Shown here piece after piece: positions 1 to 64,000 of a stretch of 64,000 nt of DNA. The translations under genes were made by a program, and so were the position numbers. The DNA comes from a virus (taxonomy: Duplodnaviria > Heunggongvirae > Uroviricota > Caudoviricetes). The notes beneath the pieces were generated by a model. That model saw nothing but the letters and a program-made list of their open reading frames with translations. It had not been told where the DNA came from and did not search any database. The stretch covers positions 56,333 to 120,332 of the IMG/VR virus record IMGVR_UViG_3300028260_000001; one strand, written 5' to 3'. Each line of letters begins with the position of its first letter. The first letter of the stretch is position 1.

Positions 1-1050
1 CGAGTGTTCAGCGAAGTTTACACGACGCAGAGACTGACCATTATCCATAGCCCATTGAGCTACACCGTGTTGCTGAACCAGTTCAGGGAACAGTGCACAC
101 AGTTCACCCCAGGTAACGTAACCACGCTCCATGTAATTCGCACGTTCTTTCAGGATAGCCAGGAACGTGTTGGTATGGATGTTGTTGTTAGCTGCGTGAG
201 CCTGAGCTTCGCCATACAGATGCTCTTTCGAGTTAGCTGCAACGTTGCCGTACTGATCGTCACCGAGCATGTCAGCTTCACGAACCGAATGCTGGAATGC
301 GTTCAGGGTGTTCGACACGTAACGGACTGGAGAAGTATCCTGACGATGGGAATACTGATAAGCTCCACACTCACCAACCATAGTACGGTGATCGTGCATG
401 CGATTGATCTGACCATTGAACCGGCCAGTGTTTTGCAGACGTTCACAGATAGCTGTGGTTTGACCGATCGAGAAGATATCTTCAGGACGGATCAGGTGAG
501 ACGATGCTGCACTGAACAGACCATTGTTACCGGCCATCATGTCGACTGGAGTAACGATCTGGTTTGCCGACATTACCTTGGCAAACTTCTGCAAGCCCAT
601 TGGGGTGTTCTGCATCGTTTCAGCGATGACAGTTTCGGAGTTGAAATACACCCGCATTTGTGGATCGAGGTTATTGCCATAACTCACATCACACTGATCG
701 GTATAGATGAAGAAGATCCGCTGGGTAGAGGAACTCTTCACGATAGCATGTTCTTCGTGAACACGGATCATGCCGCGGAAGCGACGGGACTTCCAACCGT
801 CACCGCTGATGTTGATGGCACCTTCGGTCATTGCTGCTGGCTGAACAATGGTACCGGCAATGTCCTGCACTGCCGCAACCCCCAGGTTCATACCACCGCG
901 AGTTGCCGAAACCAGTTGGTTGATGGCTGCATCGGTCACGCTCATTTGGAACGGACGGATGTGTTGTTCTTGGTAAGTACCGGATTGAACCAGGACGAGA
1001 CTACCGATACGGACGTTTGCATTACCCATACCGGACATGGCGTTGTACAT
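1..1050 (-). CDS. picA: Phage-nucleus protein import factor PicA/Imp1 (phiKZ gp69-like), 3' end outside window
   Basis: Manual translation from ATG at 1050 (MYNAMSGMGNANVRIGSLVLVQSGTYQEQHIRPFQM...) is open to the window edge, with GAGG RBS upstream. Lies directly downstream of the gp68-like gene, which is the conserved position of gp69/PicA. Assignment mainly by synteny. Confidence 0.7.
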   Translation of the reverse strand, partial: MYNAMSGMGNANVRIGSLVLVQSGTYQEQHIRPFQMSVTDAAINQLVSATRGGMNLGVAAVQDIAGTIVQPAAMTEGAINISGDGWKSRRFRGMIRVHEEHAIVKSSSTQRIFFIYTDQCDVSYGNNLDPQMRVYFNSETVIAETMQNTPMGLQKFAKVMSANQIVTPVDMMAGNNGLFSAASSHLIRPEDIFSIGQTTAICERLQNTGRFNGQINRMHDHRTMVGECGAYQYSHRQDTSPVRYVSNTLNAFQHSVREADMLGDDQYGNVAANSKEHLYGEAQAHAANNNIHTNTFLAILKERANYMERGYVTWGELCALFPELVQQHGVAQWAMDNGQSLRRVNFAEHS

Positions 1051-1065
1051 GTAACTACCTCTTGC

Positions 1066-2640
1066 TTACTTGTTGAGACGACCCAGATGCAGAACGAGTT
1101 CTGTCAGTGTGGCCTTGATTGTCTGCGGGATGACCAGGACATTGTTACTGGTTGGTTGACCAGCTTCTTTATACAGTTCATCCGGTCCACGATAGATCCA
1201 ATTGGAAGCATGGATCGACGCGGTGGCTGTGCTGATTGCAGTAGCAGCCATGTTTTCAGTACGCATTGGAACACCAGCATTGGTATACTGGGGTGCCTTT
1301 TGGTGAGGGAACAGCTCGTTCAACTCGTCTTTATAACGGTTGGGGATACGAGAGTTCGTACGAGTAGAACCCAGTTGATACTGAGAACCCGATTCACCTT
1401 GTTTCAACAACTCCACTTGCTGGAACACAGCAATGTCCAGGAAGCCCCAATGCCAGAGCAACGCTTGAGAGATCGCCAGCATGTTGTTCGCAGCCACTTT
1501 GTTAATGTGGTAGAACGCTTTTGCTGGGAATGCCTTAGCCATTACCCATTGCGCAATCTTGACTTGGTGTGGGTTGATCGAAACGTTTGACACGTTTTGG
1601 ATCGCATTGATGCAGAGCTGGAGTTTGTTCAGGTCGACCGTAGGATCAACTTTCGTTGCCAACTTCACATAGTCAAAGGTATCCAAGTTAAATGCTTCAA
1701 TGTCCCCAGGTGGAACACGATGCTTTGTCTTGTGTGCTTCGAGGAACGAAGTCTTTTCATCTTCATCGCCACCCGATTCAGGTTTCTTTTCATTAACCCG
1801 TTCAGCAGTGGTGCGTTCGTTCGGATTGATGATGCTACGAACGTAACGATAAGCGTTAGCTACGATGGAGAACGAAGTGATATCGTCCAGCGGTACAATC
1901 GTCAGTCGACGTACCAGCACTTTGGATCGCAGGTGTACAGGAACTTCAACTGTGGACATGCCGCGCCACAGTCGACCGAGAGTAGTGGGTTCATCTTCCA
2001 CACAGAACTGCACATAGCCAGCCAGTTTGTCGAAGGCAGTATCAACTTCTTCGCCGTGAGGACCTACTTCGTTTACAGGCCAATTCGAAACTTCACAATC
2101 GTGCAACAAACCCAAGACTTCGGTTTCTTTGTTGTGGTCATACTCGGAACTGCTTTCGAGATATTCACCAAAGATCGGAATCATGGGACGAATAGCCAAC
2201 GAGCAAGTAGCCAGGTTGATATATTCGTGTTCGAGATACGTTTGCTCTTTCTTGTTGTAGCGAGACTCCGCAGTAATCTTTCGTTCGATCTCAACTGGGA
2301 TGAACAAGTTACCCATGGTGGTCAACCAACGTCTCATGCCATTCATCGGCATGTGCGTATACATCTCACGAATGAAATGTCGCAGCGACATTGCTACACG
2401 CATGGTATCCAGAGACATGTTCAGGATCTCATGGATGCGCTGATACGACTCCCAGATCTTCTGTTGCTTTTCGTCACCAAGGAAATCCCAGTAACTGTTG
2501 ATTTCTTTGAATACCCTCTGCTGATCGTTCAGCTTTACCTTGCAGTAGATCTTCGTGGAGAACGTTAGCTTTTGGCCATTGTGCTCCGCAGTTACTTCAG
2601 TGAATCCAGAACCCTGAATTCCTGTTACGAGAAGCTGCAT
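1066..2640 (-). CDS. Non-virion RNA polymerase specificity (sigma-like) subunit, phiKZ gp68-like
   Basis: 524 aa; size and position between chmC and picA match gp68 homologues; early promoter immediately upstream. Confidence 0.75.
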   Translation of the reverse strand: MQLLVTGIQGSGFTEVTAEHNGQKLTFSTKIYCKVKLNDQQRVFKEINSYWDFLGDEKQQKIWESYQRIHEILNMSLDTMRVAMSLRHFIREMYTHMPMNGMRRWLTTMGNLFIPVEIERKITAESRYNKKEQTYLEHEYINLATCSLAIRPMIPIFGEYLESSSEYDHNKETEVLGLLHDCEVSNWPVNEVGPHGEEVDTAFDKLAGYVQFCVEDEPTTLGRLWRGMSTVEVPVHLRSKVLVRRLTIVPLDDITSFSIVANAYRYVRSIINPNERTTAERVNEKKPESGGDEDEKTSFLEAHKTKHRVPPGDIEAFNLDTFDYVKLATKVDPTVDLNKLQLCINAIQNVSNVSINPHQVKIAQWVMAKAFPAKAFYHINKVAANNMLAISQALLWHWGFLDIAVFQQVELLKQGESGSQYQLGSTRTNSRIPNRYKDELNELFPHQKAPQYTNAGVPMRTENMAATAISTATASIHASNWIYRGPDELYKEAGQPTSNNVLVIPQTIKATLTELVLHLGRLNK

Positions 2641-2670
2641 TCAATTTCCTTCATGCTGTTAACGCAAATT

Positions 2671-2694
2671 AGTAATATAGATCTGAGATTTTTT
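2671..2694 (-). promoter_or_regulatory. Early (virion RNAP) promoter motif
   Basis: Minus strand reads AAAAAATCTCAGATCTATATTACT, containing the phiKZ early consensus TATATTAC, about 30 nt upstream of the gp68-like start. Confidence 0.8.
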
Positions 2695-2710
2695 GGAGTC
2701 CTACGATCGG

Positions 2711-2738
2711 GGCATAGAACATCCTCGTTCGGAGGATG
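2711..2738 (-). terminator. Intrinsic terminator after chmC
   Basis: CATCCTC/GAGGATG hairpin followed by TTCTATGCC on the minus strand. Confidence 0.6.
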
Positions 2739-2752
2739 CTAAATGCTTTTTA

Positions 2753-3502
2753 TCAGAATGCCATTACGTCGCCGAAACCACCGTCATCTTGGAAGCCGCC
2801 GTTACCACCACCGCCGGAATTACCGCCACGGTTGTAGTTGTTGTTACCACCGCCATTACCACCGCGGTTGAAGTTATTACCGCCACCACCATTACCACCA
2901 CCGAAGTTGGCTGGGTTGGCTACGTTCTTCGCGTTGGCGTCGAACTGGGTAACCATCAGGTTGTAGACGATTGCTTCAGCTGGAACCAGGTAGCCGATAG
3001 CGTAAGCTTCAGACATCTCTTTCGGAGTGATTTCAGAACCATCACCGTTTTGGATGCTGTGATACTTCGAAGGACCGAAGTAGAAAGGAACTCGTGGGCG
3101 ACTGGACTTGGTGCTCAGTACTGCCATGTACACACGACCGTCTTGTGCACGACCGATTTCCCATTTGGACAGAGCGATCACCTTGTCCATTTTCTTACCC
3201 GCCAAGAAATCGTCTTGGTAGATGAATACACGTTTCTGAGGAACGTCAGGAACGTTGTTAACCAGTTGTTTCACATAGTGCATTGCTGCTGCGAAAGTAG
3301 CGAGGTCCATACGGAAATCAATCTTACCGTGGTTTTCGTCACCTTCAACACCAGTCTTAACTACGATGGTCGGCACGTTGCCGCGTACGTTAAAACGAAT
3401 CGATGGACGTTTGCTCGAACCCTGTACCGGTTGTGCGTACAACCAGGTGGACATTACCGAGAAAGCGTTCAGGATTGGTGCTGGAATGTTGCCTTGAGAC
3501 AT
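2753..3502 (-). CDS. chmC: Nucleus-associated RNA-binding protein ChmC (Whirly-like fold with Gly/Asn-rich tail)
   Basis: 249 aa; low-complexity C-tail GGGNGGGGNNFNRGGNGGGNNNYNRGG ending DDGGFGDVMAF; position immediately upstream of the gp68-like gene matches ChmC homologues. Confidence 0.75.
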   Translation of the reverse strand: MSQGNIPAPILNAFSVMSTWLYAQPVQGSSKRPSIRFNVRGNVPTIVVKTGVEGDENHGKIDFRMDLATFAAAMHYVKQLVNNVPDVPQKRVFIYQDDFLAGKKMDKVIALSKWEIGRAQDGRVYMAVLSTKSSRPRVPFYFGPSKYHSIQNGDGSEITPKEMSEAYAIGYLVPAEAIVYNLMVTQFDANAKNVANPANFGGGNGGGGNNFNRGGNGGGNNNYNRGGNSGGGGNGGFQDDGGFGDVMAF

Positions 3503-3582
3503 GTTGATACTCCGATCGGATATTCTTTTTTGATGCCCGCTGCGCTTGCGGGTTTAGTCACGTAGCATAAAGCTACCCAGTA

Positions 3583-4416
3583 TTATTTCCTGAGCAGCTT
3601 ATACAGATCGCGAAGTTCTTGTGAGGATGACATGATGTCATGGTAAAACTTATCGGGTGTCGTGATACCCGTCCACTTCTTATCCTTCGATAACTGCTTG
3701 AGTTCTTCGCGAATCTTCCGTGGTTGCTGCGGATCAATGAGTTCTCCATCACCAAACACTTGGAGCGTAAACTCCGTGAATGGCATGGGGTACTCATTTT
3801 CTTTTATGCCGTTTAGCTTCGTATACCAGGTGTTATACGTTTTCAGTTTCCCTGTGTGGGATTCCAATAACAGCAAACGACTGAACTGCGGTTTCCACAA
3901 CAGTTCATGAGGGTAATGTGTTACGAGTGCAACAATACCTTCACCTGATTTAGGTTTCTGGTCAATCTCCATTACGTCCATACCAGCAGCTTTCATTTGC
4001 TGGTACAGTTCAATAGCGACGAATCGCTCGAACATTACGTACGCTAGTTGCTTCGGAGTCTTTGCTTCTTTGAAGTTAGCTTTAGGGAACATCCATTTCA
4101 CTGCATCCTTAGACGCTAGGTAATAACGGATCTTCCCAGTAAAGCCTTGTTGTGCTAAAGCTACCGGAAGCGTTTGCACTTCCGTTAGCAGAACCGCTAC
4201 AGAGTTGGTGTAATCCATCTCTAGAGCTTTGTCGGTTGGTACAGCTTGGAACAAGTTACGGGCCAGTGTTCGGAGGTTGATCCAAACGGTTTGAATCGTC
4301 TTGACGTTGGTCGGTTGTTTGGGCTGATTTGGATGAATTCCCAGCAAACCTTCGAATGCAAGAGAGGTGCCGATACTGACCGGTATCTGCCCCACATCAC
4401 GTTCGATGATATCCAT
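3583..4416 (-). CDS. Conserved Chimalliviridae protein (phiKZ gp66 position), function uncertain
   Basis: 277 aa ORF tightly packed between sbcD and chmC. Confidence 0.6.
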   Translation of the reverse strand: MDIIERDVGQIPVSIGTSLAFEGLLGIHPNQPKQPTNVKTIQTVWINLRTLARNLFQAVPTDKALEMDYTNSVAVLLTEVQTLPVALAQQGFTGKIRYYLASKDAVKWMFPKANFKEAKTPKQLAYVMFERFVAIELYQQMKAAGMDVMEIDQKPKSGEGIVALVTHYPHELLWKPQFSRLLLLESHTGKLKTYNTWYTKLNGIKENEYPMPFTEFTLQVFGDGELIDPQQPRKIREELKQLSKDKKWTGITTPDKFYHDIMSSSQELRDLYKLLRK

Positions 4417-4425
4417 GTATTGCCT

Positions 4426-5565
4426 CTACGCCAGTTCGTTCAATCGCTGCAAGCATCTCATCATTGACGCTTCGTCAGGAGCGAACTTCGCCAACGCCGG
4501 TACCAGAAGTTCTCTGATTGAATCACGGGTAATCGCTTTGAACTGAGACATGTCAAATGCCTGGAAAGTTTCAGCGACTGTATTCTTCTTCGATTCGACT
4601 TTATCTACCGTTACAGTCCAGTCGTACTGAGGATACTCTTTCTTGTAGACATCAATGTCTCCGTTAGCAACATCATTCGGGTTACAACGCAAACGAATTG
4701 CGGAACCCCTTACGAGACCTTTGATGAACTCTTTGATCGCGAAGTTTAGTTGCTTAGTATCCATGCCATGGCATTCCAAGGTAACGTACTTCTTTGCCCC
4801 TCGGTTCTCGATGAATACGTTCTCCCAAGTACCGTCTTGTTTGACAGTGACTTTGAACATACCCTTAGCGCCTTCGTCATTATGACAAATACGGTCAAAG
4901 CTACCCGCAGCTAGAATCCGATCACGAATAGTCATGAGATGAACATGACCAATCAAAATCTGGTGTCTAACTAACTTGAGGTATTCTTCCTCGTTGTGGG
5001 TTGGCTCTGGAACAATGGCTGGGAGCTGATACGAGAATGCACCGTGCATAATAGCAAAGTCAACTTTCTCGATACCCAGTTCATCCATTTGTTTCTTTAC
5101 TTCTGCCAACGTTACGTCAGTAGAAGGGTTGTGCTTGTCTGGCACATACAAGAAGTATGCATCTAACTTCTCGATGTACTCAATCGAAAGGTTCTTAGTG
5201 TAATGCAGATCAACATTGATGTTAGCGTTGATTCGCTGTTCGGGGAAGAAACGAGATTGCTCTCGGTCATGGCTCGGTGTACCTTCAACGATCCGGATCA
5301 TTACGTTGTATGCTTCGCATCGAAGCATCAACATAGTCATCCATCGGTTGATTTGGTGCACGACTTCATCACCGTTGTTGAGTTGTCGATCAAACAGGTC
5401 ACCTGTAATAATCAACATGTCTACTTCTTTCAACAGTTCATCCGTAATGGTTAGATCCAAGTTACGGATAATCAGTGAAGCGGGAGTAGAACGATGCCCT
5501 AAGTGGACATCGCCTAAACTCAGGTAACGAAAGACGCCTGGCTTTTTAGTTAGATCAGTCTTCAT
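4426..5565 (-). CDS. sbcD: SbcD/Mre11-like metallophosphoesterase nuclease
   Basis: Motifs GDVHLG, ITGDLFD, EGTPSHD, MHGAF, IGHVH are in the canonical calcineurin-like order. Confidence 0.9.
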   Translation of the reverse strand: MKTDLTKKPGVFRYLSLGDVHLGHRSTPASLIIRNLDLTITDELLKEVDMLIITGDLFDRQLNNGDEVVHQINRWMTMLMLRCEAYNVMIRIVEGTPSHDREQSRFFPEQRINANINVDLHYTKNLSIEYIEKLDAYFLYVPDKHNPSTDVTLAEVKKQMDELGIEKVDFAIMHGAFSYQLPAIVPEPTHNEEEYLKLVRHQILIGHVHLMTIRDRILAAGSFDRICHNDEGAKGMFKVTVKQDGTWENVFIENRGAKKYVTLECHGMDTKQLNFAIKEFIKGLVRGSAIRLRCNPNDVANGDIDVYKKEYPQYDWTVTVDKVESKKNTVAETFQAFDMSQFKAITRDSIRELLVPALAKFAPDEASMMRCLQRLNELA

Positions 5566-6199
5566 CTTCTTCGTCAGTAAAACAGCTGGATGGCGCAGAC
5601 AAAGACTGCGCCGCCTCCTTTTGTTTGTCTGCTGACGGAGGTAGTGAATCTTTGCCCAGTGGGTTTGCGGCGTTGGCAGTTACATCGAGCTCTTTGCCAT
5701 ACCCTTGTAGGATACGGTGGATGGGTAAAAGAATATCATCGATTGTATCTGGCAGAATCGTGATACGTTGTAAGTAACTACGCATGGTATCGTCAATCAG
5801 ACCGAGTTGGTTCAGATCTCGATATCGATTCATGTTGTGGATAACATCGCCCACTGACAACCCGCCGTCCATTTGAGGAACAGTGGTTCGTGGCGTACGG
5901 ATCAAAGGTGGTACTACATGCAATACCTTGTTTCGATCGTGGTCATCTACAACTTTGAGAGGCATCATCATATCAACGACGAAGCGTTGATACTTTTTAC
6001 GGTTCTCCGGTACAAGGATCTTCTCCAGTAACGGAATAACCTGTTTGACAAATGCCGACTCATTAATAGTCGGCAAGTTACTGTCTACAGCCGCAAGGAT
6101 CTCTGAGGCATACTTCTTAGGTCGTTCCCCCATTTCCCTTGCAATGCGTTCTTCACGCGCTGACTGGGTCTGCACCGGCTTCGGTTGCGGGAATTCCAT
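5555..6199 (-). CDS. Conserved hypothetical protein
   Basis: Likely start MEFPQP at 6199 with AAGGA RBS; overlaps the sbcD start. Confidence 0.6.
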   Translation of the reverse strand: MEFPQPKPVQTQSAREERIAREMGERPKKYASEILAAVDSNLPTINESAFVKQVIPLLEKILVPENRKKYQRFVVDMMMPLKVVDDHDRNKVLHVVPPLIRTPRTTVPQMDGGLSVGDVIHNMNRYRDLNQLGLIDDTMRSYLQRITILPDTIDDILLPIHRILQGYGKELDVTANAANPLGKDSLPPSADKQKEAAQSLSAPSSCFTDEEDED

Positions 6200-6689
6200 G
6201 GGTTGTATCCTTTTCAGCAAGGGAGATCTGGAACCATTTGGTTTCACCATCTGCCAGCAGGTTACTGGACAAGAAGAATTTAGCCAGTTCTTCAGTACCT
6301 GTGTTCATGACACTTTCCGGATCATGGCTGGTGGAGAAGTCCAGGTGATCACCGGTTCGTTTTACTACGACCGAGTTTCCTGTACCCACTGGAACTTCAA
6401 CAGCGGCGTAGTCTTCAGCCGTTGGTTCAGATGCAGCGGCAGCTAGCAGTTGGTCAGACAGGTTATGGAACACGCCACCGAAGGCTTGCATTACTTTCTT
6501 GGTGAATGCCAGCTCACTGGTGCGTACCAGATCTACCAGTTCTTTGAAGCTGGATTCCAGCGAAGCATTGCGTTTCTCCAGGGCAGCCAGACGCATCTCC
6601 GATTGAGCGAGACGTTTCAGGGTTACGTCTTCTGGCGACAGTGCGACTTCTTCTGGTTTTTCGATGAACAGTTGGTCAGTATGTTGCAT
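6153..6689 (-). CDS. Hypothetical protein with N-terminal coiled coil
   Basis: 178 aa; abuts the upstream ORF; heptad-like LAQSEMRLAALEKRNASLESSF. Confidence 0.55.
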   Translation of the reverse strand: MQHTDQLFIEKPEEVALSPEDVTLKRLAQSEMRLAALEKRNASLESSFKELVDLVRTSELAFTKKVMQAFGGVFHNLSDQLLAAAASEPTAEDYAAVEVPVGTGNSVVVKRTGDHLDFSTSHDPESVMNTGTEELAKFFLSSNLLADGETKWFQISLAEKDTTHGIPATEAGADPVSA

Positions 6690-7097
6690 TTATACACCGT
6701 TATTCAATTTAGCGATTTTGAGTACGCGTGAGTCTTGGAATTGTACCATCCAACCCACGGTAAATGTTTTGCTGTCAGTAACGACGTACCCGGTGAAGTT
6801 GATCGTGTATTGTGAAGGTTTTTCTGCATCCTCCACAACTGTCACGTTGGCATATGAATCAGCATTGAACGCTGCTTTTAGTTTGGCATCGAGTTCATCT
6901 TGCAACTTTGTTTCCAGATCCAACATGCGGTTAGCATAGATCTTCAACAGGTATTGCAAAGTGATGTTTTGATCACGGTGTGTTACCGTCATCGAATGAT
7001 TCGATTCCATAAAGCAGGCGATAATGTAGTCAGCCTTATCTTCGGGATGGTCGATCCAACCTTTCAATCCCATCGTCGGGATATATTTTTCAGCCAT
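6690..7097 (-). CDS. Conserved hypothetical protein
   Basis: 135 aa ORF in operon context. Confidence 0.6.
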   Translation of the reverse strand: MAEKYIPTMGLKGWIDHPEDKADYIIACFMESNHSMTVTHRDQNITLQYLLKIYANRMLDLETKLQDELDAKLKAAFNADSYANVTVVEDAEKPSQYTINFTGYVVTDSKTFTVGWMVQFQDSRVLKIAKLNNGV

Positions 7098-7156
7098 TGG
7101 GTTACCCTATTCTCTCGTTGAGTCATAGAGTAAGCCGAAAGAAAAAATAAACGCTA

Positions 7157-7172
7157 GGGGGCCGAAGCCCCC
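7157..7172 (-). terminator. Intrinsic terminator
   Basis: GGGGGC-TTCG-GCCCCC hairpin followed by a T-rich tract on the minus strand. Confidence 0.7.
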
Positions 7173-7178
7173 ATGGTT

Positions 7179-7586
7179 TTACTTCAGACGCAGAGCCTTT
7201 TCAACAGGCAGCTCTGCCAACACACGGATCCAATCTTTGATTGGAGAGCCGAAGGTAACTTGCACAGACTGGCTGAGTTTGACGCTCTCGCCTTCTGCTG
7301 CATCGTTACCATCATTGGTGATCGATACGAGACGATCACCTTCGAATTCGAGGGTAAAGGTGTGACGACCGGAAGTATGCTTCATACCGGCGGCCAGAGG
7401 ATTCACCAGGTTCTTGAATGCAGCAGGTGGGACGAAACGGATTTCGTATTGCTTGCCTTCGAAGTAGATATCGTAATGACCAGTTTCGGTGTTGTAGACC
7501 AGAGCAAACGATTCATTTTCTTCGAATACACGGATGCCACGTTTCTTTGCAGTTGGGGTTGGTACAGTGCCAGTTGGTGCAATCAT
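7179..7586 (-). CDS. Hypothetical protein
   Basis: 135 aa with AGGAA RBS. Confidence 0.6.
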   Translation of the reverse strand: MIAPTGTVPTPTAKKRGIRVFEENESFALVYNTETGHYDIYFEGKQYEIRFVPPAAFKNLVNPLAAGMKHTSGRHTFTLEFEGDRLVSITNDGNDAAEGESVKLSQSVQVTFGSPIKDWIRVLAELPVEKALRLK

Positions 7587-7594
7587 GGTGTTTC

Positions 7595-8020
7595 CTATTT
7601 ATAGAAAGAAGTTGCTGGGGTGAGTGTAGTTACCCGCAGCATCGATGCCAGTTTATGGGTGTGTGGAACTTGCAGTGTGTTAAACACAGCCCCATGGTTG
7701 TTTGTGATCTTGACGATTGCGAAGAGGTTGCGGATTCTCTCGCATTCAATAAAGAGGTCGAGTACTTTAATCGTGAATGTTTCACCTGGTTTTACAACAG
7801 GCTGGAAATCACAACCACTGAGATCAATCGTCAGTTCAGAACGATTACCGATGGTCCATCGAGCATCATCGGGTTTCAGCTCCAACTGCAGATATTTTGG
7901 TGGTGGCGGGTTTTCCAATTCTCGACGGAGTGCCGCTAGCTGCGTATGACTGTAGTTGTAACCACCACCGCCACCATCGTCACAACCGATTTGATATACA
8001 GGTTTGTTTGGATTAAACAT
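7595..8020 (-). CDS. Hypothetical protein
   Basis: 141 aa ORF in operon context. Confidence 0.55.
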   Translation of the reverse strand: MFNPNKPVYQIGCDDGGGGGYNYSHTQLAALRRELENPPPPKYLQLELKPDDARWTIGNRSELTIDLSGCDFQPVVKPGETFTIKVLDLFIECERIRNLFAIVKITNNHGAVFNTLQVPHTHKLASMLRVTTLTPATSFYK

Positions 8021-8033
8021 AAAGCCCTCAAAA

Positions 8034-8053
8034 AGCCTCCCCGAAGGGAGGCT
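8034..8053 (-). terminator. Intrinsic terminator
   Basis: AGCCTCCC-TTCG-GGGAGGCT hairpin followed by TTTT. Confidence 0.75.
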
Positions 8054-8062
8054 CTTATGTTG

Positions 8063-8671
8063 TTAGCCCAACATCAACCCTTCAGGTGATGTCGGATCCA
8101 TTTCAGCGGCGCTCAGCATATCTGGAATCTGATTCCAGGTACGGAGAATGTCTACTTTCTCGAAGACGGTCAGTTCAGCATCGTCTCGAGTATCTTCGAC
8201 ATACTGCGTATATTGGAAGCCTTCATCTTGAACGGTTACAATACCATCCATGACTCGACGCCAATCATAGTGCTTAGCACCAACACCATCGCCATGCAGG
8301 TTCTCATAGGTCTCGCCATAACCACTGACTTCACCATTGAGATACATCTTGCGCAGATCTTCCTGAGCCATGATGTACCGCTGCATTACAATCGGTGCTG
8401 CTTGAATCTGCTCGATCGAATTCAGATACGTGATCGTGTTCGATTGCCACGCGTTCTCAGCTTTGACTGTCAGGTTCCGCAGAGCCTGAACTGCATCGCT
8501 AGTCGAGATCATCGTGTACAGAGATGCCGCTTGATTGAAGAAGCCTTGTGCTGCTGTTGAGATTGTTGCACGTAGTGCATCAGAACGATCACCCAGCCAA
8601 GACTGAGTGCCCATATCCAAATGTCCACCTGCACAGATGTCTAACAAATCGACACCATGTGCTTGCATCAT
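8063..8671 (-). CDS. Conserved Chimalliviridae protein with its own early promoter
   Basis: 202 aa; flanked by a promoter (8702) and a terminator (8034). Confidence 0.65.
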   Translation of the reverse strand: MMQAHGVDLLDICAGGHLDMGTQSWLGDRSDALRATISTAAQGFFNQAASLYTMISTSDAVQALRNLTVKAENAWQSNTITYLNSIEQIQAAPIVMQRYIMAQEDLRKMYLNGEVSGYGETYENLHGDGVGAKHYDWRRVMDGIVTVQDEGFQYTQYVEDTRDDAELTVFEKVDILRTWNQIPDMLSAAEMDPTSPEGLMLG

Positions 8672-8701
8672 AGGAATTCCCCTTTTTTGTCTGTGCCCAT
8701 A

Positions 8702-8720
8702 AGTGATATAGATCTGAGAT
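8702..8720 (-). promoter_or_regulatory. Early promoter motif
   Basis: Minus strand ATCTCAGATCTATATCACT, a variant of the repeated motif. Confidence 0.75.
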
Positions 8721-8760
8721 CCATTGGATCACTCTAGCTGTATACAGTTAGGGACGTGAG

Positions 8761-8994
8761 TTAAATCTTGCTGAGTTGGTACAGTCTGACTTTTCGATCA
8801 GGCCACTCTGGTTCTAATGCGAACTGATGACCTACATCTAAGAACCAATGATTGCCGTCTTCATCAATTGCTCGACGATGATTACACACCCGTCCCCAGA
8901 TCTTTCCTCGTACCCACCATAAGTGATAACGAGAACCCACTAGGATGAACCCTTCAGTGCCAGGTGGATAGCAGTTCAGTTCATTGACAAACAT
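8761..8994 (-). CDS. Hypothetical protein
   Basis: 77 aa ORF abutting the upstream gene. Confidence 0.5.
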   Translation of the reverse strand: MFVNELNCYPPGTEGFILVGSRYHLWWVRGKIWGRVCNHRRAIDEDGNHWFLDVGHQFALEPEWPDRKVRLYQLSKI

Positions 8995-9462
8995 TCACTC
9001 ACCCGTAATGATGTCATGACATGGATGGAGTTCACGGTGTACGTATCGTTCCTGTGCTCTCTTACCGCCATCTTTTCCAGATCCGTACTTCGGGTAATCA
9101 AAGTGATGACTAATACCGACCTCTTCGATTTCGCCGTCACGCTCACGTCGTTTTACAAAGTGATTGATGTACGGACTACTCTTGACAAAGATGTATTCGT
9201 CCAGCAGCTTGTTATCAGGCGACAGAATCACCTGAATAACATGGTCTTTGACATTGAAGGTGTATGGTTGGAAGTTGCTTTCAAACACAACCTCAAACGT
9301 TCCGTTTAACATGCACCAGGTATATCCACCCAAGACGACAAAAACGGGGTACTCGACCCCGTTTTCTTTTACAACCCATACACCTGTAGGATAGCTCCTA
9401 TAGATGGTGACTGTGTCGCATGTGGTGAACATCTCGGGGCTATGCCGATTGTTCACTTTCAT
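8995..9462 (-). CDS. Hypothetical protein
   Basis: Likely start MKVNN at 9462, just after the beta-prime stop. Confidence 0.5.
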   Translation of the reverse strand: MKVNNRHSPEMFTTCDTVTIYRSYPTGVWVVKENGVEYPVFVVLGGYTWCMLNGTFEVVFESNFQPYTFNVKDHVIQVILSPDNKLLDEYIFVKSSPYINHFVKRRERDGEIEEVGISHHFDYPKYGSGKDGGKRAQERYVHRELHPCHDIITGE

Positions 9463-9464
9463 GT

Positions 9465-10934
9465 TTACTCGTCCAGCAGGTGACGCCATTCATCTGGCGG
9501 CGGTGGCAGATAGTCTTCGTGAGCATAGTTCACGATGGTTTCTACTACAGGACCTTGCAGTTCCAGGTTACCGGAGATCTCATGCGGATCGTCGATCGAC
9601 AGTACCCACGTGTGTGGTGCGATTCGCTCAGTCGCGTCAGTCAGATAGTTATCTGGCATCAGGGTCAGGTTGAGCTGGTCACCGTCGAAGTCGGCGTTAG
9701 GTGCTTTCAGACACAGCACAGACATACTGATCGAGTTATCGGTCAGGTCTGTTTTGATCTTCGTGATGAAGAACTGCTGAGTCGAACCACGCTGCAGAGT
9801 CGGGTTACGGTGGAACGTACAGGCTGGACCGATGTTAGGCGATTCAGCGATCAGTTCCAGGAAGATCGCATTCAGGCGATCGTTATACTGCAAGACGTTT
9901 TCATAGAGGAAGCTGAGGGCTTCCATCGTGGTCATGCCTTGACGCTTCAGCTTGTTCAGGATGTGATACTTGAACAGCTGACATGCAACGCCCCAAGGGA
10001 TGTGGAGTTCATCATAACGATGCGGTGCAGAGATCGAAGTAATTACTGCACGAGCGGTGAAGTTGAGTCGACCACCCAGTACGTGACGACGAATCAAACC
10101 AGGCTTCTGAGCGATTCGTTGTTTGTCGTAATCTTCATGGAACTTTGCCATCAACAGCAAAGCTTTTGCAACACGGTTTTGTACAGTGATTGGTTTCAGC
10201 GGAATCGGACTATGTGTAATGCCACCCATAGTCAATGCAGCATCGATTGCTGGACCAATTGGTTTGTCGATATACGAACCCGATGTGGTGGATTCTACGA
10301 CGAAACACAGTTTGGTTGGAATTGGGATTGCTTGTGGGAACAGCTTGTGCTTGTTCTGTACGAGGAATTCATAGAACTCGTGTTTGCCAGTACCGATGAT
10401 ACCGACATCCATACAGAACCGAATGATTGCATCGAAGTTATCGATGAAGTTATTCAGGCCTCTCGGAATGTTCTGTTGCAGCAACCGTTTTACTTTACGG
10501 TCTGTTTCACGGGAAGAGATTGTATTCGCATCAAACTGATACGTCGTATCCATGAAGTACGCTAAGAAGTTAAACTCCTTACCCTGCATGTGACCCAACA
10601 GCATGATCAACAGCTCAGGCGAGATCATTGATCGTACACCTTCTGGTGCTCTCAGCCACATCGATGGAACGATGGGTTGGCTAGCTGTGGATACTACAGG
10701 TGTGCTACACACTTCACAGATCACGCCGAGGTCATAAGCCTCGTCTAAGTGACCACATTCACAACTTGCTGAAACTTCAATAGCATCTACGTTGTCGAAG
10801 TGAGAATACAGAGCTCGTTGGAACTCTTCTTTCGATTCGGTGTTGGATGCATTGTAGTCGTTTGCGAACTTAATTAAACCTCTTTGGCTCGCCAGCATTT
10901 CGTCATGGTCTACGATTTCCGCATGTAGTCCCAA
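9465..10934 (-). CDS. rpoC: Non-virion RNA polymerase beta-prime subunit, N-terminal half (phiKZ gp55-like)
   Basis: Catalytic APNADFDGD, zinc-binding CECG...CEVC, GGRLNFTARAVI and HRNPTLQRGS motifs; TTG start with GAGG RBS; directly downstream of chmA. Confidence 0.92.
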   Translation of the reverse strand: MGLHAEIVDHDEMLASQRGLIKFANDYNASNTESKEEFQRALYSHFDNVDAIEVSASCECGHLDEAYDLGVICEVCSTPVVSTASQPIVPSMWLRAPEGVRSMISPELLIMLLGHMQGKEFNFLAYFMDTTYQFDANTISSRETDRKVKRLLQQNIPRGLNNFIDNFDAIIRFCMDVGIIGTGKHEFYEFLVQNKHKLFPQAIPIPTKLCFVVESTTSGSYIDKPIGPAIDAALTMGGITHSPIPLKPITVQNRVAKALLLMAKFHEDYDKQRIAQKPGLIRRHVLGGRLNFTARAVITSISAPHRYDELHIPWGVACQLFKYHILNKLKRQGMTTMEALSFLYENVLQYNDRLNAIFLELIAESPNIGPACTFHRNPTLQRGSTQQFFITKIKTDLTDNSISMSVLCLKAPNADFDGDQLNLTLMPDNYLTDATERIAPHTWVLSIDDPHEISGNLELQGPVVETIVNYAHEDYLPPPPDEWRHLLDE

Positions 10935-10970
10935 TTATTACCTCGACACAATGAACAAAAAAGAAATAAG

Positions 10971-10994
10971 AGTGGCTCCCCGAAGGGAGCCATT
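10971..10994 (-). terminator. Intrinsic terminator after chmA
   Basis: TGGCTCCC-TTCG-GGGAGCCA hairpin followed by a T-rich tract. Confidence 0.75.
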
Positions 10995-11120
10995 CCTATC
11001 TATCTAACCAACCAGTTTCCCGGTTGTTGGTGGTTGAGGACACTGTGACCCGATTAGGATCACGAGCTCGTCATGGGGCAGGGCGATCTTAATCGCGCAC
11101 CCTACCACCGGTGCCAGATC

Positions 11121-13019
11121 TTAGTACATCAGACCAGTCGAACCGCCAACTTGTGGCAGGTGCTGGTTTTGGTTCTGGATGTAGGTAGCAACGTTCGCAA
11201 CACCTTGAACGTTCATGCCAGCCAGACCCATGTTGCCTTGGAAGCGCTGACCACCGAACACGGAGCCGATGTTGTCCATGGTAACCGCGATGCCAGCTTT
11301 CTGCTGTGCGGCGTCCATAGCTGCAACCAGTTTCGGGTTCATGATGGCACGGGTAACACGACCAGCGTAGGTCACGTTGCCCAGGTACTGCTTGTCGTAC
11401 TGCTCGGACTTCTTCAGACGAACTTCAGGGTGAACGTTCGGGTTGCACTTGGCACCGTACCAGTCCATGAACTCAGCAACGACGCCGTCGCACGCGTTCA
11501 GAGCGTAAAGGGTGTCGAGGTCACGGCGGTCACGCTTCTCGCCGTTTTCGTCAGGGTAGTAGCCCAGGTGGAAGTCAGTGCCGTATGGACGGAACAGCCA
11601 CTCGTTGGCGATGTCGAACACGGAGGTGAAGTTATCACGACCGTACAGGTTGCACAGGATGCGGATGATGCCAGCCTTAGCAGCTTGTTCGTTCACGCCA
11701 CCCATCGAATCGATGATCATGGTTTCGATGAACGAGTTGTCGCCCATGCGGTCCAGGTCCAGCATGATGACTGGATGCTGTTGCACTTGGGAGAACATCA
11801 GACCAGCGAAGTCTGCTTCGGTGAAGGTATCGGACTTGGTCTCTACCTTGGTAGCAGCAGCGGTCAGGTAACCGACAGCACCGATGTCACGTGGATCTTT
11901 GATGCGACCGATGGTTGGCAGGAACTGCTTAGCCCAGCCTTGACCGTTGGTTGCACGGAAGGCGTTACCCAGCGAGAAGAAGTACATCTCAGGGGTGTTA
12001 GCCATGATCCAGTTAGCTTGCTTGACCGCGGTAACGACCAGAGCAGGCATGAACGGAGCAGGTACTGGACCTTGTGGCATGCCGTAGACTTGTTGTACTT
12101 GCTGAGGCGCGTACTCGAGGTCGACGAACATGGCTACCGAGTTCAGCTGGGAGTCAGCATCGTAGTACTCGTTTTCCTGAACGTTCTGGCCTTGCTTCTT
12201 ACGACGCTGCAGGGTCACGACCAGGTCGGAACGCTGTGGCAGACCGGTGTTCGATTCGACTTGTGCACCGGAGTAGTCGATGGTGGCAGCCAGGATTTCG
12301 TCAGCGGACTGCATGTCTTGAGCCAGGGAGAACGGACGTTCGTCGCTCAGGCGAGCCATGGTGTCTTCGACGGAGTTGACCGACTTGATCAGCAGGTTAC
12401 GGACAGCCACTTTGTCTTCGAAATCGAATTCGGCGTGGATGGCTTGTGGACCGGCGTTGAATACGTCGGCACCTGGGTGACCGGTAACTTGGCGAACGTG
12501 TGCAACGACACGCGACCAGTACAGCGGGGTGAAGATGTCCGATGCGTCTGGCTTGGCTTCGAACTTGTCGAAGGTGCTGAAGCCGTTGGCGATCTGGAAG
12601 GTCTTCGGCTTGATGGCAACCGAACCGTCAACGATCGGCAGAGCCTTAACCAGAATGGCTGGCTTACCACGGTTGTCGACCAGTTTCAGAACCAGGATCG
12701 AAGCCATGGCTACTTGGTGCTGGGTACGGTCGAAGCGGAACAGGTGGAAGCTGTCAGCCAGGTCTTGTTGCTCGATGGCTTCGGCACGAGCTTCGCTGAA
12801 TGCGACGAATGCTTTGGTGGTACGGGCATCATTACCATCGGCACGACCCGAACGGCTGAAGCGAGAGTTGATGGAGCTGATACCGCTGGAAACTGGGAGT
12901 GGTGCTTGCATTTGCTGTGCTGCCTGAGGTTGTGGGGTTTGCGGTGCAACGTACTGCTGTTGGGCTGCTGCGGCTGCTACTGGGGTTTGTGCTGCTTGGT
13001 TGCTCTTGTTTACCGACAT
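11121..13019 (-). CDS. chmA: Chimallin, the major phage-nucleus shell protein
   Basis: 632 aa; segments INSRFSRSG, AIEQQDLADSF.LFRFDRTQHQV, NLLIKSVN, ANTPEMYFFSLGNAF and EKRDRRDLDTL match recalled 201phi2-1 gp105; Gln/Ala/Pro-rich N-tail; upstream of the beta-prime gene. Confidence 0.95.
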   Translation of the reverse strand: MSVNKSNQAAQTPVAAAAAQQQYVAPQTPQPQAAQQMQAPLPVSSGISSINSRFSRSGRADGNDARTTKAFVAFSEARAEAIEQQDLADSFHLFRFDRTQHQVAMASILVLKLVDNRGKPAILVKALPIVDGSVAIKPKTFQIANGFSTFDKFEAKPDASDIFTPLYWSRVVAHVRQVTGHPGADVFNAGPQAIHAEFDFEDKVAVRNLLIKSVNSVEDTMARLSDERPFSLAQDMQSADEILAATIDYSGAQVESNTGLPQRSDLVVTLQRRKKQGQNVQENEYYDADSQLNSVAMFVDLEYAPQQVQQVYGMPQGPVPAPFMPALVVTAVKQANWIMANTPEMYFFSLGNAFRATNGQGWAKQFLPTIGRIKDPRDIGAVGYLTAAATKVETKSDTFTEADFAGLMFSQVQQHPVIMLDLDRMGDNSFIETMIIDSMGGVNEQAAKAGIIRILCNLYGRDNFTSVFDIANEWLFRPYGTDFHLGYYPDENGEKRDRRDLDTLYALNACDGVVAEFMDWYGAKCNPNVHPEVRLKKSEQYDKQYLGNVTYAGRVTRAIMNPKLVAAMDAAQQKAGIAVTMDNIGSVFGGQRFQGNMGLAGMNVQGVANVATYIQNQNQHLPQVGGSTGLMY

Positions 13020-13091
13020 GCTACTGGTTCCTTTACGAATTCGTTCTCTTGATCAAGAAAGGACATTCCATATACTGGAGAGTGTCCAAGT

Positions 13092-13116
13092 AGTTATATA
13101 GATCTGAGATTTTTTT
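13092..13116 (-). promoter_or_regulatory. Early promoter for chmA
   Basis: Minus strand AAAAAAATCTCAGATCTATATAACT. Confidence 0.8.
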
Positions 13117-13293
13117 GACTCAGGCAATATAACTACAGCGCAATAAGCGCTAATGGTTCAGACGGGTTTGTCTGCTATATGATTACATACAAACACCATT
13201 TAGTTTCAAACCCATCTGTAGTGTGGGCCATACACTTTAACATTCAATCACCTTTCGGCAATCTCCTGTATTAAATGATAGCGCTCAGTATTT

Positions 13294-14703
13294 TTATCCG
13301 CGAGTACCATACAGACCCAGGTCACCTGCAAGGTGAGACTGGTGCATGTCTTGACGAGCTTGGCTAGTCGAGAACACGGCATCGAACGCGGTACGAACTT
13401 GTGGGTTCTGTTGACGCTGGCGGTTCAGTACACGGATACCGAGTTGATCCAGCAGTTCGCCAGTCAGACGGCTGACGTTTTCTTCGGTAGAATCTTCACC
13501 GAGGAACTCGATAGCAACACCACGCAGACGCTGCATTGCTTCACCGATGCCCAGTTTGGAAACTTGAGCAGTCATTTCGTCCAGAGCTTTGTTCAGCTTC
13601 TCTTGACGCTGTTGTTCGGTAGTAGCACCAGACTGAACAATTTGGTTTTCTTGAGTACCCAAGATACGGGTGTTCATGCCAGTGATTGCTTCGTTGATGA
13701 TACCCATACCTTCTTTAACGCCGACTTCACGGTTGAGGACCTTCTTAGCGATGTAGTGCTTGAAGATCGCCAGCTCATAGATGTCGTTGATGGCACCTGC
13801 CTGGATGGACTCAGGGCGGGCTTGGTATTGCATCAGTTTCTGCATGCGTGCAATCACGCGGCGCTGTTGACGCAGCAGTTCCTGGCCATCGTAGTTTGCC
13901 AGCAGACCAGCCAGTTGTTCCACGTGACCAGGGATCAGCTTGGAAGTGATGAAGTTCTGCAGTGTTTCATCAGAAGCAGCGATCTTCACTTCTTCTGGGA
14001 TAGGTTCCAATGCAGGCTGAGGTTTAGCACGCGGACCACCACGGCCCAAACGAGCGATCAGTTCTTGTACTTGTTCCGGCGACATGGCTGGAACACCGAA
14101 AATACCTTCAGTCAGGAACTTCGGCAGGATCTGTTCGATACCGCGTTCAGCTTGGTTCTCTGGACGCTGGCCACGGGTGATAGCTGCCTGTTGTGCTTCA
14201 GGCGAGAAAGCCGAAGGGCGATCGAAGAAACCACCCTTGCCTTGGAGTTGATTTTCGAGATCAGCGGTGGATAGAGCACCGAGCATCATGCCCAGGAATT
14301 CACGGAAACCTTCTTCGGATGGGTGCTGCAGTTGCGACTGTGCCATTACTTTCTTGCCTTTTTCCATGAGGGATTCTTCAGTTACTGGAGCCTGGGTTAC
14401 GGGGCGGAAATCAGTGAACTGAGGGAGTTCTGCTGCTTGTTTTGCAAGCAGTTGTAGCAGGGGATGGTTTTGGTCAATCTCCGATGCCGGACGTGACTGA
14501 ATCGACATACCAGCCGAACGTTGGTTGCACTGACCGCAAGCGCAAGCTTGTGCACGGGAGAGTTCAGTTTGACCGTAATCCATTGTAATGCCCTTTGTTG
14601 GAGAAGAATTGTAAGGATGCTGCTTTACTGCTTCGAGGAACTCAGCTTCGGTTCCTTTATAGCCAATACTGCGTGCAATTTCAAATGCACTAGGTGCCAT
14701 CAT
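13294..14703 (-). CDS. Hypothetical protein (469 aa), Gln-rich and helical
   Basis: Start MMAPSAFE at 14703 with AAAGGA RBS and an early promoter upstream. Confidence 0.7.
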   Translation of the reverse strand: MMAPSAFEIARSIGYKGTEAEFLEAVKQHPYNSSPTKGITMDYGQTELSRAQACACGQCNQRSAGMSIQSRPASEIDQNHPLLQLLAKQAAELPQFTDFRPVTQAPVTEESLMEKGKKVMAQSQLQHPSEEGFREFLGMMLGALSTADLENQLQGKGGFFDRPSAFSPEAQQAAITRGQRPENQAERGIEQILPKFLTEGIFGVPAMSPEQVQELIARLGRGGPRAKPQPALEPIPEEVKIAASDETLQNFITSKLIPGHVEQLAGLLANYDGQELLRQQRRVIARMQKLMQYQARPESIQAGAINDIYELAIFKHYIAKKVLNREVGVKEGMGIINEAITGMNTRILGTQENQIVQSGATTEQQRQEKLNKALDEMTAQVSKLGIGEAMQRLRGVAIEFLGEDSTEENVSRLTGELLDQLGIRVLNRQRQQNPQVRTAFDAVFSTSQARQDMHQSHLAGDLGLYGTRG

Positions 14704-14732
14704 GTTTCCTTTAGTCTCGGTATATCCAATGA

Positions 14733-14752
14733 TGTGATATAGATTTGAAATT
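14733..14752 (-). promoter_or_regulatory. Early promoter motif
   Basis: Minus strand AATTTCAAATCTATATCACA. Confidence 0.7.
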
Positions 14753-14772
14753 ATTTGCAATGGAACTCAACA

Positions 14773-15852
14773 ATGTACGCACTCTTCCGAGAAGACCCAA
14801 TTGGTAGCAAGGGGGTCACGTATGATCCCAAACGTCCGTATATCCAACGCCAAGTGCGACAGCAGATCCAGGACGTAACAAACTACTATCGGCGATTTCC
14901 GAAGATAGTGGACAGCACGAATTTGATTGCAATGATTCTTAATCACTTCGTATTGGAGTACAGAAGCGATGATGCCCAATGGGCAAAGAAAGTGGAAGAC
15001 CAAGCTAGAGGTCTAATACGCACGCTTGGTTTATGCGATGCTATTAATAAAGGAAAGATCTTCGACCGTGGAGCCACATTAGGTCCACAATGTGAAGAGG
15101 TTGTTATTTCCTCTATCGAACGGTTTGACACCACTGGATTAAAAGCTAAGTGGCGTGACCTGAAACCGCTCCGCTATTTGTATCACACGCGCAGTGACAT
15201 TAACTTGCCGATCATGAACAACAAAACACCAGGTCGAGGCTATGGCGTATTGTCGATCAATATCCCAATGTTGCTAGTGCAGTATCGCCATTGGGTATAT
15301 GCTAACTTAGGACCCGTAGACCCAGAAGAAATCAATCTGTACAAGTTTATTGGTTCTTACGCTTTAGTGAATTGTTTGGAATCCTATTTGGAGATTGCGT
15401 ATTTCAATCGGCTATCGCGTATGGCTTACAAAATGCCTACCACGAAATACCCACTACCGCATCCATTCTACATTCCAGACCTCACCCCGGTTACAGACGC
15501 TATGGCTAAGAATACACTTAGTCAACGGGCAATGCGTACGGGGATGATTGTAGAACTCGCACAGATGACTCCGATGTTACTGAAGGATTCACTGTACGAA
15601 GTATTGCAATTACCGAAAGGTCCAGTTACTACGCAAAACGAATGGGCACTGGCAATAGCACGAGTTCCGTTTATCAAGTATTTGGTAGATAGCGTTAAAC
15701 AAGCGCCATCTTTCGATCGCACTCAGACCAACGAAGTTCTACATGAACTCCGTGAGTCTATCCATTCTCAAGTGTTTAAGCAGCATGGGAATTCTCCAAT
15801 GATGCAGAACCTGATTAAAGATGTAGAAGCACTGATTCGAGAACTGACATAA
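14773..15852 (+). CDS. Conserved protein, probably virion-associated (phiKZ gp52 position)
   Basis: 359-aa plus-strand ORF inside a minus-strand block; product inferred only from synteny. Confidence 0.5.
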   Translation: MYALFREDPIGSKGVTYDPKRPYIQRQVRQQIQDVTNYYRRFPKIVDSTNLIAMILNHFVLEYRSDDAQWAKKVEDQARGLIRTLGLCDAINKGKIFDRGATLGPQCEEVVISSIERFDTTGLKAKWRDLKPLRYLYHTRSDINLPIMNNKTPGRGYGVLSINIPMLLVQYRHWVYANLGPVDPEEINLYKFIGSYALVNCLESYLEIAYFNRLSRMAYKMPTTKYPLPHPFYIPDLTPVTDAMAKNTLSQRAMRTGMIVELAQMTPMLLKDSLYEVLQLPKGPVTTQNEWALAIARVPFIKYLVDSVKQAPSFDRTQTNEVLHELRESIHSQVFKQHGNSPMMQNLIKDVEALIRELT

Positions 15853-15872
15853 GGCTACCCCGAAGGGTAGCC
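15853..15872. terminator. Terminator between convergent genes
   Basis: GGCTACCC-CGAA-GGGTAGCC hairpin. Confidence 0.65.
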
Positions 15873-15881
15873 ATTATGGCG

Positions 15882-16142
15882 TCAATCGTTTTTACCTGCC
15901 ATTACTTCAGCGGGTGTGTACTCAGGTGCCCAGATGTCACGGATACGTTCTGAACGATCCCACATCTCTGAGATTGTACGTTCGCGGTGGTTGGGTTGTG
16001 CACGCTTGATACCAGACCATACTGCATCCGCCAACACGGCACCAGAACCAGCTTTCAGACTATGGTCTTGCCATCCGACTGGTTTCTTGCGTGGCTTCTT
16101 TTGCTTACGCGGCTTTGGTTTGTTCTTCTTCAACGACGTCAC
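15882..16142 (-). CDS. Small basic hypothetical protein
   Basis: 86 aa, Lys-rich N-terminus. Confidence 0.5.
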   Translation of the reverse strand: MTSLKKNKPKPRKQKKPRKKPVGWQDHSLKAGSGAVLADAVWSGIKRAQPNHRERTISEMWDRSERIRDIWAPEYTPAEVMAGKND

Positions 16143-16977
16143 CCTGAGCTACTTGATCGAGTTGTGCTTCGACTGCGGCTGGATCAACTTCTGCACCTTC
16201 GTAGGCAACGTAGTCTTCCACTTTGGTCTTGTCCCATTCGACTTGCAGGTTCAGGTCCAGATCTTGTTCTTCACCAGCTTCTTTGGTGAGGATCATGTAG
16301 TGCTTGTAGATGAAGTACTCGTAGACCTGTTCCAGGGTACGCGATTGACCCTGTACATCGGTCATCAGTGTCGGGTTAGCTTCCACAGTTGGTTTAGGGA
16401 AGAAGTCATGGCACTTGGTTTCAGGCTTGGCAGTGAAGAATGCTTCAGCTTGACGTTGACCCAGCAGTGAAGTCAGTTCAGCCTTGGCGCGTTGAGCAGC
16501 GTGAATCTGACGAGCTTGTTGCGGAGTACGGATCGAGTGAGCGTACAGCTTATTCATGATGTGGCTGGTCTGAGCCTGACGCTGTGCGTTCTTGATGTAG
16601 CCACGCATTTGCTTTTGCAGGATCTTTTGTTGCTTGAGTTGTTTCTTGGTCAGGGGTTTGGTAGGAGTCTGGGTTTTAGCCACGACTTCTTCCAGGGATT
16701 CTTTTACTACGTCGTCACCACCCAGAGCTTGTTTGGCGGATTCGAAAGCACGCAGTTGTTCAGTGGTGATCGCTTGTTGTTCCGATGCAGCCATGATGTC
16801 CAGTTTCTGAGTTACGTCTTGCATGATGCCTTTTTCCTTGAGGGTATTGTTAATCGCGAAGCCGCTCATCAAGCTGGCTTGTTCTTGGCGATAGATCTTT
16901 TCGAGGTGTTGTTCAGCTGCAGCCCATTCTTCGGCTTCAGTCGGTTCGTAGTCATCTACATTCAATGGGGCTGTCAA
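16105..16977 (-). CDS. Hypothetical protein
   Basis: 290 aa, Gln/Glu/Ala-rich. Confidence 0.6.
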   Translation of the reverse strand: MTAPLNVDDYEPTEAEEWAAAEQHLEKIYRQEQASLMSGFAINNTLKEKGIMQDVTQKLDIMAASEQQAITTEQLRAFESAKQALGGDDVVKESLEEVVAKTQTPTKPLTKKQLKQQKILQKQMRGYIKNAQRQAQTSHIMNKLYAHSIRTPQQARQIHAAQRAKAELTSLLGQRQAEAFFTAKPETKCHDFFPKPTVEANPTLMTDVQGQSRTLEQVYEYFIYKHYMILTKEAGEEQDLDLNLQVEWDKTKVEDYVAYEGAEVDPAAVEAQLDQVAQGDVVEEEQTKAA

Positions 16978-16982
16978 GTAAA

Positions 16983-17378
16983 TTAAACCTTGTTCGGATT
17001 GTAATTTTCCAACTCAGCAAATGCCAGGTCGAGATTGGCCATTGCCGCTTTGTGTCGATGCTGTTCACAGAGTCGGCTTTCTTCGAGGTCTTTCAACAGA
17101 CGTGTCTTAGCCAGCGGTACGTCTAGGATTTCCAGTTCGGACCAACCTTGGAATTCCCCAACCGACCAGTGTTGAACGTTCTGGACGTAACCGCCTTCGT
17201 TCCGTACACGTAGACTGAGTCCGTTGGTGTGGTCGCAATTTATTACCGTTGCGTCATACCACTTCTTTCGAATTAAGCCAACGTCCTTCAGTATTTTCGA
17301 ACTGCACATCGGACGCCAGCGAACTTTCTCGCCTTCACGCAAGATGATGTTGTAATTAGAATTCATGTAACCCCTCAT
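16983..17378 (-). CDS. Hypothetical protein
   Basis: 131 aa ORF. Confidence 0.55.
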   Translation of the reverse strand: MRGYMNSNYNIILREGEKVRWRPMCSSKILKDVGLIRKKWYDATVINCDHTNGLSLRVRNEGGYVQNVQHWSVGEFQGWSELEILDVPLAKTRLLKDLEESRLCEQHRHKAAMANLDLAFAELENYNPNKV

Positions 17379-17381
17379 AAA

Positions 17382-17399
17382 GCTCTCCCGAAGGAGAGC
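17382..17399 (-). terminator. Intrinsic terminator
   Basis: GCTCTCC-TTCG-GGAGAGC followed by TTTATG. Confidence 0.7.
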
Positions 17400-17404
17400 C
17401 CTAG

Positions 17405-18208
17405 TTAATCGTATTTGCGAACAATCCGACGGAAGAACTCGTTCAGCGGTTCATCGTCTGGTTTCTCTGTATCTGGTGATATGACCTTACCATATTCATC
17501 GAGTTTCGACTCAATGAATCGATCGAGTTCTACCAGGTGTGGACCTTTACGAGTTTCTTCACCTCCACGCTTCATACGCATGAGTTCATCCATGGCGTGT
17601 TGGAGCGCTGGCGGCGGAGCATAGTCTTCAACCAACTTGTAATATTCGGTTGGAGGCATTGTGCCATTCTTACGGGTCCACTCTACCGCAAAGATCGGAC
17701 GCAGACAATAGAAGTATTTCTTATAGATGACTTCTTCTTCATCTAAGATGAAACGACGGTGAGTGTTATACACCATCGCCATGTAATGACCCAGTGCAGC
17801 TTCTGGTTTGAACCGACTGAGTGCCAGTTCTCTCAGTTCATCACGTTCTTCCCGATACATGTACACCAGAGGTGATGCAAGCCACTCCAGCAACGCTGGG
17901 TTAGACTTACGCATCAAGCCTAGGGTTTTACCCAGCGACCAACCAGACATGTCAAGATCGAGTTCTGGGATCTGTCGATCAATTACTGGACGTTGACTAT
18001 CTAGGTTTAAATGCCAATCAATCTTCGGTACGTAAACAAAACGCACATCGAAGTCTGAGTTAGTAGAAGCGAAGCCCCAAGCACGACTACCCGATTCACA
18101 TGCATACAGAATCGTGACGTTGTGCTCTTCTTCAATTGCTTTGAGTTCTTGCAGAACCCGCGCCCGTATTTCTACAGGCATGGGATGAACAGTATCCAGA
18201 TCCATCAA
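17405..18208 (-). CDS. DNA polymerase beta-superfamily nucleotidyltransferase (PF10127/YcgL/RlaP-like)
   Basis: Signature ILYACESGSRAWGFASTNSDFDVRFVY, plus SNP.LLEWL.SP.VY and KKYFY.LRP motifs. Confidence 0.88.
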   Translation of the reverse strand: MMDLDTVHPMPVEIRARVLQELKAIEEEHNVTILYACESGSRAWGFASTNSDFDVRFVYVPKIDWHLNLDSQRPVIDRQIPELDLDMSGWSLGKTLGLMRKSNPALLEWLASPLVYMYREERDELRELALSRFKPEAALGHYMAMVYNTHRRFILDEEEVIYKKYFYCLRPIFAVEWTRKNGTMPPTEYYKLVEDYAPPPALQHAMDELMRMKRGGEETRKGPHLVELDRFIESKLDEYGKVISPDTEKPDDEPLNEFFRRIVRKYD

Positions 18209-20352
18209 TAGAAGTCCGAAATCAAACGGGAGTTGTCTGCATCGATCAGGAAGATACCAAGCGATTCCATGATCAAATAGAACACACCCATGGTGTTAGA
18301 GATAATCGTGCGTACATCCGCTACACGAGTAATTGCTTCAGGGACACCCATGTTCTCTACTACAGCAGCCGGTACGTTGACCGATGTCAACGAGGTCTTC
18401 TTGTTAGCCAGAGCCCATTCTTTCAGACGCATACCCAGACGCTTGTCTTCCAACCCATCAAACCACTCGTTCATCTTCGTACGGTTGCTGGCCGTTAGGG
18501 AGATTTTGTAGAACGAATATGGAGGTGGTGGGATATCGCCAAACGCTGGAGAGAAGATGTCTTTCCAGAACAGGTATTTCTTGTAGGTGTCGTTGTCTTC
18601 TTCAGACTTGTATGCATCAGACTTCTTACACTGACCCGTCGTCAGGTATTCGGCCTTACCAGTCCGTACCGATACGTAGATGCTGCGTTCCATATCGGCG
18701 ATGTCTTTCAAGATCTCTGGCAGATCCAGGGGTTGTTCCGCTTTCACCGATTCGATGATGTGCAACATCAGTTTCTTAGCCTTCTTGTTAACAAAAGGCT
18801 GAACCTTAGAATCTCGGAGACCTACACCCTTAACTTCCATACGTGCCATTTCGAACATGATACCTTCTACCGCATCTTGCGATGCAAAGTAGTGCTTCGA
18901 TCGAGTCGTCAAAGACAACACGGCGAAGTAGTATTCGTTCTTCATTGCCAGCAGACGAAGCTTGTCTTCTGCTACACCCATGTTGGCCGATTGAATCGCC
19001 AGGATGTGCATTACAACTTCGGATACCAGGAACACCAAACCAAACACTAGACGCTTAGCTTCTGGAGTAAAGCAAATACGCCCATGGAACTCTTCTACCC
19101 AGAACTGCATTGTAAACATCGTAGAGTCAGTGTCGGAGATAACAGCAGCCCGACGATACGAGTCTTTGAATGCATGAATCGAGTGAGGAATACACTTGGT
19201 GAGGTACAACGCATCGATCAGTTCACGGTGATAGTCCAAGCCATCTACTACACCTTTACACGTCGAGTGCAACAGATCAAATACTTCTGGGTTCTCATTC
19301 GCAATACGTTCATCAGAACGACCACGAACTTGTTCGAAGCAGAGGAACTTAACCAGCAGTTTCAAGTCACCATCACGAATACTATCGTATTCCTCTTTGG
19401 TCATGGTGTTTTGGTTATCACCAACCTGAGAAATAGATTCCAAGAAACGACGTGCAGGAACTGGGTTGTGTTTGTTCAGGTGATACAGGTCACCGACATA
19501 CATAACTGCAGCTCGTTGCAACGGAGTCATACCCATAGCCATCTGACGGATGTGCTCGGTATAAACTCGGTTCTGCCAGTAGTTCTTGGACGAATACAGA
19601 ACCATCTCAACGACGTCTTCTGGACTCGGATACACTAACCCGTATTTATCGACAGCTAGCTGGAGTTTATCCATGTCTGTCAAGTTGATTATAGAGACTA
19701 AGTTTGCCTTAGTAACTTCTGGGTTGTAATAATGACGGTTACCCATCAAGAACTTCTCGTTGTTTGCGTTTGCATAGGACGTTGCGGTCCGGCAAGTCGA
19801 AGTCAATGAGGAGTGAGTAGATTTGTAATACAGAATGGTGGCGGCACTAACCGTAGCTCCTGAGTAGGAGTTATTGTTAATTTTGAAGTTCTCTTGCTCA
19901 CCCTTTCGGACTTGTGCAAGTTCAAAGTCACCAGCCATCTCAGCATCCATCTGCTGACCTTTAACCTTCTTACGGTTTGCCACACCTTCTTTAATATAGA
20001 TGGCGTGAGTCGATTGACGAACCGATTCTGGTAGGTATGCTGTCAACGATGGCGACAACAGCAAGTTTTGTTTCTCAACACGTTTTAGGAAACCCATAAA
20101 CGTGGTTACTTTCTTCGAACGATCACCCTGCATGTTCTTGTCGAGAACATACGTCTTGGGATCGACTAGCGGGAACTGTCCGTTAGTACGGAATTGTTCA
20201 CGCACCCACACCGCACATTGTTCGTACGGTGCTTGTGTCATCAGTTGCAAGTACCTTGCGTTGTCAGCAATTGCACCTTCAATGATGTCAAGGTCACGCG
20301 CGTACGCGGACACAGGCAACATAAAAGGGTTAGGAAATTCTGGCAGTGCCAT
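18205..20352 (-). CDS. polB: Family B DNA polymerase, catalytic subunit (phiKZ gp50-like)
   Basis: Motif B-like FKINNNSYSG, motif C-like ISDTDST and KGVGLRDS; no exonuclease domain, consistent with the split polymerase of phiKZ-like phages. Confidence 0.88.
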   Translation of the reverse strand: MALPEFPNPFMLPVSAYARDLDIIEGAIADNARYLQLMTQAPYEQCAVWVREQFRTNGQFPLVDPKTYVLDKNMQGDRSKKVTTFMGFLKRVEKQNLLLSPSLTAYLPESVRQSTHAIYIKEGVANRKKVKGQQMDAEMAGDFELAQVRKGEQENFKINNNSYSGATVSAATILYYKSTHSSLTSTCRTATSYANANNEKFLMGNRHYYNPEVTKANLVSIINLTDMDKLQLAVDKYGLVYPSPEDVVEMVLYSSKNYWQNRVYTEHIRQMAMGMTPLQRAAVMYVGDLYHLNKHNPVPARRFLESISQVGDNQNTMTKEEYDSIRDGDLKLLVKFLCFEQVRGRSDERIANENPEVFDLLHSTCKGVVDGLDYHRELIDALYLTKCIPHSIHAFKDSYRRAAVISDTDSTMFTMQFWVEEFHGRICFTPEAKRLVFGLVFLVSEVVMHILAIQSANMGVAEDKLRLLAMKNEYYFAVLSLTTRSKHYFASQDAVEGIMFEMARMEVKGVGLRDSKVQPFVNKKAKKLMLHIIESVKAEQPLDLPEILKDIADMERSIYVSVRTGKAEYLTTGQCKKSDAYKSEEDNDTYKKYLFWKDIFSPAFGDIPPPPYSFYKISLTASNRTKMNEWFDGLEDKRLGMRLKEWALANKKTSLTSVNVPAAVVENMGVPEAITRVADVRTIISNTMGVFYLIMESLGIFLIDADNSRLISDFY

Positions 20353-20396
20353 TCGTACACCTCTGTAGGTGTTGTCTGATTCTCAGGAAAAAATAG

Positions 20397-20416
20397 TGCT
20401 ACCGAAGTAGCACTTT
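20397..20416 (-). terminator. Hairpin terminator
   Basis: AGTGCTAC-TTCG-GTAGCACT followed by ATTTTTT. Confidence 0.65.
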
Positions 20417-20469
20417 CAAGAGTATCAATCAACAAACATTCACAGAGTATTACGCTTGTACGTATTCCT

Positions 20470-20817
20470 TTATCGGTCCCACAACCCTTGGATTTTTTCC
20501 TTGTATGCTTCGGTCAAACCCAATGCAATAAAACGCTTGACATCTATGGCTGCTGCATGATCTGGTTTATCCAACCACCACTGACAAACCTGCATCAGGT
20601 TTTCGCGGTAGTGAGGTTCGAACTGTTTTGTTACGTATTCGGTACCAGCTACGCGAATGGAAATCCAACGATCCATTTTCTGATTTAGATGCCAGATGAT
20701 TTCAAGTTCGTTCATCCGGGATGGCAACCGACCAGTGTAATGCTGGATGAACTCACCGACTTCAGCAGCGGTGAAATTGATAGCTTTCAGTGGTACCACT
20801 ACGGTGATTGGTTCCAT
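20470..20817 (-). CDS. Hypothetical protein
   Basis: 115 aa. Confidence 0.55.
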   Translation of the reverse strand: MEPITVVVPLKAINFTAAEVGEFIQHYTGRLPSRMNELEIIWHLNQKMDRWISIRVAGTEYVTKQFEPHYRENLMQVCQWWLDKPDHAAAIDVKRFIALGLTEAYKEKIQGLWDR

Positions 20818-20957
20818 TATTTCTTTTTGCCTCTTTTCGGTTGGTGCTTCTTCAGCGCATTCAGAATGGTACGTGCTCGGTCACGATGTTGTTCAACAGC
20901 GAGTTCCGCTTTTGTCTTACGACGTGTACCGAAGAATCCTGGTGGGGGTAAACACAT
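20817..20957 (-). CDS. Small basic protein (46 aa), not in the ORF track
   Basis: MCLPPPGFFGTRRKTKAELAVEQHRDRARTILNALKKHQPKRGKKK; TAATG stop/start overlaps at both ends. Confidence 0.65.
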   Translation of the reverse strand: MCLPPPGFFGTRRKTKAELAVEQHRDRARTILNALKKHQPKRGKKK

Positions 20958-21331
20958 TAGAACCTCGACAGTTCAGCTATCTTTTTCTGGTAGTAAGCAA
21001 CGAGTGGGTATTTCAATGCACGATGGAAATCATAACGAGCAAGCTTATCGATTACTTGTTCATCTTTGATACCATCCCCACCGAATGCTTTTCGGAAATC
21101 TTTCATAGTAGAAAGGAGTGTTGTATGTTCTACCTGGAACGCCAGCTCATGATCACCCAGTTGTAAGAAGACATGGCGGTTACCGGTATGGTCCGTTGAC
21201 CAGATGAACGAATAGTCGTACCACCCGGCTGGCCTGTAATCCAAGTCCAACACATGCTTTACGATGGTCTCTACTTCTTCAGCACTGAAGTCGATGTTGT
21301 TAAGGTCAAACTTACGGTGGGTTTGTTCCAT
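20957..21331 (-). CDS. Hypothetical protein
   Basis: Start MEQTHRK at 21331 with GGAGG RBS. Confidence 0.6.
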   Translation of the reverse strand: MEQTHRKFDLNNIDFSAEEVETIVKHVLDLDYRPAGWYDYSFIWSTDHTGNRHVFLQLGDHELAFQVEHTTLLSTMKDFRKAFGGDGIKDEQVIDKLARYDFHRALKYPLVAYYQKKIAELSRF

Positions 21332-21349
21332 AAATCCTCCAATAGAAAA

Positions 21350-21376
21350 CGGCATAAAGCCTCCCCGAAGGGAGGC
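21350..21376 (-). terminator. Terminator with TTTATGCCG tail
   Basis: GCCTCCC-TTCG-GGGAGGC-TTTATGCCG. Confidence 0.75.
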
Positions 21377-21379
21377 GTT

Positions 21380-21796
21380 TTATTCCCAAACTTGCGAACT
21401 CGGTGTCTCGTTAATAGCAGACATCGCTTCAAGAATACGACGACGACGACGGTCATCCCGATCCTGGAATACCAGGGTCAATGTTTTACCATCGGACGAT
21501 ACGATTGTACCAGGACGAATACATGGGACACCCACGAATGTAAACTGGCCTCCGTCAAATGTGACGTAAGCGTAGTTGTATTGACGTGGGTCATTTGGTA
21601 CGGATACGCCAGCGGCAGTCAGTACCGGATAAACGTTTTGGTGTGTTGCATCCAGATCGAACCCCAGTTGTTGTGCTACCTTTGGAGTCACGATCCCTTC
21701 AAGTGTTACGTCTTTGAATTCATTAGCGTAGTACGCTGTCGGGTAAACTTCAAAGCTCACCCGAGTACCTTCGGTAATGTCAGTGATTTGTGTCAT
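21380..21796 (-). CDS. Conserved hypothetical protein
   Basis: 138 aa, beta-rich. Confidence 0.6.
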   Translation of the reverse strand: MTQITDITEGTRVSFEVYPTAYYANEFKDVTLEGIVTPKVAQQLGFDLDATHQNVYPVLTAAGVSVPNDPRQYNYAYVTFDGGQFTFVGVPCIRPGTIVSSDGKTLTLVFQDRDDRRRRRILEAMSAINETPSSQVWE

Positions 21797-21806
21797 TGCT
21801 GCGAAC

Positions 21807-22187
21807 CTATGATTGTTTTCTCATAGGTTTGTTCTGCACTACGAATCCAATGGTACCAGCCAGGTTCATCGGGATGATTGCAATGACGTCGTAGTTAGGG
21901 AACTTCGCAATGAACTCCTGATAGATCGCAAACGTATCGAGCATATCTTGGGAGAGTTCTTCATCAGGGGACTCTAGAATAGTCTCCATAAACAATTCAT
22001 CACAGAATAGGTCCATTACTAGTTTCTGGAACTTATTCACCAGTGCCCTGCGCAATGGCACGTTTCCTTCAACCCAAGTATCACGCTCAGGATCATGCAT
22101 CGACTCTTCCATAAATCGTTCAGCGAATTTCATACCCGCGTTAGATTCTAGGACAGTGTAGGTCAGTTGTGGTTCGGGGTGTTTCAT
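21807..22187 (-). CDS. Hypothetical protein
   Basis: 126 aa, coupled to the upstream ORF. Confidence 0.6.
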   Translation of the reverse strand: MKHPEPQLTYTVLESNAGMKFAERFMEESMHDPERDTWVEGNVPLRRALVNKFQKLVMDLFCDELFMETILESPDEELSQDMLDTFAIYQEFIAKFPNYDVIAIIPMNLAGTIGFVVQNKPMRKQS

Positions 22188-22540
22188 GGTGAATCCTTGA
22201 AGACGACAGCCACCTCCTTTCTGTGATCAGGAGTATGGACCAGTTCTATTGGTTTGAATTTGAAGAAGTAGTTGTGTACATTGGTGTAATAACAAAAGCA
22301 TTGCTCACGGATGTATCTGAGGGTTTCATCTGCTATGGCGTAGATGTTGTCCTTCAAATAATGTTCCATCGCCCAATCAATTTCATTAAAGATCGGGAGG
22401 GAATTGTTTTCATCACGCAATGCATTCTCAACAGCCACCGCAATAATCCAGTGGCTGATACCAATCGACTGCAAAGGATAACCAGGAATGAAGATATGTC
22501 CAAACATACCAACGTCGTATGTGTGGAGACTATACATCAC
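22184..22540 (-). CDS. Hypothetical protein
   Basis: 118 aa, 4-nt overlaps at both ends. Confidence 0.6.
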   Translation of the reverse strand: MMYSLHTYDVGMFGHIFIPGYPLQSIGISHWIIAVAVENALRDENNSLPIFNEIDWAMEHYLKDNIYAIADETLRYIREQCFCYYTNVHNYFFKFKPIELVHTPDHRKEVAVVFKDSP

Positions 22541-23052
22541 AAGCCCTCTTCAGATTCCGAGTCCACTTCATCGTAGGTGATACCGGATAACACATACATC
22601 CCCGTCTTGTTGTCGTCCACTCGGAACATCTGGATTTGGTCAACATCTTGGTTATGTGCATTCAGGTCACGAATCCCTGGGAGTAATTGTCTACCGAGTT
22701 CGGCGCATGCGATTGCCCACTGGGCATTCAAGAACATCATCAAGCGCTTATCAGGATTCGGGTTAAGCTCAGTAACAGCTGGATTGATGATTCTGGCCAG
22801 TGCTTTGAATCGATCGTCCAGATAGAACTCGAATGAACAGTTCTCACCCATAGGTATCTTGGGCAATGTGAACTTCATGTATTCATTCAAGCATTCGTAG
22901 ATGATGGTACGAATAGCTTCTTCGTCCATCGGGTATACCGTGTTATTCGATACACCTTCCAGGACGTTGACCATCTTGTTGATGGGTACACGAACAGTGG
23001 CGAATGAAACCATTACGGCTACGTTCTCGCCTTGTGGCTGATATTGATTCAT
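22537..23052 (-). CDS. Hypothetical protein
   Basis: 171 aa with AAGGT RBS. Confidence 0.6.
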   Translation of the reverse strand: MNQYQPQGENVAVMVSFATVRVPINKMVNVLEGVSNNTVYPMDEEAIRTIIYECLNEYMKFTLPKIPMGENCSFEFYLDDRFKALARIINPAVTELNPNPDKRLMMFLNAQWAIACAELGRQLLPGIRDLNAHNQDVDQIQMFRVDDNKTGMYVLSGITYDEVDSESEEGL

Positions 23053-23061
23053 CTTGCACCT

Positions 23062-23541
23062 TTATACGGTTTTCATATCCTGTTTACGGCCACGTACTTT
23101 CTTCTTAGGTCTCAGGAACTGTTCTACCGTTAGTTGCGTTACAGCCAACGGCATTTCCAGAGATTCTTGTGTGTTGTCATAAGTGATCAACAAGTACATG
23201 TGTTGGGAATCATTCATTGATACCGGGAAAATGTCTGTGACGGTGTTAGGAAGCTTTCCCCATAGCTTTAATGCAATGGTTAGGAACTCTTGTTCATACG
23301 CCAGTGCGTGCTTGTTGTGCTTCGTTAGGCGTGGCACGTAATGAAACGTCAGGATCTCGCCTGTACTACGGTAATGCGTGTTTGCTTCTAGGATCCATTC
23401 GATAACGTCATCGAGAAATCCACCGGGTCCAATTCCGTTATGTGCTGGACGTGCAAAGACCCTGGCGTGTAGCTTTCGGGTTTTCTCGTATCCGGGGAAC
23501 CAGGTCTGTTTATCGAATCTGAAGACGGTAGTGTGATGCAC
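23062..23541 (-). CDS. Hypothetical protein
   Basis: 159 aa; overlaps the upstream ORF by about 150 nt. Confidence 0.55.
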   Translation of the reverse strand: MHHTTVFRFDKQTWFPGYEKTRKLHARVFARPAHNGIGPGGFLDDVIEWILEANTHYRSTGEILTFHYVPRLTKHNKHALAYEQEFLTIALKLWGKLPNTVTDIFPVSMNDSQHMYLLITYDNTQESLEMPLAVTQLTVEQFLRPKKKVRGRKQDMKTV

Positions 23542-23942
23542 GGTTGTGGCTCCATAGTTTCACGATAGATTATGTTAACCCACTCGGTGTCTTCTACTGC
23601 TTCTAGCAGCAGTAGATCTTTACCGAGGATATGTGGGGAACACTTCATGCAGATACTACGGACAAGTTGTGTCACCTTACCATAGAACACAGTTTCGTCT
23701 GCATCGATGTTCATATACCCGAGTTGTAGCGCAATCATCTCGTTGAACTGATCGGGTTCATCCCAGTTCTTTTGTATGATCGCATTGGCGATTAGATCTG
23801 TAATAGCATCACGGTCTTCACCAAGTTCCACGAATACGTCCAAGTAGAACGGATGATTCATTCCATAGAAATCCTCCAGTGTAAACATTGCTACTGCATT
23901 TTGGGAAGGTACCACATATTTCGGCACCTGGGGCTTAGCCAT
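23388..23942 (-). CDS. Hypothetical protein
   Basis: Start MAKPQ at 23942 with GAGGT RBS. Confidence 0.55.
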   Translation of the reverse strand: MAKPQVPKYVVPSQNAVAMFTLEDFYGMNHPFYLDVFVELGEDRDAITDLIANAIIQKNWDEPDQFNEMIALQLGYMNIDADETVFYGKVTQLVRSICMKCSPHILGKDLLLLEAVEDTEWVNIIYRETMEPQPCITLPSSDSINRPGSPDTRKPESYTPGSLHVQHITELDPVDFSMTLSNGS

Positions 23943-23952
23943 ATCCACCTCA

Positions 23953-23976
23953 CGGCATAAAGCCCCACTAGGGGGC
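23953..23976 (-). terminator. Terminator with TTTATGCCG tail
   Basis: GC-rich hairpin followed by TTTATGCCG. Confidence 0.65.
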
Positions 23977-23977
23977 C

Positions 23978-24904
23978 TTACATGTTTTCTAACAGGTACT
24001 TCTCAGCACGGATTCGTTCTTCTTCTGGCAAGTAATCACCACGCATCAGTTGCTTGGCAAGTTCTGCATCGGTGTCAACTTCCACTTTCTCTTCTTTGTC
24101 AGCTACGATACACATCGATTGCGATGACTCAAAGAAATTGCAGTCGTGCTTAGCACCTTCGACAATGTACTGGCCGAAAGAAGCGATGTTGAATGTGGCG
24201 AACACTTGACGCAGGTAATCATCCAACCACTTGGTCAGGTCAGGAATACCATACGCAGCCGCCATGTCGTAATCGATTAGCTCTTGATACTTATCGATCC
24301 GATGGAGTTGCGGGAACATGTCCATCACGGCTTTAACAATCATGGCCCACATCTGTGATGCGGGATATGGTCCAAAGTTCTTGGTGAACTCTTTACTGAA
24401 TTCTTCATAGACTCGGGACAAGTCCAGTGTGACGTAACGATCTTCCTGTGCGTCTTCCAACATTTCCCAATGGAGGATACGACGATCACCGACTTCAGCC
24501 AAACCGATAACGCTACCGGTATTGATTACTTCCCAGCTATTGTAGGAAGTGTATTTCTCATGAGCATTGATCTGTTGTTTCAAGTCATCATAGATCGTGC
24601 TGATCTGTTGATGGTTGAACAGTCGTTCAATGAACTTGACTTGGCGGTGCAGGATCTGACCTGGGGTTACACCGAACAGAATAGATGCACGCACTACATC
24701 CCAATCCGTAGGGTTAACCCGTGTGGTTTTGTCTTTGAATTCCATTATCTCGGCGACAATGGTTTGCACCATGTTTAATGCCATTGCTTTGGTTGGTTGG
24801 ACCATGCCCACCAAAGGTTGTTGCTGATGAAAGTGAGCGAGGTAATCTTGAATTACTTTGACTTGATGTCGAGTATCCAACATTACAAACTTCTTGTCCG
24901 ACAT
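23978..24904 (-). CDS. Conserved hypothetical protein
   Basis: 308 aa with GGAG RBS. Confidence 0.65.
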   Translation of the reverse strand: MSDKKFVMLDTRHQVKVIQDYLAHFHQQQPLVGMVQPTKAMALNMVQTIVAEIMEFKDKTTRVNPTDWDVVRASILFGVTPGQILHRQVKFIERLFNHQQISTIYDDLKQQINAHEKYTSYNSWEVINTGSVIGLAEVGDRRILHWEMLEDAQEDRYVTLDLSRVYEEFSKEFTKNFGPYPASQMWAMIVKAVMDMFPQLHRIDKYQELIDYDMAAAYGIPDLTKWLDDYLRQVFATFNIASFGQYIVEGAKHDCNFFESSQSMCIVADKEEKVEVDTDAELAKQLMRGDYLPEEERIRAEKYLLENM

Positions 24905-24915
24905 GGTGTCTCCGA

Positions 24916-25302
24916 TTAATTGGTTTGTGCGTATAGATAGATCACTCCGCCATAACGTGCGTAATTGACCATCGACCCTGCATAATTGTTGCCGAATGCT
25001 CTAAGCAATAGCCACAGTTCACGCCGGGCTTTGTCGTTCATATTGAACCAAGTTATTTCTTGGGGCGTTACTCGCTGTGGGTTAAAGTCCCCCACGATTA
25101 CTTCTTGGAACGAATTGATTGAATAACAAATGAAGTCATCAACCAACGAATCCCAATAAGGATTTGGTTCGGTGATACGTTCGATATGGTGGTGATAACG
25201 AATCGCACGAGTGATCACTAATTGTGAACTGGGGTGTTCTTTGAGCAATCCCATGATGTGCGAAATGTCCCAACACAGAACATCGCCTTCCTTACCGTAC
25301 AT
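24916..25302 (-). CDS. Hypothetical protein, first gene after an early promoter
   Basis: 128 aa. Confidence 0.6.
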   Translation of the reverse strand: MYGKEGDVLCWDISHIMGLLKEHPSSQLVITRAIRYHHHIERITEPNPYWDSLVDDFICYSINSFQEVIVGDFNPQRVTPQEITWFNMNDKARRELWLLLRAFGNNYAGSMVNYARYGGVIYLYAQTN

Positions 25303-25331
25303 TAGTGTACCCCTTCTATATTACGCCCAAT

Positions 25332-25352
25332 GATAATATAGATTTGAGATTT
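25332..25352 (-). promoter_or_regulatory. Early promoter motif
   Basis: Minus strand AAATCTCAAATCTATATTATC. Confidence 0.75.
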
Positions 25353-25460
25353 CATGTAATCGCCAGCTTTATCGTTTGTAAGCCCTTCTGTATATTATAC
25401 CGACCTCAGGTATTACTTTACAGAGAAACCCTCTAAAAACCGCTTTGTAGGACGTCTGAG

Positions 25461-26273
25461 ATGAACGCCATTACTAAAGCCCTCTCCGATCTCAAGTTTA
25501 AGATCCCAGCTCAGATCTTGAACGATGCTTTTAAGAACAAGGACATGTATAGTGCTGAATCCACTTGTGGTGCAGCTATCTCCTTGGAAACCCGTATTCG
25601 GGAAGCAGTGATCGAAGGGCGCATCATGCCCGACATCGATTTGATCGGTGGCACTAAAACTTACATCCCACTGGATTTCCCAGTGAAGCAGGAATACGTT
25701 GATCCTTACACGATCATCTATTACATTCCTGATGAGTACACCCAGCAGCGTCCTATTGTTCAGGTCTTTGATATCCACTTCGGTATCTTAGGTTATCAGA
25801 ACTCTGGTTACGCCATGAACTATAACCAATCGGTTATGGGTGCTGAAACCATGAAGGTGCTAGATGCTGCTCGCCGTATCCCGGTAGCCCAGACATCTTA
25901 CATCAACTTGATCAACCACAACACCATCATGGTTCGTTATATCTACGTCCCATCCCCTGCGGCTTATCTGTCGTGCCGTCTGGGTAATGATGATGAGCTG
26001 TTGAACATCCGTCCACAAGCTATCCCTGCTTTCTCTAAGTTGGTAGAGTACGCTGTGAAGTCCTATATCTACAACACCACGTATGTAGAGATGGGTGATG
26101 CTCAACTCCGGTACGGTCAAGAACTCGGGGTCTATAAAGACAAGATCTATGAATGGTCTGAGGCTGAGGAACTGTACGAAGAGCAACTCAAGAAATGGCG
26201 GAAGATCTCTCGGAACTTCAACGACCCTGAAGGTAACCGTCACCACATCCGTACGATCATGGCTGCACCATAA
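25461..26273 (+). CDS. Conserved protein, possibly virion structural
   Basis: 270-aa plus-strand ORF followed by a terminator; product not recognised. Confidence 0.55.
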
Positions 26274-26276
26274 TGA

Positions 26277-26303
26277 AAAGCTCCCCTTTCGGGGAGCCTT
26301 TTT
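26277..26303. terminator. Bidirectional terminator
   Basis: AAAAGCTCCCC-TTTC-GGGGAGCCTTTTT between convergent genes. Confidence 0.7.
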
Positions 26304-26307
26304 GTCG

Positions 26308-26517
26308 CTAGGGGAGAGATCGGAGGACATCTAAGATTAGGACTGGGTCATGTGCTATCACTGTTTGCTGTGTCCTTAAGTCGATCTTTGCCACCCAATC
26401 TCGTTCTACGTAAACCATGAGTCTGTCTTTCTGTACCACTACTTTGTAATCTCCTATTTGGTGTGTCCCTATTTTGTCGCTGAGTCGGTTTGCTTCGTGG
26501 AGTACCTTTTGCTTCAT
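26308..26517 (-). CDS. Hypothetical protein
   Basis: 69 aa with AGAGGG RBS. Confidence 0.5.
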   Translation of the reverse strand: MKQKVLHEANRLSDKIGTHQIGDYKVVVQKDRLMVYVERDWVAKIDLRTQQTVIAHDPVLILDVLRSLP

Positions 26518-26601
26518 TGTGTTTCCCTCTTTCCTGTTTACTTGTGATTAGTATAACAGGTTCGGGGAATGAGTCAACACTTTTCACAAAAAAAAATACA
26601 G

Positions 26602-26631
26602 CATAAAGCCTCCCTTCGGGGAGGCTTTATG
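26602..26631 (-). terminator. Terminator
   Basis: Perfect 13-bp stem CATAAAGCCTCCC/GGGAGGCTTTATG with a T-tract on the minus strand. Confidence 0.75.
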
Positions 26632-26632
26632 T

Positions 26633-26926
26633 TTATTCATCCAAGAACTTTTGCTTGCACTTGTCTATCTGTGTTGTAGATGCTACGCCGACCTGACCAG
26701 ATGCTTCTCTGAGACATGATCGGAATTGTTCTTCTTTTACGTCACGGATGATTTTATTGGCACGGGATTCTTTGACATCAGCTCGTCCGTATTGGATGAA
26801 CTTATCAAATGCTGTCCAAGCCATTGAACCGATCACGCCAATGATCACGATAGTTGCTGCATAACGAACAAGTCCGCCGGAACGATTTTTATTTGCTTTG
26901 AACGGACTGTTGATTCGAATTGCCAC
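26633..26926 (-). CDS. Small single-pass membrane protein
   Basis: 97 aa; hydrophobic YAATIVIIGVIGSMAWTAF segment and a C-terminal Cys pair. Confidence 0.6.
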   Translation of the reverse strand: MAIRINSPFKANKNRSGGLVRYAATIVIIGVIGSMAWTAFDKFIQYGRADVKESRANKIIRDVKEEQFRSCLREASGQVGVASTTQIDKCKQKFLDE

Positions 26927-27401
26927 GATTGCTCCAGATTAATTCATTGCCCCAACTCGGTCGTACCACACGACATTGTAGCAGGGGTTTCTTTCGGAGG
27001 AACTTACATTCTTCCGTTAGGATGGTTGTTGTTCGATAGGTAGGGTCACTATCAGTTAAGAAATAGAATTGGTCTTTTAAATCATCAACCTTGGCAGTTT
27101 GCACGGGGAATAAATACCCGTTCCCAATAACGTACCAACGATTGTACTGCCGCTTTCTGAGTCTTTCCTCGATAACTGGATGTGAACGAAACCGAGGTAT
27201 ACGCACTCGCATGCCATTGACTGAACGCCACACGTCTACGATGTCGTAATGGATCAATCCGCTTTGTTCGAAAGCGAATACAAAACCATCCACTTTGTCA
27301 GGGAAACGTGTAGCGTGTTTCAGTATCATGGTGATAGGCGAATGATCAAGCCTCAGATCGGCAGCAACTAAAGTATCTTGTCGCTGCATCTCTTTTGACA
27401 C
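26889..27401 (-). CDS. Hypothetical protein
   Basis: 170 aa. Confidence 0.55.
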   Translation of the reverse strand: MSKEMQRQDTLVAADLRLDHSPITMILKHATRFPDKVDGFVFAFEQSGLIHYDIVDVWRSVNGMRVRIPRFRSHPVIEERLRKRQYNRWYVIGNGYLFPVQTAKVDDLKDQFYFLTDSDPTYRTTTILTEECKFLRKKPLLQCRVVRPSWGNELIWSNRGNSNQQSVQSK

Positions 27402-27404
27402 AAA

Positions 27405-28145
27405 TCACCTCACATTTAAATGATGCACCTGTCGTCCTGTTATCGCCATGTCGTAATGTGTGAGACTGAGTTGTCTACTAACCCATTCATTTGCTAGCGT
27501 GACATTACCAGTACACGGTCGTGACACATCTAGCAATCGGCCACACTTGTCTGCAAGATACAAAGCCACTGCACAACTACGACTTATACCGGCATGACAA
27601 TGCACGATGATGTCGTGGTCTTTGTAACGATGCTCAAACTCTAGGATCTTCCGAGCATCATGCCAATCGAATTGGCGGAACGTTTTATCGAGATCTTCGA
27701 TTGCAATGCCATTAGGGATATCGTGGCACTCGATCCGTAATACATCCACAGGGTTATTGCCGAAGGTAGGAATATCCTCACCGGGATCACCGATAGAAAT
27801 AATCGCACCAGGTCGATCTTCCAACGTAATCCAATCCTTAGACATCCACGTCACTGTTTTCAATTCCGCCATACTCCTTTTAAAGAATGGGAGTTCTCTC
27901 CAACTCGCCATTCCTTCTAGCGCTTCACTATCGTAATGCTTTCCTTCGGATAAAATCCAAACATGTCCGCCAGGCCACTTCCCATAGTCCCAGCTGACGA
28001 AATTATCCGTACCAACAATATCTCCCTTGGGGAACAATGAGAGAAACTCGCGGGCGAACATTTCGCATCCACCGGAATTGACATCAGTAAAATTGGCATA
28101 GCCGTGATGTGCAATCCATCGGTCTGCTAGGTCTTTAGGTATCAT
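27405..28145 (-). CDS. Protein tyrosine/dual-specificity phosphatase-family protein with an extra N-terminal domain
   Basis: P-loop IVHCHAGISRS (HCxxGxxRS), preceded by ECHDI. Confidence 0.8.
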   Translation of the reverse strand: MIPKDLADRWIAHHGYANFTDVNSGGCEMFAREFLSLFPKGDIVGTDNFVSWDYGKWPGGHVWILSEGKHYDSEALEGMASWRELPFFKRSMAELKTVTWMSKDWITLEDRPGAIISIGDPGEDIPTFGNNPVDVLRIECHDIPNGIAIEDLDKTFRQFDWHDARKILEFEHRYKDHDIIVHCHAGISRSCAVALYLADKCGRLLDVSRPCTGNVTLANEWVSRQLSLTHYDMAITGRQVHHLNVR

Positions 28146-28170
28146 GGGTCCTCCAAAAAGAAAATATAAA

Positions 28171-28190
28171 TGGGAGCCCGAAGGCTCCCA
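28171..28190 (-). terminator. Terminator after phuZ
   Basis: TGGGAGCC-TTCG-GGCTCCCA followed by TTTATATTTT. Confidence 0.7.
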
Positions 28191-28196
28191 CTATGA

Positions 28197-29144
28197 TCAG
28201 TCAGCTACGAAACCGTCTTCGGTCAGGTTATCATCAGCGATGCTGACTACGGCCTTACGCTGACGGAAACCAGATTGCACGGTAGTGATCTTCACACGAG
28301 CATCTTCCAGTTCTTCGAAGATGGATGCGATACCTACCGAATTCAGGATGAAGTGCAACTGGTCCGAAGGCATCTTGGCTTCATTCGAAGTGATACCAAC
28401 AGTACGCACGAATGCGTGACCGAACGGAATGTTCTTGTCGGCATCGGTGTACAGCGAGGCAATCGAGATCGGCTCCAGCACAGCAGCCGCTTCGGCACGA
28501 GTCTGGTGAACATGCATCTGAACCAGTTGTGGGTGAACACCACACACGTTCTGGTATTGAACCCAGTTGATGATATCTTTGGAATCCAGACGACCGTTAG
28601 TTTGGTCGGTCAGGGCTACCAGAGCATCCAGCAGGAAGATAACTTCGTTGTCAGCTTCGCCTTCACCATTGGCATTCGATACCCAAGCCAGCGGTACCGG
28701 TTGACCAGTCTTCTGCGATACCACTTCCAAGTTCTTCACGAGGTTAGTGGTGTTACGGATACGACGAGTAGTGTCGGTACCCGATACGCCGATGAGGATG
28801 GTCGGCAGTTTCTGTGCCAGCAGTTTGGTTGCGAGTTGTACAGCAATCGAAACACCGCTACCGCCGCCTGCACCAACAACGATGATGTTGACTGCACCCG
28901 GTTCGAACTTCTTCAGCATTTCGTCCGCATGAGCACGAGCGAAAGGCATCATGTAGTTCTGATCACCACCAGCACCATCAGTGCCAGGAATCAGGTAGAT
29001 GCGATCTTTGTCGATCTTTTTGTCTTTCAGGTTTGCATCAGAAGAATCGAGGAAAGCAATGTGCTCGCCAGTTGCGCCGTAGAGGTTACCGATGTTGAAG
29101 CCAGTACCGCCACAGAAGTAAATGCGAGTCTTGATATCGAACAT
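28197..29144 (-). CDS. phuZ: Phage tubulin PhuZ
   Basis: 315 aa; CGGTGFNIG, GTDGAGG, tubulin signature GAGGGSG, GRLDSKDI.NW, QLHFILNSVG and acidic C-tail IADDNLTEDGFVAD match recalled 201phi2-1 PhuZ. Confidence 0.95.
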   Translation of the reverse strand: MFDIKTRIYFCGGTGFNIGNLYGATGEHIAFLDSSDANLKDKKIDKDRIYLIPGTDGAGGDQNYMMPFARAHADEMLKKFEPGAVNIIVVGAGGGSGVSIAVQLATKLLAQKLPTILIGVSGTDTTRRIRNTTNLVKNLEVVSQKTGQPVPLAWVSNANGEGEADNEVIFLLDALVALTDQTNGRLDSKDIINWVQYQNVCGVHPQLVQMHVHQTRAEAAAVLEPISIASLYTDADKNIPFGHAFVRTVGITSNEAKMPSDQLHFILNSVGIASIFEELEDARVKITTVQSGFRQRKAVVSIADDNLTEDGFVAD

Positions 29145-29206
29145 GCTTGCTACCTTTCAGAAAATGATTTGCGTCAGTGTTACATACTACCTAGGCAGGC
29201 AGTAAT

Positions 29207-29977
29207 TTAATTCGAGAAGTGGTAGTTCTGGATAACTACTTGTACAGCGTAGCCACCCAGTTCTTTCCACAGGTTACCCGTGTATTCCCGTTTCCAACCT
29301 TCTTGTGATTCGGACTGAGTCATGGACGTGACCCGTGATAATCCGAAACCATCAACTTGAGAACGCCATGCCGAGAACATGGCATCCCCATACCAGACTT
29401 TTCCTTCAATGAATGACAGATCAACGGTGCGTACTGGACGACCGTCCATCTCAGCCACACCCACATAAGTCAGCTGGCCTTCTTCGTAGCCTGGAGTATA
29501 GTACACCCCATCTAGTTTATCAGTGTGATGTTTGTTCCATACCACAGCACAACCATCCGGCATGTAATCCGTTGGCGAATACACGACAAACAACGAACTA
29601 CCAATCCAACCATCACCGCTAGATTTGTAATACTCGCAGCGCAGCATATCGCCTTGTGAATGTGCATGCCACACAGCAGATACCATTTGGTAACCCGCGT
29701 TGCGAATTACATCGTGGATAGCAAGGCACGAATCTTTACGTTCTAGGTAGCGGTCACCCTTGAGATCATCCCGCTCACGGAATCCATCAAAGATCAACGC
29801 TGGTGCTACAGTGTCCACGCGCTCACGAGACTTCATCTCGATCGAATACTCAAGAGCAAAGATAGAAACCTTTTCGCTAGCATCACACAACCCAAACATC
29901 TGGCTCTTGTTACGGGAAGTGATAGCTGCGGTGTTTGGAACACCTTGCAGTAGATTACGCAGATCACTCAGCTGCAT
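29207..29977 (-). CDS. Hypothetical protein
   Basis: 256 aa with AAGGAG RBS. Confidence 0.6.
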   Translation of the reverse strand: MQLSDLRNLLQGVPNTAAITSRNKSQMFGLCDASEKVSIFALEYSIEMKSRERVDTVAPALIFDGFRERDDLKGDRYLERKDSCLAIHDVIRNAGYQMVSAVWHAHSQGDMLRCEYYKSSGDGWIGSSLFVVYSPTDYMPDGCAVVWNKHHTDKLDGVYYTPGYEEGQLTYVGVAEMDGRPVRTVDLSFIEGKVWYGDAMFSAWRSQVDGFGLSRVTSMTQSESQEGWKREYTGNLWKELGGYAVQVVIQNYHFSN

Positions 29978-30113
29978 CGTTAGACTCCTTACGCACGATG
30001 CTCAGACGTTGGCGGTCATCGGTGAGGATGGTCAACACGATGGCATCACCACGGTCGATAGCGTCTTGCAGGAGGGCATTGAAGCCGAGAAGGTCTGGAT
30101 TGATGTAAGACAT
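29964..30113 (-). CDS. Small hypothetical protein (49 aa)
   Basis: Start MSYINPD at 30113 with AAAGG RBS. Confidence 0.5.
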   Translation of the reverse strand: MSYINPDLLGFNALLQDAIDRGDAIVLTILTDDRQRLSIVRKESNDAAE

Positions 30114-30289
30114 TTGAAACCCTTTTTCCGTAAATTGTTGATTACTAAATAATAATGAAATAGTATATGGGACCCCCCCAAAGGGTCCCCCCCACATACT
30201 ATTACTATTTATATACATTTTTCTTTTAAGAAAAAGCTTTTAAATAGTTTATCTACTTCTGTCGAAGTACCACTTGCTTCTAGTTAAAA

Positions 30290-30523
30290 CTAGTAAGCGC
30301 CGCGCCGCCGCATTTCATACAGCTCACGGTCACGCCAACCTCTTGCATAGAGGCGGGCTTCTTTTTGCCGTCTCACGTGGTCACGTGCCTTACACAGCCA
30401 CAACCATGGATTTTTAAGAACCATTTGTTGTGCAACCCACTCATCGATTTTCTTATCGTGAGCTAGGATCGCCAGACGCGATAGCAGATACTGTCGCAAC
30501 TGCTTCTTGATCTTCTTTGCCAC
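30290..30523 (-). CDS. Small basic hypothetical protein
   Basis: Likely GTG start at 30523; Arg/Lys-rich. Confidence 0.4.
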   Translation of the reverse strand: MAKKIKKQLRQYLLSRLAILAHDKKIDEWVAQQMVLKNPWLWLCKARDHVRRQKEARLYARGWRDRELYEMRRRGAY

Positions 30524-30986
30524 GTCGGTTAATTCCCACCATGAGAGTATCTTCGAGTTTACAGTTACCGAGTGCATCCAAGTATGCTGTAAACCGGTTT
30601 GCATCTGCGAGTTCAGCAGTGGTCATTGGACGACTAATTATCGGACGACCATGCCAATCACAATTCAGTTCAAACCAATTCGGATTGTCCCGTTGTGGTT
30701 CTCGATGCTTACCACACTGGATCGTGTAGTCACTATTTTTCTTTGGATGCTCGATAACAATGTGCAGCTCGTTATCACACGCCCAACTGTTACGTACGTC
30801 TTGCCACTGGAAACCACCTTTAGCACGGAAGTCCTCAGCAGCACGACGAGTGGCTTCAGGGGTATAGACTCGACCATTGATCGACTCTGCTTCCCACTGC
30901 CAAGCGATGTTTTCGATGAACCGTTTCCGCTGCATGAGTCCACGGTACAGCTTACGAAGATGTCGGAGCTTTCCTTTAGATATCAT
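30453..30986 (-). CDS. Hypothetical protein
   Basis: 177 aa, 4-nt overlap with the upstream ORF. Confidence 0.55.
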   Translation of the reverse strand: MISKGKLRHLRKLYRGLMQRKRFIENIAWQWEAESINGRVYTPEATRRAAEDFRAKGGFQWQDVRNSWACDNELHIVIEHPKKNSDYTIQCGKHREPQRDNPNWFELNCDWHGRPIISRPMTTAELADANRFTAYLDALGNCKLEDTLMVGINRRGKEDQEAVATVSAIASGDPSSR

Positions 30987-31186
30987 CCGTAAGCCTTTAT
31001 TTGAGCGTCGGTCATTTTGGTGTGACTCATGCGAATGCGATCACCCACTTTCAAAGGTTCATTCATGATGCCTTCCCAGATACTTTTGTTCTTAGGAGTG
31101 ATCTTGAAGAACCGATCTGCATACACTGCCATTTCAGCTACGAGTGAACGCAGATAACGAAACTTACCACGACTGATACGTGCCAT
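30983..31186 (-). CDS. Small basic hypothetical protein
   Basis: 67 aa. Confidence 0.55.
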   Translation of the reverse strand: MARISRGKFRYLRSLVAEMAVYADRFFKITPKNKSIWEGIMNEPLKVGDRIRMSHTKMTDAQIKAYG

Positions 31187-31187
31187 T

Positions 31188-31949
31188 TTAATCCCTGCTG
31201 TTGAAATCTTTCAGAACGGAAACGATGTGATCGTTAGGCCGAAGGGTATGTTGATCCAGAACGTCACAGTAGTTGAAGTTAATGTGAACGGCACCTTTAC
31301 TGCCACCGATCACCACGAAGTAGTTAACACCAGCCACCAGACGTTTGACGAAAGAGGTCAGCTGTGGCTTTTGACCATAGAGCTTTTCCCATACCGACAT
31401 GTAGTTGCTGACGACGATACGTACTTTCGGCAGAACGCTTTGTGGAAGATATTGTTTCAGATCTTCCATCAGGAATTCGATGGTCTTTTCAGAACCAGTG
31501 TCTTCATTGTCTTGACGCCACTTAGGTGCACGATAGACCATGATACCTTGAGGACCTTTGATCAATGCATGTGCTTCAACTACACGCTGATCACAGCCCA
31601 ACATGCGATATGCATCCATCAGCATGTGATTAGCCCCGCTCAATGCAGGATGATGTTTGTGTGCTTGTGTCACCAACCACTTCGCCAGTTCAGCATGCAC
31701 ATCGGCTGAAGACATTGGTTCATCTTTACGGTGCATGAAGTTTACGATGTTCTTACCGCGTGCACTAACATGCAGCATACGGCCACCAAAGATCTTCCGT
31801 GTGTCAAGACGGTAAGTCCATGGAACCATTACTTGATCATTAACGATAGTGGGATCATCGTAATACTGTTGCCCTGCCAGATCGATCATCTCTTCGGTTG
31901 CACCCCGCGAGATTAAATCTTGAAAATTAATTCTCTCTACTGCATCCAT
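31188..31949 (-). CDS. Hypothetical early protein
   Basis: 253 aa; AAAGGA RBS; early promoter upstream. Confidence 0.65.
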   Translation of the reverse strand: MDAVERINFQDLISRGATEEMIDLAGQQYYDDPTIVNDQVMVPWTYRLDTRKIFGGRMLHVSARGKNIVNFMHRKDEPMSSADVHAELAKWLVTQAHKHHPALSGANHMLMDAYRMLGCDQRVVEAHALIKGPQGIMVYRAPKWRQDNEDTGSEKTIEFLMEDLKQYLPQSVLPKVRIVVSNYMSVWEKLYGQKPQLTSFVKRLVAGVNYFVVIGGSKGAVHINFNYCDVLDQHTLRPNDHIVSVLKDFNSRD

Positions 31950-31986
31950 CTAGTGCTGTCCTTTTTTACGGGTGGATTATCGAAAT

Positions 31987-32007
31987 AGTAATATAGATTT
32001 GAAATTT
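31987..32007 (-). promoter_or_regulatory. Early promoter motif
   Basis: Minus strand AAATTTCAAATCTATATTACT. Confidence 0.8.
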
Positions 32008-32015
32008 AATGGAAA

Positions 32016-32043
32016 CGGCATAAAGCCTCCCCGAAGGGAGGCG
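32016..32043 (-). terminator. Terminator with TTTATGCCG tail
   Basis: GCCTCCC-TTCG-GGGAGGC-TTTATGCCG. Confidence 0.75.
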
Positions 32044-32045
32044 TT

Positions 32046-32465
32046 TTATTCCGCTGGACCAGACGGTGGGTAAACAGCGTACTTGCCTTGAGGTGGGTAA
32101 TGTGGAACCCATACTGGATCAAAACTAGTGCCCGTTGCCTCAGGTGCTTTCGGTCCAGTGTAGTTATCCCACACAGAACTGTCTAGGAGGGCCTTTGCAG
32201 ACGTTTTGATGTACTCCAGGAGTGAAGCTACGTCTGTGAGCTTAGTATCGCCCCAGCCGCGTTTCTGAACGGTTAGGAATAAACTAGAGCAAGTGATCTG
32301 GCCCGAGTATTCCGCTTCTGTTTCAGCTACGTTAACACGCAGTCCTGGCGGTAGAGCGAATCCAGTGCTGGTCAGGAACATCCGACGAATAACTTCATCG
32401 GCGTAATTCTGTGGCAAACCCAAAGCAGTAGCTACAGCAGCTTTGGTAGTTTCAATTTTAATCAT
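32046..32465 (-). CDS. Hypothetical protein
   Basis: 139 aa with GAGGT RBS. Confidence 0.6.
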   Translation of the reverse strand: MIKIETTKAAVATALGLPQNYADEVIRRMFLTSTGFALPPGLRVNVAETEAEYSGQITCSSLFLTVQKRGWGDTKLTDVASLLEYIKTSAKALLDSSVWDNYTGPKAPEATGTSFDPVWVPHYPPQGKYAVYPPSGPAE

Positions 32466-32467
32466 GA

Positions 32468-33235
32468 TTACCTCGTGAAAATTTCGTGGTATTGATCAAG
32501 TTCACGATCCAGCAATGCAACTTCCTGGAGAGTTAGCTTAACCTTAGTGTGGGTGTCACTGTTCCGGTAAGCATAACCTTCCAAAACAATAGCTCGATAG
32601 TCCTTAACGATATTACGTTCAACATGATCGAACACAACACCGAGTTTAATCAACCGACGAACCAATCGTGCTACAGCTCGACCAGCTTCCCCTGGGATGT
32701 TACCAATGTAATCCCAAATATCGGTGCGGGGTTCCCCTGGGAAAATGCCTGCTCCTGGATAACCGATGAAGTCTAATTGGAATGGAACCACCCCAACGTC
32801 TCCAACAATAGGTCTCCAAACTCGATAACCGTTGTCAGTTTCTTCCAACCGGTAATGAGCATTCGGATATTCTTCTTCCAAGGCCTCTAGATGATCGTCT
32901 AAGGCACGTCGAACACCTGCGTTGTACCGTAGGGACGATTCATTGTAATCACGCTCAAATGCGTGCTCAGCGCTTTCCTTGGTATATTCCTTACGGACAG
33001 ACCATTCGTACCGTTCACCATTCGCTTTGTCGAAAATGGTGAAGTAATAAGTCATTGCATCGGAAAGCTGGAATTGCACATCGAAGCGACCAATGTCACA
33101 ACGGGGCCACTGTGACCGTAACCGACGCAGTGCATCGATTCGGTTCAGCATATTTTGATAGATGTCACATGGATTGCCAAATACACTCAAATCGATTGTC
33201 GTATTAGGTGCTGGCTTCTCACAACGCTTGTACAT
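32468..33235 (-). CDS. Hypothetical protein
   Basis: 255 aa with GGAG RBS. Confidence 0.6.
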   Translation of the reverse strand: MYKRCEKPAPNTTIDLSVFGNPCDIYQNMLNRIDALRRLRSQWPRCDIGRFDVQFQLSDAMTYYFTIFDKANGERYEWSVRKEYTKESAEHAFERDYNESSLRYNAGVRRALDDHLEALEEEYPNAHYRLEETDNGYRVWRPIVGDVGVVPFQLDFIGYPGAGIFPGEPRTDIWDYIGNIPGEAGRAVARLVRRLIKLGVVFDHVERNIVKDYRAIVLEGYAYRNSDTHTKVKLTLQEVALLDRELDQYHEIFTR

Positions 33236-33311
33236 TGCGTCACTCCGTTTCGTTAACTACAGAGGATAAAAGAAAAACGGCATAGACGGGGACCCGAAGG
33301 CCCCCGACTTA

Positions 33312-34244
33312 TTACGCCTTGAAGTCCAAGGTGTAGTGAATGCGTTTCGAGGCGTTAGCCATGCTAACGTGCAACGCTGGTTGACGACGATAATCGCCAT
33401 GGGAGAGGTGCACACTGTAGATGTTCACACTACCGCCCAGTTTCTCCAGGTGACGAATGACTTCTTTCAGAGCAGCCAGGACCAGAGGACGACGAGCTTC
33501 TTCAATGTGTTGAACTACCGACTCAGGTTCGATACGGTCAACAACGATGGTTTCGCCATTATCGTAAGGACGCGAGTTGATACCCGTCAATTGATTCCAC
33601 TTCCCATCTTCCAGTACGGTAAGACCAGTGGAAGAATAACCACGGCTGTTACCATTGGGATCGGTCAGGACTTTGCAGAAACCAGAACCCAGGATATACT
33701 TGACTGGGAGTTCCAGTTGGATCTCCTGCTCCAGTTCATCGATAGCACGACCTTCCAGACGAACAGTTACCATGCCGTTGGTCATGACGATGTTGATCGA
33801 TGGATCTTCTACAGCTTCGATACCGATATCGAAAGACGTAGGGTGGAAACAGTTTGCAGTCAGGACTTCAATGATACCAGCAAACGAGCTAGCCAGCTTA
33901 CGACCTGGTTCAGTTTGAGATACAGCCAGAGCTGTTACCAGAACACCACGGACACGATCGATGGTCAGCGGAGTGGATTCTTCTTTACCGTAACGATCGA
34001 AACCAAAGTCACGGCCAGAGTTACCGCCACCTGGTTGAATTGCTACTTTACCACGCACAATGCCATGCGAGGTAGTGATACGGTTAACCATGCTACCACG
34101 GCCATAAGTATCATCAGTTTCATTCCAGCCGGTCAGGGTCAGACCCGTGTCGCCGTCCAGAACCAGAGATTCGTCAATCAGTTTTTTCAGAGCATCAGTG
34201 TTATTGCACATCAGAAAACGTTCCTCGTTAAGGGTGTAATGCAT
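33312..34244 (-). CDS. Hypothetical protein
   Basis: 310 aa; followed by a hairpin and TCTATGCCG. Confidence 0.6.
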   Translation of the reverse strand: MHYTLNEERFLMCNNTDALKKLIDESLVLDGDTGLTLTGWNETDDTYGRGSMVNRITTSHGIVRGKVAIQPGGGNSGRDFGFDRYGKEESTPLTIDRVRGVLVTALAVSQTEPGRKLASSFAGIIEVLTANCFHPTSFDIGIEAVEDPSINIVMTNGMVTVRLEGRAIDELEQEIQLELPVKYILGSGFCKVLTDPNGNSRGYSSTGLTVLEDGKWNQLTGINSRPYDNGETIVVDRIEPESVVQHIEEARRPLVLAALKEVIRHLEKLGGSVNIYSVHLSHGDYRRQPALHVSMANASKRIHYTLDFKA

Positions 34245-34269
34245 TACATACTAGATGGATGGGAGTACT

Positions 34270-34680
34270 TTATCCCTGTTGATCTTCCGTAGTCAGCTTT
34301 GTTTCTCGCAGCGCGGGTACGCCTCGTTGCAGCAGTGCCAGCATTTTACCAGATACATTCACCCGGTCTTCATCTGCTTCTTTCATTACAAGTGAAGGGC
34401 GTGTGTACTCGTTAAGCAGATTGAGATCCATTGGACGAAGCAATTGTGCTTCTTTAGCTAATCGCTCCATAGCTAGTCCCAGCCCAAGACCACCCATGCG
34501 ACCACCACCCAACACAATCACACGACCTTGATCCTCAAGCCGCTTGGTAAAATTTTCAATCAGCTCAGGTGGCTGATCACCAACCAGGATGACGTCACGT
34601 TGTTTCATAGCCGGTGTATCCAATTGTTTCAATGCAGACTCGCACGCTTCGATCCATTCTTCAGCTGAAGGGTTATTCAT
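34270..34680 (-). CDS. Hypothetical early protein
   Basis: Start MNNPS at 34680 with GGAG RBS. Confidence 0.6.
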   Translation of the reverse strand: MNNPSAEEWIEACESALKQLDTPAMKQRDVILVGDQPPELIENFTKRLEDQGRVIVLGGGRMGGLGLGLAMERLAKEAQLLRPMDLNLLNEYTRPSLVMKEADEDRVNVSGKMLALLQRGVPALRETKLTTEDQQG

Positions 34681-34704
34681 TTTGTTCTCCCGATTAGACA
34701 CAGT

Positions 34705-34724
34705 TGTGATATAGATCTGAGATT
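34705..34724 (-). promoter_or_regulatory. Early promoter motif
   Basis: Minus strand AATCTCAGATCTATATCACA. Confidence 0.75.
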
Positions 34725-34759
34725 AGATGCAGTCCAATGGTTTGTATAAGGAGACTACC

Positions 34760-36007
34760 ATGCACGAAACTACCACTATCGTCGATCTGCTAGAAAAGCA
34801 TTTTGCTGACGTTAAACTCGATCGCGCTTTTTGTATGCGGGTCATTAACTTCGTTACCCGATTCATGAACAAGAACGCAGACCACTCGGCTTTTTTCGGT
34901 GGGGCTCTGTTAGGGGTTAACCCAATCCGTTGGCATCCTACTGACCGCGAACAGTGGTACGATGAAGTCCTCGGTGTAAACGATGACTTACTCCAGTATG
35001 ATTTCCTAAAGCTAGATGTGATTGATCCATCACACAACGTTAACTCGGATTCATTCAACCACATCCCTGCTTTCCTTTGCCGTAAGCTGATGATGAATAC
35101 ACAGCTCCCAGGTAACTTGCGGGACGAAACAATGATTGCATTGTTTACATTACTGCACATCAAATACCTGACTTCTTTGCTGAGTCGTCGTTTCCAATAC
35201 CCAGCTAAGCGTGAAGTAGCGGAAGCAACGTTCATGTCGTTGAACTACAAGTGGGACATTCGTCGACTGGGTTCATGGCACGCATTGATTCGAGATCGGT
35301 GTTTGTCTATCATCGGACCTGACACGAACTACACCGACCACATCTTCGGTTCCAACAACTCCCTAACGGATTATTGGTCTACCCGTATTGTAACTGACAC
35401 CCAGTCACGTATTCGAGAAGTGATCAACAAGATCTACGCTGTGTATATCCAAGTACTCAAAGAAGGTGGGCGAGTCATCACTACTTCCGAGATGGGATTA
35501 TCCACAGATGGCGATGCATTCCTCAAAGACAAGACTTCTGGGTTTGCTACTTACCTGCGATACGGCAAAGAAGTTGTAACCAACGAAGCTAACTTCATTC
35601 GTCCTGAACTGTTAGGTATTGTTGAAAGAGCTATGGTTGACTCCATGCCATCACAACCTTTCGAAGATACCCTGAAATACATTTGCCGAAACGTAGCCCA
35701 AGCTCGTATGGGTCACATCGATAAGATGTTTGAAGAATGTTTGCTGTACGTGTTTGATCAGATGCAATCTGAGCGTACACAGATCCAACGTGCGAATGAC
35801 TTAGAGGGATTGATCCTGAAGGTTCGTTCTAAGTTAATGGCTTCTCGTTCCAGTGACCCACGTGTGTTGTATCTGCGTGAAGTCGGTGAGAAGATTGTGG
35901 CCGATGCTACAGGTGTTCGTAACAAAGCTGTACTAGCTGCAACCCGTACGGGTATCATGTTGTACATCACTTTGCGTGTACTGACCAAGAACCACTACGC
36001 TCGATAA
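34760..36007 (+). CDS. Conserved virion-associated protein (phiKZ gp32 position)
   Basis: 415 aa from ATG 34760 with AAGGAG RBS; product inferred from synteny near the tail genes. Confidence 0.55.
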   Translation: MHETTTIVDLLEKHFADVKLDRAFCMRVINFVTRFMNKNADHSAFFGGALLGVNPIRWHPTDREQWYDEVLGVNDDLLQYDFLKLDVIDPSHNVNSDSFNHIPAFLCRKLMMNTQLPGNLRDETMIALFTLLHIKYLTSLLSRRFQYPAKREVAEATFMSLNYKWDIRRLGSWHALIRDRCLSIIGPDTNYTDHIFGSNNSLTDYWSTRIVTDTQSRIREVINKIYAVYIQVLKEGGRVITTSEMGLSTDGDAFLKDKTSGFATYLRYGKEVVTNEANFIRPELLGIVERAMVDSMPSQPFEDTLKYICRNVAQARMGHIDKMFEECLLYVFDQMQSERTQIQRANDLEGLILKVRSKLMASRSSDPRVLYLREVGEKIVADATGVRNKAVLAATRTGIMLYITLRVLTKNHYAR

Positions 36008-36024
36008 AAAAAAAATACAGCATA

Positions 36025-36045
36025 AGGCTCTCCCGAAGGAGAGCC
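36025..36045. terminator. Terminator between convergent genes
   Basis: GGCTCTCC-CGAA-GGAGAGCC hairpin. Confidence 0.7.
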
Positions 36046-36054
36046 GTTATGTCG

Positions 36055-36393
36055 TTACAGGTCGCGCATTACCGGAGCACCGAGGTCAGCAGCAACATCG
36101 GTCATCAGGCTCATCACGTAAGGTTTGTACTCGTTGAGTTGCTCAAGGGTGAGGTTGAGCTTCATCAAGGTAGGGTCATCAAACACCACGCTCCAACCAG
36201 CGCCATCAAGGATCTTGTCATGCTCGGCTTTGGTTACAGCATCCCAGCACCCGCTAGCGTCACACTGCACCAGAGTAGCAGTCATGAAGAGTTCTTTCAA
36301 GACATCAGGGTTGATGTCAGGATGTTTTACTTCAGCTTGTGCAACAGTGGCGAAAGCCAATACAGCTGTCAGTGCAATGCTAGCGAGTTTCAT
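36055..36393 (-). CDS. Secreted/periplasmic small protein
   Basis: Signal-peptide-like MKLASIALTAVLAFATVAQA; CxxxxC motif. Confidence 0.65.
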   Translation of the reverse strand: MKLASIALTAVLAFATVAQAEVKHPDINPDVLKELFMTATLVQCDASGCWDAVTKAEHDKILDGAGWSVVFDDPTLMKLNLTLEQLNEYKPYVMSLMTDVAADLGAPVMRDL

Positions 36394-36396
36394 TGG

Positions 36397-37578
36397 TTAG
36401 TTTCCTTGCTGTAGTTGTTGGATGAGTTTGACGAATTCGGCGAAGGATTTACGGTAGCCCGATGATTGTGCTTCTTTGTAAGCTACCAGGAAAGGTTGGG
36501 CAGTTTCAATATCGAGTCCCAGACCTTTCAGATGTTCCATTTCGAAGAAGAAGTTCACTTGACACTGTACATGTTCACGGTAAAGAGTCAGGGCACTCTG
36601 CATGTCCGATTCCAGGCTTGCCAACATCACTGGATTCATACGGACACGGTCCATTACACAAGCATCCATAGTTGCCATCGGATTGCCTTTGCGATGAGTG
36701 ATCTCACCGATGAACTGGCCATTGAATACATAACCCAGTGTGATGCCTTCTCGACGGTAGGTTACTTTGGAACCACTAGCGATAACAACTTCCGCATTGA
36801 ACTCAAAGCGACTACTATCGAAACGTTGTGCCTGGGTCAGCATGTTAGCACCATAACGAATTGCTTCTTCAGCAAACCCGTAGTGGCGTTCCAGAATCTT
36901 ACCGAAGAACCGTGGTGTTTCCTGATAACCCGAACGGATGTCCAGGATATACGGACGGAACTTGTCGATAATAAACTTGACGTTGGCATTCACGTCGGTG
37001 CCAGTCACGTAACCCATACCGAAGTGCATACGGCGCTGGGATACATGGAAGATCATCATGTTGTTTTCATCGTACATGACGTAACCATCACCGCGGTGAC
37101 CGATTTTGTATTTCGGGCCGATGCGCATCATGTCTGCAGAAAGCTTGCAAGCCGAAGCCAACAAGCCATAGAAGTCTGTGACCTTCCGACGGGTAGACGG
37201 AGTCGTCATTGTGTCGAATACGTATTGGGATTGGCCCGACACGTCTTGGTACAGGTTATCGAAAAGCGAACTGATCGCATAACCGATTGGATTATCTTGA
37301 GCAACTTCTTTAGGGAAGATCTCGGTGAATGCTACCCAGTCCAGATCGATCATTTTGGTAGTTGGGTGGAAACTGAAGATCACTTTATCAGCACGAACCA
37401 GATCCATGCGATAGTTGTCTTCTTCGACAAACCGTACACGAAGTCCTTCAACGGTAGTCAGGTGTTCAGCGTTTGCATAAGCGCGGATCTTGTATAACTG
37501 CCAGATCTGCATGCGCAGGATGTACAGTTCATCTCGAGAGATTGCTGGGGTTACCATTACAGATTGCTTGATTCTCAT
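36397..37578 (-). CDS. Hypothetical early protein
   Basis: About 393 aa; early promoter directly upstream. Confidence 0.65.
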   Translation of the reverse strand: MRIKQSVMVTPAISRDELYILRMQIWQLYKIRAYANAEHLTTVEGLRVRFVEEDNYRMDLVRADKVIFSFHPTTKMIDLDWVAFTEIFPKEVAQDNPIGYAISSLFDNLYQDVSGQSQYVFDTMTTPSTRRKVTDFYGLLASACKLSADMMRIGPKYKIGHRGDGYVMYDENNMMIFHVSQRRMHFGMGYVTGTDVNANVKFIIDKFRPYILDIRSGYQETPRFFGKILERHYGFAEEAIRYGANMLTQAQRFDSSRFEFNAEVVIASGSKVTYRREGITLGYVFNGQFIGEITHRKGNPMATMDACVMDRVRMNPVMLASLESDMQSALTLYREHVQCQVNFFFEMEHLKGLGLDIETAQPFLVAYKEAQSSGYRKSFAEFVKLIQQLQQGN

Positions 37579-37608
37579 GAAACTTCCATTTGGTTGGTTG
37601 ATCACAGT

Positions 37609-37629
37609 AGTAATATAGATTTGTAATTT
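37609..37629 (-). promoter_or_regulatory. Early promoter motif
   Basis: Minus strand AAATTACAAATCTATATTACT. Confidence 0.8.
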
Positions 37630-37640
37630 GTTGCATTACA

Positions 37641-37670
37641 CGGCATAAAGCCCAACCCGAAGGCTGGGCC
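37641..37670 (-). terminator. Terminator with TTTATGCCG tail
   Basis: GGCCCAGCC-TTCG-GGTTGGGC-TTTATGCCG. Confidence 0.7.
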
Positions 37671-37679
37671 TATACCATG

Positions 37680-37874
37680 CTACGCCTTGGGAGTGGTAGC
37701 TGTACTGCTTTGACCTTTAGCTTCACGGCGCATCTCAGCGGCAGCCGCTAGATCATCCGCAAAGCCGTATCCAGCATTTGCCTCGTCAACACCGATAAAC
37801 GATGCAAACGTTTTCTTTTCAGCTTGTGCCTTTTGACCCGTAGGGGTCGTTGGTACTGCGGAGCTAGTAGCCAT
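37680..37874 (-). CDS. Small Ala-rich protein in the tail operon
   Basis: 64 aa with AAGGA RBS. Confidence 0.55.
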   Translation of the reverse strand: MATSSAVPTTPTGQKAQAEKKTFASFIGVDEANAGYGFADDLAAAAEMRREAKGQSSTATTPKA

Positions 37875-37885
37875 CGCGATGTTCC

Positions 37886-38755
37886 TTAAGCAATGCCGAT
37901 ACGGTTGTTAGCACCTTCAGCAAGCTGATCGGTGATACCGTTACGTTGGCCGAGAACGTCGGCAGAAATCTTCTCTTGCCACATTTGCATGTCGTTCGGG
38001 TTCAGACCACTGAGATCCATCGACTGCAGAATCTCACGAGCGTACATCTTAACGCCAGCGGAGGTATCGGTCAGTGCGGTGAATTCGATAGTCAGTTCCA
38101 GGTTCTGACCGATCTGCGAAACGTCTTTACGGTTCGACCAATCACCAGTAGTGGTTGGCTGCATGTTAGTGCACAGATAAGCAGACACAACGTCCTGCAT
38201 GGTTGGATCTGGTTCAATGAACAGTACAGTGCAACCAGCGAAGGTTTGGTTGTAATGTTCAGGACGAACCATACCGTCAGAAACGATCAGCGGTACTTTG
38301 GTGTTCGGATCACCCAGGCCATACAGAATCCACCATTCCAGGAAGTGCTGGATGGTACGACCTTGTAGTTCCCACGCGCCCAGTGAAGGACGAGAGGTAG
38401 CACGAGTAACGTTCGAAACAGCCGAGATGACTTCACCAGCACCACCTACTGGCGCGTCAGCGAACTCAGCAGTAACAGTACGGTTAAGACCATCGATAGT
38501 CCGACAGTGTTTCTCGATCAATGCTTTCAGAGAAGCGATCAATTGGTTTTGGTTAGCCGCATACCGGAAGAAGCGAGGAGCTTCTAACAGAATAGCGATC
38601 AGGTTACGAGACACGTACGGAGTGTTCGCAGCCAGGTTAGCCAGGTCTGGAGCCAAGACGAAAGTACCGGCCTGAGCCAGGTTCATCATGTTCTCAGAAG
38701 CGTTGGCACCGTAGCCCGAGCGCGGAGCGTACGGATTGGGATAGCGCTTTGCCAT
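37886..38755 (-). CDS. Tail tube protein (phiKZ gp30-like)
   Basis: 289 aa directly downstream of the sheath gene; size and order match phiKZ-like tail operons. Confidence 0.8.
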
Positions 38756-38792
38756 TTTGTGGACCTCTTGCTAATTGGGGTCAACCCGAGGC

Positions 38793-40889
38793 TTACGCCT
38801 CGGTGTTGGCTTCCCGACGGATAGTAGTCAGGTTGAAGTTCAGAGTGGTGTGCGGGTTGTTAGCCGCAACAGTCACTTCACAGCTCCAGCTGGTACCGTT
38901 GTTTTCGTCAATGGCAGAGATGTACGAACGTGGGATGACATCAACGCGATCGCCGTAGCGCTCACGGGTCAGTTCCAGGATTCGTTCATCGGTACGCTCG
39001 ATCAGCTGTTCTTTCGACAGGTAAGCGTTACCAGAGAAGTCCGCATGAACTTTGTGGATCAGACGGATTAGGTCGCAGCAGATGTTGACTGTGATCGGCG
39101 ACAGCAATACCGAAGTATCGTCTTTGTAAACCGAACGCAGGCATGGGTAGTACTGGGAACGTTGGTCGTACGATTGCGACCAGGTTGCACCGTTTGCCCA
39201 CAGCTGGCTACGAGTACGCTCACTGAAGAACTTCACGTTCTGATCTTTGACCAGAGTTACGCGGTTATTCGGAGAGACGTCCATCTCAAAGCCTTCACGC
39301 AGAATACCAGTACCTTGACCAGCATAGCGTGCCCACTTGACACCGATGTCCAGCAACTGCGGAACGTACTTCGGCAGGCCATTACCCCCACCGATCAGTT
39401 TACCCGTTTGCAGGGCAATCATCGCACGGCAGACACCAGTACCATAGAGCGTAGACTCTGGGTAGGCTTGCAGACGAGTGATCAGGGCTTGGCAACGCGA
39501 AGCTTCTTCCGAAGCAGACAACAGACGAGTCTCCCCTTCCACGAAGGTAGTGAAGAAGTACTGTACGTCTTTACGAGCAGCCAGAACTTGGATTGCACGG
39601 AACTTCGATTCCATCGGCAGACCGGTATCGTACAGAACACCGAACTGGTAGTGCGCGATGTTTTCGTACTGGTCATTACCCAGCTTACCGAAGTTGGTGT
39701 TCTCGATGTCTACAAGCTTATTGTATTCATCCAGATCGGTAGTACCATCGCTACCGCCAGCGGCGTAGATCGTAGCGTTCTTACCGAGGGTTACACCGCC
39801 ACCCATTGCACCTTCCAACTGAATGGACTGGTACGGGTCACCGTCTTCGCCGAGCATAGTCAGGAAGTCGATCTGCGACGAACTGGTAACAGTACCAGCG
39901 ATAGCAGGGTTCACAACTTCTTCAGCTGCTTGGATCAGATCCTGAACCAGCTTGATATTGTCGCGGTAAACATAGATCTGCGAGAACGGAGAATACAGAA
40001 CCGACAGGCCAGATTCGAAACCGTCATCGGAATACTTATCGATCAGTACTTCGTCGATAGTGTAATCCATGTTCATGCTATCGGAATAAACGCCTTCATC
40101 GAAAGACACGTTAACGAAGTCTTCATCAGCAGCAGTTTTCACGATAACTGGAGTGTTGCCCACAACTGGCAGTTCCACGAATTGTACGCGGTACATACGA
40201 GTTTTGAAACGCTCTGCGGTGTCTTCATCGAAGCCATCTGGATCTTCAGTATGAGTACACCAGATTCGCATACCCAGGTTGTTACCTTGAGTACCGAAGA
40301 AAGCAGCAGGCAGTTCGAACAGCGGGTAAACAGTAGACTGCGAGTTGTCGATGGTCGAAACCATTTCACCTGGCAGGATACGCTGAGTACCAACTTCCGA
40401 AGAGTTGTCACGAATCAAAATGACACGTGCACGGTAACCTTCGATTTGCGCGTCCGCAGTAGCGACTGGGTTAGCCGACAGATCATTAACTGCGTCTGGG
40501 TAGTTGAAGCCGCCCAGTTGGTTAATGGTTTGATCGACATAATCGTGCACCATCTCTAGTGCGACGATAATACGTGCTGGGTTACCTGCGTCTTCTGGTT
40601 GCAGACGCTTCACATAGAAGCCGTTACCTTCGCTGAGGAACTGTAGAGCCAGAAGGGATTGCTGGTTAAAATACTTGCTGCGTGGAGCCAGGGTATTTTC
40701 ACCGAAGATTGTAGCAATACCACCTTCGTCGTTACCGACATAAGTAGTATCAGTTGGGCCGGTCTCACAGAAGAGACGCAGCAAAGGAGTGTGCTGAGCA
40801 AACGTCACAGGCGGACGTTGGAAAGCCCGACGACTCAAGTCCCGGATACCATTAAAAGTAACCTTAGGGACAGCGTTGGTGTATGACAT
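38793..40889 (-). CDS. Tail sheath protein (phiKZ gp29-like)
   Basis: About 698 aa from MSYTN; GGSDG and YDTGLP motifs; size matches the phiKZ sheath; divergent from the virion genes and terminase as in phiKZ. Confidence 0.85.
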
Positions 40890-41015
40890 CTTTATTTCTC
40901 CCAAGTATGGAGCATTTTGAACTCGATGTTATGAGTGTAAACTAACGGTCAATCATAGATATTAATTAAGATTGACCTACGAAGTTATTTTTTACCCCCT
41001 AAAAGGAGATACGGA

Positions 41016-41951
41016 ATGGTCATCATGCCATACGAAACGACCCTCGGTCGTCTGAATAAACCTGACGAATATGTACGTGCAGTACGCAAAGCTGAGATCA
41101 GTTTATCCTTGCCACCAATGGCAACAGTTAATAATGAACAACTCAGCGATACCGGTTACGTGACCCCTCGTGAAGAACACGATGACATTCCGAACTTTGC
41201 TCACATCATCAATGTCGGTGACGAACGTAACCCAATGTTGGTAGTTGACGGTCGCCAGTATATGCGTTACGATGAACGCACTGGTGTAACACGACTGATT
41301 GCCGCAAACGATTGGCAACTGCAATGCGTACGAGTAGCCCTGACCCACAAACTGATGGAACAAGGTCCTCACGCATTTTCACGCCTGACTGATTTCCCAG
41401 CCAAAGTTTTCATGGACTGGGTAACCGGTACTCTCGTGCAACGTTACACCCTGCGCCCTGAATCTGAAATGGCACTGCGTGTGATTTCGGCTCTCTACTA
41501 CCAAGCCATGTTGTCGCCAGAACTCCGTGAACCTGGTCACGATCGTGTTCGTTTTGCAACGATCCTTAATCGCATTACCATGGTACCGATTGACTTCATT
41601 CTGAATCTGGTAGATCCAGATATGCCTAACACCGTAGGTTCTCTGAACAACGCGGATGACTTGGCACGTGAACTCAGTACGAAGTCTCGTACACTCAGCA
41701 TGGGTCAACTGAAATTCGCTGACTTGCATGTGCTGTTGAAAGCTTCGTGGTATGGTACTAACGCATCGGATAACGTGGGTATGGCACTAGAACACCTACC
41801 TACTTGGATTGCCATTCTTTACACGGCAGTCTCCGATCGCTCATACCGTAAATCTAAAATCACTGAGCGGGCTGAAAGAATCGGTCGCGCTAACGATATC
41901 CGTAATTTCATTGACCTGGTTGGTCGGGCAGTTACAGAAGAATTCGTCTAA
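41016..41951 (+). CDS. Virion structural protein (phiKZ gp28 position)
   Basis: 311 aa, AAGGAG RBS, synteny. Confidence 0.6.
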   Translation: MVIMPYETTLGRLNKPDEYVRAVRKAEISLSLPPMATVNNEQLSDTGYVTPREEHDDIPNFAHIINVGDERNPMLVVDGRQYMRYDERTGVTRLIAANDWQLQCVRVALTHKLMEQGPHAFSRLTDFPAKVFMDWVTGTLVQRYTLRPESEMALRVISALYYQAMLSPELREPGHDRVRFATILNRITMVPIDFILNLVDPDMPNTVGSLNNADDLARELSTKSRTLSMGQLKFADLHVLLKASWYGTNASDNVGMALEHLPTWIAILYTAVSDRSYRKSKITERAERIGRANDIRNFIDLVGRAVTEEFV

Positions 41952-41963
41952 TAGGGGACAACA

Positions 41964-44678
41964 ATGAACGACTATCTGTTGCGCTACGCGATTGATAACG
42001 TTTGGTGTAACCTTGGACAAGATCGGCAGTTTCAATACCAACTGCGTCAGTTAACACCACGTTACGGTACTCGCCGTTTCTACGTGGTTGACGCACAGAA
42101 GTACGTGCTGCCTTACGAGTCTGAACGGGATTGGTTCCACGTGTATCAAATCGGTCAGGTGGTTCCATCACACCTGGCTCTCCCAAAGGTTTACAACCAA
42201 TGGATGTCATTGGAGAAACTCGCCATTCATCACAAGATGCTTGGTGAAGTCTACGTTGACAGTGGTATTCAGTTCTCTCGGGCTCAAACCTGGGTATTGC
42301 TGACCTCCAGCCAAAACTTACTGGTTGCTGTAAAGATCCTTCCTTTATTTCCGGATCTGGATGAACAACAGCCATACCTTCACTTCTATCAAAATGCTTT
42401 CTTCCAAAGCAAACGTTCAGATCAGTCGACCAAGAACTACATCGAAGCTTATTCGATCCGTCCTAATACGACAGCTGAATTGCGACAATTCCAAATCCGA
42501 ATGCAGGACCTGTTAGCCGAGAAAGGAGGTTTCCCTCTGTGCTGGGTGAATGGTCGTTTGGTACAGGAAATCTCGTTGGTCACAGCAGGTGTAGGTGACT
42601 ATTGTGAGTGGGTATTGGATAGCTCGATCTATCGGGTTGCTGAATACCGGTTGCAAGGTACCCCAACCTTTACTTCGACATTGGACAGTGCTAACAAATA
42701 CATTATCCACTTGCCGAAAGATAAGTCGACTTCAACGATTGAGTTCCACGACGATATCGCAGTGTTCCTGTGTAAGAACAACAATGCGTTGTCTCGTTAC
42801 TCGGGTGTGCATTACCACCACAACGATGGTAAGTGGATGCGTCAACTCACGCACCGTGATTGGTCTATTCCGGTAGGACGTGTGCAGTCGATGATTGCTA
42901 GCCACCCAGAAGATCCACGTACTGGTACTGATCCGAGATGGCCTTCTGATAAGTGGGCTACGTCTGATCCGATGTACATTCGCATGTATCACCGTCGTTC
43001 AGGTTACGAGCGTCCTATCGTTGCTGATTCGTCCCGTATCCAAGAACTCTACCGTCTGACTGATGCGAATATCATCCGTGCCATGACGGGTGCAGACTCT
43101 ATGCCTTTGTGGCATGCTGCTAACCTAGAGAAAGCTGCGTACGTACGATTCATGTCTGCTGATCCTAATGTGATCTATCCGGTTGCATTCCAAGATCCTA
43201 CTAAGTCGACTCAGTTCAAACGTGAAGCATTGAACTTTGCAGGTGACGTGTTTGGTTATCATGAAGCTGCACACTTGATGGCAAACAACCCAGCTAAAGT
43301 CTACATGTCTCAAACTGAACGTGTAGCAGATCTGGCTTACGTGTATTGGGAAAACGCTACGGTATTCGAATACGATAACCAAGGCATTCTGCTAGAGTGG
43401 CATCACCATACCGGTGGTTCTCGCTACTATGTTCAGAACCCTAACACGGCATGGGTGGAATGTATCACGGGCGTTGGTAGCACAGACCTGCAAGGCGTGT
43501 ATGGCACTGATCCAGTAGAACTACCTGATGGTTACGAGTTCCGTGTATACGTGAATCGGACATGGAGTGGTGCACCTACTGGGGAATGGCAAGACATTAC
43601 CGATCTGGAGAACCGGCATGAATGGGGCTTCCTGGATGAAACAGGTGATGTACCAGTATGGCGTTGGGTTACGGGTGGCAATGCTTACCAAGGTTTGATT
43701 CGTCGTTCTGATCGGTTCTTCTTGGATGCTCGTCGTTTCAACAAGTCTTCGGGCATTATCAACTTCAGCTTCCGTCACACTTCGATGTCGTCGGGTCAAC
43801 AGACTGAAGAACTGATGGATATCCCACTGGGTCAGCTCGATGTATTCTTGGCGGATGAGAATGGACTGAATGGTCGTTCCCTAATTCAAGGCATCGACTA
43901 CATTGTTATCGAGGGACCTACGTTCCAAGAAACTGTAGTGGTACTGAACAACCTGGAATATCTGAACGAGATCAACACGGTGATTATCCGTGCACATGGC
44001 TTCTGTTCGCCAGAGTTGAAGATGTATCCGCCAGCAGAAGTAGGCTTTGTTGAGTACGGTGTATTGTCGGGTAACGGCGTCTACGATGTCCACACCCACA
44101 AGATGCAACGTATCGTTGTTGATGGTCACTACCGTGCATTCGAAGACGTTAAGTTCGATGAGGACTACGCCGATCGGGTAATCGCCGATGAACGTAATGG
44201 TTCGCCTTACCAGATCCAAACTCCACAAGTTACTTTCCGTGATGTTTACGACGAAGATAATGCTGCTCGTGAGTTGGATGACGTTCGGGATAAACAAGTT
44301 AGTGATTACATGACTGAGTATTTCCCAGCTCGTGCACGCCCTAACTCAGACAAGATCGAACGACACTACTATGTCTACAGTGCATACGCAAACAAGATCC
44401 TAAACGATCTGATTGCAGGTACGTTGAAGCCACCGATTGTTAATGGTTTCTACACGGATATGGATGTGGCTAAAGCAGTAGCTAAGTACGATTGGCTGAA
44501 ACCTTTCGACATGGCTAACCAAGACTACAACAAGAACCACATCATCATCTACCCGCACTGGCATTCAACCGCCCAGGGTCTGGACATCCAACAGTATGAC
44601 TTCTTTGTGAGAGCTCTCAAGTTGGGACTCCGTGAGGTTCCCGATCTTTCACATTCAATCTACATCACGAGGACCTAG
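41964..44678 (+). CDS. Large virion structural protein (phiKZ gp27 position)
   Basis: 904 aa, synteny. Confidence 0.65.
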   Translation: MNDYLLRYAIDNVWCNLGQDRQFQYQLRQLTPRYGTRRFYVVDAQKYVLPYESERDWFHVYQIGQVVPSHLALPKVYNQWMSLEKLAIHHKMLGEVYVDSGIQFSRAQTWVLLTSSQNLLVAVKILPLFPDLDEQQPYLHFYQNAFFQSKRSDQSTKNYIEAYSIRPNTTAELRQFQIRMQDLLAEKGGFPLCWVNGRLVQEISLVTAGVGDYCEWVLDSSIYRVAEYRLQGTPTFTSTLDSANKYIIHLPKDKSTSTIEFHDDIAVFLCKNNNALSRYSGVHYHHNDGKWMRQLTHRDWSIPVGRVQSMIASHPEDPRTGTDPRWPSDKWATSDPMYIRMYHRRSGYERPIVADSSRIQELYRLTDANIIRAMTGADSMPLWHAANLEKAAYVRFMSADPNVIYPVAFQDPTKSTQFKREALNFAGDVFGYHEAAHLMANNPAKVYMSQTERVADLAYVYWENATVFEYDNQGILLEWHHHTGGSRYYVQNPNTAWVECITGVGSTDLQGVYGTDPVELPDGYEFRVYVNRTWSGAPTGEWQDITDLENRHEWGFLDETGDVPVWRWVTGGNAYQGLIRRSDRFFLDARRFNKSSGIINFSFRHTSMSSGQQTEELMDIPLGQLDVFLADENGLNGRSLIQGIDYIVIEGPTFQETVVVLNNLEYLNEINTVIIRAHGFCSPELKMYPPAEVGFVEYGVLSGNGVYDVHTHKMQRIVVDGHYRAFEDVKFDEDYADRVIADERNGSPYQIQTPQVTFRDVYDEDNAARELDDVRDKQVSDYMTEYFPARARPNSDKIERHYYVYSAYANKILNDLIAGTLKPPIVNGFYTDMDVAKAVAKYDWLKPFDMANQDYNKNHIIIYPHWHSTAQGLDIQQYDFFVRALKLGLREVPDLSHSIYITRT

Positions 44679-44680
44679 GA

Positions 44681-46369
44681 ATGGCAACAACATTCACTCC
44701 TTTTACTCGATCAGCCTTCCTGGACCCCGAACGTGGGTTCTGGACTTGGCTTCGATCGGAGATCGTTAGTTTCCCAGGCGAAACTAACAAGTTCATTCCA
44801 AACGTGAACGATGCTGTCCGCGACTGGGACCAAGGGTTGTTCCGCGTTATCGAAGTCGATCAGACTACAGGCATGTCGGTACTGGAGAAATGGGTAGAAC
44901 CAGAATCTCCAGATCCGGATGGTCCTGAGAACGTACTGATCGCAACTGGCCCAGGTTACACTTCGGAATCCTTCCGTATCTTCCTGGATCAAACCGTTAC
45001 GCCACACACGTTCTCTCCTGACCTCCGTTGCCATTTCTATGGTACTGAAGTCCAAGGCTACAAGATCTTCCAGGGTAGTGATATCTCGGAAACTTACGGC
45101 AAAGTGATTTCGGAATACTACGATGCTTCGGGTAACTATCTGGGTCCAATGATTCCAGTTGAAGTTGCTCTGTTGCCAGGCATGCTACCAGGTACTCAAT
45201 ACCAAAGCGGTGTGACTGTACCAATGGCGGGTTATACTTCGGTTAGCCTACCGGACGGTGAACGGGTTACTCTCGTAGCCTACTCCGCTAACGGTAAACA
45301 GCTTTCTATTGCTCAACTCGTAGTAGTGAACTCTCAAGCTATTCGCCAACCGGATACGTCGAAGCGTTACGTTAAAGGTATCTCGATTGATTCTTCGTGG
45401 ATTAGTTCTGCTGATCCTAAAGTCATTGAGTTCCCACTGAACGTTGCTGTCGAATCGTTGCCGATGGTTGCTCGGGTTCATTACCGTGATGGTAAGAAAG
45501 AAGCCAAGGCTGTCAATGGCGGTCAAATGGAACTGTTGGGTCTCCGTAACTACGTGGCTACTGAAGTGGGCCAAGAGTTCGGTATGACACTGACCTATCA
45601 ACTGGCTCAGGATGAGATCTCTTATGGTCTCAACCCAACTACCGATCGTAAGATCACCATGTCTTACATTGCTCGGACTACTCCAGCAGAAGGCGCTTAC
45701 GAGTGTCGTATGTTTGTTTATCCGGTGTGGGTAAACGCGGCTGTTGGTTACCGGTTGGAGTTCTGGTTGTATAACCAAGATCGGGAACGGTTCTGGAACA
45801 TCACGCCACAGGTTGAACTGGGTATGACTTCCAAGCCGTTTGATCCGAAAGGTTACGGCTTCATTCAAGACCTGACCTACGCGGTTAACTTGAACGAAGT
45901 GGATGGTGTCTTTAAACCAGTTCGTTTCGTTAGCTCTTTCCAGCTCGCTCTCTTGACAGCTGGTGGGAACACTGACGCGAATTGGGAAATCAAGTTCCGT
46001 CCTGACCAAGAAGTAGCTTATGGTCGAGACCTGAAAGCAAACGTGGAATATATCGAAACCAACCAGTGGAACCTACGACTGGCTAACGGTATGCAGACTA
46101 AGGAAACTTGGCTGCAGAAGATGTACTACAATGCTGAACCTCTGATTAACCCAGAGTCGGAAGTAGTTGCTCCTGAACCTACGCACTTCCGTGTACAGTT
46201 CTTGCACAACACTTACGAGTACGCGATCTCTCAATGGAACGAAGTATTGAAGGTAAACAACGACCTCACTAACAACGGTGAACTCGTTTACATTCAGTGG
46301 ATTCGTCGAACTGTAGGCACCGACCTACAGCTTGCAATCACCGCATTGCCCCTGAAACAGCTCGTGTAA
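44681..46369 (+). CDS. Virion structural protein (phiKZ gp26 position)
   Basis: 562 aa, synteny upstream of the terminase. Confidence 0.65.
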   Translation: MATTFTPFTRSAFLDPERGFWTWLRSEIVSFPGETNKFIPNVNDAVRDWDQGLFRVIEVDQTTGMSVLEKWVEPESPDPDGPENVLIATGPGYTSESFRIFLDQTVTPHTFSPDLRCHFYGTEVQGYKIFQGSDISETYGKVISEYYDASGNYLGPMIPVEVALLPGMLPGTQYQSGVTVPMAGYTSVSLPDGERVTLVAYSANGKQLSIAQLVVVNSQAIRQPDTSKRYVKGISIDSSWISSADPKVIEFPLNVAVESLPMVARVHYRDGKKEAKAVNGGQMELLGLRNYVATEVGQEFGMTLTYQLAQDEISYGLNPTTDRKITMSYIARTTPAEGAYECRMFVYPVWVNAAVGYRLEFWLYNQDRERFWNITPQVELGMTSKPFDPKGYGFIQDLTYAVNLNEVDGVFKPVRFVSSFQLALLTAGGNTDANWEIKFRPDQEVAYGRDLKANVEYIETNQWNLRLANGMQTKETWLQKMYYNAEPLINPESEVVAPEPTHFRVQFLHNTYEYAISQWNEVLKVNNDLTNNGELVYIQWIRRTVGTDLQLAITALPLKQLV

Positions 46370-46378
46370 CAACATAAG

Positions 46379-46408
46379 CGGCTACCCCTTTGGGTAGCCT
46401 TTATGCCG
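46379..46408 (+). terminator. Terminator with TTTATGCCG tail
   Basis: GGCTACCC-CTTT-GGGTAGCC-TTTATGCCG. Confidence 0.7.
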
Positions 46409-46499
46409 TAATTCTATGACTCATATACGTTTCCTGGCAGGGGCGGGGTCGAAATCTTTTATACCGTCACCGCCATACATACCTACAAGGACATTTCTA

Positions 46500-48656
46500 A
46501 TGAACGTAATTCTCTATATTGATGACTGGAAAAAATTCCCATCGGCAATCGCTGACACCAAAACCAAGAACGAATCTTTCCTGAAACTCGTAGCGCTTTA
46601 CAAGAAGATGGGGATTAAGAACTCGGACTTCTGCCTGGCATTGTTCCAGCCAGAACTGCAGGGCGTAGACCCTTACGACGAAACTCTAGATGATGCTACA
46701 AAGATGAAGATCATGCTAGAGGCGAAGTATAACCCCTGGTATTACTTCCGTGAGATTGCGCGAATCCCACCTACCTCTGGTAACAACCCGATTCCATTCC
46801 GGGCTAACCGTGGTAACATTGCACTGTTCTGGTCTTTCTTCAACCACGTTGACTTCGGTTTGCTGCAACCACGTCAGACTGGTAAGTCGGTATCGACTGA
46901 CGTACTGATGACTGGCATGATGTACATCTGGGGTGAGAACACTGTAATCAACCTGATTACTAAAGATACAAAACTGAAGAACGCTAACGTTGAGCGTCTG
47001 AAGATCATGATGGACTTGCTGCCTAAGTACATCCATGAGAAAGACTTCTCTGACGTTGACAACCAAGACATGATGACTTGTATCCGTCTTGGTAACAAGT
47101 ACAAGACTTCGGTAGGTCGTAACGATAAGATCGCTGCGGATAAACTCGGTCGAGGTTTGACTGTACCTATCATGCACTTCGACGAACTTGCGTACATCAA
47201 CTTAATCGAATACTCTCTACCAGTTGCACTGGCTTCTGGTTCTGCAGCTCGTGAAGAAGCTGCTGCTCAAGGTCAGCCATACGGCAACATCTTTACTACA
47301 ACGGCTGGTAACATTACTACCCGTGATGGTGAATTCGCACATGGTTTCTTGACTGGTGGTGCGCCATGGACTGAAACTTGGTTTGACATTGCTGACCAGA
47401 AGACTCTGCACAAAGTCGTAGAGAAAACTTCCAGTGGTCAGAAGCCGATCATCTACGGTGCATTCAACCACCGTCAGCTTGGCCGTACTGACGAATGGCT
47501 GTTCAAGACATTGCGTGACTCTGCTCAGTATGGCGAGATCGCTGACCGAGATTACTTCAACATCTGGACCGTTGGTGGTGAGGGTTCTCCGATTACCCAA
47601 GAACAGAAGAAACGGATTAAGGACTCTGAACGAGAACCAGTGTGGACAGAGATCACACCTGAAGGCTACACCGTACGTTGGTTCGTGTCGAAAGAGCATG
47701 TTGAATCACGGATGGCTAATAGTCGTTACGTAATGGGTCTTGACCCTTCGGAACTCTTAGGCGAGAAGTCTGACTCCACGGGTATGGTTATCATCGATAT
47801 CGAAACACACGACATCGTTGCTACTGGTCGATACAATGAAACGAACGTTCCTCAACTGTCGGCATTCATTGCAGCGATTCTGATCCGTTATCCAAACATC
47901 ACATTCGTTCCAGAACGTAAGTCGATGGGTATGGCGATTATTGACTACGTTGTGATTGCATTGCACAGGGCTGGTATCGATCCATTCAAACGTATCTTCA
48001 ACCGTATCGTTGACGATGCTACCATTATGGAATCTGAGTTCCGTGATATCCAAACTCCGATGTCTGCTCGATCCCCTACGTTCTATGATCGATTCAAACG
48101 TCACTTCGGCTTTAACACCGCGGGCAGTGGTCGGTATTCGCGCGATGCACTTTACGTGGTTTCGCTTCCTAGTTCGATGGACTACGGTTCTCGTCGTATG
48201 CATTGTAACTTGCTAATTACCGAAATCTTGGCATTGACTATCCGCAATGGTCGTATTGACCACAACCGCGGTAACCACGATGACTTGGTAATTTCCATGT
48301 TGCTGGCACACTGGCTGTGTATCCAAGGTCAGAACCTTTCTTACTACGGTATTAACTCTAACAACATCTTCTCTAAAGCACAGATCTCGGATCGTGAACT
48401 TACGAAGATTGAAGTGTATCGTGAAGAAGTAGGTTCTCGGGCTAAGCAGGAATTCGATGCATTGATCGAAGAGATGAAAGGGGAGAAGAACCCGATGATC
48501 TCTGCTAAGATCGAATTGAAACTCCGTGCATTGTCTCGGCACATCAACTTGGAAGAAGCATCGGGTGCTGGTATCGATGCAATGATTCGCCAAGTGAAAG
48601 AAGAGCGTACTCGTAAGGTTCGTTCTAATCGGTATACTCCGACCGTGATGATGTAA
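46500..48656 (+). CDS. terL: Terminase large subunit
   Basis: 718 aa; Walker A PRQTGKS, GRG.T.P..HFDE Walker B, nuclease YVMGLDPS and NHDDLV motifs. Confidence 0.92.
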   Translation: MNVILYIDDWKKFPSAIADTKTKNESFLKLVALYKKMGIKNSDFCLALFQPELQGVDPYDETLDDATKMKIMLEAKYNPWYYFREIARIPPTSGNNPIPFRANRGNIALFWSFFNHVDFGLLQPRQTGKSVSTDVLMTGMMYIWGENTVINLITKDTKLKNANVERLKIMMDLLPKYIHEKDFSDVDNQDMMTCIRLGNKYKTSVGRNDKIAADKLGRGLTVPIMHFDELAYINLIEYSLPVALASGSAAREEAAAQGQPYGNIFTTTAGNITTRDGEFAHGFLTGGAPWTETWFDIADQKTLHKVVEKTSSGQKPIIYGAFNHRQLGRTDEWLFKTLRDSAQYGEIADRDYFNIWTVGGEGSPITQEQKKRIKDSEREPVWTEITPEGYTVRWFVSKEHVESRMANSRYVMGLDPSELLGEKSDSTGMVIIDIETHDIVATGRYNETNVPQLSAFIAAILIRYPNITFVPERKSMGMAIIDYVVIALHRAGIDPFKRIFNRIVDDATIMESEFRDIQTPMSARSPTFYDRFKRHFGFNTAGSGRYSRDALYVVSLPSSMDYGSRRMHCNLLITEILALTIRNGRIDHNRGNHDDLVISMLLAHWLCIQGQNLSYYGINSNNIFSKAQISDRELTKIEVYREEVGSRAKQEFDALIEEMKGEKNPMISAKIELKLRALSRHINLEEASGAGIDAMIRQVKEERTRKVRSNRYTPTVMM

Positions 48657-48680
48657 CGAAACAAAAAAAAATAAAGCGAA

Positions 48681-48700
48681 TGGCTCTCCCGAAGGAGAGC
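48681..48700. terminator. Terminator between convergent genes
   Basis: GGCTCTCC-CGAA-GGAGAGCC with a T-tract on the minus strand. Confidence 0.7.
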
Positions 48701-48710
48701 CAATTTGCCG

Positions 48711-49454
48711 TTACTTCACCAGGAACTGGAGAGTCATGTCTTTCTCAGCAGTCTGCAGTGCAAGCGACAGGCTATTCGGATTGATCAACAGTTCCATATC
48801 GCGCGCGGTCAAACCAACGGTGCGATGGAGTTTGATGATAGGCGCATCACTACCACAGAAGTCTGCGTTACCGATCCATACCCGGCCATCGTCGTCCATG
48901 AAGTGAACCATCCCGTTAGGGCTTTGTTTAAAGTACTTGCTAACGCGGCGCATTTCCAGGTTCTGCTTCACGATCCCGCTCAGGGCATCTGAAGCTTCCT
49001 TGGCGAAATTGATCGGGCGAGTATTCCATTCGTTGTCGATCTTCAGTTGAATAGCGACGAGCGTTTCTTTGTCGCGTTCTACTTTAGCTGGAGAACGCTC
49101 TGGATGTTCCGACAACATCAGGTACTGTGAACGAAGGCTCGGGAGATCCAGTACTTCCAATCCATCCAGTTCCATCGGCAGACCGCCATCGGGTTTGGCC
49201 AGATGGATCGATACCAGCGGCGTGAAGCACATGACTTCACCACACAGCGTCTTCTGGATTGGGTGGGTTGGGTAGTGACGCAGCAGGTATTCCCACATGT
49301 GTGGCATCACATCGATATCCACGTCTTCGGTGACTTCGCGCAGGCCATGCATCACAGCAGCAGAACCGGCAGTGATGACGAAGTTGTCTGGGGTAACGTT
49401 CAGCAGTACGCTCAGGGCATTGACTTGAGCGATGATCAGTTCTTTGGTCAGCAT
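48711..49454 (-). CDS. Protein with an N-terminal nucleotidyltransferase-like domain
   Basis: FVITAGSAAVMHGLREVTEDVDIDV resembles the hG[GS]x9-13DhD Pol-beta signature. Confidence 0.6.
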   Translation of the reverse strand: MLTKELIIAQVNALSVLLNVTPDNFVITAGSAAVMHGLREVTEDVDIDVMPHMWEYLLRHYPTHPIQKTLCGEVMCFTPLVSIHLAKPDGGLPMELDGLEVLDLPSLRSQYLMLSEHPERSPAKVERDKETLVAIQLKIDNEWNTRPINFAKEASDALSGIVKQNLEMRRVSKYFKQSPNGMVHFMDDDGRVWIGNADFCGSDAPIIKLHRTVGLTARDMELLINPNSLSLALQTAEKDMTLQFLVK

Positions 49455-49463
49455 GGAAAATCC

Positions 49464-49712
49464 TTAAATGTTGTAGGCTTTGCAGCGGAGAGAGATTTGG
49501 AACAGTGATTTGCTATCGTCGTTGAACATTTCGATATGGAGGACTTCGTCACCCCAGTACCAAATATGCCATTTGTTTCCATCGATGTCAAGCTTGTCAT
49601 TAAACTCGACATCGTTTTCCAGCTTCTCGCGATAACGTTCGCAGAGCTGTTGAACGGTTGGCATGTACTCAACCAACCGAGTGATACCAGTGGTTGCATC
49701 GATACGATACAT
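49464..49712 (-). CDS. Hypothetical protein
   Basis: 82 aa. Confidence 0.55.
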   Translation of the reverse strand: MYRIDATTGITRLVEYMPTVQQLCERYREKLENDVEFNDKLDIDGNKWHIWYWGDEVLHIEMFNDDSKSLFQISLRCKAYNI

Positions 49713-49765
49713 AAAAACTTCCTAGCGTGTAAAAAGGAAGGAGCCCGAAGGCTCCCCCAAAGGAG

Positions 49766-50107
49766 TTAACGTGCAGCTTGTGCAGCGCGAATCGTGCGAC
49801 CGATATGGTAGAAGTCAGAAGCCAGTGCTTCCAGTTCTTCGCCCATATGCGGATGGTATTCTTTGTTCACCCAGACCAAGCAATCAATCAAGCATTCGAA
49901 ATCATCGAACTCGATGTCATGGGTGATGGTACCTTTCGATTGATCGAAGGTCACCAGTGTTACGTTGTCTTTGGTAATCGTCAGGACATCGTCATCCACT
50001 TCGAAAGTGAAGGCGGTGCCGTACGGAGAATATTCGGTCAGGAAACGTTCGTCAGAGGCGATGAACAGTTTCATCAACAAGTGCAGCTTCTTCATTTGCT
50101 TTTTCAT
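49766..50107 (-). CDS. Hypothetical protein
   Basis: 113 aa with AAGGAG RBS. Confidence 0.6.
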   Translation of the reverse strand: MKKQMKKLHLLMKLFIASDERFLTEYSPYGTAFTFEVDDDVLTITKDNVTLVTFDQSKGTITHDIEFDDFECLIDCLVWVNKEYHPHMGEELEALASDFYHIGRTIRAAQAAR

Positions 50108-50137
50108 CGGTGCAGCTCCTTGGTTTGTGCAGCTATC

Positions 50138-50527
50138 TTAATTTACTTCAGGTTCAACGTCAACATCTTTTTTCGGATGTTTTACATCAATGCAGCGGAG
50201 AATCGCGAAGCTCTTATCGAGCTGACCAGCCAGACGTTTAGCTTCATCTTTAGCCAGTCGTTTGGTTTGATGCATCCATGGACGAGGTGATGGATGAATC
50301 GTTCCCGTTGGGCTGACTTGCGCGACAATGAACTTGCCAACAGGTCGACCACAATCATCAGCTTCAATACCCCAACTCGAATTATGGTAAAGGACATAGC
50401 CTCGCCACATACCCTGGGTTTTGGATGAAGCATAACCGTCATCACTAACCCTTCGATTTAGGTTCGCATTAGGATGACGCTTCTTCAAGTCTTGTTCAAA
50501 TTGTTCACGCAGCTCTACTAACGACAT
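50138..50527 (-). CDS. Hypothetical early protein
   Basis: 129 aa with AGGAG RBS; promoter upstream. Confidence 0.6.
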   Translation of the reverse strand: MSLVELREQFEQDLKKRHPNANLNRRVSDDGYASSKTQGMWRGYVLYHNSSWGIEADDCGRPVGKFIVAQVSPTGTIHPSPRPWMHQTKRLAKDEAKRLAGQLDKSFAILRCIDVKHPKKDVDVEPEVN

Positions 50528-50552
50528 CTCTTTGCTCCTATTGATTCACGAA

Positions 50553-50572
50553 AGTAATATAGGCTTTTAAAA
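50553..50572 (-). promoter_or_regulatory. Early promoter motif (divergent upstream part)
   Basis: Minus strand TTTTAAAAGCCTATATTACT contains TATATTAC. Confidence 0.6.
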
Positions 50573-50617
50573 TGTTTAAATGTCACGGTATAAAGCCTCC
50601 CACTAGGGGAGGCTCTT

Positions 50618-51100
50618 TTATCGTCTTACCCAACGCTTGATAACACAGTCGTCGTAATCTTCCTGTGTCAGCAATCGCCAACGCACAGGACTGATAGTAG
50701 GACGGAACCAAGTATCGGCATTGTGTACTGGTGTCAAGATAGTCGTGATGTGCATTTCATCACACGACCCGTAGTAGTCATGGAACAACGAACTACCACC
50801 AATAATGAACAGCTTAGTCAGTCCGATCTTACGAGCAGCTGCTTTAGCTTCATCAAAGCTCGACACTACCACACAACGTTCATCATCAATTGGGATAGAT
50901 GACAACACAATGCATACGCGACCCGGTAGTTTGTTAGGTGGCAATGATTCCCAGGTCTTACGACCCATCACACACCCATGGGTTTCCCCTACAGTTGTCT
51001 TCTTGAAATAACGCATGTCATTGAAGCATTTCCAAGGGAGTCGATTCTCGTAACCGATTTCCCCTTTTGTACCAGTTGCAGCAATCAGGATTAGTTTCAT
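50618..51100 (-). CDS. folA: Dihydrofolate reductase
   Basis: IG.ENRLPW, DMRYFKKTT, VMGRKTWESLP, LPGR and FIIGG motifs. Confidence 0.95.
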   Translation of the reverse strand: MKLILIAATGTKGEIGYENRLPWKCFNDMRYFKKTTVGETHGCVMGRKTWESLPPNKLPGRVCIVLSSIPIDDERCVVVSSFDEAKAAARKIGLTKLFIIGGSSLFHDYYGSCDEMHITTILTPVHNADTWFRPTISPVRWRLLTQEDYDDCVIKRWVRR

Positions 51101-51906
51101 TACATGATTCCAGACATGCTACCGCAGCCAGATGCTACGTAGTCGTTAAAGCTACCCAGTGGATTACTAGGTAGAGGATCCATATTCAGATGTCCGCCCA
51201 TCTGTGTGTTGATCTTGCCATCGCCTTTAGGTTGTTGGCTATCGAGCAATGCTTTCGGAATAGGTAATGGTTCATAACCAGCAGGACGCAGTTTCTTAAT
51301 TGCATCACTGATGGCTTCTTGGACTTCACCATTATCGATACCGAGTTTGTCCAATTCCTGAGGTTCATATTTCTTAACGGATTGTTTACCGTTCTCGAAC
51401 TCGTAGATGAAGGAACCACCGAAGCTACCACGAATAGGAGCAAAGCTCTCGTGTTGTGCTGCGATACAGTTCACCAAAGCCAGCGAACCATACAGACCTA
51501 CGTTCTCGATGGTGGTTTGGAATGTCTCTACTGGAACGTTAGCACCTTCGATATACTCCGGATGTCCTTTAACTGTCATCGGGTGTTTGGTGATACCCGA
51601 TACGAAAATGGAATCGTCCTCAGCATCGTAGATGATCTGGTATTGTACAGCCAGATACTTCAGTTTGATCTTGTCTTGGAACTGATACGAGAACAACATG
51701 AACTCGAGTGGATTGTGATTCGTCAGGAATGGATGATCCCCCGACAGTACACCCAGCAGTAGTTTCGTTTGGTCATACGACAACTCATGCAGTTGGCCTG
51801 ATGCCCCTTCGATTCGAACAGTATTGGAAATATACTCTTCGTTGTCTTCAGTCATACGCATGCGATTAGCGATATCGTTGAACATTTCATGTACTGGGTT
51901 GGTCAT
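51100..51906 (-). CDS. Hypothetical protein
   Basis: 268 aa, coupled to folA. Confidence 0.6.
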   Translation of the reverse strand: MTNPVHEMFNDIANRMRMTEDNEEYISNTVRIEGASGQLHELSYDQTKLLLGVLSGDHPFLTNHNPLEFMLFSYQFQDKIKLKYLAVQYQIIYDAEDDSIFVSGITKHPMTVKGHPEYIEGANVPVETFQTTIENVGLYGSLALVNCIAAQHESFAPIRGSFGGSFIYEFENGKQSVKKYEPQELDKLGIDNGEVQEAISDAIKKLRPAGYEPLPIPKALLDSQQPKGDGKINTQMGGHLNMDPLPSNPLGSFNDYVASGCGSMSGIM

Positions 51907-52286
51907 AAGCTTTTCTCTGTTAGTGGCATTGGAAGTGTGGCTAGATCTACGTATCGCTCATGCAGGTCTTTAGCTAATACGATAGAGTAATTGAGGATTC
52001 TTTTCTTGTGATCTCGATGGAACCTTACCCAGTCTCCTGGACAGATCACTCGGTTTGGTACGATGGACGGGTCAGGCACGATCATCTTGAGTAAGATACC
52101 ATGCTTACCAATTGCTACACCACAATTGGGGCAGTGTTGTGCTCCAGTGAAGTTATCATAAGAAGGATGTCTTCCTACGATAGCTCCACTATTGATGTTA
52201 TTGATGACACCATCTCCAGGTATGTCACCATTCTTCAACCATTGATAAACTTCTATTGGTTCTGGCTTGGGTATGTAGATAGCCAT
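51903..52286 (-). CDS. Phage protein with a CxxC zinc-ribbon-like motif
   Basis: KPEPIEVYQW..NGD...HCPNCG...HG...ICPGDWV pattern. Confidence 0.6.
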   Translation of the reverse strand: MAIYIPKPEPIEVYQWLKNGDIPGDGVINNINSGAIVGRHPSYDNFTGAQHCPNCGVAIGKHGILLKMIVPDPSIVPNRVICPGDWVRFHRDHKKRILNYSIVLAKDLHERYVDLATLPMPLTEKSL

Positions 52287-52603
52287 TGTACTGTCCTATT
52301 GGCATATTGAATCATACTCTAAGGGTAAGCAGTATTTAATCCAATTAGCCCCTGTAAGGGGGTTATAAGAAGGATAAGGAGGAAGGCTAAGGGTCTATTA
52401 GGGTTTGTTTCTAAAAGCCTCTAATGATGTTATAAAACAGAATAAAAGCCTTCCTCCTTTGCTCTTAGCAGTCCTTCAACATACTATGCGTCGGGGAGGT
52501 AAAATCTTCCCCGAAGAGGTAAGTTGAGAAATACTCAAGTCACTAAAACTATGTTTAAAGATTTGATATTTTGATATCACAAACAGACATTCATGGTAAA
52601 CAA

Positions 52604-54889
52604 ATGATCAAGACAATCATCAAGTTGGACGGCACTGAAGAACCCTACATGGCTAGCAAGGCCAATGGCTGGGGTGAGTGGTTCTCTAAAAATCTGCATA
52701 ACATCGACTGGGCATCTGTTGTAATGGATACAGTAGCTGAGATGCCAGAGAAAGTGAGCTCTCAGGAATTCCAACAAGCCCTTATCAACCGTCTGCTGGA
52801 TATGGAAACCTGGTCTGCTTATGTAGCAGCTGGTCGCCTGTACGCAGTAAGCGTACGCAAGAAGATCTATGGCATGGATGGTATCCCAACCATCAAGGCA
52901 CTGCATGCCCGCATGCGCAAAGACAAAGTAATGGTTAAGTTGGATTACTCGACTCGTGAGTATGCCGAACTTGAGAAACTGATCGACCATGATCTGGATC
53001 TGGATTCTCCACACTTTGCACTGCACCACATTCGTCAGAAGTATTCCCTGATGAACCGTGTAACCAAGAAAGAGTACGAGACACCACAGTTCACCTACAT
53101 GCGTATGGCAATGGCACTGGCTGAGAAAGAGCCTGCTGCAAAACGTATGGAACACGTACGGAATTGGTACGAGATGTTCTCTCAACGAGAACTGTCTGCC
53201 CCTACTCCGAACTACGTCAACCTGGGTACTGTGCTGAAAGGCTTTGCATCGTGCTGCTTGTTCGCTTCGGGTGACAACGGTGTATCGCTGGCAGTTGGTG
53301 ACTACATCGCTAACGTGATGACTCAGAAGGCTGCAGGCATCGGTGTTAACCTGATTACCCGTTCTCTGAACGATCCAGTTCGTAACGGTCTGATCAAACA
53401 CCAAGGTAAACTGCCTTACATCGCTGCTCAGGGTAAAGCTGTCCGTGCTAACACTCAGAACGGTCGTGGTGGTGCAATCTCGTTGTACTACAATGCTTAC
53501 GATCCAGAAGTAGAAGTCATCTCCCGTCTCCGTAACCCTAAGTCCACGGACGACAAGAAGAACCGTGACCTGCACTACGCAATGATGACCAACACCTTTA
53601 CTGCGTGGTTGGTAGCAAACAACAAACCGATGATGACCTGGAACGTATTCACTGCTCCAGATCTGCACGAAGCATTCTACGATGGTGATGCTTCGAAGTT
53701 CATCAAGCTGTACTTCAAATACGAAGCTGATCCAAAGTTCAAGAAAGTTTACGTCGATGCTCGTAAGGTCGTACTGACTGCTCTGAACGAAGGTATTGAA
53801 ACTGGTACTGCGTACTGGGCTAACATTACCGAGATGAACAAGCACACTCCGTTCCTGGATCCAATCCTGTCCTCGAACCTGTGCTTGGAAATCTGTCAGC
53901 CTACCGCACCATACTACTCGATGCAAGATCTGCACTCGACTGAAGATCATGGTCGTGGTGAGATCGCTACTTGCTCGTTGGCGGCTATCGTCGTGAACAA
54001 CATCCATACCCAAGAACGGTATCAGGAAGTTGCTTACTATGCACTGAAGATGATCGACTACTGCATCGACAATTCCGAGTATGCTTTCCCGCATCTGGAA
54101 CTGACTGCCAAGTCTCGTCGTTCTGCTGGTGTTGGCATCATGGGTCTGGCTACCCACATGGCTAAACGCAAACTGAAGTATTCTTCGGAAGAAGGTCTGC
54201 GTGAAATGCATCGTGTGGCTGAACGTCACATGTACTGCCTGATCAATGCGTCGCTGCGTATTGTTGAAGAACGTGGTCTGGCTCCATGGATCCATAAAAC
54301 CAAGTGGCCTGAAGGCTGGTTGCCGATCGATACCTACAACCGTAACATCGACACCGTTGTACCAGGTGGCTTTGTTAACGAACAAGACTGGGAACCTCTG
54401 CGTGCTCGTATTGTCCGTGCTGGTGGTCTGGCTCACTCCGTTTTGGCTGCGTACATGCCAGGCGAAGCTTCTTCGAAAGCTCTGGGCGGTGCCAACTCGC
54501 TCTACGCTGTTCGTGCACTGACTATCATCAAGACCGACAACAACGTTACCATTCAGTGGGCTGCTCCTTACAGCGATGACCCTGAATACGAATATGAGAT
54601 CGCTTGGGAAATCCCAACCGAGTATCAGATCTACGGTTACGGTGTATTCCAGAAGTGGACTGACGGCGGTATCTCGGCTGACCTGTTCCGTCGAATCCTA
54701 CCAGGTCAAGAAACGATCAGCTCGAACGAAATGATCAGTGACTGGCTGTTGATGGTCTGGATCGGTATGAAGACTCGTTACTACCACAACGTTGAAATCG
54801 TAGCAAGTGCTTCGTTGGACGGTGGTCAGTCTGCATTCACGAACACCACAGAAGAAGCTGGTTGTGCTGGCGGCGCTTGCTCTCTCTAA
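52604..54889 (+). CDS. nrdA: Ribonucleoside-diphosphate reductase class Ia alpha subunit
   Basis: SAPTP, ASCCL, SSNLCLEI, ATCSLAA, GVGIMG, MKTRYY and C-terminal CAGGACSL redox pair. Confidence 0.96.
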   Translation: MIKTIIKLDGTEEPYMASKANGWGEWFSKNLHNIDWASVVMDTVAEMPEKVSSQEFQQALINRLLDMETWSAYVAAGRLYAVSVRKKIYGMDGIPTIKALHARMRKDKVMVKLDYSTREYAELEKLIDHDLDLDSPHFALHHIRQKYSLMNRVTKKEYETPQFTYMRMAMALAEKEPAAKRMEHVRNWYEMFSQRELSAPTPNYVNLGTVLKGFASCCLFASGDNGVSLAVGDYIANVMTQKAAGIGVNLITRSLNDPVRNGLIKHQGKLPYIAAQGKAVRANTQNGRGGAISLYYNAYDPEVEVISRLRNPKSTDDKKNRDLHYAMMTNTFTAWLVANNKPMMTWNVFTAPDLHEAFYDGDASKFIKLYFKYEADPKFKKVYVDARKVVLTALNEGIETGTAYWANITEMNKHTPFLDPILSSNLCLEICQPTAPYYSMQDLHSTEDHGRGEIATCSLAAIVVNNIHTQERYQEVAYYALKMIDYCIDNSEYAFPHLELTAKSRRSAGVGIMGLATHMAKRKLKYSSEEGLREMHRVAERHMYCLINASLRIVEERGLAPWIHKTKWPEGWLPIDTYNRNIDTVVPGGFVNEQDWEPLRARIVRAGGLAHSVLAAYMPGEASSKALGGANSLYAVRALTIIKTDNNVTIQWAAPYSDDPEYEYEIAWEIPTEYQIYGYGVFQKWTDGGISADLFRRILPGQETISSNEMISDWLLMVWIGMKTRYYHNVEIVASASLDGGQSAFTNTTEEAGCAGGACSL

Positions 54890-54940
54890 CTCGAATGGGT
54901 GGCTTCGGTCACCCTGTTCTCCCCAATTGGAAATAAACAA

Positions 54941-56155
54941 ATGTCTGAACCAAAAGTAGCTGAGATGTCGGCGAAGATTTTCAACATCGACAAGAATGAT
55001 TACGGTAACTACAACATCATCCTTGGTGAAGATCCAGGTCTGCTCGACTCCATTACTCACAACCACCCGGAAGCTTGGGCTGTCTACAAGCGTCTGCGTA
55101 GCTTGGACTGGGATGAACTAGAGTTCGACTTCTCCACATGTAACGCTGATTTCAAGTCATGTGATCGTTCTATCTACGACATGATGATCAAAACGCTTGC
55201 CTGGCAATGGGAAGCTGACTCGATCGCTTCTCGCTCGATCGTAACGATCCTTGGTAATGTTATTACCGATGGTCGTGTATGGACTGGTTACAACCGTATC
55301 TCTGAAAACGAATGTGTACACGCACTGACGTATTCGGAAATCGTTCGTGGTTCGTTCGATGACCCTGATGAAATCCGTGAGGAAATTCTGAAGGTAGAAG
55401 AAGCACATTCGCGTATGAAGACCGTATCGGAAATCATGGCACGTGCTCACCAGACTTCGTTGAAATATGGTCTGGGTCAAGTAGAGAACAACCAAGAGAC
55501 CTACAACGATATCTTCATGTTCCTGGTAGCTCTGTACTTCCTGGAACGTATTCAGTTCATGGCATCGTTTGCTGTGACCTTCGCTATCGGTCGTACTGGT
55601 CTGTTCCAACAAATCACCAAAGCTGTTCAGAAGATCGCTATTGACGAATTCGAGATCCACGCTCAGTTCGGTCAACACGTACTGCGCGCAGAGCTCGCTA
55701 CTGAACGTGGTCGTACCGCTTACGAACAGTGCCGTGAACTGATCATCAAACTGCTGTGGGAAATCATTCGCACTGAAGTTGAATGGGCACTGTACCTGTT
55801 CTCCGAAGGTCGTGAGCTGACTGGCGTTACTGCTAAGTCTCTGATCCAATGGGTTCTGTTCAACGCTAAAGCGGCTGCAGAATTCCTGGGAGTCAAAGAT
55901 GATATCTGGTTCCGCTTCGATGCAGACTTCGAGCAAATGGCTGGCTTTGAATTCGTATGGCCTGAGAAGAACCCTCTGCCGTATATGACGAAGTACATTC
56001 AGATTTCGGGTACTCAGTCTTCTGCACAAGAAGAGAAGAAAGGCGATTACATGACGAACCTGTTGACTCGTCGTGATGAGAACGAAATCTTCAAATTCGA
56101 TATCGAAGGTGTCGATGTAGAGGCACTGCGTAGAGAAGCATTCGGTACTGAATAA
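54941..56155 (+). CDS. nrdB: Ribonucleoside-diphosphate reductase class Ia beta subunit
   Basis: Di-iron/tyrosyl motifs WEADS, ENECVHALTY, LERIQFMASF and DEFEIHA. Confidence 0.95.
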   Translation: MSEPKVAEMSAKIFNIDKNDYGNYNIILGEDPGLLDSITHNHPEAWAVYKRLRSLDWDELEFDFSTCNADFKSCDRSIYDMMIKTLAWQWEADSIASRSIVTILGNVITDGRVWTGYNRISENECVHALTYSEIVRGSFDDPDEIREEILKVEEAHSRMKTVSEIMARAHQTSLKYGLGQVENNQETYNDIFMFLVALYFLERIQFMASFAVTFAIGRTGLFQQITKAVQKIAIDEFEIHAQFGQHVLRAELATERGRTAYEQCRELIIKLLWEIIRTEVEWALYLFSEGRELTGVTAKSLIQWVLFNAKAAAEFLGVKDDIWFRFDADFEQMAGFEFVWPEKNPLPYMTKYIQISGTQSSAQEEKKGDYMTNLLTRRDENEIFKFDIEGVDVEALRREAFGTE

Positions 56156-56235
56156 CGGCAGATTGGCTTCCCCTAGGGGAAGCCCTTATGTCGCTGCTAA
56201 TCCTATATCAACAAACACACAGCAAGGACACCGCA

Positions 56236-58080
56236 ATGAACGTATATGAATGGATGGGCGCAACTGAGAGCGAACCACCACTACATGAAGATGATTCCCG
56301 AGAAGACCCAACCCATCGTCCCCAAGTTCCTCACGAAGATGACGATAACAGACAGCACCATGGCGACAGTTCGCCAGCCGGTGGTGGTCGAGTACAATCT
56401 GAAACCGAACACCAAACAGATCGTGTCATCCAAGACCCAGAGATGCTAGAAGACCTGACTGCATCTAACGAATCGATCATTGAAGACATTCGTAAGTTCT
56501 TCAAGATGCACAACCGCGGTAGTAAGTTCGAAGAGATGGATGGTAATGCTCGCGCAGGCGCAGCTAAGATCCTTAAATCCATCGGTGATACTTTCGCTAA
56601 TAAGCAGTGGTTGGATAAGCAAACTCCGATCACGCACAAAATCAAAGTAGGTGATCTGACCGATCGACTGAACCTGGATCAGATGGCTGCCACGATCAAA
56701 GAAACCTATGCGATTAATGCTTCGTTCCAGAATGCCATGCAAACAGCACAACAACAAGTGTTGAAGCAAATGCTCCCAGTTATGAAACAGTGGGGAGCTG
56801 ACAAGATTACCGATAAGGTGTATGAAGCTACTAAGGCAATGCTGAAGGAAGTTAAACCTCTCAGCGAAGTCATTAAGAAGCCAACTCGCCTAAAGACCAA
56901 TCTGCTGCCAGGCGAAGCTACTGCTGAAGGGCGTGATCCCATGACTCCAGAAGAAGTTCTGGAAGTAGCGACAATCATCCTGAACTCGATGAAGGAAGAC
57001 TCTCAGCAAATCGAAACGAACTCTGAATGGATCTATGGCGAACTGGAAGGTTTCCTGGATGCAGAGTATGAAATCGAACGTAATGATGGCCACTCAGAAT
57101 CCTACAACCTAGAAGCGTGGATGGATCTTTGTGCAGCTGTCTACCGTAAGATCTCCATTGATACTGTTCCAGAGATGATGGCGGCATTCCGTCAATTCGA
57201 AGGCGCATGCGTTGCAGCGGTTATCTACATGGAACGTTCTTTCAAAGGTGGTAAGGGTGTAGCTGTAGAAGACTTCACCATCGCTAACGAAGGTTTCCTG
57301 GATGCCATCAAGAGCCTGTTTAAACAGAAACCTAAAGACGTAGAAGTCAAAGGTCTGGATAACAACGTGATCAAGCAACTCGAAGACACCCTGTTAAATG
57401 ACAACTGGCTTAAAGAACAGACGCTGACTACCGGTACTGTTGAAGTTCGTTTCCCAGATGCAGCTCAGGATGGTAACTACAAACCACTAGTAGGTCGTAT
57501 CCAGCAAGAACTGGACAAGGCGGCTAAGATCAATGCGGCAGCGTCCAATAAATGGCTTAACTACATCAAGGTTGGTGTGGATCTTATTATCTCTGGTAAC
57601 CTAAAGAATGCCAACCTAGAACAAGTTCAGAAGCTAAACGAATTCATTGTCTATGATGATATTGATTTCGGTCGACAGGACATCGAGCCCGATAACATTA
57701 CTGAAGATGACGCTGAAGTTGAATTGCCAGCTCTTGATGAGAAAGGAATCAAAGAGGCAACGAAGACAATCATCCAGTTGATTGAAATGCGTAATCAATA
57801 CGGTAGGAAATCATTCGGTAATGTGCCTACTTACGTTCCTAGCAAGCGTAAAGAAATGATCGAGAACCTGGAGGATGATGATCTACGTGAAGCCTTAACG
57901 ACGTTGTGTTCAGAAGTAGACGACATCCTGGGGTATTTCGTAGAGGGCTTCTACCAACATCAGTATAACTACTTCTACATGGTAGAAGGGTTAGCTAAAC
58001 CACTGATGCATTGGATCCAGAAATCGATCACTGGTATCAAGTACGGTAATGAGGCATTTGCTGATGTGGGAAAGCGTTAA
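56236..58080 (+). CDS. Internal head/ejection-type virion protein with an acidic propeptide and repeated modules
   Basis: 614 aa from MNVYEW (AAGGA RBS); acidic N-terminus; SNE, ANE and GNE match the phiKZ prohead protease S/A/G-X-E cleavage consensus; two full homologous modules. Confidence 0.7.
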   Translation: MNVYEWMGATESEPPLHEDDSREDPTHRPQVPHEDDDNRQHHGDSSPAGGGRVQSETEHQTDRVIQDPEMLEDLTASNESIIEDIRKFFKMHNRGSKFEEMDGNARAGAAKILKSIGDTFANKQWLDKQTPITHKIKVGDLTDRLNLDQMAATIKETYAINASFQNAMQTAQQQVLKQMLPVMKQWGADKITDKVYEATKAMLKEVKPLSEVIKKPTRLKTNLLPGEATAEGRDPMTPEEVLEVATIILNSMKEDSQQIETNSEWIYGELEGFLDAEYEIERNDGHSESYNLEAWMDLCAAVYRKISIDTVPEMMAAFRQFEGACVAAVIYMERSFKGGKGVAVEDFTIANEGFLDAIKSLFKQKPKDVEVKGLDNNVIKQLEDTLLNDNWLKEQTLTTGTVEVRFPDAAQDGNYKPLVGRIQQELDKAAKINAAASNKWLNYIKVGVDLIISGNLKNANLEQVQKLNEFIVYDDIDFGRQDIEPDNITEDDAEVELPALDEKGIKEATKTIIQLIEMRNQYGRKSFGNVPTYVPSKRKEMIENLEDDDLREALTTLCSEVDDILGYFVEGFYQHQYNYFYMVEGLAKPLMHWIQKSITGIKYGNEAFADVGKR

Positions 58081-58130
58081 GTGGTCTCTTCCGTGCAAAG
58101 GAAACTGATCCTACTGTCGTAGGTGACCAC
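58068..58130 (+). other. Candidate programmed -1 ribosomal frameshift signal
   Basis: In-frame slippery heptamer G GGA AAG (58068-58074), 6-nt spacer, then stem GTGGTC/GACCAC enclosing TTCC/GGAA and CCTAC/GTAGG hairpins. Confidence 0.65.
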
Positions 58131-58811
58131 AACTATCAGAAAGCAAAGCGGTTGGTAGAGCAAACGTTCTTTAACGATTCGTGGTTATCACAGCAAACCT
58201 TTACTGGTAAACCTGTGAAGGTATCGTTCCCTGGTAACTTAACGAAGTTCGATAACTCAATCATCGATACGATTCGTCGTGATGCTCAGCCCCATTCCAA
58301 GAAGGCAGGTGAATACCTCAAAGAAGGCTTCAAACCAGTCAATGAAGTTATCCATTACCTTTACCAGCACGGATGGGAACAAGATCCAGACAAAGCAAAA
58401 GAGTTCTTGAAGACAGTTGACTTCAAAGTTCATCTGAACCCAGAACACATTCAGATCGCTAAGCCCAACGAAGAACACGAACTCCCTGCTCTAGATGAGA
58501 AGTCTATTAAGGCAGTGGCTAAGACGTTCTTAGATCTGGTGGAACTGAAGCGTGAACTGTGGGATGTTCACCTGATGCGAATCTGGAAGACGTTTGGTGT
58601 AGAGGGTTCTCATTACGGTAAAGGTGGTAAGCGTTATCGCGATGCTGAAGCAACCAATGCACCACCTGAAGTTTACAAGCTGTTCCAGAAGCTGCACAAG
58701 TATGGAGAGGACTTTGAAGCATGTCTTTACAAGTTCAATTCTTCTTACACGGAAATCACTGTCCCAACAGCTGATGGGTTACTACGGTGGATGTCACGTT
58801 CGATCGCTTAG
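58074..58811 (+). CDS. Third module of the head protein, in the -1 frame (frameshift extension)
   Basis: The -1 frame is open from 58065. It reads (K)ALSGLFRAKETDP...LVEQTFFNDSWLSQQ and is homologous to modules 1 and 2; no clear RBS or ATG of its own. Confidence 0.7.
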   Translation, partial: ALSGLFRAKETDPTVVGDHNYQKAKRLVEQTFFNDSWLSQQTFTGKPVKVSFPGNLTKFDNSIIDTIRRDAQPHSKKAGEYLKEGFKPVNEVIHYLYQHGWEQDPDKAKEFLKTVDFKVHLNPEHIQIAKPNEEHELPALDEKSIKAVAKTFLDLVELKRELWDVHLMRIWKTFGVEGSHYGKGGKRYRDAEATNAPPEVYKLFQKLHKYGEDFEACLYKFNSSYTEITVPTADGLLRWMSRSIA

Positions 58812-58936
58812 GAATAAAATACTTGGCGGGAGATAGTATAGTTGAGGACCTGCGTGCCTCAACACCACCCAGTCACTCGCCGGAGCATCCTACGGAGCGC
58901 TTCTAGAAGAGATCCTTCTGTGATTGTCACTTGTAA

Positions 58937-58966
58937 GGGCTATCCTTCGGGATGGCCTTTATGCCG
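58937..58966 (+). terminator. Terminator with TTTATGCCG tail
   Basis: GGCTATCC-TTCG-GGATGGCC-TTTATGCCG. Confidence 0.75.
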
Positions 58967-58995
58967 CAATCGTATGTTACAGAAGGAGAACCACA

Positions 58996-59511
58996 ATGAG
59001 TTCATTTACCCGCTTTACCGCTGCAAACCACTTAACCCTGGATGACAACGCTAGCAACATCTTAGGGAAGAACTATTACCGTGTCACTGAAGGCTTCCGT
59101 TATTACATCGGACATGAGAACTCAGACAAGTATGTCGACGTCCCTACCGGCTTTCTAACTGACGGTGCTTCCGTTCCATTCTTCCTACAGTGGTTGATTC
59201 CACCCCTGGGCGAATATTCCCAAGCGTGTACCTTACACGACTGGTTGTGTGAACATTATGAAATTACGCAAGTAGTTAATGGTGTGCCTACCCAGGTGAA
59301 GATCGACCGTGAAGAAATTGATCGTATTCTTTACGAAGCCATGCGTGTTTTGAATGTTGCTGCTTGGAGACGGAACATTATCCAAGTTGGCGTAGACGCG
59401 TACCGATTCGTCACCCGGCCTACTAAACCAAAAGTTGACCCAAGAAAGACGGAGCTCGAACGTGGAACGAATTATTCGCTTGGCCCTGCGACCGCTTTAC
59501 CAGCCGGTTAA
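58996..59511 (+). CDS. DUF1353-family protein
   Basis: VPTGFLTDGASVP and ACTLHDWL motifs, then IDREEIDRILYEAM; AAGGAG RBS. Confidence 0.85.
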   Translation: MSSFTRFTAANHLTLDDNASNILGKNYYRVTEGFRYYIGHENSDKYVDVPTGFLTDGASVPFFLQWLIPPLGEYSQACTLHDWLCEHYEITQVVNGVPTQVKIDREEIDRILYEAMRVLNVAAWRRNIIQVGVDAYRFVTRPTKPKVDPRKTELERGTNYSLGPATALPAG

Positions 59512-59656
59512 AGACGTAACGAAACACCTGGCAATCACACACATCCCACTGGAAGCCGATAACGAGATGATTCGTATCGGTGGTGGGTTTAACAAAGGAC
59601 GCGGATTCGTTCGTGTTGATCTGTGGCGCGATGCTTACCGAGTAACACGGAAATGA
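59462..59656 (+). CDS. Small hypothetical protein
   Basis: Likely GTG start with GGAG upstream; ATGA overlap with the next gene. Confidence 0.4.
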   Translation: MERIIRLALRPLYQPVKDVTKHLAITHIPLEADNEMIRIGGGFNKGRGFVRVDLWRDAYRVTRK

Positions 59657-60051
59657 AAGAAGTATTCTTAGGTGGTACGTGCGCCGGACCCGATTACCGG
59701 GAGCAGTTGATTCCATTACTAACTGTTCCTTACTTCAACCCAGTTGTTAAAGATTGGAAGCCAGAAGATGCCGCAAAAGAAGACGCAGCGAAGCAGTCTG
59801 CCAGCATTAACGTGTTTGTCATTACTCCTGCTGCTGTGGGTATGTATTCTATAGCAGAGCTCACAGAACTCGCTATTCAATCCGACAGACCGTTATTCGT
59901 AATGTTCATGGAAGTCGAAGGGTTCACCTGGAACGAACATCAACACCGATCCAACGAGCAGATCAAGAAGTTGTTGTCGAAGTACAAAGCGTTCATCTTC
60001 GAAGACCTACCTAAGATGGCTAACGTCATTAATTGGATGGCCAATCGATGA
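59653..60051 (+). CDS. Nucleoside 2-deoxyribosyltransferase-like protein
   Basis: VFLGGTC...YREQLI...YFNPVVKDW...VFVITP...YSIAE pattern of the Nuc_deoxyri_tr2-type family. Confidence 0.75.
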   Translation: MKEVFLGGTCAGPDYREQLIPLLTVPYFNPVVKDWKPEDAAKEDAAKQSASINVFVITPAAVGMYSIAELTELAIQSDRPLFVMFMEVEGFTWNEHQHRSNEQIKKLLSKYKAFIFEDLPKMANVINWMANR

Positions 60052-60183
60052 TCTCCTACATCCCGCATCCAACGGCTTTTGCCAATCGCCCACCTTTCTT
60101 GCGTGAGGGTGCGCTCGTTGTAGAAGATAGCAACAAACGAAGACCTCCGGCTAATTACCGGTCAGGCAAACGAGATCCTCAAC

Positions 60184-60690
60184 ATGTGGGAACAATTACT
60201 AGCAGGTAAAAAATACGATCCGCCAGGCGATACATTGATTTCAATGTTGGCAGATACCACTGGACTAGCGGTAAATGGAAACGGTGAAGTCTATGCACCA
60301 AACAACCAGCAAACTACGCCAGGTGATGGTAAACGCTATGACTTCAAACCAGATCCGCAAGGCCGCCTGATTAAGAAGCTAACAGCTAATTTCCGTTATG
60401 CTGCTAACACAGCCGCTCTTACAGCGGCTTACTTCTATTGGCTACCAGGAACTACATGGGATACTCGCGTTGGTTTATATGACGAATGGAACGGTCAAGC
60501 TGGATTCCGTCTAGTTTCCGATCTCCATGATCGAGTGCTGGTGACCGCGGACTTCAATGGTACCTTAACGCGCACTTTCGATCCACCCATCCCACAGAGT
60601 GAATTGAGTGTTAAGTTTGGTGGTCGAACAGGACTATCATATTCACCGGCATACATCACAAATATCGTCCTCGAATACGATGAGAACTAA
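60184..60690 (+). CDS. Hypothetical beta-rich protein, possibly virion accessory
   Basis: 168 aa; N-terminus shared with the 63558 ORF. Confidence 0.6.
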   Translation: MWEQLLAGKKYDPPGDTLISMLADTTGLAVNGNGEVYAPNNQQTTPGDGKRYDFKPDPQGRLIKKLTANFRYAANTAALTAAYFYWLPGTTWDTRVGLYDEWNGQAGFRLVSDLHDRVLVTADFNGTLTRTFDPPIPQSELSVKFGGRTGLSYSPAYITNIVLEYDEN

Positions 60691-60827
60691 GTTGTTGTTT
60701 TATATACAACTATATGTGATTGGACCAGCGCAATAGTGCAATCCAATCACAGTTGTCTTTGCCCCGAAGTAAAATAATACTCGGTGTGTAATAGTATACG
60801 AGAGCAGTTGCTGCCTCATGCTTGATG

Positions 60828-60903
60828 GTGAACGTAGTTCAGTTGGTAGAACCCTGGAATGTGACTCCAGTGGTCGAGAGTTCAATCCTCTCCGTTCACA
60901 CCA
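60828..60903 (+). tRNA. trnH: tRNA-His (GUG)
   Basis: Cloverleaf: GTGAACG/CGTTCAC, D-stem GTTC/GAAC, CTGGA-ATGTGAC-TCCAG, T-arm GAGAG-TTCAATC-CTCTC, encoded CCA. Confidence 0.9.
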
Positions 60904-60941
60904 ATTCACGATGGCGTTATAAACGACATTGTTTGCTTTAA

Positions 60942-61024
60942 GGGTTGTTAGGGGAGCGGTCAAACCCATCGGACTGTAAATCCGCGCCTAGGCTACCGTG
61001 GTTCGAATCCACGCCAACCCACCA
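60942..61024 (+). tRNA. trnY: tRNA-Tyr (GUA)
   Basis: Anticodon loop CTGTAAA, long variable arm, T-arm CGTGG-TTCGAAT-CCACG, encoded CCA. Confidence 0.88.
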
Positions 61025-61026
61025 AT

Positions 61027-61124
61027 TTGAATTAGTAGAGGACTTGGGTTCAATACCCTTGACTCGGAAGGCCCGCCTACCCAACAGGGCTGTTAGCTTA
61101 CAGGTTAGAGCGCTACTAATTCGA
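61027..61124 (+). ncRNA. Circularly permuted tRNA-like RNA (Y RNA/YrlA-like architecture)
   Basis: Terminal 10-bp perfect stem GAATTAGTAG/CTACTAATTC encloses variable loop, T-arm, loop-closed acceptor-like stem and canonical D-arm, in that order. Confidence 0.6.
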
Positions 61125-61132
61125 TGTTTTAC

Positions 61133-61208
61133 GGCTCCATAGCGCAGCGGTTAGCGTACCGGCCTGTCACGCCGGTGGTCAGGGGTTCAAATCCCCTTGG
61201 AGTCGCCA
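61133..61208 (+). tRNA. trnD: tRNA-Asp (GUC)
   Basis: GGCTCCA/TGGAGTC, CCGGC-CTGTCAC-GCCGG, T-arm, encoded CCA. Confidence 0.93.
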
Positions 61209-61212
61209 ATTC

Positions 61213-61400
61213 GATTACCGGATCAGCTCTTGCACCAAACGGGTAACCGTTAGCTCGTTGCAAGCCTTGGTAATCTTTACTAGCATCGAAGGGTTAAAAC
61301 CCCATGACCGGGCGGACCGGCGACTGCTAGTCGATCATCTTCTGACAAACACCACTTACCGATTCGTACGGTAGGTAGAGTCCAGGTAACAAGGTGATCA
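61213..61400 (+). ncRNA. Unassigned structured non-coding RNA A
   Basis: Three consecutive closed stem domains between tRNA-Asp and tRNA-Pro; no ORF of note. Confidence 0.45.
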
Positions 61401-61409
61401 CCCTTTTCT

Positions 61410-61486
61410 CTAAGTGTAGTTCAGTTGGATAGAATGCGTGGTTTGGGACCACGTGGTCGGAGGTTCGAGTCCTCCCACTTAGACCA
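61410..61486 (+). tRNA. trnP: tRNA-Pro (UGG)
   Basis: CTAAGTG/CACTTAG, CGTGG-TTTGGGA-CCACG, T-arm, encoded CCA. Confidence 0.93.
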
Positions 61487-61493
61487 GTTTCAT

Positions 61494-61569
61494 CACCACC
61501 TTAGCTCAGTTGGGAGAGCGCACCCTGTATCAGGGTTGATGTCGCGGGTTCGATCCCCGCAGGTCGGTG
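61494..61569 (+). ncRNA. Non-canonical tRNA-like RNA or pseudo-tRNA
   Basis: Canonical D-arm TAGCTCAGTTGGGAGAGCG and T-arm GCGGG-TTCGATC-CCCGC, but anticodon arm ACCCTG-TAT-CAGGGT, bulged acceptor stem and no CCA. Confidence 0.65.
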
Positions 61570-61570
61570 T

Positions 61571-61750
61571 GCCGAACAGAAGGTACTTAGGTACAGAACT
61601 AAAACGAGGCGACGCTACGCGCCTACCTAGTAAACGCGACCTGACGCGCAGGGTAATCAATTACTAGGGAACTGTTCGGGTAAAGATTTCAAGCGCCTCC
61701 TAGTCCACACAGCGAGCTAGGGTCAAAGGTCATCCAGAGGAAGCCTGGTA
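61571..61750 (+). ncRNA. Unassigned structured non-coding RNA B
   Basis: 8-bp CCGAACAG/CTGTTCGG closing a multi-branched domain that contains a second 8-bp stem. Confidence 0.45.
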
Positions 61751-61766
61751 TCGCAATTCAATTTCA

Positions 61767-61842
61767 TTCGAGATAGCTCAGTAGGTAGAGCAGCGGACTG
61801 TTAATCCGTTGGTCCCAGGTTCGAACCCTGGTCTCGGAGCCA
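61767..61842 (+). tRNA. trnN: tRNA-Asn (GUU), copy 1
   Basis: TTCGAGA/TCTCGGA, anticodon loop CTGTTAA, T-arm, encoded CCA. Confidence 0.93.
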
Positions 61843-61847
61843 AACAT

Positions 61848-61922
61848 TCCCACTTAGCTCAGCGGTAGAGCACACGGCTGTTAACCGTGCGGTCCCTGGT
61901 TCGAATCCAGGAGTGGGAGCCA
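61848..61922 (+). tRNA. trnN: tRNA-Asn (GUU), copy 2
   Basis: TCCCACT/AGTGGGA, CACGG-CTGTTAA-CCGTG, T-arm, encoded CCA. Confidence 0.93.
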
Positions 61923-61931
61923 TTAGCATTG

Positions 61932-61958
61932 GGGAGTCTTAGGACTCCTTTTATGCCG
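61932..61958 (+). terminator. Terminator of the tRNA cluster
   Basis: GGAGTC-TTAG-GACTCC followed by TTTTATGCCG. Confidence 0.75.
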
Positions 61959-61981
61959 CCAATCATAAAAGAGGAAAACAA

Positions 61982-62266
61982 ATGCCAGCGGAAGATCTAC
62001 TGTTCCACGGGAAACTAACACGAGATGGATGTCGAATATTAGAATTCCCTACATACACGATCGGTAAAGATGGACCTTACTGGAATGTATTGTGCTCGTC
62101 ATATGGCAACTCAGGGCACCTCAATAGTGAGGCTGAAGCGCTGGACTGGGTAAGACGATATATTAAAAGTTATGTACGGCTATCAGATTACCAAACCCTT
62201 CGTTCGGAGAATGAAGAACTGAAACGTAAACTAGCCGAATATGAAATTGACCATACAGGTGACTAA
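61982..62266 (+). CDS. Hypothetical protein
   Basis: 94 aa with GAGG RBS. Confidence 0.6.
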   Translation: MPAEDLLFHGKLTRDGCRILEFPTYTIGKDGPYWNVLCSSYGNSGHLNSEAEALDWVRRYIKSYVRLSDYQTLRSENEELKRKLAEYEIDHTGD

Positions 62267-62475
62267 TGCTAGAACGTATTGAAGAACAAAAAGTCTATCG
62301 TTCCCCTACAGGCAAACCATTCCGTGTTCTGTACTTAGCTCGACATGCACAGGACTGTAGTTGGCCTATGGTTGTCTATACTAACTTAGGTCCTACTGAA
62401 GATGCACCAATGGGTACAGTATGGACTATTGCAGAAAGTATCTTCCTCCGTACATTCAGTGAGTCTAAGTCATGA
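62266..62475 (+). CDS. DUF1653-like small SH3-fold protein
   Basis: VYRSPTGKPFRVLYLARH......MVVY.......VW......F pattern. Confidence 0.65.
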   Translation: MLERIEEQKVYRSPTGKPFRVLYLARHAQDCSWPMVVYTNLGPTEDAPMGTVWTIAESIFLRTFSESKS

Positions 62476-62654
62476 TGACACCTGGTTTAGTAGAACGAAT
62501 AGCTGAGCGGATAGCATCTGCTATGGGAATGACCCAAGACGAGTTCCAAGATCACCAGAAGAAACACATGGAAGAACTCAATCAACGACTATCTACACAA
62601 CTAGAGAATCAACGAATGACTCCTGAGATCCTAGAGAAAAGGTGTACGTTATGA
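62472..62654 (+). CDS. Small paralog 1 (C-terminal RMTPEILEKRCTL)
   Basis: 60 aa, ATGA-coupled. Confidence 0.65.
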   Translation: MMTPGLVERIAERIASAMGMTQDEFQDHQKKHMEELNQRLSTQLENQRMTPEILEKRCTL

Positions 62655-62821
62655 CAGTAGAAAGAGAACCCACTTGCTGGAAAGTCATGGGTTATAAAGA
62701 TCATGATGAGTTCTTACGAAAGGCACGTGCTCGTACACGTCTAATGACACTGATACTAAAGCGACAAGCTGAAGCACAACGCGTTACTCCAGAGATGCTT
62801 AGTCGGGTAATCGACTTATGA
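62651..62821 (+). CDS. Small paralog 2 (56 aa, ends QRVTPEMLSRVIDL), not in the ORF track
   Basis: Manual translation MTVEREPTCWKVMGYKDHDEFLRKARARTRLMTLILKRQAEAQRVTPEMLSRVIDL; ATGA overlaps. Confidence 0.65.
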   Translation: MTVEREPTCWKVMGYKDHDEFLRKARARTRLMTLILKRQAEAQRVTPEMLSRVIDL

Positions 62822-62964
62822 AAATAATCGTTGTCATGGTTGGACTAATTATCGGTCTTCTGTGGCTCTTCCGTAAAGATAACCGGAAACCCTATTTGGT
62901 TAAAGGTAGAAACAATGGAAAAACATGTAACGTTTGTTCCGGGGACTGTGGGCAATGTGGCTAG
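62818..62964 (+). CDS. Small membrane peptide (48 aa) with a Cys-rich tail
   Basis: MKIIVVMVGLIIGLLWLFRK...CNVCSGDCGQCG; ATGA-coupled start. Confidence 0.45.
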   Translation: MKIIVVMVGLIIGLLWLFRKDNRKPYLVKGRNNGKTCNVCSGDCGQCG

Positions 62965-63142
62965 CCAAATGAAGGGGATAGACGACCTATGCGCTGCCGC
63001 ACGTAAACGGATGGGAGCAACTAAAGCTATTCGATTACGGGATGCCAGTGAGCGATCCCGTGTATTCAATGCTAAGGCAGAAGCGGACTTCGAAGCAATG
63101 CGAATGACTCCCGAATTATTAGCACGGAGATGCACGCTATGA
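62915..63142 (+). CDS. Small paralog 3 (ends MRMTPELLARRCTL)
   Basis: 75 aa with AAGGT RBS. Confidence 0.65.
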   Translation: MEKHVTFVPGTVGNVASQMKGIDDLCAAARKRMGATKAIRLRDASERSRVFNAKAEADFEAMRMTPELLARRCTL

Positions 63143-63306
63143 CCTTAGAACGTTTGATCGAGCAGGCCCGTGATCGTAACGGTACTCATGCCGAAAGCTT
63201 ACGTGCTGCTCAAGCTCGAATGGCTGAGACAAACAAAAGACTGAGCCGGGAGTTCCGTGCTCAGGAAGTATCGGAAGAATTATTGGCTAAGGTTATTTCG
63301 TTATGA
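63139..63306 (+). CDS. Small paralog 4 (55 aa, ends QEVSEELLAKVISL), not in the ORF track
   Basis: Manual translation; ATGA overlaps at both ends. Confidence 0.65.
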   Translation: MTLERLIEQARDRNGTHAESLRAAQARMAETNKRLSREFRAQEVSEELLAKVISL

Positions 63307-63500
63307 GTTTGAAAGCATTGATCGACCTCGCTAATGGTAACTACCCACCTATCCCACCAGAAGAACTCGAACGCCGTTTAGCAGAGTCACGTAAACGTGT
63401 AGCTGAGTTTGACAAAGAATGCGAAGAACGGATGCGTAATCGTATCCCGACCCAGGAAGCATTGAACCGCGTGATCGATTGGGGTATCCGACATGGTTAG
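63303..63500 (+). CDS. Small paralog 5 (…RIPTQEALNRVIDWGIRHG)
   Basis: 65 aa, ATGA-coupled. Confidence 0.6.
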   Translation: MSLKALIDLANGNYPPIPPEELERRLAESRKRVAEFDKECEERMRNRIPTQEALNRVIDWGIRHG

Positions 63501-63523
63501 GAGGCATTGCCTCCTTTATGCCG
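63499..63523 (+). terminator. Terminator with TTTATGCCG tail
   Basis: AGGAGGC-ATT-GCCTCCT followed by TTATGCCG. Confidence 0.65.
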
Positions 63524-63557
63524 TCCAATAGTCTGTATATAAATGGGTGGACTCACT

Positions 63558-64000
63558 ATGTTTGAACAATTACTATCTGGGACAAAACAATTACCCCCGG
63601 ACACAGGTGATGTCATTTTCTATATTGACATGGCTACAGTGAAAGAAACGATTAATAACCGTCCGATCACTATTTCTAACGGTGCGGTAGTTAGCACTGC
63701 GCAACTGATTGATGGTAAGCCTACGTTGTATATGCCAACAGCAGGTGGTTCAGGTTCTCGACTACTAATGAACCTGAACCCAGCTCTCGATCTCTCGTTG
63801 ACCAACTGGACAGTAGAGTGGTCTGAGTATAGAACAGCTAACGCCACTACTTGGACAAACGAAGTCTATCTAAGTGACTCGACTTTGTACAAAGGCTTTA
63901 CAATGCGATTCGGTGATACCGGGTACGACAACTTGCTCATGTTCTCCGATAACAACAACACGAATGGCCGTTCGGAATGTCGGATCAACGTTACAAGAAC
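63558..64000 (+). CDS. LamG/concanavalin-like beta-sandwich protein (tail-fibre-accessory-like), partial
   Basis: MFEQLLSGTKQLPP...STAQLIDGKPTLYM...LDLSLTNWTVEWSEY is open to the window edge; the WTVEW strand is typical of LamG-like domains. Confidence 0.55.
   Translation, partial: MFEQLLSGTKQLPPDTGDVIFYIDMATVKETINNRPITISNGAVVSTAQLIDGKPTLYMPTAGGSGSRLLMNLNPALDLSLTNWTVEWSEYRTANATTWTNEVYLSDSTLYKGFTMRFGDTGYDNLLMFSDNNNTNGRSECRINVTR

Follow-up and report, generated by a model that had tools for sequence, protein, structure and literature searches.

The window (the whole stretch of 64,000 nt analyzed here) contains an open reading frame (ORF) of 614 codons plus stop at positions 56236 to 58080, which encodes a gp303-like head polyprotein, as judged by its match to phrog_24656 ("virion structural protein"; E value, 1.6e-15) and its homology to phiKZ gp303. 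All features described here are on the plus strand. The ORF, which corresponds to the database gene call P0004, begins at ATG 56236, about 7 nt downstream of an AAGGA Shine-Dalgarno sequence, and is comprised of an acidic propeptide, two modules, and an 8-residue tail (AFADVGKR). Module 1 (56473 to 57291) follows an S-N-E motif (56464 to 56472) that aligns with VSNE/G of phiKZ gp303 and is a putative prohead protease site. A second motif, A-N-E (57283 to 57291), precedes module 2 (57292 to 58053), and a third, G-N-E (58045 to 58053), lies 5 codons before the slippery site described below. Motifs of this type (SNE, ANE, or GNE) are present at every module boundary in all relatives.

The coding sequence continues in the -1 frame. 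This continuation (58074 to 58811; 245 codons plus TAG), here called module 3, would be read after a slip and would yield a transframe product of 858 amino acids (aa). A likeness between modules 2 and 3 had been proposed in the original prediction, and sequence comparison bears it out (31% identity over 170 aa; E value, 6e-17). The alignment begins at the first codon after the shift. Across the junction, the zero-frame residues NE/AFADVGK followed by the -1-frame residues ALSGLFRAK match NE/GFLDAIK-SLFKQK of module 2. A Pfam search with both ORFs gave no family match. An AlphaFold model of module 3 had a pLDDT of 79, with the first 19 residues disordered; a Foldseek search against the PDB returned only generic helical bundles (best E value, 0.18), and fold matches outside the PDB search were confined to virion proteins of jumbo phages. 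In all relatives, the polyprotein stop is followed by a conserved structured noncoding element (58812 to 58910 in the window), irrespective of which module comes last.

Slippery heptamer in the overlap of the two reading frames

The zero-frame ORF terminates with GNE-AFADVGKR, and the zero-frame codons at its end are GTG GGA AAG CGT TAA. The heptamer G GGA AAG thus occupies 58068 to 58074, in the region where the two ORFs overlap and in X XXY YYZ phase, and the TAA stop (58078 to 58080) lies one codon beyond it. The -1 frame has a TGA at 58062 to 58064 and then is open from 58065 to the TAG at 58809 to 58811, so that it is closed until 3 nt before the heptamer, and the zero frame closes 3 nt after it. 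Because of these two stops, any change of frame must fall in the 13 nt of overlap, in which the heptamer is the sole slip site. Translation through a -1 slip gives ...GNEAFADVGK-ALSGLFRAK...SIA followed by stop. The heptamer and its phase, the sequence and C terminus of the slip product, the product sizes of 614 and 858 aa, and the module lengths of 273, 254, and 252 aa all agree with the original prediction. Also present, as had been claimed, is a GAGG at 58051 to 58054, 13 nt before the heptamer. It could act as a Shine-Dalgarno-like upstream stimulator, but it is a weak candidate, being located within the N-E-x codons and hence coding constrained; it is kept in five genomes and is GAAGG in Pseudomonas phage D6.

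A scan of the 305-kb genome identified the 58068 to 58074 heptamer as the sole candidate of the GGGAAAG type and otherwise revealed only poor heptamers as further -1 sites. T TTA AAG, considered as a second site, was rejected, since it lies at an ordinary ATGA coupling of two genes, with a separate Shine-Dalgarno sequence (AAGGA).

Conservation of the site and switch of coding frame

The frame break, the sequence TGGGAAAGC, the zero-frame stop one codon on, and a hairpin starting 6 nt downstream are common to six assemblies, namely, the window, phage D6 (L001:6707), L004:4004, L006:6848, L008:7604, and L012:5161. TGGGAAAGC is invariant in 6/6 of these genomes, of which D6 is a cultured isolate. 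The stop is TAA in five genomes and TGA in L008, and its position is constant. The family is tiny: an exhaustive search of 1.84 billion representatives gave 6 matches, and a metagenome scan added one further locus only. No genome searched had modules 2 and 3 in one frame.

Pairwise dS values for module 3 were saturated (at least 1.8) for all pairs but L004/L012, leaving approximately five independent lineages. The dN/dS ratio was about 0.03 to 0.09, indicative of strong purifying selection, and dN was below that of module 2. Given these ratios, substitution patterns indicate that module 3 is functional. The heptamer codons are identical in the five lineages, compared with a background of 14 to 17% for codons of conserved residues. 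From the heptamer to the 3' arm of the hairpin, 8 of 15 conserved-residue codons are identical in the five lineages, again versus 14 to 17% (P of about 4e-4 to 1e-3).

In an alignment of five genomes (the window, D6, L004, L006, and L008), the heptamer marks the exact point at which third-position variation changes from the zero to the -1 frame. Upstream of it, variable columns numbered 23/19/39 by zero-frame codon position; in the 140 nt after it, a stretch that precedes any candidate start, they numbered 16/13/38 by -1-frame codon position. A scan of five genomes (all but L012) found no conserved start codon in the -1 frame. The first in-frame ATG, GTG, or TTG was at +84, +117, +102, +147, or +87, and none had a Shine-Dalgarno sequence. 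Two ordinary genes that overlap at another place in this genome have AAGGA and an ATGA overlap.

Predicted RNA structure downstream of the heptamer

A predicted stimulatory hairpin (58081 to 58130) starts 6 nt after the heptamer, a spacing found in 6/6 frameshift genomes. Its outer stem, GUGGUC(UCUU)/(AGGU)GACCAC, in which GTGGTC at 58081 to 58086 pairs with GACCAC at 58125 to 58130, is conserved, and its interior varies. For the window, the minimum-energy fold is an elongated irregular hairpin of -19.0 kcal/mol (z = -2.4). Minimum free energies (MFE) ranged from -18 to -26 kcal/mol in the five frameshift genomes folded (all but L012), with z scores of -1.7 to -3.9 that are modest for the window and for D6 (-1.7). 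In the in-frame relatives described below, the fold is weak or missing (z scores of -1.1 and +0.8), so that the hairpin is specific to the frameshift genomes; one of them, L005, retains a weaker version of the stem.

The original prediction had placed a three-way junction at this spacing. Its outer stem stood, being shared with the minimum-energy fold, but the junction itself did not: the inner pairings TTCC/GGAA (58089/58100) and CCTAC/GTAGG (58110/58119) are present in the window, yet the resulting structure is suboptimal (-17.1 kcal/mol, 1.9 kcal/mol above the MFE), and the inner hairpins are not conserved, GGAA being absent from L004 and L012 and CCTAC/GTAGG being broken in L006. It had also been suggested that homologues be aligned for a conserved heptamer, frame break, and stem covariation. 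The former two are conserved in the six genomes, but compensatory covariation of the stem is absent. In the 10-pair outer helix, 93% of cells pair, with no two-sided compensatory changes and only one-sided, wobble-compatible ones, in arms that are coding constrained. The codons that make up the two arms (S-G-L-F and G-D-H-N) are themselves conserved, and the coding requirement could account for some of the pairing. Neither the hairpin nor the 3' noncoding element matched an Rfam family.

Relatives with an in-frame or absent module 3

In L005 and L011, two relatives that have no module 2, modules 1 and 3 form an in-frame fusion that has an additional base and lacks the heptamer. These in-frame relatives and the frameshift genomes are exactly one base apart in a 16-nt stretch at the junction. 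The L011 junction, SNE/DFSDLGEKLGGFFR, also matches the transframe junction of the window, and the homology to the in-frame fusions starts at the first -1 codon. In Psa21, the ORF ends at the protease motif (...SNE, then stop), and in L013 it ends one residue earlier (...DN, then stop). In the tree of module 3, the frameshift occurs on both sides of the basal split. The two relatives of module 1-module 3 organization, L005 and L011, make module 3 at 1:1 with module 1, and therefore substoichiometry is no universal need of module 3.

Relationship to phiKZ gp303 and the prohead protease

The source of the window is a phiKZ-like jumbo phage, and by both position and sequence, its modular head protein gene is a homologue of phiKZ gp303. 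The homology was detected by tblastn (E value, 2e-4) and by pairwise comparison (E value, 1e-10; 22% identity over 304 columns) and maps to module 1. A tRNA-cluster neighborhood is common to this gene and phiKZ gp303, and the gene sits after those for the alpha and beta subunits of ribonucleotide reductase. BFVD/UniProt lists the Psa21 orthologue as a "virion structural protein." With phiKZ gp175 as the query, a gp175-type protease was identified in this genome (60% identity). Pfam PF03420 (T4-type prohead protease) had no match in the genome; the controls were without a match too, and this search hence is uninformative. Cleavage sites in phiKZ reportedly were mapped by Thomas et al. in 2012. 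phiKZ gp303 is known to be processed and packaged in the head (bioRxiv 10.1101/2025.11.23.690004; PMC10449902), and its cleavage coordinates do not appear in the supplements of PMC10449902. By analogy, the product described here would be cleaved by the gp175-type protease at its S/A/G-X-E motifs and would be located in the head.

Proposed mechanism

The invariant heptamer, the frame switch, the lack of a conserved start, the in-frame fusions, the homology to gp303, and the presence of the protease gene support the frameshift put forward in the original prediction. We consider it highly probable, from comparative sequence evidence, that a genuine programmed -1 ribosomal frameshift, by a known mechanism, appends the third paralogous module. 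Most ribosomes would read the propeptide, module 1, and module 2 and then stop at TAA 58078, giving the 614-aa form. A fraction would move back by one base at G GGA AAG: in the P site, tRNA-Gly would exchange its pairing with GGA for one with GGG, and in the A site, tRNA-Lys would exchange AAG for AAA. The ribosome probably pauses at the hairpin 6 nt downstream, and the neighboring stop codon may contribute. Slipped ribosomes would continue in the -1 frame through module 3 to give the 858-aa form; for phage D6, the predicted junction peptide is ...ANVGKALSGLFR.

The slip site lies 5 codons past the G-N-E protease-type motif, and so both products would yield identical mature modules 1 and 2. 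Module 3 is present only in the long form and therefore would be made at a fixed fraction of modules 1 and 2. This suggests a logic like that of Gag-Pol, in which a conserved frameshift just past a prohead protease site would fix how abundant one internal head module, released by the protease, is in relation to its paralogues. We lean modestly toward this interpretation, taken jointly with the notion that the recoding site is gained or lost with module shuffling and was lost when module 2 was deleted (L005 and L011).

Alternative explanations

Module 3 might instead be a separate gene, translated from a TTG or GTG of its own (58152 and 58215 are examples) or through reinitiation once ribosomes terminate at TAA 58078, with the heptamer being coincidental. 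Gene callers and the GenBank record of D6 do give a separate ORF (D6 CDS 6854 to 7456; 220-aa P0008), and the stop and the -1 ORF overlap closely, in the style of coupled genes. However, the position of the start is not conserved among the five genomes examined, and no candidate has a Shine-Dalgarno sequence; TTG 58152, which had been named as the alternative start, was rejected on these grounds, the corresponding codon being CTC in D6. Moreover, the 28 to 49 codons that precede the candidate starts show the substitution pattern of -1-frame coding sequence, encode a conserved amino acid sequence, and are homologous both to the N terminus of module 2 and to the in-frame fusions of L005 and L011, and the heptamer codons are invariant even though synonymous sites are saturated. 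We regard a separate gene as improbable.

A change of frame also could arise in the RNA or in the DNA record itself. If a phage or host RNA polymerase stuttered at GGGAAAG, adding one base to some transcripts, the extra A or G in the mRNA would give an identical transframe sequence, and phiKZ-like phages have their own unusual RNA polymerases (PMC6544186). This origin seems to us very improbable: the site holds only G3 and A3, its sequence and phase are those of a textbook tandem-slippage heptamer, and a hairpin 6 nt away, the spacing that suits a ribosome, would serve no purpose in polymerase stuttering. Known sites of transcriptional slippage are homopolymer runs of about 6 to 9 or more. If the break were an error of sequencing or assembly, or else an inactivating deletion that became fixed, module 3 would be truly in frame or a decaying remnant, and in the former case reads at the slip site would carry GGGAAAAG or GGGGAAAG. 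The single-base difference from the in-frame relatives within 16 nt is what such an event would leave. Against it, six assemblies from different projects, one of them an isolate genome, break at the same base; that they represent about five lineages and include cultured D6 makes assembly error very unlikely. In the module 3 tree, the frameshift also is found in each of the two basal branches, and purifying selection after the lineages diverged (dN/dS of about 0.03 to 0.09 with dS of at least 1.8) argues that module 3 is expressed. An error or inactivating deletion is, in our estimation, the least probable of these explanations.

Implications

Programmed -1 frameshifting, if it operates here, corrects the annotation of the gene in D6 and in several uncultured relatives, where two "hypothetical proteins" are one recoded gene, and brings the processed internal head proteins of chimalliviruses into the group of genes with known -1 frameshifting. 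The original prediction knew of no frameshift described for an internal head protein of a phiKZ-like phage, and our full-text searches likewise found no paper describing frameshifting in phiKZ-like virion proteins. The D6 paper makes no mention of a frameshift, and no D6 proteomics was found in the literature. The site offers a handle on how jumbo phages control the amounts of their many paralogous head-packed proteins, and the availability of D6 in culture, with Pseudomonas syringae pv. tomato DC3000 as its host, eases testing. Taken together, the relatives, with module 3 frameshifted, in frame, or absent, constitute a small natural experiment on the evolution of a recoding site with domain shuffling.

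Comparison with known systems

The closest precedent for the slip site is the lambda G/GT tail assembly chaperone, whose -1 frameshift reportedly was described by Levin, Hendrix, and Casjens in 1993 and by Xu et al. in 2004. The G GGA AAG heptamer is identical and in the same phase, and in both cases a late virion assembly gene gives a minor, C-terminally extended form at a fixed ratio (here, as predicted) when ribosomes slip by -1 shortly before the upstream ORF ends. Unlike the chaperone pair, which is situated between the tube and tape-measure genes, the gene described here encodes a gp303-type head protein and lies beyond the ribonucleotide reductase genes. No structure downstream of the slip site is required in lambda, whereas a conserved hairpin is predicted here, and the extension here is a whole paralogous module placed after a putative protease site. 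Neither ORF matched a tail chaperone family, and only the heptamer is common to the two systems.

Other -1 frameshift cassettes are known from dnaX of Escherichia coli, from IS3/IS911, and from T7 gene 10A/10B. dnaX (tau/gamma) and IS3/IS911 resemble the present site in their X XXA AAG-type heptamer, in the weak pairing of tRNA-Lys with AAG, and in a stem-loop, here a predicted one, that follows after about 6 nt. A Shine-Dalgarno-like element lies upstream of the dnaX site, and the role of the coding-constrained GAGG 13 nt away here is doubtful. The slip shortens the product in dnaX but would lengthen it here. In T7 10A/10B, a phage head protein also is extended by a -1 slip, but the extension is a short tail on the major capsid protein, with no protease-released module.

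The protein itself is best compared with phiKZ gp303 (PHIKZ303; "structural head protein"), which is proteolytically processed, head packaged, and nonessential. The two proteins resemble each other in an internal boundary of the VSNE/G type, in their position by a tRNA cluster, and in the 22% identity over about 300 aa to module 1; gp303 also has a GNE two residues from its C terminus (...GNENY, then stop), and both phages encode a gp175-type protease. Unlike the present gene, gp303 is a single ORF of 646 aa that has no frameshift and lacks modules 2 and 3, and its N-terminal half is unrelated.

In Gag-Pol and other viral -1 frameshifts, a heptamer and a downstream structure fix the ratio of a short to a long polyprotein. 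The arrangement proposed here is similar to that of retroviral Gag-Pol in that one mRNA would give a short and a long polyprotein, at a ratio set by a heptamer and RNA structure, with release by a protease in the particle. It differs in that the retroviral extension carries enzymes and serves RNA viruses of eukaryotes, whereas here a double-stranded DNA phage would append a paralogous structural module, with processing predicted from the motifs and the protease gene.

Frame break at a slippery heptamer

The 0-frame polyprotein ORF (+ strand) runs from ATG 56236, which lies about 7 nt after an AAGGA, to TAA 58078-80, and is called as a gene of 614 aa in the database. Its C-terminus reads ...KYGNE AFADVGKR, and its final codons, GTG GGA AAG, contain the slippery heptamer G GGA AAG (58068-74, + strand) in the X XXY YYZ phase. 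In the -1 frame, a TGA at 58062-64 precedes an open stretch that runs from 58065 to TAG 58809-11. The two frames overlap for 13 nt only, and the heptamer is all that this overlap holds. A -1 slip would give ...GNEAFADVGK/ALSGLFRAK..., a product of 858 aa. The original prediction, made from the sequence alone, had described the same heptamer and phase. A scan of the 305-kb genome revealed no other GGGAAAG-type candidate. A T TTA AAG heptamer close to an ORF end and followed by a long -1 ORF, outside the window (G000:C1 188659-189354, - strand), was rejected as a second site: the locus is a normal gene pair with an ATGA overlap and an AAGGA Shine-Dalgarno sequence of its own.

The window belongs to a 305-kb virus record with terminal repeats. 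The identical arrangement was found in six assemblies: the window, the cultured Pseudomonas phage D6 (OQ363659; L001:6707), three IMG/VR relatives (L004:4004, L006:6848, and L008:7604), and a JGI contig (L012:5161). In all six, TGGGAAAGC is invariant, the 0-frame stop lies one codon past the heptamer (TAA in five, TGA in one), and GTGGTY...GAYCAC follows the heptamer by 6 nt. Because dS is saturated (at least 1.8) for all pairs of frameshift genomes except L004/L012 (0.2), these represent about five independent lineages. This comparison, which includes the isolate D6, indicates that the frame break is neither an assembly error nor a chance pattern.

In an ungapped alignment of five genomes (the window, D6, L004, L006, and L008), variable columns are distributed over the three codon positions as 23/19/39 upstream of the heptamer in the 0 frame; for the 140 nt past it, the -1-frame distribution is 16/13/38. 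The coding frame truly changes at the heptamer. Between the window and D6, module 3 has a dN of 0.11 and a dS of 1.85, values which indicate that it is under strong purifying selection. Since this selection is strong and module 3 is conserved better than module 2, module 3 must be expressed.

Homology across the junction and module shuffling

Module 3 resembles module 2 (57292-58053) with 31% identity over 170 residues (E 6e-17). The alignment starts at the first -1 codon (ALSGLFRAK versus AIKSLFKQK), and the counterpart of 0-frame NE/AFADVGK in module 2 is NE/GFLDAIK. In the relatives L005 and L011, module 2 is absent and module 3 is joined in frame to module 1 (...SNE/DFSDLGEKLGGFFRHRPK); their junction stretch has one extra base and lacks the slippery heptamer. 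Phage Psa21 and the Logan contig L013 have modules 1 and 2 only, and their ORFs stop right at the protease-type motif (..NSNE and ..YDN, respectively). RVTF4 (L010:4001-5758) has a second module of a different kind, and in D6 (L001:4047-6719), L008:4926-7616, and L012:2501-5173, modules 1 and 2 are separated by an additional module of about 270 aa, starting SNE/GIWDKF... or SIE/GIFDKI.... No genome among those compared has modules 2 and 3 in a single frame. Judged from these arrangements, the gene is a shuffling cassette of modules delimited by putative protease sites. In a maximum-likelihood module tree rooted by module 2, module 3 splits at its base into two branches that both contain frameshift-type genomes (supports 90/83 and 86/78), with the in-frame pair (L005 and L011) sister to L004/L012. 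Most simply, the frameshift would be old and would have been lost a single time, along with module 2; this history has moderate support and competes with recombination.

L013 encodes, immediately before the polyprotein, a stand-alone 259-aa protein (L013:1203-1982) that starts MNTISNE/SMFALIKQLW and resembles one module carrying a very short propeptide; gene order also differs in this contig, which has no RNR genes upstream. In addition, two large proteins, P0010 (1524 aa) and P0011 (1632 aa), match a 25-40-residue segment of module 3 (query residues 77-115, KPVNEVIHYLYQHGW...) in nine and five stretches, respectively. The segment may be a repeated motif common to an unrelated large protein.

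Identity of the polyprotein

No Pfam family was found for the polyprotein ORFs; PHROGs assigned phrog_24656, "virion structural protein." Module 1 (56473-57291) is related to the C-terminal half of phiKZ gp303 ("structural head protein"; 22% identity over about 300 aa, pairwise E 1e-10), which contains an internal VSNE/G and ends in ..MGNENY. According to a preprint (bioRxiv 10.1101/2025.11.23.690004), gp303 undergoes proteolytic processing, is packaged in the head, and is dispensable; cleavages have been mapped to it and the S/A/G-X-E motif confirmed (PMC10449902). The phiKZ head protease gp175 has a homologue in the window's genome (60% identity, E 1e-100). The AlphaFold model of module 3 (pLDDT 79, pTM 0.75) is mostly helical with two short strands, the first 19 residues (the junction region) being disordered. 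It had no match in the PDB; in BFVD, all named significant matches (E up to 1e-3) were jumbo-phage proteins, several of them labeled as virion structural, including the Psa21 orthologue and several Noxifer paralogues, with weaker matches to a PhiPA3 protein (E 1.1e-3) and a 201phi2-1 virion protein (E 6.5e-2). Homology gives good support to the assignment of the polyprotein as a putative processed head protein.

Candidate RNA signals near the heptamer

At minimum energy, 58075-58140 is predicted to fold into a long irregular hairpin (-19.0 kcal/mol, z -2.4). The three-way junction originally proposed here has the same outer stem and is a suboptimal alternative, at -17.1 kcal/mol. The coordinates given for the outer stem, two inner hairpins, and an upstream GAGG were all accurate on rechecking; the GAGG, which sits in N-E-x codons and is GAAGG in D6, has little weight as a stimulator. 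Folds of five frameshift genomes (the window, D6, L004, L006, and L008) ranged from -17.8 to -25.7 kcal/mol (z -1.7 to -3.9) and share an outer helix from 6 nt past the heptamer, with variable interior pairing; the in-frame relatives fold weakly (L005, -14.2 kcal/mol, z -1.1; L011, z +0.8). Across the 10 pairs of the outer helix, 93% of cells are paired, with no compensatory double changes. A conserved downstream stimulatory hairpin is plausible, and is unproven by covariation: each change affects one strand of the helix and keeps wobble pairing (C to U opposite G), and both arms lie within conserved codons. A further, independent signal is that, over the five lineages, codons of conserved residues are identical at the nucleotide level in 14-17% of cases overall, compared with 8/15 in the stretch from the heptamer through the 3' arm (p between about 4e-4 and 1e-3).

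The 3' flank of the gene

In 8/8 genomes compared, the polyprotein stop is followed by a noncoding element of about 100 nt, whichever module is last (window 58812-58910; L001:7454-7555, L003:5257-5358, L013:3805-3906, L010:5756-5857, L004:4760-4861, L005:4751-4852, and L011:4260-4361). Mean column identity is 78%, and RNAalifold gave three hairpins with compensatory changes in 5/20 pairs; Rfam returned no match. The element may act as a small RNA, as a conserved 3' UTR or terminator, or as a phage promoter or leader of the gene that follows. That gene (58924-59511), kept after the polyprotein in most relatives, encodes a DUF1353 protein labeled "tail assembly chaperone" in PHROGs (phrog_1158, E 7e-42), for which no similarity to phiKZ gp302 was found.

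Explanations of the frame break

Independent initiation or reinitiation of module 3 is improbable. The earliest -1-frame ATG/GTG/TTG codons are scattered (+84, +117, +102, +147, and +87 in the same five genomes as in the ungapped alignment) and none has a Shine-Dalgarno sequence; the TTG at 58152, suggested earlier as an alternative start, is CTC in D6. The 140-nt stretch with the -1-frame signature precedes every candidate start, and both the homology to module 2 and the in-frame fusions span the junction. In contrast, a true independent overlapping gene elsewhere in the same genome has an AAGGA and an ATGA overlap. Transcriptional stuttering at the heptamer would yield an identical protein, but the runs here, three bases long, make it unlikely, and we consider it less probable still. 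Least probable is an error or a dead remnant: the same break occurs in six assemblies of about five lineages (dS of at least 1.8), module 3 is under strong purifying selection, and the frame signature switches at the heptamer.

The frame switch, the homology across the junction, and the conservation in six assemblies make the -1 frameshift originally predicted the best explanation. Very probably, ribosomes slip -1 in tandem on G GGA AAG, probably aided by the downstream hairpin and perhaps by the adjacent 0-frame stop, to produce the 858-aa form, while the others would stop to give the 614-aa form. The slip site lies 5 codons past G-N-E. After protease cleavage, modules 1 and 2 from the two forms would be identical; the short form would lose an octapeptide only, and the long form alone would supply module 3.

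Comparison with known systems

Full-text literature searches turned up no description of frameshifting in virion proteins of phiKZ-like phages or chimalliviruses; no frameshift is mentioned in the D6 paper, and two separate hypothetical proteins are annotated in the D6 GenBank entry. The proposed mechanism is classical, like that of lambda G/GT, dnaX, and IS3. In lambda G/GT, which has an identical heptamer and lacks a structure, frameshifting reaches a few percent. Not being a tail chaperone, the polyprotein gene falls outside the G/GT family; in function, its logic is closest to that of Gag-Pol, likewise a polyprotein frameshift.

Follow-up and report, generated by a model that had tools for sequence, protein, structure and literature searches.

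In mitochondrial tRNA punctuation, the processing of tRNAs sets the ends of non-tRNA RNAs. In Escherichia coli, the 3' external transcribed spacer of glyW-cysT-leuZ acts as a sponge for RyhB and RybB (bioRxiv 10.1101/2021.04.25.441314). Within the tRNA cluster of bacteriophage T4 the annotated stable RNAs rnaC and rnaD correspond to two small stable RNAs, RNAC (species 1) and RNAD (species 2) (PMC3014915), which have been validated by Northern blotting (PMC9697503), and theta ribozymes, which are minimal HDV-like ribozymes, occur next to tRNAs in gut phages (PMC10879173). Two further RNAs combine tRNA-like and other features: YrlA (RF02553), which comprises bacterial and phage Y RNAs (Chen et al. 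2014, PMC4201824), and tmRNA (SsrA), with which the locus described here has in common a non-tRNA domain attached to a frame derived from tRNA.

As in T4, the locus contains non-tRNA RNA genes inside a phage tRNA cluster, in the same orientation and directly after a tRNA; unlike in T4, three such RNAs are interleaved between the tRNAs, and two of them belong to families extending well beyond T4-like phages. It resembles the glyW-cysT-leuZ spacer and mitochondrial punctuation in that tRNA processing would define the ends of a trans-acting non-tRNA RNA. However, the RNAs released in those systems are short, largely unstructured spacers or mRNAs, whereas those found here are elaborate folded RNAs conserved across phages. 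The locus, from a giant phage of Pseudomonas type, occupies positions 60785-61953 of the window (the whole stretch of 64,000 nucleotides that was analysed), and consists of the following elements:

60785..60804, + strand: promoter-like motif with core TGTAATAGTATACGAG, ending 24 nt upstream of tRNA-His; putative promoter
60828..60903, + strand: tRNA-His (GTG), CCA encoded, G at position -1; 66.4 bits
60942..61024, + strand: tRNA-Tyr (GTA), class II, CCA encoded; 47.3 bits
61027..61124, + strand: permuted tRNA-like RNA; alignment A1, covariation; covariance model R2, 92.8 bits
61133..61208, + strand: tRNA-Asp (GTC); 68.9 bits
61209..61409, + strand: RNA A; fold z -2.96; domains 1 and 2 conserved in D6
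61410..61486, + strand: tRNA-Pro (TGG); 64.4 bits
61495..61569 (ARAGORN/Infernal call to 61568), + strand: tRNA-like element with sealed anticodon arm, no CCA; 33.5 bits
61572..61679, + strand: RNA B core, closed multi-helix junction (P1 to P5); alignment A2, covariation; covariance model R1, 116.5 bits
61680..61766, + strand: RNA B tail, two hairpins (61699-721 and 61734-48), reaching the 5' end of tRNA-Asn
61767..61842, + strand: tRNA-Asn (GTT), copy 1; 68.4 bits
61848..61922, + strand: tRNA-Asn (GTT), copy 2; 70.2 bits
61931..61953, + strand: intrinsic terminator-like hairpin followed by a U-run; dG -16.1, z -2.97; region conserved in D6

The six canonical tRNAs share one orientation (ARAGORN; Rfam/Infernal) and all six encode CCA, with AU-rich sequence after the encoded CCAs. 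The inserts start 2-4 nt past a CCA and stop 8-10 nt ahead of the next tRNA. As a preliminary description of this DNA had claimed, the elements follow exactly this order and real tRNAs flank every insert (ARAGORN, Rfam/Infernal and folding). A hairpin in the spacer between tRNA-His and tRNA-Tyr (60908-60932) folded no better than shuffled sequence (z -0.81). The promoter-like motif has just three copies in the 305-kb genome (at <=2 mismatches), each directly upstream of a tRNA unit, and also precedes the tRNA units of the related phages D6, Psa21, RVTF4, L151, L093 and L293. With one promoter-like motif and one terminator, the locus reads, at the level of its sequence, as a single unit.

Comparison of insert content across the tRNA clusters of these same six relatives identified the insert modules between tRNAs in each, in an order that varies from phage to phage. 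The inserts thus behave as independent modules that have shifted position among related phages. Together with the alignments and covariation set out below, this bears out the view that they are genuine RNAs, being conserved, structured and modular, and not spacer DNA.

Searches of catalogues yielded no described relatives for the inserts. The region and the individual inserts, compared with Rfam 15 at E up to 10, gave tRNA matches and noise only, and nothing was returned for the element when six superfamily loci, and one element on its own at E up to 5, were scanned. Searching the literature for the motif sequence gave no relevant hits, and the upstream 168-aa ORF, used as a protein query in IMG/VR, recovered no related loci. 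No partner protein or target for the RNAs was identified among the neighbouring ORFs examined. Neither R1 nor R2 gave a significant match on the T4 tRNA region, and homology to rnaC and rnaD was rejected; separately, we observed that T4 rnaC is predicted to terminate in a hairpin shaped like a tRNA T arm. The families of the permuted RNA and of RNA B are widespread, occurring in many unrelated phages, and strongly constrained in sequence and structure, yet neither Rfam nor genome annotations include them.

The permuted tRNA-like RNA is closed by a 12-bp stem (61027-38 with 61113-24), inside which a T-like hairpin (61043-61) precedes a D-like hairpin (61096-111). Between them lies an invariant hairpin at 61070-91, in which GGCCC and GGGCU enclose a 12-nt loop; across the family this is an invariant 5-bp hairpin with a loop of 8-12 nt, following an 8-nt strand that ends in GGAA or GGAC. 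We identified 16 family members, which come from metagenomic viruses and from phages of Pseudomonas, Cronobacter and Enterobacter, with one copy per genome (R2). In alignment A1, 91.9% of cells are paired, and changes on both sides were found in 10/12 pairs of the closing stem and 6/6 pairs of the T stem; none of 500 shuffles reached the observed values, and slid controls gave at most 54% paired. A search for bacterial copies in 185,579 species genomes returned 43 pattern matches, all of them chance matches in GC-rich coding DNA, and the D-like arm was absent from every one. The family is phage-only, with strongly covarying closing and T-like stems. It is not a permuted tRNA gene of the Cyanidioschyzon type, as it ends in a 12-bp helix, has no anticodon loop and carries the closed invariant hairpin at the acceptor position. 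Nor is there a tmRNA in the locus: ARAGORN and Rfam/Infernal called none, there is no tag frame, and R1 and R2 scored E. coli ssrA at noise level. Over a short stretch, noted by eye, the permuted element locally resembles E. coli ssrA (GUGGAAGCCCUGCC), a likeness that the two covariance models did not bear out.

The permuted element has the topology of YrlA, and it could in principle be a Y RNA of this type, acting with a Ro60-like or other ring protein, of phage or host, to remodel or degrade structured RNA. The elements of YrlA topology are all present, with a terminal stem, a variable strand, a T arm, a closed 'acceptor' hairpin, a D arm and the returning strand of the terminal stem (A1; PMC4201824); the T arm thus lies before the D arm, and the anticodon stem is replaced by a helix of the 5' and 3' ends. 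However, the Rfam YrlA model gave no match on 61015-61140, even at E up to 10, and the sole YrlA-type match in the region was an artefact spanning the two adjacent tRNA-Asn genes. The TROVE domain (PF05731) is absent from the phage genome studied here and from Milchi, pf16, GAP31 and Peetri. Moreover, the terminal stem (A1 columns 1-12 and 92-103) varies freely, without the conserved strand or bulge expected for Ro60 binding, and the carrying phages have no neighbour gene in common around the permuted element. The ORFs that adjoin the element belong to unrelated Pfam families, with no Ro60/Rsr (TROVE) among them; the search for a Ro60 partner yielded a 589-aa ORF near rtcB that belongs to no family and whose Atlas model is poor. 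In phage Peetri, where the permuted RNA occurs without a tRNA nearby, the adjacent 630-aa gene has no family and no homologue in the other carrying phages. The permuted element, while possessing YrlA topology, thus fails the remaining YrlA criteria, lacking a covariance-model match, an adjacent Ro60 gene and a conserved Ro60-binding helix, and we consider its identification as a Y RNA unlikely.

The third insert consists of two parts. The sealed element has acceptor, D and T arms and scores as a tRNA cloverleaf (33.5 bits against a cut-off of 29), with one bulged C in the acceptor stem, but it is not a canonical tRNA (RF00005), having neither a 7-nt anticodon loop nor a CCA or free 3' end. Its anticodon arm is a 6-bp stem (61524-29 with 61533-38) sealed by the triloop UAU (61530-32). 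Stem P1 of RNA B begins about 3 nt after the acceptor strand of this element, and in 18 of the 20 members of the RNA B family a tRNA-shaped element (T arm and acceptor 3' strand) likewise ends 2-4 nt before P1. These preceding elements have covarying 7-bp acceptor stems, and the position of the anticodon arm is highly variable among relatives. The RNA B core (about 108 nt) occurs once per genome (R1) and contains 51 invariant positions, mostly in the junction strands. Across the 20 members in alignment A2, 97.8% of cells are paired and 21 of the 30 pairs change on both sides, which none of 500 shuffles matched. The tail is conserved in D6 and L093 and partly in Psa21, and its first hairpin shows the compensatory variants CCUAG/CUAGG, CCUGA/UCAGG and CUAGA/UCUAG; in Vibrio phages a terminator follows the core instead.

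The sealed element and RNA B thus form one conserved composite, joined by a linker of fixed length (2-3 nt). Given this short linker and the lack of a CCA within it, tRNA processing should define only the outer ends of this composite. The interpretation in the preliminary description is supported in part: the inserts are real and structured, and the anatomy would fit their excision by tRNA processing, in which the sealed mimic and RNA B would stay together.

The RNA B core is not confined to this arrangement. In more than 100 viral contigs a circularly permuted form of it makes up the 'anticodon-arm cargo' of RNAs shaped like tRNAs, with a T arm, a class II-like D arm and an acceptor stem of 7 bp. 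These share with RNA B the UAAUCAG, GAGARC and UAAAAC motifs, the P4 helix and a GAGGCG..CGCCU hairpin, and so belong to the same uncatalogued superfamily. Among 68 permuted-core loci, 45 have a 7/7 acceptor complement at fixed spacing, and the P4 duplex has a mean dG of -7.45, compared to -3.22 for shuffled partners. A same-strand tRNA lies within 1.5 kb of 55 of the 128 RNA B-type motif sites. In the cargo-arm RNAs the core takes the place of the anticodon loop, whereas RNA B here is closed by its own P1 and follows, after 2-3 nt, the acceptor 3' strand of a small tRNA-like element that is separate from it; the connectivity at this locus is the other circular permutation. The core is therefore found in two permutations and always with a tRNA-like frame, indicating that its function is physically coupled to tRNA shape, for which processing, a tRNA-binding enzyme and the ribosome are candidates.

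One such function could be catalysis: the core might, for example, be a self-cleaving ribozyme from which the neighbouring tRNA or tRNA-like element acquires its 3' end. Naturally occurring circular permutants are typical among small ribozymes. The fixed position of the core 2-3 nt past the acceptor 3' strand is compatible with this, as is the concentration of the invariant positions in the junction strands, and the permuted core can embrace a complete tRNA (in L246, UAAAAC lies 2 nt past the 3' end of tRNA-Pro). A twister ribozyme lies 1.3 kb from the element on one family-bearing contig. The theta ribozymes provide a precedent for a conserved structured RNA directly 3' of a phage tRNA or tRNA-like gene (PMC10879173). 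Unlike these, however, RNA B matches no Rfam ribozyme family, and the fold supported by covariation is a closed multi-helix junction, not the nested double pseudoknot of HDV-type ribozymes. Most of the attached tRNA-like elements cannot decode, leaving 3'-end processing without an obvious purpose. Catalysis by RNA B is accordingly hypothetical, and in our judgement improbable.

RNA A, the second of the three inserts, is more restricted in distribution. Its fold (dG -64.2, z -2.96; none of 200 shuffles folded equally well) comprises three closed domains, which span 61213-75 (domain 1), 61279-331 (domain 2, a three-way junction) and 61333-99 (domain 3). D6 retains domains 1 and 2, and compensatory changes in domain 2 were seen in D6, L151 and L293. 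RNA A is limited to the phage clade studied here, and domain 3 was found in the present genome only.

Phage tRNA arrays turn over fast, as the differing module order among relatives illustrates, and two of the inserts are plainly derived from tRNAs, so that they might be viewed as decaying tRNA genes and spacer debris without function. Decay is at odds with the 80-91% identity retained across unrelated phage groups, the maintenance of every variable helix by compensatory changes, and the location of the invariant blocks outside the tRNA-like parts. For the permuted RNA and RNA B the debris reading is already contradicted by these data, and we regard it as hardly tenable.

A second functional proposal, made in the preliminary description, is that the locus combines tRNA replacement with RNA decoys, with the mimics soaking up tRNA-targeting defence nucleases and the real tRNAs replacing cleaved host tRNAs. 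Two circumstantial observations agree with it. His, Tyr, Asp and Asn, present here in addition to Pro, are all four of the GUN-anticodon (queuosine-family) tRNAs, the set that colicin E5-type anticodon nucleases cleave, and a gene for the RNA ligase RtcB lies about 9 kb downstream, RtcB being common to D6, Psa21 and RVTF4. The substrate of anticodon nucleases is, however, the anticodon loop, and this is absent from both mimics: one has a sealed triloop, and the anticodon stem of the other is its terminal helix. Both are thus poor candidates for anticodon-nuclease decoys. Variability in relatives at the anticodon-arm position of the tRNA-like element argues in the same direction, and the conserved parts of the mimics are the domains unlike tRNA. 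RtcB is not an obligatory partner: this clade and pf16 have it, but three of the five permuted-RNA phages (Milchi, GAP31 and Peetri) and the 47-kb RNA B phages lack it. The replacement and decoy proposal finds no support in these results, and we judge it very unlikely.

Starting from the observed elements, their conservation and structures, their modular movement and their family relationships, we slightly favour a reading of the locus as one polycistronic operon of about 1.15 kb, in which six tRNAs and three independent structured non-coding RNA genes would be released by tRNA processing. With co-transcription and excision deduced from the anatomy of the locus and from general bacterial tRNA maturation, and the kind of target likewise inferred, this reading as a whole is somewhat more likely than not. 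That RNase P and 3' processing would release the inserts is plausible, because the anatomy fits and T4 RNAC and RNAD provide a precedent.

Transcription would start from the promoter-like motif used only at the three tRNA units of this phage, and would stop at the terminator past the second tRNA-Asn. Host RNase P would cut at the 5' ends of the tRNAs and the tRNA-like element, and RNase E or an exonuclease would trim after each encoded CCA. Three products are predicted: the permuted RNA (about 100 nt), which its 12-bp terminal stem would shield; RNA A (about 200 nt); and a composite (about 270 nt) containing the tRNA-like element, RNA B and the tail. Two of the three RNAs are built on tRNA-derived frames, which may supply processing signals and stability. 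The occurrence of the permuted RNA in Peetri, the proportion of RNA B-type sites with a tRNA nearby (55/128) and the terminators of the Vibrio phages suggest that tRNA punctuation is a common, but not an obligatory, route of release.

The working parts of these RNAs would presumably be the invariant pieces that do not resemble tRNA, namely the GGCCC..GGGCU hairpin in the permuted RNA and, in RNA B, the strands of the junction. As these are conserved across phages of different hosts, the target is most likely a conserved host component from the machinery of tRNA, translation or RNA processing. A more specific reading would treat the RNA B core, in its two permutations, as a new tRNA-associated domain (a ribozyme acting on the acceptor end of the attached frame, or a high-affinity aptamer for a universal host factor or metabolite) and the permuted RNA as a second phage-only mimic, of the tRNA elbow and independent of Ro60; we put this forward as a doubtful possibility.

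Phage tRNA clusters are usually read only as supplies of tRNAs for codon usage or against host defences. The locus studied here shows that they also carry elaborate tRNA-framed non-coding RNAs. The two widespread and constrained RNA families offer a concrete, testable entry point, with cultured carriers of relatives among the Pseudomonas syringae and Pseudomonas putida phages (D6, Psa21 and pf16) and the lambdoid coliphages.

The source record of the window comprises 305,343 bp with direct terminal repeats, and its closest named relatives are the Pseudomonas syringae phages D6 and Psa21 (~305 kb) and phage RVTF4. ARAGORN and Infernal concur on six canonical + strand tRNAs (His, Tyr, Asp, Pro, Asn and Asn; 47-70 bits), all of which encode CCA, followed by AUU in tRNA-His, tRNA-Tyr and tRNA-Asp. 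A terminator hairpin and U-run follow the last tRNA (z -2.97). The preliminary description of the cluster was accurate: the six tRNAs, the permuted and sealed elements, RNA A, RNA B and the terminator were all found, the non-canonical elements at the following positions.

61027-61124, + strand: permuted tRNA-like RNA
61209-61409, + strand: RNA A
61495-61569, + strand: tRNA-like element with a sealed anticodon arm
61572-61679, + strand: RNA B core

With Pro set aside, the tRNAs (60828-61922) comprise His, Tyr, Asp and two Asn, which is precisely the GUN-anticodon (queuosine-family) set of four. Colicin E5-type anticodon nucleases have this set as their substrates, and NAY codon usage could equally explain this composition. 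Genes upstream of the cluster (58924-60690) encode a DUF1353 protein (58924-59511) and a nucleoside 2-deoxyribosyltransferase-like protein (59623-60051); a 168-aa ORF there belongs to no family, and a pattern search of IMG/VR gave no relatives of it. The gene for an RtcB RNA ligase (428 bits) lies ~9 kb downstream, at G000:C1:126842-128158 of the whole genome (L290 842-2158), and has conserved counterparts in D6, Psa21 and RVTF4; the neighbouring products (322, 137 and 589 aa) matched no Pfam family.

The 137 nt 5' of tRNA-His share 84-93% identity with D6, Psa21 and RVTF4. Within this stretch lies the 16-mer TGTAATAGTATACGAG, which has only three copies in the 305-kb genome (up to 2 mismatches), each directly 5' of a tRNA unit: this cluster (G000:C1:117119, window 60787), and, past the window end, tRNA-Trp (121146) and a Leu-Ser-Cys-Thr cluster (123976). 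The motif also precedes tRNA units of related jumbo phages, and TGTAATAGTATACGAG is a likely tRNA-unit-specific promoter. The cluster itself contains no internal copy, and therefore a single putative promoter and a single terminator bracket all ten elements. Upstream of the motif we noted a 10-bp inverted repeat, TGTGATTGGA..TCCAATCACA (60715-60761), with a compensatory change in D6, which could be the upstream gene's terminator or an operator. The tRNA-Trp and tRNA-Leu(TAA) genes of the second tRNA unit are separated by an ORF-poor spacer of 757 nt (L004 5345-6101; G000:C1:121344-122100, past the window end), which may harbour another non-coding RNA or a small gene; a jumbo-phage contig, L151, matches ~380 nt of this spacer at 83% identity.

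The permuted element consists of a 12-bp helix (61027-38 with 61113-24) around three hairpins, of which the first is T-like and the last D-like. We identified it by blastn in RVTF4 and Psa21 (80-91% identity) and in unrelated phages, namely Milchi and Astolliot (~174 kb), pf16 (158 kb), Cronobacter phage GAP31 and Enterobacter phage EC152 (148 kb), and Peetri (200 kb), where it usually adjoins tRNAs and is annotated in none. Pattern scans of IMG/VR yielded further, more divergent members. An alignment of 15 sequences has 91.9% of the cells of the proposed structure paired, with two-sided changes in 10/12 closing-stem pairs and 6/6 T-stem pairs; none of 500 shuffles matched these values, and slid controls reached at most 54% paired. 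A covariance model recovered an independent member in the jumbo-phage contig L293 (80.7 bits); in the phage's own genome it recovered a single copy. The invariant part, an 8-nt strand ending GGAA/GGAC, then the hairpin GGCCC-loop-GGGCY and GWUAGCUUA, is not tRNA-like. Searching 185,579 prokaryotic species genomes for the core gave 43 matches, all chance and all without a D arm, so the family seems confined to phages. The element has the topology described for YrlA Y RNAs (PMC4201824), from which it differs in having no conserved protein site in its terminal stem; the Rfam YrlA model did not match it, and no TROVE/Ro60 gene was present in five carrier phages searched.

The sealed element was recovered as a seventh tRNA call (61495-61568, 33.5 bits) with acceptor, D and T arms, its anticodon arm being a 6-bp stem with a triloop, and RNA B starts 3 nt downstream. 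D6 and Psa21 have RNA B at 79% identity, and Vibrio phages of 47 kb also carry its core, as does phage TPWB-08, between tRNA-Asp and tRNA-Gln; after IMG/VR scans this narrow family has 20 distinct members. Its structure runs P1, GAAGG, P2, CAGAAC-UAAAAC, P3, A, P4 around ACG..CGAC-P5-GGUAAUCAG, GGGAAC and the P1 return strand, with 51 invariant positions, 97.8% of cells paired and two-sided changes in 21/30 pairs (0/500 shuffles as good). In 18/20 members a T arm and 7-nt acceptor strand end 2-4 nt 5' of P1, and in most of these a covarying 7-bp acceptor stem closes a tRNA-shaped element of 68-117 nt, with a triloop, an odd loop or a long branched insert at the anticodon-arm position. The sealed element and RNA B form a single unit. 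CCA never stands between the two parts in this family, and therefore tRNA processing should set only the composite's outer ends. In this phage clade, the composite extends into a conserved two-hairpin tail reaching tRNA-Asn.

The strand UAAAACGAGGCG..CGCCUA occurs in at least 119 IMG/VR contigs among the matches listed, most of them not of RNA B type. These carry the same strands circularly permuted (UAAUCAG-P4a-GAGARC, insert, UAAAAC-P3-A-P4b) within a tRNA-shaped RNA. Of 68 distinct members, 45 show full complementarity between the 7 nt that follow a T-like hairpin and 7 nt located 24-29 nt 5' of UAAUCAG, which is an acceptor stem plus class II-like D arm; P4 pairing has a mean dG of -7.45, against -3.22 with shuffled partners. 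The RNA B core has a constant place at the acceptor 3' strand and occurs circularly permuted; a catalytic role for it would be an attractive minority reading, which these two features favour and for which theta ribozymes beside phage tRNAs offer a precedent (PMC10879173). The insert can be a set of hairpins or an entire tRNA (e.g. tRNA-Pro, viral locus L246). In L246 (~6850-7010), and also in loci L256 and L259, a complete or near-tRNA (e.g. tRNA-Pro GGG) is nested within the conserved core and ends 2 nt 5' of the UAAAAC strand. Copies in the lambdoid coliphages Huey and IME10 adjoin sequence matching lambda 44936-45022, and no part of the superfamily is present in Rfam 15. Separately, one viral contig bears a twister-P5 ribozyme (L190 11480-11534, - strand, 58.5 bits) 1.3 kb from a superfamily member.

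RNA A has a fold of three closed domains (z -2.96). D6 keeps domains 1 and 2; domain 2, a three-way junction, recurs in L151 and L293 with compensatory changes in the closing stem (ACUAGCA/UGCUAGU to AUCAGCA/UGCUGAU) and inner stem, and domain 3 is found in this genome only. RNA A is therefore clade-restricted and modular. A different module with GAUAAAACGAGUCGCC, resembling the superfamily strand UAAAACGAGGCG, lies 5' of domain 2 in L151 (10444-10520) and L293 (1170-1248).

Module order in related phages and jumbo-phage contigs (A2, RNA A domain 2; tRNA-like+B, composite)
D6: His-Asp-Tyr-A-Pro-[tRNA-like+B]-Asn-Asn, without permuted RNA
Psa21: His-permuted-Asp-Pro-[tRNA-like+B]-Asn
RVTF4: permuted-Asp-Pro-Asn
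L293: His-permuted-Asp-A2-Tyr-[tRNA-like+B]-A2-Asn-Asn
L093: B x2

The same modules lie between tRNAs in varied order among these relatives, and thus the inserts behave as array genes would, not as spacers.

In bacterial tRNA maturation, RNase P cuts tRNA 5' ends, and RNase E and exonucleases trim to the encoded CCA. The primary transcript would accordingly yield six tRNAs and three further RNAs, the latter protected by their own terminal helices. T4 RNAC and RNAD have the same arrangement (PMC3014915; PMC9697503), and the proposed products also resemble RNAs released from E. coli tRNA precursors; a processing-cassette role for the cluster has precedent and is plausible. Flanking tRNAs are missing for some members of these families, so release by tRNA processing is not obligatory for them. 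In its minimum-free-energy fold, T4 rnaC (L296 1909-2047) ends in a T-arm-form hairpin, CCGGG-UUCGAAU-CCCGG, with paired 5' and 3' ends, and this species 1 RNA may itself be tRNA-framed.

It had also been proposed that the tRNA mimics act as decoys against tRNA-targeting defences. This explanation is weak and found no support, as an anticodon loop is absent from both mimics and the co-occurrence of RtcB is inconsistent. Across phages with different hosts, the non-tRNA domains are strongly conserved, which points to a conserved host target or an intrinsic activity. The locus is chiefly valuable in placing three kinds of tRNA-framed phage RNA side by side, two of them from sizeable uncatalogued families.

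Follow-up and report, generated by a model that had tools for sequence, protein, structure and literature searches.

In permuted tRNA genes of the Cyanidioschyzon merolae type, the ends are joined at a bulge-helix-bulge motif and the anticodon loop is thereby regained, and the two-piece (permuted) tmRNA carries G3.U70 and a message domain. The tRNA cluster of phage T4 harbours rnaC and rnaD (species 1 and 2), two small stable non-tRNA RNAs of unknown function. The tRNA arrays of large phages are now viewed as counter-measures to tRNA-cleaving defences, and the unannotated spacers within them are mostly ignored. The phage tRNAs counter these defences as a supplement or possibly as a decoy (PMC13096335). 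A further relevant RNA is YrlA. According to Chen et al. 2014 (PMC4201824), M. smegmatis YrlA, which has the topology of the RNA described here, contains a 7-bp acceptor stem at which RNase P cuts in vitro, and an added CA was seen in vivo. In the same paper, S. Typhimurium YrlA is not cleaved by RNase P.

The DNA analysed here (64,000 nucleotides, called the window) is part of the 305,343-bp genome of a Pseudomonas jumbo phage with terminal repeats. Its relatives are the Pseudomonas syringae jumbo phages D6, Psa21 and RVTF4, of which D6 is the nearest over this region. The window contains seven tRNA genes on the + strand (60828-61922), and the gap between tRNA-Tyr and tRNA-Asp is filled by a permuted RNA element (61027-61124, +). 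When this region was searched with ARAGORN and Rfam, the two flanking tRNAs were called and nothing between them. A search of 441 nt with Rfam 15, at gathering thresholds and at E<=10, likewise returned the flanking tRNAs, with chance matches only at the element. The TGTGTAATAGTATAC motif occurs once in the window and is also found ahead of the tRNA clusters of RVTF4 and Psa21. Judged by this placement, it is possibly the promoter of the entire tRNA array.

The order of the parts is that of a circularly permuted cloverleaf, in which the terminal stem is followed by the T arm, a capped acceptor hairpin and the D arm (Table 1). The element is about 98 nt long, and family members range from about 90 to 105 nt. 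The tRNA parts that were listed in a preliminary description of this DNA are all present at their positions, among them the T hairpin TTGGG/TTCAATA/CCCTT (61044-61060) and the D arm (61094-61112). The description had also proposed a 10-bp terminal stem in place of an anticodon loop. Pairing of GAATTAGTAG (61029-61038) with CTACTAATTC (61113-61122) is indeed perfect, and a U-A and a U.G pair extend the helix to 12 bp. The anticodon arm is replaced by this continuous helix, and a standard-order cloverleaf with a 7-nt anticodon loop is absent. A canonical tRNA (RF00005) was rejected, as the element is called neither by ARAGORN nor by RF00005 and has a helix instead of the anticodon arm.

Table 1. 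Coordinates of the permuted RNA, its parts and the neighbouring features in the window.
Feature	Position	Strand	Remark
TGTGTAATAGTATAC motif, candidate phage promoter for the whole array	60785..60799	+	upstream of the tRNA cluster
tRNA-Tyr	60942..61024	+	ends 2 nt before the terminal stem and 5 nt before the model match
Terminal stem, 5' strand	61027..61038	+	replaces the anticodon-stem 3' strand plus extension; pairs with 61113-61124
Connector AGGA (4 nt), variable-loop equivalent	61039..61042	+	AGAA or AGAT in most family members
T arm	61043..61061	+	6-bp stem CTTGGG/CCCTTG with two U.U mismatches; T loop TTCAATA (7 nt) at 61049-61055
Acceptor stem, 3' strand, proximal A and C	61062..61063	+	partners T61093 and G61092
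Bulge TCGGAA (6 nt)	61064..61069	+	family consensus NNGGAM
Acceptor stem, 3' strand, distal GGCCC (5 nt)	61070..61074	+	partner strand 61087-61091
GCC, discriminator-like G and CC	61075..61077	+	directly 3' of the acceptor stem
Spacer TACCCAACA	61078..61086	+	caps the acceptor hairpin; predicted to be lost on processing
Acceptor stem, 5' strand GGGCTGT	61087..61093	+	predicted RNase P cut 5' of G61087
U8-A9 equivalents TA, D arm GCTT/ACAGGTTA/GAGC, G26 equivalent	61094..61112	+	D stem 100% paired in the alignment
Terminal stem, 3' strand	61113..61124	+	pairs with 61027-61038
tRNA-Asp	61133..61208	+	starts 8 nt past the terminal stem

We searched a collection of 50,697 records with BLAST, seeded with the element and then with its relatives. 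Unannotated copies were found in 14 other cultured phages, namely RVTF4, Psa21, Milchi, Astolliot, pf16, Peetri, PhiPA3, the Seunavirus phages GAP31, EC152, FENT2, KE22, KE23 and NINP13076, and the T5-like Salmonella phage GSW6. Pattern scans mostly gave chance matches and were filtered with a covariance model built from seven copies; they extended the set by five contigs of uncultured viruses and three from metagenomes. All 23 distinct members score 46-111 bits with this model, and the other matches are tRNA dimers with at most 25 bits. Each of the five carrier genomes tested has exactly one copy, and none was found in D6, T5, phiKZ, PVP-SE1 or T4. A strict pattern found nothing in 185,579 bacterial and archaeal species genomes. 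With a looser pattern, three weak or irrelevant places were found in the same genomes (the best with 20 bits on a 2-kb MAG contig), none of which was confirmed. The family is phage-borne, rare and patchy within genera, as would be expected of an accessory gene that moves horizontally. The carriers are large virulent (lytic) phages. That these copies form one RNA family is highly probable, and as no description of it was found in the literature searched, the family is apparently undescribed so far.

Taken by itself, the window copy gives a weak folding signal. Its fold z-score is -2.0, the cloverleaf lies 7 kcal/mol above the minimum free energy (MFE) and the interior of the MFE structure differs from the cloverleaf. 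The comparison across the 23 members is decisive for the fold. In the alignment of these distinct members, standard pairs occupy 94.9% of the cells of the 26 modelled pairs, compared to 73% in shuffles and 26-51% when the partners were slid by 1-3 columns. Compensatory changes were observed in 17 of the 26 pairs, including all nine of the terminal stem and all six of the T stem. In addition, RNAalifold recovered the same four helices de novo. The element is a genuine, selected, circularly permuted tRNA-shaped RNA.

The preliminary description had named covariation in relatives as a check and two adjacent decayed tRNA halves as the alternative, which the compensatory changes contradict. A wider form of this alternative takes the element for a non-functional leftover of a tandem tRNA duplication, or for a true permuted tRNA gene whose product is re-joined to yield a tRNA that decodes. 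Similarity to the adjacent phage tRNA-Asp in the D arm, the G discriminator and the connector suggests that the RNA probably did originate from a tandem tRNA duplication in which the two outer halves were lost. However, compensatory changes are found in every terminal-stem and T-stem pair across unrelated lineages. The re-joined form was rejected as well: there are no anticodon-loop nucleotides and no bulge-helix-bulge motif, the continuous stems of 7-27 bp contain no conserved loop residues, and the flanks differ from phage to phage and are unrelated between members. Both versions of this explanation are hardly credible.

The alignment also shows which parts are constrained. The terminal stem varies from 7 to 27 bp, and its sequence is unrelated between lineages. 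Every member has a T arm with a 6-bp stem and a 7-nt loop. The two U.U mismatches that had been noted in the T stem of the window copy are real, and elsewhere they are replaced by A-U, G.U, G-C or C-G. The extent given for that stem, on the other hand, was too short, as it has 6 bp and is closed by C61043-G61061, a pair that is CG in 19 members and UA in three. An alternative pairing of TTGGG with CCCAA, which had been raised at the same time, is not conserved, since the latter stretch reads TCGAA, TCTAA or TATAA in other members.

The largest correction concerns the acceptor stem, which had been drawn as AAGGCCC/GGGCTGT with seven extra nucleotides in front. That register pairs in 6/23 and 7/23 members, whereas the corrected one, with A61062-U61093 and C61063-G61092 as the proximal pairs, is paired in 22/22 (UA in 16 and AU in six for the first pair, CG in all 22 for the second). 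In the distal part, GGCCC pairs with GGGCY; four pairs are invariant, and at the fifth 13 members have G.U and nine have G-C. The GGA of the bulge is invariant in 22 of the 23 members, and the bulge is missing from PhiPA3 only. In this copy the proximal pairs are continuous with the distal stem, which fits the corrected register. A kink-turn at the bulge was rejected, as the opposite strand has no unpaired G-A, and so was a hammerhead or other small ribozyme, as there are no core motifs and no Rfam match.

The D stem is paired in 100% of cases, with one compensatory change (C-G to U-A in PhiPA3). The TA and the G at the position equivalent to G26 are invariant or nearly so. The D loop ranges from 8 to 13 nt and the spacer from 3 to 9 nt. 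These length differences are not multiples of three, so that the element is non-coding. An open reading frame across it (60945-61142) was rejected on account of out-of-frame indels.

The preliminary description had called the element a mimic of the tRNA elbow. Its tRNA shape is borne out by the alignment, but constancy does not extend to the elbow. In four uncultured members (L048, L079, L144 and L148) the 6-bp/7-nt hairpin is kept while the T-loop sequence is lost, and three of the four are also without the GG of the D loop. All four retain the acceptor stem, the bulge, NCC, UA and the D stem. It is thus on the side of the acceptor and the D stem, and not at the elbow, that the sequence is invariant. 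Moreover, a high GC content is kept in the acceptor stem, GGA bulge, NCC, UA and D stem even where the phage is AT-rich (GC 0.41-0.42), which points to a sequence-specific reader.

The same element had been described as having no CCA end, which is doubtful. An NCC follows directly after the 7-bp acceptor stem in all 23 members (GCC in 22, ACC in PhiPA3). The next base is A in three members, which thus encode CCA, and in 22 of the 23 the last bases of the spacer, just before G1, are AACA or AATA. Both determinants of RNase P cleavage are present at the sequence level, as the 7-bp acceptor stem is stacked on the T stem and NCC is universal. These determinants match those of M. smegmatis YrlA, from which we infer that the phage RNA may be cleaved by RNase P and may acquire a CC(A) end. 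The base after NCC is mostly U, however, and the tRNAs of the source phage encode a full CCA, so that NCC may be a recognition element for RNase P or another factor, or a relic, rather than the 3' terminus of a mature RNA. RNase P could also be hindered by the 6-nt bulge, which breaks the acceptor helix.

Based on these features we propose that the RNA is processed into a non-decoding tRNA mimic or decoy. For this mechanism as a whole we estimate a probability of about 45%. The element would be co-transcribed with the tRNAs, and its ends would be released by the enzymes that trim its neighbours. With its 7-bp acceptor stem and NCC it would then be a substrate of RNase P, which would cut the spacer 5' of G61087. 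The spacer would be trimmed back to CC, to which a host CCA enzyme would add the A. The predicted product is a two-piece tRNA look-alike without an anticodon, held together by the terminal stem. In the most speculative step, this non-decoding product would tie up a factor that recognises tRNAs by their acceptor end and D-stem side. Candidates are a host processing or modification enzyme or a tRNA-targeting defence effector, and the RNA would then be a mimic or decoy. As phage tRNAs are known to counter tRNA-cleaving defences, a decoy role is plausible. Contrary points are the six stand-alone members, the lack of a conserved partner gene and, in the window copy, the U.U mismatches of the T stem and a cloverleaf that lies above the MFE.

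The main rival explanation is that the RNA stays closed and uncut, as a scaffold of about 100 nt that forms an RNP with an unrecognised protein, either a divergent Ro60-like ring or another phage or host protein. It would be a Y-RNA-like RNA without the classical Ro module. In its favour, the RNA shares the topology of the tRNA-like domain of YrlA, its invariant GGA bulge and D stem resemble a protein-binding surface, and S. Typhimurium YrlA, which RNase P does not cut (PMC4201824), offers a precedent. In addition, weak YrlA-like and 'Class I'-like RNA matches occur some 2 kb away from the family member of the uncultured phage L117. A simple capping loop, however, leaves the universal NCC after the 7-bp stem unexplained, and the terminal stem is a plain helix without a conserved sequence or bulge that could serve as a handle.

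The search for partner genes also bears on the closed scaffold. A search for TROVE/Ro60 (PF05731, E<=0.01) in the source phage and in 19 other carrier genomes gave a match in just one of the latter, so that 19 of the 20 carriers are without it. The sole TROVE gene is in the genome of L079, outside the RNA locus and not beside the RNA. No DUF7873 was found among the 60 ORFs of 215-280 aa in the source genome. The flanking ORFs belong to no Pfam family, and no neighbouring ORF is conserved across carriers. These results all speak against the closed scaffold, which we consider possible though unlikely.

Other candidate partners fared no better. RlaP (PF10127) is present in three of 11 carriers (the source phage, Psa21 and, weakly, GAP31) and absent from the eight others searched; it was rejected because it also occurs in D6, which lacks the RNA. 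A Thg1-like gene was found in two of 20 carriers, adjoining the RNA in one uncultured phage and lying elsewhere in the second, and was absent from the remaining 18. ORFs of about 55 aa near the RNA in several phages are similar in size but mutually unrelated, and were rejected too.

The genomic neighbourhood bears on a further explanation, in which the RNA acts in cis in the tRNA operon and has no function in trans. It would be an extra entry site for RNase P, or a structured spacer that orders the processing of the precursor or stabilises it. In 17 of the 23 members tRNA genes lie within 1.5 kb, always on the same strand. In ten of these 17, 4-15 nt separate the stem from the end or start of a tRNA, and the immediate upstream neighbour is often tRNA-Lys or tRNA-Tyr. 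This proximity, together with the RNase P determinants, speaks for a cis element. On the other hand, the six remaining members are isolated, no tRNA gene being found within 1.5 kb of them, and need promoters of their own. Close relatives process the same arrays without the RNA, as seen for D6 compared with the source phage, PVP-SE1 with GAP31 and T5 with GSW6. Moreover, the D stem, the bulge and the T-arm geometry are conserved beyond what a cleavage site needs. A purely cis-acting role is thus improbable.

Returning to the processed mimic or decoy, a bolder form of it would be a mobile counter-defence RNA. The matured two-piece decoy would soak up a host anti-phage effector directed against the acceptor end or the body of tRNAs and would in this way protect the tRNA pool. 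The effector could be a nuclease or a 3'-end-modifying enzyme, and the bait would be the acceptor stem, the GGA bulge and the CCA end. We regard this specific form as rather unlikely. If it is true, the family would be an RNA-only anti-defence factor that has spread horizontally among unrelated large phages.

In any case, at least one of the ignored spacers of phage tRNA arrays is a conserved, horizontally spread RNA gene, in which the tRNA body and acceptor end are kept and decoding is discarded. The covariance model could serve to annotate the family. Tractable carriers are PhiPA3 (on PAO1), pf16 and Peetri (on P. putida) and the Seunavirus phages (on Salmonella, Cronobacter and Enterobacter).

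When the RNA is compared with known systems, the closest is YrlA. The preliminary description had likened the permuted topology to YrlA, and this was confirmed: as in the tRNA-like domain of YrlA (consensus line of RF02553; Chen et al. 2014, PMC4201824), a stem is followed by a 4-nt connector, the T arm, the capped acceptor, UA, the D arm, a G and the stem. YrlA is likewise found in phages, and U8, G26, the T loop and the D-loop GG are kept in most members. The acceptor hairpin is larger, with about 34 nt (7 bp, the 6-nt bulge, NCC and the spacer) vs about 15 in YrlA. The phage RNA sits inside tRNA arrays, whereas YrlA lies beside rsr, the expected distance from a Ro60/TROVE gene on its strand being about 4 kb at most.

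The further step of calling the element a YrlA or Y RNA did not hold. RF02553 (gathering score 69 bits) gave no match at E<=10 in the 441 nt, none at the locus at E<=1 in the genome search and none on four other family members. Its weak matches elsewhere in the source genome are tRNA dimers and were discarded. The stem of the phage RNA is without the Ro/Rsr-binding module (GNCGAAN0-1G on the 5' strand, and internal loops), and the RNA has no Rfam model score and no linked TROVE gene, the source phage itself having none. The GNCGAAN0-1G motif is absent from the window copy and from 19 of the 23 members; the copies that do occur are located either within a neighbouring tRNA or at the stem's inner end.

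These results weigh on the explanation that the element is a bona fide YrlA-type Y RNA, which would use the Ro60/Rsr of the host and tether Rsr to PNPase or gate it. Its architecture is that of YrlA, and some hosts of carrier phages (Salmonella) have Rsr (PMC4201824). However, RF02553 fails here, and yet three other viral contigs score 36-41 bits with it, among them L103, which is from a TROVE-encoding phage. The lack of the GNCGAAN0-1G motif is a further objection, and terminal stems of down to 7 bp are too short for a Ro module. We therefore hold this explanation to be very improbable.

For the processed mimic or decoy, the M. smegmatis YrlA in its processed state is the nearest parallel. 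As reported in PMC4201824, the RNase P cut and the added CA give two halves with a CCA end, and the phage RNA may behave in the same way. Unlike the phage RNA, M. smegmatis YrlA carries the Rsr motif and is bound by Rsr according to the same paper.

Permuted tRNA genes and the two-piece tmRNA have the same order of 3' half, spacer and 5' half, in which removal of the spacer exposes the acceptor end. Unlike permuted tRNA genes, the phage RNA has no loop nucleotides and no bulge-helix-bulge motif. A two-piece tmRNA was rejected, as G3-C70 is invariant instead of G3.U70, the total length is about 95 nt, there is no coding part and no tmRNA match was obtained. Like rnaC and rnaD of T4, the element is a small non-tRNA RNA within a phage tRNA array. 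Homology to these two RNAs was rejected, as the model, run without filters on the T4 tRNA region, gave at most 15 bits, with tRNA dimers as its best matches. The phage RNA thus has the design of the YrlA-type tRNA-like domain but is no YrlA or Y RNA by definition, and it demonstrates that this 'inside-out tRNA' design exists without Ro60.

Genes of the RlaP and Thg1-like families were found in some of the phages that carry the permuted, anticodon-less tRNA-like RNA, and the coordinates of these and of other features are collected in the table. The window encodes a protein of the Pfam RlaP family (PF10127, 'RNA repair pathway DNA polymerase beta family'). This gene is also found in Psa21, a phage that has the RNA, and in D6, a near relative of the window phage that does not, and RlaP is therefore not co-distributed with the RNA. 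A gene of the Thg1-like family (PF04446, tRNA-His guanylyltransferase / 3'-5' polymerase) follows directly on the family member of L111 (L111:6888-6983), starting about 250 nt downstream, in a 211-kb uncultured phage. In a second carrier, the genome of the uncultured contig L048, the Thg1-like gene is located elsewhere, away from the RNA, and it is absent from 18 other carriers.

Features noted in the window and in other phages and viral contigs
Feature	Location	Strand	Remarks
RlaP ORF	window 17426-18169	-	full-length Pfam match, E ~1e-78
Motif TGTGTAATAGTATAC	window 60785-60799	+	upstream of tRNA cluster
TGTGTAATAGTATAC or near copy, RVTF4	L003 ~1585-1600 and ~2170-2185		ahead of tRNA cluster
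TGTGTAATAGTATAC or near copy, Psa21	L002 ~2690-2705		ahead of tRNA cluster
Non-tRNA spacer	window 61209-61409	+	in tRNA array; no Rfam match
Non-tRNA spacer	window 61569-61766	+	in tRNA array; no Rfam match
tRNA called Ile (anticodon tat)	window 61495-61568	+	RF00005, 33.5 bits
tRNA-Tyr-like, Psa21	L002:2310-2395		GTA anticodon, long variable arm
tRNA-Tyr-like, RVTF4	L003:1730-1815		GTA anticodon, long variable arm
Small ORF, Psa21	L002:1728-1895		within tRNA array
Small ORF, RVTF4	L003:1835-1996		within tRNA array
Small ORF, Milchi	L005:1675-1833		within tRNA array; more distant version
Thg1-like gene	L111:7227-8021	+	E=1.6e-31
Weak RNA match	L103:2027-2167	-	YrlA-like
Weak RNA match	L096:1164-1278	+	YrlA-like
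Weak RNA matches	L117:1111-1219 and L117:553-605	+	YrlA-like / 'Dictyostelium Class I RNA'

The motif TGTGTAATAGTATAC is a candidate phage promoter of the tRNA clusters. Within the array of the window, the two spacers show 75-79% conservation in D6 and/or Psa21 and may be additional non-coding RNAs. The tRNA called Ile is atypical, its RF00005 score being far lower than the 47-70 bits of the neighbouring tRNAs. The tRNA-Tyr-like sequences of Psa21 and RVTF4 were neither called by ARAGORN nor annotated in the records. The small ORF of the Psa21, RVTF4 and Milchi arrays encodes about 52-55 aa with the motif C-x-C-C-[ST]-R-L, and no such ORF was found in the window.

YrlA-like RNAs were also observed on viral contigs obtained by pattern scans (L103, L096 and L117), with scores of 36-41 bits, under the gathering score. 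The weak 'Dictyostelium Class I RNA' match of L117 is located about 2 kb upstream of its family member, and the 335-kb phage that contains L103 encodes a TROVE protein.
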